Positions 1 to 11,137 of a DNA stretch of 11,137 bases are shown piece after piece; position 1 is the stretch's first letter, and every line of letters begins with the position of its first letter. The DNA is taken from IMG/VR virus record IMGVR_UViG_2554235127_000004; one strand, written 5' to 3'. The DNA is from a virus (taxonomy: Duplodnaviria; Heunggongvirae; Uroviricota; Caudoviricetes). The position numbers were made by a program, and so were the translations under genes. The notes under the pieces are model-generated. The model had not been told where the DNA came from. It saw only the letters and a program-made list of their open reading frames with translations, and did not search any database.

Positions 1-166
1 TTATTCGCCAGGTGCTCCCTTTTAATTAACTGTTTTAGCGGAGGATGCGGAAAAAATTCAACTCATTTGTTAATTTTTAAAATTTATTTTTATTTGGATA
101 ATCAAATATTTACTCCGTATTTGCATAAAAACCATGCGAGTTACGGGCCTATAAGCCAGGCGAGAT

Positions 167-215
167 ATGATCTATATCAATTTCTCATCTATAATGCTTT
201 GTTAGTATCTCGTCG
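167..215 (+). promoter_or_regulatory. Candidate FNR-dependent promoter upstream of focA-pflB: FNR box at 167-180, possible -10 TAGTAT at 203-208
   Basis: Sequence ATGATctatATCAA at 167-180 matches the FNR consensus TTGAT-N4-ATCAA at 9 of 10 positions. TAGTAT lies 32 bp downstream of the box centre, the class II spacing. A perfect TATAAT also sits at 190-195. Anaerobic FNR control of focA-pfl is established knowledge; the exact promoter assignment is inference. Confidence 0.45.
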
Positions 216-240
216 CCGACTTAATAAAGAGAGAGTTAGT

Positions 241-1098
241 GTGAAAGCTGACAACCCTTTTGATCTTTTACTTCCTGCTGCAATGGCCAAAGTGGCCGAA
301 GAGGCAGGTGTCTATAAAGCAACGAAACATCCGCTTAAGACTTTCTATCTGGCGATTACCGCCGGTGTTTTCATCTCAATCGCATTCGTCTTCTATATCA
401 CAGCAACCACTGGCACAGGTACAATGCCCTTCGGCATGGCAAAACTGGTTGGCGGCATTTGCTTCTCTCTGGGGTTGATTCTTTGTGTTGTCTGCGGAGC
501 CGATCTCTTTACTTCCACAGTGTTGATTGTTGTTGCCAAGGCGAGTGGGCGCATCACCTGGGGTCAGTTGGCGAAAAACTGGCTAAATGTTTATTTTGGC
601 AACCTGGTCGGCGCACTGCTGTTTGTACTTTTAATGTGGCTTTCCGGCGAGTATATGACCGCAAATGGTCAATGGGGACTAAACGTCCTACAAACCGCCG
701 ACCACAAAGTGCACCATACTTTTATTGAGGCCGTCTGTCTTGGTATCCTGGCGAACCTGATGGTATGTCTGGCAGTATGGATGAGTTATTCTGGCCGCAG
801 CCTGATGGACAAAGCGTTCATTATGGTGCTGCCGGTCGCGATGTTTGTTGCCAGCGGTTTTGAGCACAGTATCGCAAACATGTTTATGATCCCGATGGGT
901 ATTGTAATCCGCGACTTCGCATCTCCGGAATTCTGGACCGCTGTCGGTTCTGCACCGGAAAATTTTTCTCACCTGACCGTGATGAATTTCATCACTGATA
1001 ACCTGATTCCGGTTACGATCGGTAATATTATCGGCGGTGGTTTGTTGGTTGGGTTGACATACTGGGTCATTTACCTGCGTGAAAACGATCACCATTAA
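241..1098 (+). CDS. focA: Formate channel FocA (formate/nitrite transporter family), GTG start
   Basis: From the GTG at 241 the frame encodes 285 aa beginning MKADNPFDLLLPAAMAKVAEEAG, matching FocA as I recall it; multiple hydrophobic helices. The track ORF starts at an ATG at 67, but that extension is an AT-rich leader. A purine-rich GAGAGAG lies upstream of the GTG. Confidence 0.9.
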   Translation: MKADNPFDLLLPAAMAKVAEEAGVYKATKHPLKTFYLAITAGVFISIAFVFYITATTGTGTMPFGMAKLVGGICFSLGLILCVVCGADLFTSTVLIVVAKASGRITWGQLAKNWLNVYFGNLVGALLFVLLMWLSGEYMTANGQWGLNVLQTADHKVHHTFIEAVCLGILANLMVCLAVWMSYSGRSLMDKAFIMVLPVAMFVASGFEHSIANMFMIPMGIVIRDFASPEFWTAVGSAPENFSHLTVMNFITDNLIPVTIGNIIGGGLLVGLTYWVIYLRENDHH

Positions 1099-1152
1099 TG
1101 GTTGTCGAAGTACGCAGTAAATAAAAAATCCACTTAAGAAGGTAGGTGTTAC

Positions 1153-3435
1153 ATGTCCGAGCTTAATGAAAAGTTAGCCACAGCCTGGGAAGGTTTTACC
1201 AAAGGTGACTGGCAGAATGAAGTAAACGTCCGTGACTTCATTCAGAAAAACTACACTCCGTACGAGGGTGACGAGTCCTTCCTGGCTGGCGCTACTGAAG
1301 CGACCACCACCCTGTGGGACAAAGTAATGGAAGGCGTTAAACTGGAAAACCGCACTCACGCGCCAGTTGACTTTGACACCGCTGTTGCTTCCACCATCAC
1401 CTCTCACGACGCTGGTTACATCAACAAGCAGCTTGAGAAAATCGTTGGTCTGCAGACTGAAGCTCCGCTGAAACGTGCTCTTATCCCGTTCGGTGGTATC
1501 AAAATGATCGAAGGTTCCTGCAAAGCGTACAACCGCGAACTGGACCCGATGATCAAAAAAATCTTCACTGAATACCGTAAAACTCACAACCAGGGCGTGT
1601 TCGACGTTTACACTCCGGACATCCTGCGTTGCCGTAAATCCGGTGTTCTGACCGGTCTGCCAGATGCTTATGGCCGTGGTCGTATCATCGGTGACTACCG
1701 TCGCGTTGCGCTGTACGGTATCGACTACCTGATGAAAGACAAACTTGCACAGTTCACCTCTCTGCAGGCTGATCTGGAAAACGGCGTAAACCTGGAACAG
1801 ACTATCCGTCTGCGCGAAGAAATCGCTGAACAGCACCGCGCTCTGGGTCAGATGAAAGAAATGGCTGCGAAATACGGCTACGACATCTCTGGTCCGGCTA
1901 CCAACGCTCAGGAAGCTATCCAGTGGACTTACTTCGGCTACCTGGCTGCTGTTAAGTCTCAGAACGGTGCTGCAATGTCCTTCGGTCGTACCTCCACCTT
2001 CCTGGATGTGTACATCGAACGTGACCTGAAAGCTGGCAAGATCACCGAACAAGAAGCGCAGGAAATGGTTGACCACCTGGTCATGAAACTGCGTATGGTT
2101 CGCTTCCTGCGTACTCCGGAATACGATGAACTGTTCTCTGGCGACCCGATCTGGGCAACCGAATCTATCGGTGGTATGGGCCTCGACGGTCGTACCCTGG
2201 TTACCAAAAACAGCTTCCGTTTCCTGAACACCCTGTACACCATGGGTCCGTCTCCGGAACCGAACATGACCATTCTGTGGTCTGAAAAACTGCCGCTGAA
2301 CTTCAAGAAATTCGCCGCTAAAGTGTCCATCGACACCTCTTCTCTGCAGTATGAGAACGATGACCTGATGCGTCCGGACTTCAACAACGATGACTACGCT
2401 ATTGCTTGCTGCGTAAGCCCGATGATCGTTGGTAAACAAATGCAGTTCTTCGGTGCGCGTGCAAACCTGGCGAAAACCATGCTGTACGCAATCAACGGCG
2501 GCGTTGACGAAAAACTGAAAATGCAGGTTGGTCCGAAGTCTGAACCGATCAAAGGCGATGTCCTGAACTATGATGAAGTGATGGAGCGCATGGATCACTT
2601 CATGGACTGGCTGGCTAAACAGTACATCACTGCACTGAACATCATCCACTACATGCACGACAAGTACAGCTACGAAGCCTCTCTGATGGCGCTGCACGAC
2701 CGTGACGTTATCCGCACCATGGCGTGTGGTATCGCTGGTCTGTCCGTTGCTGCTGACTCCCTGTCTGCAATCAAATATGCGAAAGTTAAACCGATTCGTG
2801 ACGAAGACGGTCTGGCTATCGACTTCGAAATCGAAGGCGAATACCCGCAGTTTGGTAACAACGATCCGCGTGTAGATGACCTGGCTGTTGACCTGGTAGA
2901 ACGTTTCATGAAGAAAATTCAGAAACTGCACACCTACCGTGACGCTATCCCGACTCAGTCTGTTCTGACCATCACTTCTAACGTTGTGTATGGTAAGAAA
3001 ACTGGTAACACCCCAGACGGTCGTCGTGCTGGCGCGCCGTTCGGACCGGGTGCTAACCCGATGCACGGTCGTGACCAGAAAGGTGCTGTAGCGTCTCTGA
3101 CTTCCGTTGCTAAACTGCCGTTTGCTTACGCTAAAGATGGTATCTCCTACACCTTCTCTATCGTTCCGAACGCACTGGGTAAAGACGACGAAGTTCGTAA
3201 GACCAACCTGGCTGGTCTGATGGATGGTTACTTCCACCACGAAGCATCCATCGAAGGTGGTCAGCACCTGAACGTTAACGTGATGAACCGTGAAATGCTG
3301 CTCGACGCGATGGAAAACCCGGAAAAATATCCGCAGCTGACCATCCGTGTATCTGGCTACGCAGTACGTTTCAACTCGCTGACTAAAGAACAGCAGCAGG
3401 ACGTTATTACTCGTACCTTCACTCAATCTATGTAA
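1153..3435 (+). CDS. pflB: Pyruvate formate-lyase (glycyl radical enzyme)
   Basis: 760-aa ORF starting [15 protein letters not shown]. It contains the active-site Cys-Cys motif (IACCVSPM) and the C-terminal glycyl radical motif RVSGYAV. Strong RBS (AGAAGGTAGG) upstream; sits directly after focA as in the focA-pflB operon. Confidence 0.97.
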
Positions 3436-3477
3436 TTAGATTTGACTGAAATCGTACAGTAAAAAGCGTACAATAAA

Positions 3478-3503
3478 GGCTCCACGAAAGTGGGGCCTTT
3501 TTT
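3478..3503 (+). terminator. Rho-independent terminator downstream of pflB
   Basis: GGCTCCAC-GAAA-GTGGGGCC hairpin (8-bp stem with one G-U pair) followed by TTTTTT; a second T-run follows at 3516-3522. Confidence 0.8.
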
Positions 3504-3626
3504 AGCACGAGAGCCTTTTTTGTCAGCTATCTATACTTTAAGGTGACTGCCAAAACAGACTCGACGTAGCCTTCGAGCTGCGCACCAACACGGCCTCAGA
3601 TGGGCCACATCTGGAGAAACACCGCA

Positions 3627-3653
3627 ATGTCAGTTATTGGTGACATTTTTTGA
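3627..3653 (+). pseudogene. pflA: 5' remnant of pflA (PFL-activating enzyme) truncated at the prophage junction: MSVIG then DIF-stop
   Basis: GGAG RBS, then ATG TCA GTT ATT GGT (MSVIG, the N-terminus of PflA as recalled), then GAC ATT TTT TGA and unrelated AT-rich sequence leading into ogr. No PflA radical-SAM CxxxCxxC region follows. Confidence 0.6.
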
Positions 3654-3692
3654 TATCTAATCACATGAAATAAAAGGATTTATTTCTGGTCA

Positions 3693-3712
3693 CGTCCACA
3701 CATTGACCACAT
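3693..3712 (-). other. Two direct repeats TGTGGTCA / TGTGGACG (read on - strand), candidate integrase arm-type binding sites
   Basis: The reverse complement of 3693-3712 reads TGTGGTCA-ATGT-GTGGACG, two copies of a TGTGG(A/T)C motif 12 bp apart, lying 40-70 bp inside the prophage end. My recollection that P2 Int arm sites resemble TGTGGACA is uncertain. Confidence 0.3.
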
Positions 3713-3716
3713 CGAC

Positions 3717-3740
3717 AAAAAAGCCCCTCGACTGAGGGGC
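3717..3740 (-). terminator. Rho-independent terminator after ogr (end of late transcript)
   Basis: Perfect 7-bp GC-rich stem GCCCCTC / GAGGGGC with a 4-nt loop at 3723-3740, followed on the - strand by six T. It lies 14 bp downstream of the ogr stop. Confidence 0.7.
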
Positions 3741-3753
3741 TTTCTGTTTGTAA

Positions 3754-3972
3754 TTACATCCACATAATTTGCTGCCCTGACGGCAACGGGTGCGGCCTTA
3801 CGGCGTGGACTTCTCCCGGCTTCACGATGTATCGCTGTACCGACTCATAAGTGATGAACGTGGCGCTGCAATTCACGTTCTGGCACTGGTGATAACGCTC
3901 TTTTGTCGTGTCAGTGATATAGCGACTTGTACGCGCATGTGCGGCATGCTGGCATAAAGGACAATGAAACAT
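3754..3972 (-). CDS. ogr: Ogr-type zinc-finger late-gene transcriptional activator (72 aa)
   Basis: From the ATG at 3972 the frame encodes MFHCPLCQHAAHARTSRYITDTTKERYHQCQNVNCSATF..., with the CxxC...CxxxxC zinc-binding arrangement of P2 Ogr. The track ORF has a 21-codon upstream extension that runs into the promoter and is probably not translated. Confidence 0.9.
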   Translation of the reverse strand: MFHCPLCQHAAHARTSRYITDTTKERYHQCQNVNCSATFITYESVQRYIVKPGEVHAVRPHPLPSGQQIMWM

Positions 3973-4006
3973 CGCGAGCACCTCTTCCGGTTTTGTTGAT
4001 GGTGCC

Positions 4007-4035
4007 ATTTTAGTTAATTTATCCTTATAAAACAA
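4007..4035 (-). promoter_or_regulatory. Candidate sigma70 promoter for ogr
   Basis: On the - strand: TTGTTT (4035-4030), 17-bp spacer, TAAAAT (4012-4007), about 35 bp upstream of the ogr ATG, in the D-ogr intergenic region. Confidence 0.4.
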
Positions 4036-4053
4036 ACAGATAAATAATAAACA

Positions 4054-5217
4054 TCACTCATCACCTTCTGTTTCGTACTCCACATCAGAAAGCCTGACCT
4101 CAAGCTCTAAGGACGTCGTGAAGCCGCTATTATTCAGAAAATGTGTCACCTTAGTGATTGTCCAGTCCTGCTCGTCTATGACGCGCTTAAAGCCTGACAC
4201 TTTAACCGGTGTTTCCGTGTAAATATCTGCCCGACCGGTAGCCAGGCTGATGGAAAACTCCGCGACGCCCCGTTGCAGTTTGTCCCACTTCGCCTGAGCG
4301 GCGCGCATGGCCTGCGCTTTTGTGGCATATACCGTAGTCAGGGCAAAAACGTTGTCAGCTTCACCGGCCATGTATTCACCTTCGCGCGCTTCCGGTACTT
4401 TTGGCGCTTTCTTCTGCGTGACCGGTTTCGCTTTCGGGTGCTCCAGTGCGCGCAGGTGTTTCTCTTTCTTTTTGCGTTTCAGTTTTACCTTCTGCTTTTG
4501 CGGCTTCGGGTCTTTGGTGTGTAGCCACTTTGCCGTTACGCCGGTGTAGGCTCCACGGTCAGCAATCGCAAAATGGTGACGGTCGCCATCGCTGCGGGTG
4601 ATGGTAATCTGCGGGATTTTCTTACCGCTGGCCGTCACCCCCTGCCCCGCTTTGAGAAACAGCAGTTTTCCCATTTTTACCGACACCTCACCGCCGTTGC
4701 GTTCAGCAAGACGGGTCAGGAATTTCGCATCAGACTCCTGCGACTGGTCGATGTGCGGGATTTTAATTCCGGCCAGTGACGGAGCGACACTGGCTTCCAG
4801 CCTGTTACGGGTGGCTATCGCCTCAACAATCGCACCGAGCGTGGTGTCATGCCAGGAGCCTTCCCGGCGGGAATTGAGCGTCCCGCGAAAATCTGCACTC
4901 CGGGCGCGGATGGTGACCACATCCGGTGCGCCCCGGTGTTCAACCTCATCAACGGTAAATTTCCCTTTGCATACCAGGGCAAAACCTTTCCAGCCGATAT
5001 ACACCGTCAGGACAGCGCCACGAACCGGCAGCCCGACCTGCCCGTCGGCATCGTTCAGTTCAATATCAAGCTGGTCAGCCTCAAAGCCCCGGTTATCCGT
5101 CAGGGTCATGCTCATCAGACGGTCGCTGATATTGCCGGTAATATCCCTGCTGTCGAGCATCAGCATATAATCCGGCGTCAGTGTACTGCCTGCATCAAAT
5201 GTCAGCGCATCCAGCAT
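4054..5217 (-). CDS. D: P2 gpD-like tail protein (late gene D)
   Basis: 387-aa ORF starting MLDALTFDAGSTLTPDYMLMLDSRD, matching P2 gpD in length and sequence as recalled. Its start ATG overlaps the U stop (TAATG). Confidence 0.9.
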   Translation of the reverse strand: MLDALTFDAGSTLTPDYMLMLDSRDITGNISDRLMSMTLTDNRGFEADQLDIELNDADGQVGLPVRGAVLTVYIGWKGFALVCKGKFTVDEVEHRGAPDVVTIRARSADFRGTLNSRREGSWHDTTLGAIVEAIATRNRLEASVAPSLAGIKIPHIDQSQESDAKFLTRLAERNGGEVSVKMGKLLFLKAGQGVTASGKKIPQITITRSDGDRHHFAIADRGAYTGVTAKWLHTKDPKPQKQKVKLKRKKKEKHLRALEHPKAKPVTQKKAPKVPEAREGEYMAGEADNVFALTTVYATKAQAMRAAQAKWDKLQRGVAEFSISLATGRADIYTETPVKVSGFKRVIDEQDWTITKVTHFLNNSGFTTSLELEVRLSDVEYETEGDE

Positions 5218-5696
5218 TATCCCGCCCCCGTCATACCCGTGAATCTGGTCGCCATACTGCCAGCCTTACCGATGAGCGATTCCGCCTGTTTACCGATATC
5301 GCCATAAAGCGCGGCCAGTGATTCATCAACGCGGGTGAGTGACAGCGTAAAATCAATTTTCCGGGGTGTGCCGTCTGCAAAGAAAATACTCCCTGTTTCA
5401 CTCACCCTGCTGATGACATACATGCCGTAAATCATGCCGGTGCCATCCAGCAACGGCCACGCCCGTCCCTCCTCTGCCATCAGCCTGAGCGTGGTCATCG
5501 TCAGCTTGCCGCCGGTCAGTTCGGGATAAAGCACACCGGCCAGCGTCATGTTTTCCTCACCCACACCGAGAAACTGGTAGGCATCCCGTTTACCGATACG
5601 GGAATTTGACGGCCAGCGATAATCTGATTCACGCTGCATGGTCTGGTGTGGCAGCGTCTGGCGCATAAAAACAAACATACCTAACGCGAGCATCAT
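5217..5696 (-). CDS. U: P2 gpU-like tail protein
   Basis: 159-aa ORF in the conserved position between T and D; stop overlaps the D start by 1 nt, suggesting translational coupling. Confidence 0.88.
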   Translation of the reverse strand: MMLALGMFVFMRQTLPHQTMQRESDYRWPSNSRIGKRDAYQFLGVGEENMTLAGVLYPELTGGKLTMTTLRLMAEEGRAWPLLDGTGMIYGMYVISRVSETGSIFFADGTPRKIDFTLSLTRVDESLAALYGDIGKQAESLIGKAGSMATRFTGMTGAG

Positions 5697-5710
5697 TTTT
5701 CGTCACCTCC

Positions 5711-8158
5711 TTAACCGTCATGCATCATGCTGGCACGGGCGCGCGCACGTTTATCCCGCTCGTATTTTTCGAGCGCATCCTGTAACTGGCGGTCGAGCTG
5801 AGTCCCCGGCGCAGTACCGCCCGTCAGACTGATGTGATATTCGTTTTTACTCTGGTCCACATAAGAGCGGCCAGCCGGTGCCGTAACCGGCTGATAAGCC
5901 TGATAGCCTGCATAAGAGCTGGTCGCCGGAATATAACCACCGGTGCCATACGTGGCGGCATGAGTTCTGGCGGCGGTCTGGTCAAGTGTGTCTGACTCTT
6001 TGTTGATAACACCGAGTTTTTCCAGTACCCAGTCAATACCACTGCGCAGTTTGTTGAACGCATTAAGCGGCAGCATCAACGCGTCAGCCAGTGCCTGCCC
6101 GAACATGACGCCCGTGTCACGGCAACGGTTCAGGGTGTCCTGGGTGGCTTTAACCGGGGCGATCAGGTTTTTAAACCACTGCCACGCGGCCTGTAACTTT
6201 TCGCCCAACCAGTCAAACACCGGCTTAAGTGGCGTGAACAGTTCCCCCACCGGCGCAAATGCCGCTTTCAGCCCTTCCACCACACCGCCAAAGAATGCGC
6301 TGACAGGCTCCCAGTATTTACGGATAAGCAACGCCCCGGCGACAATGGCGGCCACCACGGCCACAACCGGCCAGCTAATCGCTCCGATGGCGGTCATAAC
6401 AGCACTGCCAACCGTCGTGAAGATTGCCCCCATTGCGCCTGCTGCCGCGATGATGGCATTGATGCCAGTGATAACCGGCCAGGCTACGAGGCCAATGGCA
6501 CCGATGACACCAATCAGTGCCAGTGCACCACCGACAATAAGTCCGATGGTTGACGCCAGTGATTTGTTTTTCTGGATCCAGCCGTCGAGTTTTAACACAT
6601 ACTTTGTGGCCGTCTGCGTGAGCTTACGCAGTGCGCCTTCCTGCTGGTCAAACAGGTCAGTCCCCACCGCCTCATAAGCGGACTGAAACTCTTTAAAGTC
6701 ACCGCCGAGGTTGTCCTGCATGATATTTACCAGCTCGGCGGTCTTCCCGTCTGAGGCTTTAAACGCAGCGGTCAGTTTGTCCAGCTTTCCGGTTGAGGCG
6801 GCAGTCATCAGCACGGCGGCGGCTGAGCTGGCCTCCTCCCCGAAAATGGTTTTCATGTATTCAGCCTGCTGGGCAGTACCGAGCCGGTTTTTCTCAAAAC
6901 TGGCCTGCATTTCTTTCAGAATGGTAAATACTGGTCGGGTATTCCCCTTACTGTCTGAGGTTTTTACGCCAAGCTCTTTGAGTGCATCCCATGCTTTTCC
7001 CGTTGGTGCCTGCAGGCGACTTAACACGGCACGGCTTCCCGTCCCCGCCATTGAGCCTGTGATTTTTGCATCATGCAGCGCCCCGACCATTGCGGCGGTT
7101 TCTTCAATGCTGACACCGGCATTTTTTGCCACAGGTGCGGCATAGGTCAGCGCATCGCTCATGCCGTCAAAATCGGCGGCGGTTTTGTTCATCGTCATGG
7201 AGAGAACATCCCCGATATGAGCGACCTTATCGTTTGAAAGCTGAAAGGCGGATTTCATCCCCATCAACAGGGCGGCGTTTTCTTCCATCGTGCGACGGTT
7301 CGCCAGCGCCATATTCAGCGTGACCGGCGTTGCCGCCTGAATGGCATCAACATCCCCACCCGCTTTCGCGATGATTATCTGTGCACCGGCCGCATCATCC
7401 GCCGAGGCGGCGGTATTGTCGCCGAGCTGGCGCGCCTGCTTGCGTAGCGCGGCCATTTCGGCGGAGTCTTTTGCCACACCGAGCACGGCCTGTAATTCTG
7501 AGTTTTTCTGCGCAAATTCATAACCGGGCATCAGCAGCTTAACTCCGGCCATCGTTCCCGCCGCCGCAATCCCCACACCGGCAGCGCCCACTGAGGCCAT
7601 ATTTCCGGCCAGTTCCTTGCCGGCCTGATAACGCTGTTTGACTGCGTTAAGTTTTGCCTGTTGCGCACTGACACGCGCCAGCGCGTCACGCTGCCGGTTA
7701 AGCTGTGCGGTGGTTTCACTGATACGGTTTTTCAGTCCCTGCTCATCATGTGCAAGATTGCGGGTATTAATTCCCACAGCGGCCAGTTCCCGCTGCTGGC
7801 GTTTAACGGAATCCGTCAGGCGGTTATATTTCGCCTGTAAGTCCTCCGCCGCACGCTTTGCGGATTCCAGCACTTTCGCCTGAGCACGGGTCGGACGTTC
7901 GGTGTTTTTAAACTGTGTGGCAAGGGCTTCGGCTTCCTGCCGAGCCTTTTCAAGTGCATGACCAGTCACGGCGAGCTGTGCACTGGTCTTGCGAAATCCC
8001 TCAATACGGGATGCCTGACCGTTCAGCTCGCGCAGTGATTTTTGTGTTTCCCGGATATCCCCCGACAGCGATTTGCTCGCTGTGCGGATGGATTTAAACG
8101 GGCGGGATGCCTGGTCAACAGCCCTGAGCAATACCTGTAATTTTACATTGTTACTCAT
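5711..8158 (-). CDS. T: Tail tape measure protein (P2 gpT-like)
   Basis: 815-aa ORF with long Ala/Gln/Arg-rich coiled-coil-like regions and a central stretch of Gly/Ala/Ile-rich hydrophobic segments, typical of tape measure proteins. It follows the E/E' pair. Confidence 0.9.
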   Translation of the reverse strand: MSNNVKLQVLLRAVDQASRPFKSIRTASKSLSGDIRETQKSLRELNGQASRIEGFRKTSAQLAVTGHALEKARQEAEALATQFKNTERPTRAQAKVLESAKRAAEDLQAKYNRLTDSVKRQQRELAAVGINTRNLAHDEQGLKNRISETTAQLNRQRDALARVSAQQAKLNAVKQRYQAGKELAGNMASVGAAGVGIAAAGTMAGVKLLMPGYEFAQKNSELQAVLGVAKDSAEMAALRKQARQLGDNTAASADDAAGAQIIIAKAGGDVDAIQAATPVTLNMALANRRTMEENAALLMGMKSAFQLSNDKVAHIGDVLSMTMNKTAADFDGMSDALTYAAPVAKNAGVSIEETAAMVGALHDAKITGSMAGTGSRAVLSRLQAPTGKAWDALKELGVKTSDSKGNTRPVFTILKEMQASFEKNRLGTAQQAEYMKTIFGEEASSAAAVLMTAASTGKLDKLTAAFKASDGKTAELVNIMQDNLGGDFKEFQSAYEAVGTDLFDQQEGALRKLTQTATKYVLKLDGWIQKNKSLASTIGLIVGGALALIGVIGAIGLVAWPVITGINAIIAAAGAMGAIFTTVGSAVMTAIGAISWPVVAVVAAIVAGALLIRKYWEPVSAFFGGVVEGLKAAFAPVGELFTPLKPVFDWLGEKLQAAWQWFKNLIAPVKATQDTLNRCRDTGVMFGQALADALMLPLNAFNKLRSGIDWVLEKLGVINKESDTLDQTAARTHAATYGTGGYIPATSSYAGYQAYQPVTAPAGRSYVDQSKNEYHISLTGGTAPGTQLDRQLQDALEKYERDKRARARASMMHDG

Positions 8159-8578
8159 TCGTGTTTCCGCTTCGCCGGAGCGCCTTTTCGCGCCATGTGA
8201 TGAGTTCGGTCAGGCTCATGGGATACAGTTCTGATGGCGGCCAGTGAAATACCACTGCCACATCCGCCATCAGGTCATCGACCGAGAGATTTTTCGGAAA
8301 CGTCACTGCACCGAGTTCGGCGACAAAAAACCGACCACCTTACCGGCCAGCGCCACAAGGTCAGGCAGTTCCAGCGCGGCGACTTCCTGCTCGGTCAGCA
8401 TCGGTGCCGTCATGCGCGGCAGCACTTTAATCAGTGCATCGACTTCGGAGTTCGCGACCGCTGCCAGACTGACACCGCGCAGCGTCCCGGCATTGGGTTT
8501 CATCAGCGTGACCTGTTCGATAACCTGCTCACCACGTTTGACCGGATTGTCCAGGGTAATGACATTTTCTTTGTTCAT
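8151..8578 (-). CDS. Tail assembly chaperone fusion E+E' made by a programmed -1 frameshift (about 141-142 aa)
   Basis: I translated the -1 frame by hand from the slippery site: 56 sense codons (VAELGAVTFPKNLSVDDLMADVAVVFHWPPSELYPMSLTELITWREKALRRSGNTNE) with no stop until TAA at 8151-8153. This frame has no start codon of its own. It matches the E/E' arrangement described for P2. Confidence 0.7.
8303..8578 (-). CDS. E: Tail assembly chaperone gpE (91 aa, zero-frame product)
   Basis: ORF starting MNKENVITLDNPVKRGEQ between FII and T, ending at TGA 8303-8305. Confidence 0.88.
   Translation of the reverse strand: MNKENVITLDNPVKRGEQVIEQVTLMKPNAGTLRGVSLAAVANSEVDALIKVLPRMTAPMLTEQEVAALELPDLVALAGKVVGFLSPNSVQ
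8324..8330 (-). other. Slippery heptamer T TTT TTG for the -1 frameshift (E to E')
   Basis: The zero-frame codons GGT TTT TTG place T_TTT_TTG in the X_XXY_YYZ register at E codons 84-85. The -1 frame is open from here to the T start region. Confidence 0.65.
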
Positions 8579-8605
8579 GGTTTTCTCACTTCTGAATCGG
8601 GGTTA

Positions 8606-8626
8606 CCGGTCAGCCTGGCTGACCGG
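8606..8626 (-). other. 21-bp near-perfect palindrome (RNA hairpin) in the FII-E intergenic region
   Basis: CCGGTCAGCC-T-GGCTGACCGG between the FII stop (8634) and the E start (8578). No U-tract follows on the - strand, so it is not a classical terminator. Confidence 0.4.
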
Positions 8627-8633
8627 ATGAAAA

Positions 8634-9152
8634 TCACAGGCCGATATTGCGGCGGTGTTGCTCCAGTCGGTCGACGCCGTTCACCTTCTCAATCATGTTG
8701 ATGGTGTCAATTTCGACCAGCTCCTTACCGTCCATCGTCAGCCGGAAATAGGTGCAGACCACGGAGATTTTCGACTCGGTGTCTTCTCCCTGTTTGCCCT
8801 CGCCGGTGTCGATTTCTTTCTGACGTCCACGCATGACCACCTCGACGGCCACCGTTTCGCCGGTATCGTCGCGCTGGTAAGAGCCTGCAAAACGAATCGG
8901 CACGGCATCCACGCCGGTTGCGGCGTAAAGCTCCCAGATAACCGAATCCGGGAAGCCACCGAGCGACCACTCCATTGACAGCGCATCGTCATCAAGGCCG
9001 AGGTCTACCGGTGCGCTGCCGTTCATCCCCGCACCGCGATAGTTTTCGAGCTTACGGGTCAGTTTTGGCAGCGTGACGGACTTCGCGACGCCCTGATAGC
9101 TGTAGCCGTTCAGAAAGACGTTCATTAACTTGAGTTTGCGCGGCATTGCCAT
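8634..9152 (-). CDS. FII: Tail tube protein (P2 gpFII-like)
   Basis: 172-aa ORF starting MAMPRKLKLMNVFLNGYSYQGVAKS, 12 bp downstream of the FI stop with a GGAG RBS. Confidence 0.92.
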   Translation of the reverse strand: MAMPRKLKLMNVFLNGYSYQGVAKSVTLPKLTRKLENYRGAGMNGSAPVDLGLDDDALSMEWSLGGFPDSVIWELYAATGVDAVPIRFAGSYQRDDTGETVAVEVVMRGRQKEIDTGEGKQGEDTESKISVVCTYFRLTMDGKELVEIDTINMIEKVNGVDRLEQHRRNIGL

Positions 9153-9164
9153 CGGTCAGGCTCC

Positions 9165-10355
9165 TTAATTGCTGTTAACCGAGGTGACCAGATTTGCCAG
9201 GTATTTATCGGTAATACGCTGGCGCAGGGTCAGGTTTTCGAGAGGAGGCACCGGTGTATAGTCGTAGTCGATATACAGTTTTCCGGCCTTGAGGGTTTCC
9301 GCATCGTTGGATTCTTCGCTGAACCAGCATGAGCCATCCACGATATAGCCGTTTGTTTTCAGCTCACGGAATTTGGCATTGATGCCGTCAACGATATCGC
9401 GAATCAGCGTTGCGGTGATGGGCTTGTCCACCGCCCACATGTGCGCCTCAGCCATCGTGTCGGCCAGCACCTGCGCGGTGCGGGTGTAGTTTTCAAAGAG
9501 AAACAGCGGGTCATCAGAGCAGGTACGGTTACCCCAGAAGCGGAAACCGTCGCGGCGAATCAGCGTAGTGACGCCTGACTCGTTAAGCAGGTCAGCATCG
9601 GTGCCGGACTCCTGCAAATCCCAGAATACAGAGGCGCTGATGCCGGTAACACCGTTTACCCCGACGTTGGACAGCGTTTTATGCCAGCCCTGCTCCTGGT
9701 CGATTTTAGCGCGCAGACCCAGCGCACGGGCGGTGGCATACGCGGTGGCGGTGGTACTGGTAACCGTATCCCATGCGAGGAAATCCGGCCAGATGACCAT
9801 CAGCTCACGCTGGCTGAAATTCTGGCGGTAGGCTTTCACCTCGGAAATGGTTTTACAGCCCCATGCGCTGATATACCCGAAAGCGCGCAGCTTCTGACAG
9901 ACGGATGCCAGTGCAACAGCCACCTCTTTGGTATCCAGTCCCGGCACACCGAGAATACGCGGTTTAACACCGGTTACCGACTCCGCCGCCAGCAGGGCTT
10001 TCAGTCCGGTGTACTGACCGTTTTCGTCAGTGGTGCCGATGATATTGGAAACGGTCTGCGCGAGTTTCGTTTCTTCGTCGTCGCCGGTTCCGTCTTCCAC
10101 GCGCACGACAACGGTGACCGGTTTTGACTGGTCAGCGATGGCCTGCAACGATGCCGCCAGCGTGCCTTTTTTACCGGCCTTTGCAATCGCGCTCTGCACA
10201 TTGGTGATCAGCACCGGTTTATTGACGGGGAAGGTTTCCGCATCCGCATCGCTGGCCGTGCAGACCATGCCAACAATGGCGGTGGATACGGTGGAAATGA
10301 CGCGGGTGCCGTCGTTAATCTCCAGCACCTGCACGCCGTGATGATAGTCACTCAT
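9165..10355 (-). CDS. FI: Contractile tail sheath protein (P2 gpFI-like)
   Basis: 396-aa ORF starting MSDYHHGVQVLEINDGTRVIS, first gene of the FI-FII-E-T-U-D order; GGAG RBS upstream. Confidence 0.92.
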   Translation of the reverse strand: MSDYHHGVQVLEINDGTRVISTVSTAIVGMVCTASDADAETFPVNKPVLITNVQSAIAKAGKKGTLAASLQAIADQSKPVTVVVRVEDGTGDDEETKLAQTVSNIIGTTDENGQYTGLKALLAAESVTGVKPRILGVPGLDTKEVAVALASVCQKLRAFGYISAWGCKTISEVKAYRQNFSQRELMVIWPDFLAWDTVTSTTATAYATARALGLRAKIDQEQGWHKTLSNVGVNGVTGISASVFWDLQESGTDADLLNESGVTTLIRRDGFRFWGNRTCSDDPLFLFENYTRTAQVLADTMAEAHMWAVDKPITATLIRDIVDGINAKFRELKTNGYIVDGSCWFSEESNDAETLKAGKLYIDYDYTPVPPLENLTLRQRITDKYLANLVTSVNSN

Positions 10356-10414
10356 CCGTTTAACTCCGTGGTTAATGGGTGAGTGATATTTTCAGTTGTG
10401 CCGGAGATGTCAGG

Positions 10415-11008
10415 CTATTTGTCCCGGTTGGCTAAGGGATGACACAATTTATTCTTTGTCGCTGATGAGGGGAATTTTTTATAGAGCGTGGACAGGCCAA
10501 TATCAAAAATCAGCGCCACACGTTGACGAGATTCCCCCGCAGCCAGCAACCGTCCGACCTGCTCCCACTCACCCGCAGTGAGTTTCGGTCGTCTGCCACC
10601 AATACGACCTTTGGCTCTGGCCGCTTCCAGTCCGGCGCGTGTCCGCTCGACAATGAGTTCTCGCTCCATTTCAGCCAGGGCACCCATCACATGAAAGAAA
10701 AAACGCCCCATCGGCGTGCTGGTATCAATAGCATCCGTCAGGCTGCGAAAATTAACGCCGCGTTCGCGCAGTTCCTCAACCAGAATGACCAGATGCCGCA
10801 TACTACGCCCCAGCCTGTCCAGCTTCCAGACCACCAGTGTATCCCCCTCAGATAATGTTCTGAGCAGTTTTTTCAGTCCCGGTCGGTCGGACTTTGTGCC
10901 GCTGATTTTATCCTCAAAAATCAGCTCACATCCTGCACACTCCAGCGCATTACGCTGCAATTCCGTATTCTGGTCATTTGTTGATACGCGGACATAGCCA
11001 ATAAGCAT
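10415..11008 (-). CDS. Serine recombinase, DNA invertase of the Gin/Hin/Cin/Pin family
   Basis: From the ATG at 11008 the frame encodes MLIGYVRVSTNDQNTELQRNALECAGCE...VVWKLDRLGRSM...GRFFFHVMGALAEMERELIVERT...STLYKK. It has the catalytic serine in the GYVRVSTNDQ motif and a C-terminal helix-turn-helix, and resembles Mu Gin as recalled. The track ORF has a 29-codon upstream extension that is probably not translated. Confidence 0.85.
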   Translation of the reverse strand: MLIGYVRVSTNDQNTELQRNALECAGCELIFEDKISGTKSDRPGLKKLLRTLSEGDTLVVWKLDRLGRSMRHLVILVEELRERGVNFRSLTDAIDTSTPMGRFFFHVMGALAEMERELIVERTRAGLEAARAKGRIGGRRPKLTAGEWEQVGRLLAAGESRQRVALIFDIGLSTLYKKFPSSATKNKLCHPLANRDK

Positions 11009-11063
11009 GATGGATCCCCTGAATAAAAACCGGAGATGATGCCACTTGCCCGTTATCTCTGCA

Positions 11064-11089
11064 TTTTCATAAACGTTGGTTTGGGAACA
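11064..11089. other. Candidate 26-bp invertase crossover site (gix/hix/cix-like)
   Basis: TTTTCATAAACG-TT-GGTTTGGGAACA: two imperfect inverted 12-bp half-sites around a 2-bp core with the conserved AAAC(C/G)-NN-GGTTT centre. By my own alignment it matches recalled gixL at 17 of 26 and hixL at 18 of 26 positions. It lies 56 bp upstream of the invertase ATG. Confidence 0.5.
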
Positions 11090-11137
11090 CTGCAATCATC
11101 CTTCACAGATAAAACGGGTAAAATTGCATTAAATGGC

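What the first reader, a model, noticed from the sequence alone, without database searches (positions are those of the whole stretch)
3604..3753. P2-like prophage is inserted into the first codons of pflA, directly behind pflB
The sequence shows the pflA ribosome-binding site and ATG TCA GTT ATT GGT (MSVIG), then GAC ATT TTT TGA and AT-rich DNA that runs into the ogr terminator. The PFL-activating enzyme gene is therefore cut after codon 5 at this prophage end. Either the core shared between phage and host att sites includes the pflA start and the gene is rebuilt with phage-supplied upstream DNA at the far end, or pflA is inactivated. Inactivation would leave PflB without its dedicated activase and change anaerobic formate metabolism. 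I do not recall this as one of the classical P2 attachment sites.
Basis: partly seen in the sequence, partly recalled or inferred. Interest (0 to 1): 0.6.

Follow-up and report, generated by a model that had tools for sequence, protein, structure and literature searches.

The report
P2-like prophage in pflA start
A P2-like prophage sits in the first codons of the E. coli pflA gene at an already documented attachment site, and related genomes indicate pflA is rebuilt at the far prophage end with a phage-supplied start codon and short leader rather than destroyed.

Summary
Window 3627-3641 is the pflA start (ATG TCA GTT ATT GGT). From 3642 the DNA is the right arm of a P2-like phage attP, running into the ogr terminator and the late genes.

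Aligning attB, attP, attL and attR gives a 13-bp common core, GTCAGTTATTGGT (window 3629-3641). About 7.5% of complete E. coli genomes (403-405 of 5426) carry both junctions.

At the far end, which lies outside this window, int is followed 31 nt later by a phage ATG. Twenty phage-supplied codons (19 added residues, with the native Met1 codon replaced by AAG) read in frame into pflA codon 2. The product is a 265-aa PflA that RefSeq already annotates. The exact protein is seen on at least 1000 contigs.

The same design, at the same length, recurs with diverged integrases in other genera. It also survives as a fossil after prophage loss, for example in two Salmonella assemblies where sopD2 lies between pflB and pflA. 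pflA is therefore most likely rebuilt, not inactivated.

The site matches the published attachment site of the P2-like coliphages PhiD145 and PhiD160. ECA29 of Pectobacterium uses the same site. The finding is real but already known.

Function of the fusion protein and its promoter are inferred, not shown.

The parts
241..1098 (+). focA, formate channel (host)
   Evidence: Pfam Form_Nir_trans. Annotated focA at the same coordinates in a near-identical genome.
1153..3435 (+). pflB, pyruvate formate-lyase (host), intact
   Evidence: Pfam PFL-like plus Gly_radical, 760 aa. Annotated pflB.
3476..3503 (+). pflB terminator hairpin (GGCTCCAC-GAAA-GTGGGGCC, then a T run), untouched by the insertion
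   Evidence: Read from the sequence. The homologous hairpin in Salmonella scores as a terminator.
3504..3626 (+). Native pflA upstream region (host arm of attL) with the GGAG ribosome-binding site at 3613-3616. It is now separated from the body of pflA.
   Evidence: Identical to the K-12 pflB-pflA intergenic DNA. Anti-SD duplex -6.4 kcal/mol.
3627..3653 (+). Remnant ORF MSVIGDIF*: pflA codons 1-5, then three phage codons and a stop
3629..3641 (.). 13-bp common core GTCAGTTATTGGT of attL. The strand exchange lies within it.
   Evidence: Four-way comparison of attB, attP, attL and attR.
3642..3753 (.). Phage right arm of attP, with a P2-type Int arm-site-like GTCCACAC at 3694-3701
   Evidence: Identical to free phages P2_4E6b and vB_YpM_46. 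Published P2-type arm consensus is tgTGGaCa.
3720..3743 (.). Hairpin with T runs on both sides. It is the ogr terminator on the minus strand and would also stop transcripts entering from the orphaned pflA promoter on the plus strand.
3754..3972 (-). ogr, late-gene activator
   Evidence: Pfam Ogr_Delta. Annotated ogrK.
4054..5217 (-). gpD, tail / late control protein
   Evidence: Pfam Phage_GPD.
5217..5696 (-). gpU, tail protein
   Evidence: Pfam Phage_P2_GpU.
5711..8158 (-). gpT, tape measure
   Evidence: Pfam PhageMin_Tail.
8151..8578 (-). gpE and E+E', tail assembly chaperones
   Evidence: Pfam Phage_TAC_7. Annotation.
8634..9152 (-). FII, tail tube
   Evidence: Pfam Phage_tube.
9165..10355 (-). 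FI, tail sheath
   Evidence: Pfam Phage_sheath_1 and Phage_sheath_1C.
10415..11008 (-). Serine invertase (resolvase family) next to the tail-fibre genes
   Evidence: Pfam Resolvase plus HTH_7. Annotated as a recombinase.

Best explanation
The window holds the left junction (attL) of a roughly 31-kb P2-like (Peduovirus) prophage. A tyrosine integrase 53% identical to P2 Int recombined the phage attP with a 13-bp core, GTCAGTTATTGGT, that lies in codons 1-5 of host pflA. At this end the native pflA promoter, ribosome-binding site and ATG now drive only an 8-codon remnant, which runs into the two-way ogr terminator. pflB and its terminator are untouched. At the other end, seen in related genomes but not in this window, the phage supplies an ATG 31 nt after the int stop codon and 20 codons in all. 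Nineteen are added residues, and AAG takes the place of the native ATG. They read in frame into pflA codon 2 and give a 265-aa PflA (MSNLTNCNTTENTATAGATK-SVIGRIHSFE...). No plus-strand terminator is predicted between the phage Pc-like promoter, C, int and pflA. I therefore infer that in the lysogen pflA is transcribed with the immunity/int operon, or from a weak promoter in the 3' end of int, and that the fusion protein is an active PFL activase. Shown: the junction anatomy, the core, the intact in-frame fusion ORF, its prevalence, and its conservation across genera and after prophage decay. Inferred: that this genome has the same far end, that the fusion is active, and which promoter drives it.
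For: The four att sites define the core. Two full lysogens show focA-pflB-attL-ogr...cox-C-int-attR-pflA, with the same Int (WP_000023390.1) and the same 265-aa PflA (WP_000067979.1). The attL junction is in 403 genomes and attR in 405 of 5426. Twenty deposited phage genomes carry this int and attP, with the small ORF MSNLTNCNTTENTATAGATKSVIGDIF spanning the core. The exact fusion protein is seen on at least 1000 contigs. The same leader sits on Klebsiella pneumoniae PflA on 336 contigs. Integrase relatives of 76-100% identity in E. albertii, three Scandinavium species, Pseudescherichia vulneris and Rahnella ecdela all sit directly upstream of pflA. Each has an open, in-frame leader of the same length, despite 7-10 non-synonymous codon changes against the E. 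coli leader in the non-Escherichia genera (one in E. albertii). In E. coli, Salmonella and Scandinavium the only in-frame ATG/GTG/TTG codons are the leader ATG and native Met32, which lies inside the CxxxCxxC region. The leader-pflA fusion persists after the prophage is gone. Two Salmonella assemblies show a 249-nt fossil of the int 3' end plus leader (70% identity, E = 6e-25). Metagenome contigs L017 and L020 show int remnants, one with an internal stop codon. The AlphaFold model has leader residues 1-17 below pLDDT 50 on an otherwise confident fold. Solved PFL-AE structures align to residues 22-265, and the NCBIfam PflA model matches residues 21-265. No plus-strand terminator is predicted from Pc to the pflA terminator.
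Against: The far end of this genome is outside the window. The best complete-genome match is only 98.5% identical, so its attR is assumed by analogy. The leader ATG has a poor Shine-Dalgarno match (-2.1 kcal/mol against -6.4 for native pflA), so expression could be low. No expression or activity data were available. A review states that the P2-family prophage ECA29 'disrupted' pflA in Pectobacterium (PMC13492144), and I could not inspect that locus. The promoter-like sites near the leader are no more frequent than chance.
Confidence: 0.85

Rival explanations
1. pflA is inactivated by the insertion, and lysogens lack the dedicated PFL activase.
For: The native promoter, ribosome-binding site and ATG are split from the gene body. 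The leader has a weak Shine-Dalgarno match. A review describes ECA29 as disrupting pflA in Pectobacterium.
Against: An intact in-frame 265-aa ORF is present in the lysogens examined, and the exact protein is seen on at least 1000 contigs with no sign of decay. The leader is kept open and at constant length across diverged phages and genera. The fusion allele is retained after the prophage itself has decayed, including in Salmonella, a genus with well-known PFL-dependent mixed-acid fermentation (established knowledge).
Confidence: 0.07
2. pflA is rebuilt, but the annotated leader is not translated. Translation starts at or near the native position from a non-canonical codon, and the upstream ATG is only an open-frame coincidence or a constraint of attP arm DNA.
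For: In Rahnella and in contig L017 a start codon (ATG or GTG) sits at the native position. The first 12 nt of the leader are also conserved at the DNA level, which could reflect attP function. The leader has a weak Shine-Dalgarno match.
Against: In E. coli, Salmonella and Scandinavium the native position holds AAG, and no ATG/GTG/TTG occurs before native Met32. Frame and length are kept in at least nine diverged leader variants. Synonymous changes occur at conserved residues: S2 AGT/AGC, N3 AAT/AAC, C7 TGT/TGC.
Confidence: 0.06
3. In this particular strain the prophage is a remnant, or the far end is rearranged, so pflA is lost or displaced.
For: The window ends inside the prophage. Some related genomes carry IS insertions in the prophage (H42).
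Against: The counts of attL (403) and attR (405) genomes nearly match. All late genes in the window are intact.
Confidence: 0.05

Closest known systems
P2-like coliphages PhiD145 and PhiD160 (Karlsson et al. 2006; Mandali et al. 2010; Nilsson et al. 2011, PMC3448106)
   Same: They are P2-type phages with their own integrase specificity. Their attB is given as MG1655 coordinate 950293 in old numbering. With the offset between genome versions, that is nucleotide 11 of pflA, inside the 13-bp core found here.
   Different: I could not obtain the PhiD145 int or attP sequence, so identity of the integrase is inferred from the site alone. The one paper I could read does not mention the pflA fusion.
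Prophage ECA29 of Pectobacterium atrosepticum SCRI1043
   Same: It is a P2-family prophage listed with 'PhiD145' integration-site identity and reported to lie in pflA.
   Different: It is reported as disrupting pflA. Here and in six other genera the gene is rebuilt as a fusion. I could not inspect the ECA29 junctions.
Bacteriophage P2 (attP with locI, locII, locIII and locH)
   Same: Same genome layout (ogr-attP-int), Pc-C-int operon reading toward attP, P2-type arm-site repeats, and a short core.
   Different: The Int is only 53% identical. The core and host site are different, and this one lies inside a protein-coding gene.
Phage integration that rebuilds or rewires a host gene (phage 21 and e14 in icd; HK022 at torS, Carey et al. 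2019)
   Same: The phage carries a substitute for the part of the host gene or its control region that it displaces. HK022 replaces the native torS promoter with a phage promoter.
   Different: Here the 5' end is replaced, meaning promoter, ribosome-binding site and start codon. The substitute is not a copy of the host sequence but an unrelated 19-residue leader, so the host protein is changed.

Membership tests
P2-like (Peduovirus) prophage | Late-gene block ogr-D-U-T-E/E'-FII-FI in P2 order next to attP | tested here: met
   Pfam hits in P2 order at window 3754-10355. 98-99% DNA identity to annotated P2-like prophages.
P2-like (Peduovirus) prophage | int-C / cox switch region and replication and head genes at the other end | not testable with these tools
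   This lies outside the 11-kb window. It is present in related lysogens carrying the same attL.
Tyrosine-recombinase att site (P2 type) | A common core shared by attP and attB, with attL and attR as reciprocal hybrids | tested here: met
   The 13-bp GTCAGTTATTGGT is shared. The arms recombine exactly as expected.
Tyrosine-recombinase att site (P2 type) | Arm-type direct repeats matching tgTGGaCa on both arms | tested here: met
   GTCCATAA occurs twice, 11 bp apart, at the int end. GTCCACAC is at window 3694-3701. The consensus is from PMC3448106. Binding was not tested.
PhiD145-type integration site | attB at MG1655 950293 (old numbering), the 5' end of pflA | tested here: met
   pflA is at 950340-951080 (complement) in NC_000913.3. 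The paper uses an older version, because its ileX coordinate does not fit version 3. The +777 offset is from my own knowledge and places the site at nucleotide 11 of pflA.
PhiD145-type integration site | Integrase sequence identical or near-identical to PhiD145 Int | not testable with these tools
   AM158280, AM159077 and AJ298559 are not in the collections, and the primary papers are not held.
Gene-rebuilding prophage integration | An intact ORF for the target gene restored at one junction | tested here: met
   A 265-aa in-frame fusion is present in related lysogens and in other genera. It was not seen for this genome itself.
Gene-rebuilding prophage integration | The restored gene is expressed and active | not testable with these tools
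   Indirect evidence only: conservation, persistence after prophage decay, and a disordered leader in the model.

The most novel reading that the evidence does not exclude
The 19-residue phage leader may be a selected gene-repair module rather than an annotation quirk. On this reading, PhiD145-type phages across Enterobacterales replace the promoter, ribosome-binding site and start codon of pflA. That places the PFL activase under prophage (Pc-C-int) transcription. The fused allele has outlived the phage in several lineages. In the Salmonella assemblies seen here, the 265-aa PflA, its upstream region and possibly the sopD2 effector island between pflB and pflA would then descend from such a prophage. 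I found no paper that describes this, but the key primary papers could not be read.
Probability: 0.45. Interest if true: 0.5.

Novelty: already known. Interest (0 to 1): 0.25.

Why it matters
About one complete E. coli genome in thirteen (403-405 of 5426) carries this prophage. All such strains make PflA with a foreign N-terminus, presumably from foreign transcription signals. This matters for anyone who interprets pflA as disrupted in genome annotation or who studies anaerobic formate metabolism in lysogens. It also gives a clean example of a phage that repairs the gene it cuts with unrelated coding sequence. The repair leaves a recognisable scar that can date ancient integrations, such as the Salmonella sopD2 locus. 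The insertion site itself is already in the literature.

Tried and rejected
- **Literature searches.** Searches for pflA combined with P2-like, prophage, attB, integrase, sopD2 and ELPhiS/RE-2010 found no description of the E. coli site. The sopD2 hits were 'pFLAG' plasmid names. The site surfaced only through an ECA29 search.
- **Primary papers not held.** Karlsson 2006, Mandali 2010, Evans 2010 and Nilsson 2004 could not be read.
- **Short junction-peptide search.** A 60-aa query returned only fragments of 105 aa or less. The full-length query was needed.
- **Cluster size.** The 6565-member 90% cluster mixes native 246-aa and fused 265-aa proteins, so it cannot be used as a count of fusions.
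- **Providencia PflA.** Its 262-264-aa extension looked similar, but it lies directly behind pflB with no phage DNA and no similarity to the int/leader region. I rejected it as phage-derived.
- **IHF consensus.** No WATCAANNNNTTR match with at most one mismatch was found in attP, so I make no IHF claim.
- **Common Salmonella allele.** A guessed sequence for the common Salmonella PflA allele was not in the collection. How general the Salmonella fossil is remains unverified.
- **Promoter scans.** Promoter-like sites were at chance frequency and are not used as evidence.

Full report
**Observation.**
- A GGAG lies at 3613-3616, followed by ATG TCA GTT ATT GGT at 3627-3641 and GAC ATT TTT TGA at 3642-3653.
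- AT-rich DNA then leads to a G+C-rich hairpin at 3720-3743 and the stop codon of ogr at 3754.
- Pfam assigns focA and pflB to the left. To the right, on the minus strand, it assigns ogr, D, U, T, E, FII, FI and a serine invertase, which is the P2 late-gene order.
- The hairpin folds far better than shuffled sequence on both strands (z = -5.9 and -5.1). It also scores as a plus-strand terminator.

**What the junction is.** I compared four sequences:
- the empty K-12 locus (L002);
- free phage genomes P2_4E6b and Yersinia phage vB_YpM_46 (L003, L004);
- this window;
- the far end of a full lysogen (L001).

They are the four members of one site-specific recombination set:

| Site | Sequence |
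|---|---|
| attB | caccgcaatG TCAGTTATTGGT cgcattcac |
| attP | gctaccaaG TCAGTTATTGGT gacatttttt |

- attL (this window) is host-left plus phage-right, and attR is phage-left plus host-right.
- The exact common core is 13 bp, GTCAGTTATTGGT (window 3629-3641). It covers the last base of the pflA start codon and codons 2-5.
- The host arm is 99.4% identical to K-12.
- P2-type arm repeats are present. GTCCATAA occurs twice, 11 bp apart, at the int end, and GTCCACAC is at window 3694-3701. The published consensus is tgTGGaCa.

**The far end.** It lies outside the window, so I used related genomes.
- The attL junction is present in 403 of 5426 complete E. coli genomes and the int-pflA junction in 405.
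- Two lysogens were read in full: HB-Coli0 and ECONIH5. ECONIH5 is among the closest matches to the window at 98.3%.
- Both show focA-pflB-attL-ogr...cox-C-int-attR-pflA-ycaK. Both have the same integrase, WP_000023390.1, and the same 265-aa PflA, WP_000067979.1.
- The attR sequence reads int stop, 31 nt, then ATG AGT AAT TTA ACT AAT TGT AAT ACA ACA GAA AAT ACC GCT ACG GCG GGG GCT ACC AAG | TCA GTT ATT GGT CGC ATT CAC....
- The native ATG is therefore replaced by AAG. A phage ATG 19 codons upstream opens a frame that runs into pflA codon 2, which accounts for 265 = 246 + 19 residues.
- The only other in-frame ATG/GTG/TTG is native Met32, inside the radical-SAM cysteine motif.
- In the free phage the same frame is a 27-codon ORF that crosses the core.

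**Is the fusion meaningful?** Several lines say yes.
- The exact 265-aa protein occurs on at least 1000 contigs under the plain name of PflA. Klebsiella pneumoniae PflA carries the identical leader on 336 contigs.
- A scan of one genome per species found integrase relatives (76-100% identical) in Escherichia albertii, three Scandinavium species, Pseudescherichia vulneris and Rahnella ecdela. Each is directly upstream of pflA, with the pflA motif at exactly the same distance from int.
- Their leaders have diverged (MSNLNTCNLTENTDAPGAVK, MSNLTSCNLKENTDNSEVAK, MSNLTDCISTESTTESGGHM). In the non-Escherichia genera 7-10 codons differ non-synonymously from the E. coli leader (E. albertii differs at one), yet all stay open, in frame and of the same length.
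- M-[ST]-N-L-x-x-C-x-x-x-E is kept, and synonymous changes occur at the conserved residues.
- Further variants turn up in Citrobacter and in metagenomes.
- An AlphaFold model of the 265-aa form has residues 1-17 below pLDDT 50 on an otherwise confident PFL-AE fold.
- The solved structures (3C8F, 3CB8) align to residues 22-265. The NCBIfam PflA equivalog matches residues 21-265.

**Fossils.** The fusion outlives the phage.
- In two Salmonella enterica assemblies the locus is focA-pflB-sopD2 (minus strand)-570 nt-pflA of 265 aa, with the leader MSNLNDCIKKENTAAAAEKK.
- sopD2 matches the NCBIfam equivalog at 660 bits against a cut-off of 386.
- The 249 nt up to and into the leader align with the E. 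coli phage int 3' end, spacer and leader at 70% identity (E = 6e-25). No intact integrase or phage gene remains.
- Metagenome contig L017 has pflB, 430 nt, then a 265-aa pflA. It carries a remnant of the Int C-terminus (residues 269-331, 74% identity) that contains an internal stop codon.
- L020 and L021 show the same kind of remnant.
- Retention of the leader allele after decay of the prophage argues that the fusion is functional. Salmonella has well-known PFL-dependent mixed-acid fermentation (established knowledge, not tested here).

**Mechanism.**
- Shown: the recombination anatomy, the fate of both gene halves, the intact fusion ORF and its conservation.
- Inferred, left end: the orphaned pflA promoter and ribosome-binding site produce only MSVIGDIF*, and transcription stops at the two-way ogr hairpin. 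pflB and its terminator are unaffected.
- Inferred, right end: no plus-strand terminator is predicted from the Pc-like promoter upstream of C, through int, to the pflA terminator. pflA is therefore probably co-transcribed with the immunity/int operon. The promoter-like matches near the leader are at chance frequency.
- The leader ATG has a weak Shine-Dalgarno match (-2.1 against -6.4 kcal/mol for the native site). The level of PflA may therefore differ from that in a non-lysogen.

**Comparison with the literature.**
- The integrase is 53% identical to P2 Int, 55% to that of fiAA91-ss and 60% to that of P88. Twenty deposited phages carry it at 99% identity or more, including pro483, pro147, P2_4E6b, D8, 11W, 12W and several phages isolated on Yersinia pestis.
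- Nilsson et al. 2011 (PMC3448106) list the P2-like coliphages PhiD145 and PhiD160 as integrating at MG1655 coordinate 950293. They give ECA29 of Pectobacterium atrosepticum the same site identity.
- That paper uses an older genome version, because its ileX coordinate falls inside rpoD in NC_000913.3. pflA is at 950340-951080 (complement) in version 3.
- With the 777-nt offset between versions (my own knowledge), 950293 becomes 951070. That is nucleotide 11 of pflA and lies within the core found here.
- A 2026 review cites ECA29 as disrupting pflA (PMC13492144). The primary papers were not available.
- I found no text that describes the leader fusion or the Salmonella fossil, but I cannot exclude that the primary papers do.

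**Verdict.** The site is not a P2 locus but matches the known PhiD145-type site. The feature is common, annotated and published, so interest is low. The conserved leader and its fossils are a modestly interesting side result.

Noticed in passing
L012 2470-4798 (Salmonella enterica GCA_010400525.1; L013 is the same): sopD2 lies between pflB and a 265-aa pflA. The upstream region of that pflA is a decayed int 3' end plus phage leader (70% identity over 249 nt). The native pflA promoter region and attL are gone. This suggests the sopD2 island occupies an ancient PhiD145-type prophage site. How general this is across Salmonella was not verified.
   Followed up: partly
L017 3570-4075; L020 1748-2200: Two metagenome lineages have a 265-aa leader-pflA with only a remnant of int upstream. 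In L017 the remnant contains a stop codon. In L020 pflA is not even next to pflB; a GntP permease gene lies upstream.
   Followed up: partly
P0242 (Klebsiella pneumoniae PflA, 336 contigs): It carries exactly the E. coli phage leader MSNLTNCNTTENTATAGATK on a Klebsiella PflA body. The same phage type apparently lysogenises Klebsiella at pflA. The genomic context was not inspected.
   Followed up: no
L009 about 3527-3600 (Rahnella ecdela); L017 about 4000-4070: In these variants the 20th leader codon is ATG (Rahnella) or GTG (L017). A start codon is therefore kept at the native position in addition to the upstream leader ATG.
   Followed up: no
L014 4001-4789 (Providencia; also P0132, P0119): PflA is annotated with a 16-18-residue Thr-rich N-terminal extension, although pflA directly follows pflB with no phage DNA. 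It is either a native extension or an over-long start call, and it is unrelated to the phage leader.
   Followed up: partly
window 1174-3426, minus strand: A 750-codon open frame runs antisense to almost the whole of pflB. It is probably a shadow ORF of a strongly codon-biased gene.
   Followed up: no
window 10415-11137: A serine invertase gene lies next to the tail-fibre region. The last roughly 50 bases of the window are not covered by the best genome matches, which end at 11086. That fits a variable or invertible tail-fibre segment starting there.
   Followed up: no
L001 26823-29082 versus L022 25643-28126: The cargo between the portal gene and the replication gene differs between two otherwise similar prophages. 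One has a DprA-like gene plus a hypothetical gene. The other has a reverse-transcriptase (retron-like) gene with an HTH gene. This is the known P2 defence hotspot.
   Followed up: no
L002 676-705 (K-12 attB); window 3600-3626: The native locus has an in-frame ATG nine codons upstream of the accepted pflA start (MGHIWRNTA-MSVIG), overlapping the GGAG. It is retained in attL of the window.
   Followed up: no

Follow-up and report, generated by a model that had tools for sequence, protein, structure and literature searches.

The closest described system to the locus analysed here is the Pin/P segment of e14 in Escherichia coli K-12 (pinE, with stfE-tfaE / tfaP-stfP). The two share the order of their parts, namely the constant part of a tail fibre, two convergent pairs of fibre cassette and chaperone, a crossover site, and an invertase gene that is transcribed away from the segment. 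However, in e14, which is a cryptic element of lambdoid type, pin is followed by mcrA, whereas the present module is located in a P2-type tail cluster and its invertase frame runs into the late promoter P_F. The Gin/G system of phage Mu and the Cin/C system of phage P1 use the same family of recombinases, 26 bp sites with a 2 bp core, and a constant fibre N-terminus that is combined with alternative C-termini and their dedicated chaperones. The Mu G segment has 34 bp inverted repeats. In P1, cin is transcribed towards the segment and cixL overlaps the 3′ end of cin. Unlike the locus examined here, Mu and P1 carry unrelated fibre cassettes and represent another type of phage.

Inversion is also established for P2-like prophages, as two such prophages of EPEC E2348/69 have been found by paired-end sequencing to phase-vary in this manner (Goldberg et al., 2014; PMC4272514). 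For the simpler of the two loci, inversion ends were reported at 2977580-2979467 and both orientations were measured in culture (PMC4272514). We find two 26 bp sites of the type described below at this locus, and their central dinucleotides coincide with these ends. This locus is collinear with the DNA described below (segment, invertase, sheath and tube), with 75% nucleotide identity to its positions 9000-11086 and an invertase that is approximately 75% identical (149 of 199 aligned columns). The EPEC prophage differs in that it is truncated and has an integrase fragment where the constant part of the fibre gene H would be. The second EPEC locus carries three 215 bp repeats (a shufflon), in contrast to the two short sites of the class studied here.

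Closer in sequence are Escherichia phage pro483, phage S164, the phage 'P2' of O157:H43 T22 and Salmonella phage MET_P1_103_31, which are 96-97% identical in nucleotides over FII, FI, the invertase gene and the crossover site. Their gene is annotated as a DNA invertase or as hin, and fibre and chaperone genes adjoin it. The variable cassettes of these four phages differ from those of the present locus, and homology ends at the crossover site. A further example is Fin, from the P2-like prophage Fels-2 in Salmonella. Phage P2 itself has the same backbone and P_F, but it carries fixed H and G genes and the cargo gene fun(Z), and it lacks both the invertase and the crossover sites. According to a 2024 preprint, the Z/fun hotspot of P2 often holds a DNA invertase, and the adjacent genes invert.

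An invertase gene and a crossover site upstream of the tail sheath gene

The window, by which we mean the whole 11,137 bp stretch that was analysed, is an entire draft contig (APNU01000240.1, assembly GCA_000387825.2) that was recovered in our collection of related loci as L022, in reverse orientation. Up to approximately position 3647 the window is host DNA with 99% identity to E. coli K-12, including focA and pflB (1153-3435, + strand). The right end of a P2-like prophage then begins with ogr (3754-3972, - strand). Further genes on the - strand are D (4054-5217), U (5217-5696), the tape measure gene T (5711-8158), E/E′ (8151-8578) and FII (8634-9152), all of which are open reading frames in the P2-type tail order. 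The last is FI (9165-10355, - strand), the first gene of the F operon, which has 96-97% nucleotide identity to P2 FI and is annotated as the tail sheath gene in relatives. The genes thus follow the order FI-FII-E/E′-T-U-D-ogr of a P2-like (Peduovirus) tail cluster, and FI is preceded by the late promoter P_F. The block from FI to ogr as a whole is 96-97% identical to phage P2, with annotations that agree.

The junction between host and prophage (3627-3657) falls within the opening codons of pflA, which encodes the pyruvate formate-lyase activating enzyme. It reads ATG TCA GTT ATT GGT GAC ATT TTT TGA, of which the first five codons only match pflA; homology to K-12 reaches position 3647, and homology to the prophage of E. 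coli C11 extends from 3657 onward. Prophages at this pflA site with at least 80% of the whole window covered occur in 381 of the 5,426 complete E. coli genomes. The host part also contains a 750-codon open reading frame (1174-3426, - strand) antisense to pflB. This frame almost certainly arises from the codon composition of pflB, which is highly expressed, and is not a gene.

A reading of the sequence alone had placed a Gin/Hin-family invertase gene directly upstream of FI and co-directional with it, at the position where P2 has Z/fun. Both statements prove correct. A gene for a serine DNA invertase of the Pin/Gin/Cin/Hin family is located at 10415-11008 on the - strand, separated by 59 bp from FI, which lies downstream on the same strand. 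In P2, the corresponding place is taken by fun(Z), which is on the opposite strand, with G and H after it. The invertase gene is translated without interruption from an ATG at 11008 to a TAG at 10415-10417, yielding a protein of 197 amino acids that begins MLIGYVRVSTNDQ. RefSeq WP_019841968.1, the protein annotated in E. coli C10 and C11, has the identical sequence, and exact copies were found among the contigs of 95 blocks in the assembly collection.

Family membership is well supported by several comparisons. The protein contains the Pfam domains Resolvase (residues 3-135, E = 2e-52) and HTH_7 (residues 138-181, E = 1.2e-12), and the Gin structures 3UJ3/4M6F align to residues 1-182 (E = 8e-94). 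Over 178 ungapped amino acids it is 86.5% identical to PinE of e14, 80.3% identical to Cin of P1 and 79.8% identical to Gin of Mu. A search of NCBIfam added nothing beyond Pfam, returning only sub-threshold matches to large serine recombinases and Mpi. Inactivating mutations, which the earlier reading had suggested looking for, are absent. There are no stop codons or frameshifts, and the catalytic residues are intact (YVRVS with R7 and S9, R42, and the DRLGR motif D64-R65-L-G-R68). Residues that are conserved uniquely in Fis/enhancer-dependent invertases have been defined in Hin as K47, K/R48, K/R51, Q151, R154 and L155, which make contacts with Fis and the enhancer (PMC3798978). The corresponding residues of the window protein are K46, K47, R50, Q150, R153 and L154, and these are likewise intact.

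Upstream of the invertase gene is a 26 bp crossover site of the pix/gix type (11064-11089, + strand), comprising an outer half TTTTCATAAACG, a TT core (11076-11077) and an inner half GGTTTGGGAACA. A site resembling gix and hix had been noted 56 bp upstream of the start codon; the site is confirmed, and the distance is corrected to 55 nt. It differs from the family consensus TTYTCNNAAACSWWSGTTTNNGARAA at one position and is the sole match in the window when up to three mismatches are allowed. The chance expectation for such a match is 0.01 per window as estimated from dinucleotide shuffles, one of 200 of which produced any match. The same scoring gives site centres that coincide with the annotated boundaries of the Mu G segment and with the cixL crossover point of the P1 C segment. 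Of the 26 positions of the window site, 24 are shared with the site next to pinE in the e14 element of K-12, and both differences are in the inner half-site. In hundreds of E. coli genomes, homology to the window breaks off at position 11086, inside the site, which is the signature of a recombination junction.

Beyond the core begins a silent C-terminal cassette of a Gp53-like tail fibre (11078-11137, + strand; reading ...GLGTLQSSFTDKTGKIALNG), which points away from the invertase gene and off the end of the contig. As the contig stops 48 bp after the site, it lacks the invertible segment itself. An open reading frame at 11036-11137 (+ strand) and its RefSeq equivalents are annotated as free-standing genes for a 'gp53-like domain-containing protein' or a 'phage tail protein'. 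The annotated frame has an artificial N-terminus (MMPLARYLCIFINV...) that is produced by reading through the crossover site. The frame parked next to the invertase gene is a promoterless 3′ cassette of H and not an independent gene.

The 5′ end of the invertase gene includes a candidate recombinational enhancer (10919-10990, - strand; nucleotides 19-90 of the gene) that is homologous to the Fis enhancer annotated within the 5′ end of P1 cin. The gin enhancer likewise resides within the 5′ end of its invertase gene. Ungapped alignment of these 72 nucleotides gives 56 identities with the annotated cin enhancer, 56 with gin and 63 with pinE. Two candidate Fis cores are found on the - strand at 10972-10986 (gene nucleotides 23-37) and 10924-10938 (gene nucleotides 71-85), and their centres are 48 bp apart, which is the canonical spacing of Fis sites in such enhancers. 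Because this stretch also encodes the most conserved part of the protein, we examined synonymous sites. Fully conserved codons number 4 of 19, as compared with 9 of 90 (Fisher p = 0.17), a result in which constraint on the enhancer is inseparable from coding constraint. Analogy with the characterized invertases suggests that the window enzyme would depend on Fis and the enhancer.

The 3′ end of the gene meets the late promoter of the F operon. The equivalent of the P2 binding site for the P_F activator Ogr (10424-10452, - strand) overlaps the last 12 invertase codons, and the P_F core and leader, recognized by similarity to P2, occupy 10356-10423 on the same strand. The activator site reads GGTGGTTGTGCTGTCGATTAGCCAACCGG in P2 and ATAAATTGTGTCATCCCTTAGCCAACCGG in the window, where it is partly retained (TTGTG...TTAGCCAACCGG), and from approximately position 10435 to the ATG of FI the window is nearly identical to P2. 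As the invertase frame runs through the activator site, the C-terminus of the protein is 13 residues longer than that of PinE. This overlap may be an insertion scar at the Z/fun hotspot. It could alternatively couple the two elements, such that late activation or occupancy of P_F modulates invertase expression or termination, or such that read-through from the invertase gene provides basal transcription of the F operon, although we regard coupling of this type as highly improbable. Were it to operate through late activation or occupancy, fibre switching would be timed to lytic growth.

Inversion of the adjacent segment in near-identical prophages

The sequence-only reading had predicted an invertible segment just past the right edge of the window that most likely switches tail-fibre C-termini and their assembly chaperones. 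We examined this prediction in prophages that are 99.6-99.8% identical to the window. These carry a second 26 bp site, in inverted orientation, at codon 272 of the tail-fibre gene H. The two sites are 1.83 or 2.31 kb apart (1833 bp in one class of loci and 2309 bp in the class of the window). Scoring with a half-site weight matrix yields exactly two strong sites per locus, inverted relative to one another and with matching TT cores. A third site, as would be expected of a shufflon like that at the 1.89 Mb EPEC locus, was sought with the same matrix at a permissive threshold in the class of the window, and none was found.

The segment between the two sites has the predicted content. One strand encodes a Gp53-like fibre C-terminus and a chaperone of 143-147 amino acids, whereas the other strand encodes a Collar-type C-terminus and a TfaE-like chaperone of 200 amino acids that is annotated as tfaE in relatives. 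All long contigs that carry the exact invertase and tape-measure proteins of the window give the gene order H, a fibre C-terminus with its chaperone, a chaperone and the second C-terminus on the opposite strand, the invertase gene, and FI, and no further genes interrupt this series. The H frame continues through the site into either cassette, giving ...LAYLGLG-TLQSSFTDK... or ...LAYLGLG-EGSALPVG.... Non-structural cargo, for which a search of the adjacent DNA had been suggested, is absent between the two sites in these relatives. Given the 99.6-99.8% identity of these prophages to the window, the strain from which the window derives probably has the same second site and segment.

Both orientations of the segment, as had been anticipated, are represented among otherwise identical prophages when genomes are compared with one another. 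Three pairs of prophages with identical flanks differ solely by a precise inversion. The flanks of E. coli C11 and C10 are 100% identical over 9,991 and 6,161 bp, and these enclose an inverted segment of 1,868 bp with one mismatch. Loci L013 and L017 have flanks of 5,235 and 1,932 bp at 100% identity and an inverted segment of 1,866 bp, also with one mismatch. For L014 and L018, a flank of 1,928 bp is 100% identical, as are the 491 bp of inverted sequence that are available before the L018 contig ends. With flanks that are 100% identical over 16 kb and inversion as the only difference, the flips must be very recent.

The window itself can be placed in this series. Positions 1-11086 are 99.63% identical to L014, and the last 65 bases (11073-11137) correspond to positions 5600-5664 of L008 and 4750-4814 of L014, where they lie inside H in inverted orientation and in the same frame as H of L014. 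By this alignment, the window is the flipped isomer of L008 and L014. The half-sites have been exchanged in a corresponding manner. In L008, L014, L020 and L021, the terminal letters are AACA at the H site and GAGAA at the invertase-proximal site, while the window and L018 have AACA at the end of the proximal site. Such a reciprocal swap of inner half-sites is the expected outcome when DNA is broken and rejoined at the central TT.

The relative abundance of the two orientations is indicated only roughly by our searches. Among the best 25 matches to FI plus the invertase gene, each cassette type is located beside the invertase in approximately half. Two junction queries of 181 bp were also run against the complete E. 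coli genomes, but their counts (865 genomes for the Collar-type cassette, with e14-type loci included, and 4 genomes for the Gp53-like cassette) are unfit for a tally of orientations because the former cassette is conserved and Gp53-like cassettes are too diverse.

Several additional observations concern the same region. E. coli MS 198-1 has the FI-invertase module both in NZ_CP146689.1, a record of 66.8 kb, and in the chromosome (NZ_CP146687.1), with opposite cassettes adjoining the invertase gene. The double record could mean that the strain has two copies of the module or that the prophage is excised or episomal, or it could be an artefact that mixed orientations introduced during assembly. 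Loci L003 and L004 belong to a different P2-like lineage that has a longer tape measure and an invertase gene with 87% nucleotide identity to that of the window. When their positions 6071-6158 are compared with window positions 11050-11137, the proximal site is nevertheless the same, and the opening 48 bp of the same Gp53-like cassette follow at 100% identity. Identity of the cassette start despite the divergence of the lineages argues that fibre cassettes have been exchanged between prophage lineages at the crossover site. Two loci that encode the identical tape-measure protein, L015 (8531-8994) and L019 (8531-8929), have a 4.6 kb deletion extending from about codon 112 of H to near the 3′ end of FI, which removes the invertible segment, the invertase gene and most of the sheath gene. 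An invertase-mediated origin of this deletion was rejected, as the endpoints share 5 bp of microhomology and have no crossover site. The deletion is ordinary prophage decay.

A model for fibre switching and its alternatives

We conclude, with high confidence, that the window carries the constant arm (the invertase gene and the proximal site) of a Pin-type inversion switch in a P2-like prophage. The mechanism we propose is modelled on Hin, Gin and Cin. Dimers of the invertase, which is presumably expressed only weakly, would bind the proximal site (11064-11089) and the inverted site at codon 272 of H, which is expected to lie approximately 2.3 kb to the right, on another contig. The bound sites would be brought together on a Fis-bound enhancer in the 5′ end of the invertase gene, by analogy with the known systems, and both would be cut at the central TT, after which one pair of subunits would rotate by 180 degrees and the ends would be rejoined. 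The segment flipped in this way would consist of two promoterless cassettes for fibre C-termini, each followed by its own chaperone gene. The 271 N-terminal residues of H, which are constant, would thereby be joined to a different receptor-binding tip in each orientation, with the cognate chaperone co-expressed from the late V operon. Since the Gp53-like cassette is parked silently by the invertase gene in the window, the Collar-type tip and the TfaE-like chaperone should be the pair that is expressed. With two alternative tips available, a population of lysogens would probably release phage with two host ranges.

The data also bear on the possibility that the module is a frozen relic, whose invertase and site no longer recombine in this prophage and whose two orientations among genomes are old fixed alleles. 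Evidence for flipping in the lineage of the window comes from comparison between genomes, a scan of positions 10300-11137 for sigma-70-like promoters found none recognizable, and related prophages are decaying, as in the two loci that have lost 4.6 kb from H to FI with the invertase gene included. All of this would be compatible with a relic. Old alleles are difficult to reconcile, however, with pairs of prophages that differ by the inversion alone, and a defunct enzyme is difficult to reconcile with an open frame in which every catalytic and Fis-contact residue is preserved and with the retention of both sites with matching TT cores. Moreover, the EPEC homologue flips in culture even though its own prophage is truncated. 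We therefore consider a relic very unlikely. Less probable still is that the recombinase acts mainly on other targets, either as a resolvase or in trans (on invertible segments such as e14 P or a Mu-like G segment, or on another P2-like prophage), with the adjacent site being incidental: many genomes carry several related modules, with up to seven places per genome that match FI plus the invertase gene, Gin, Cin, Pin and Hin cross-complement one another, and the near identity of the e14 and window-prophage sites makes cross-action plausible, but the site occupies the canonical place beside the gene, as in Mu and e14, the local segment inverts at exactly these sites, and any action in trans would add to the local function rather than replace it.

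Consequences for P2-like prophages of E. coli

The suggestion that the DNA next to FI deserves inspection as a variable cargo position was borne out with respect to the switch, but the arrangement that it revealed has already been described and is widespread. FI accompanied by the invertase gene is found in 546 of the 5,426 complete E. coli genomes, and the mechanism, the enzyme family and its place in P2-like phages have all been described before. The locus opens no new question.

There are consequences for the interpretation of genome records. The switch may explain why the window contig and several others stop at this position. Contigs break within or near the segment in 5 of the 18 loci that were retrieved with the invertase and tape-measure proteins of the window (L005-L022). 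As the window contig ends 48 bp past the site, away from the branch point, its break may instead reflect repeated fibre and chaperone genes rather than mixed orientations, and the breaks in the 5 of 18 loci are consistent with either cause. Likewise, open reading frames annotated as 'gp53-like' or 'phage tail protein' beside an invertase gene of this type are to be read as alternative 3′ cassettes of H.

For the biology of these phages, the switch implies that lysogens of this prophage type, which is common in E. coli, would release particles of two different receptor specificities. Such dual specificity would be relevant to the prediction of host range and to the engineering of P2-type phages or tailocins.
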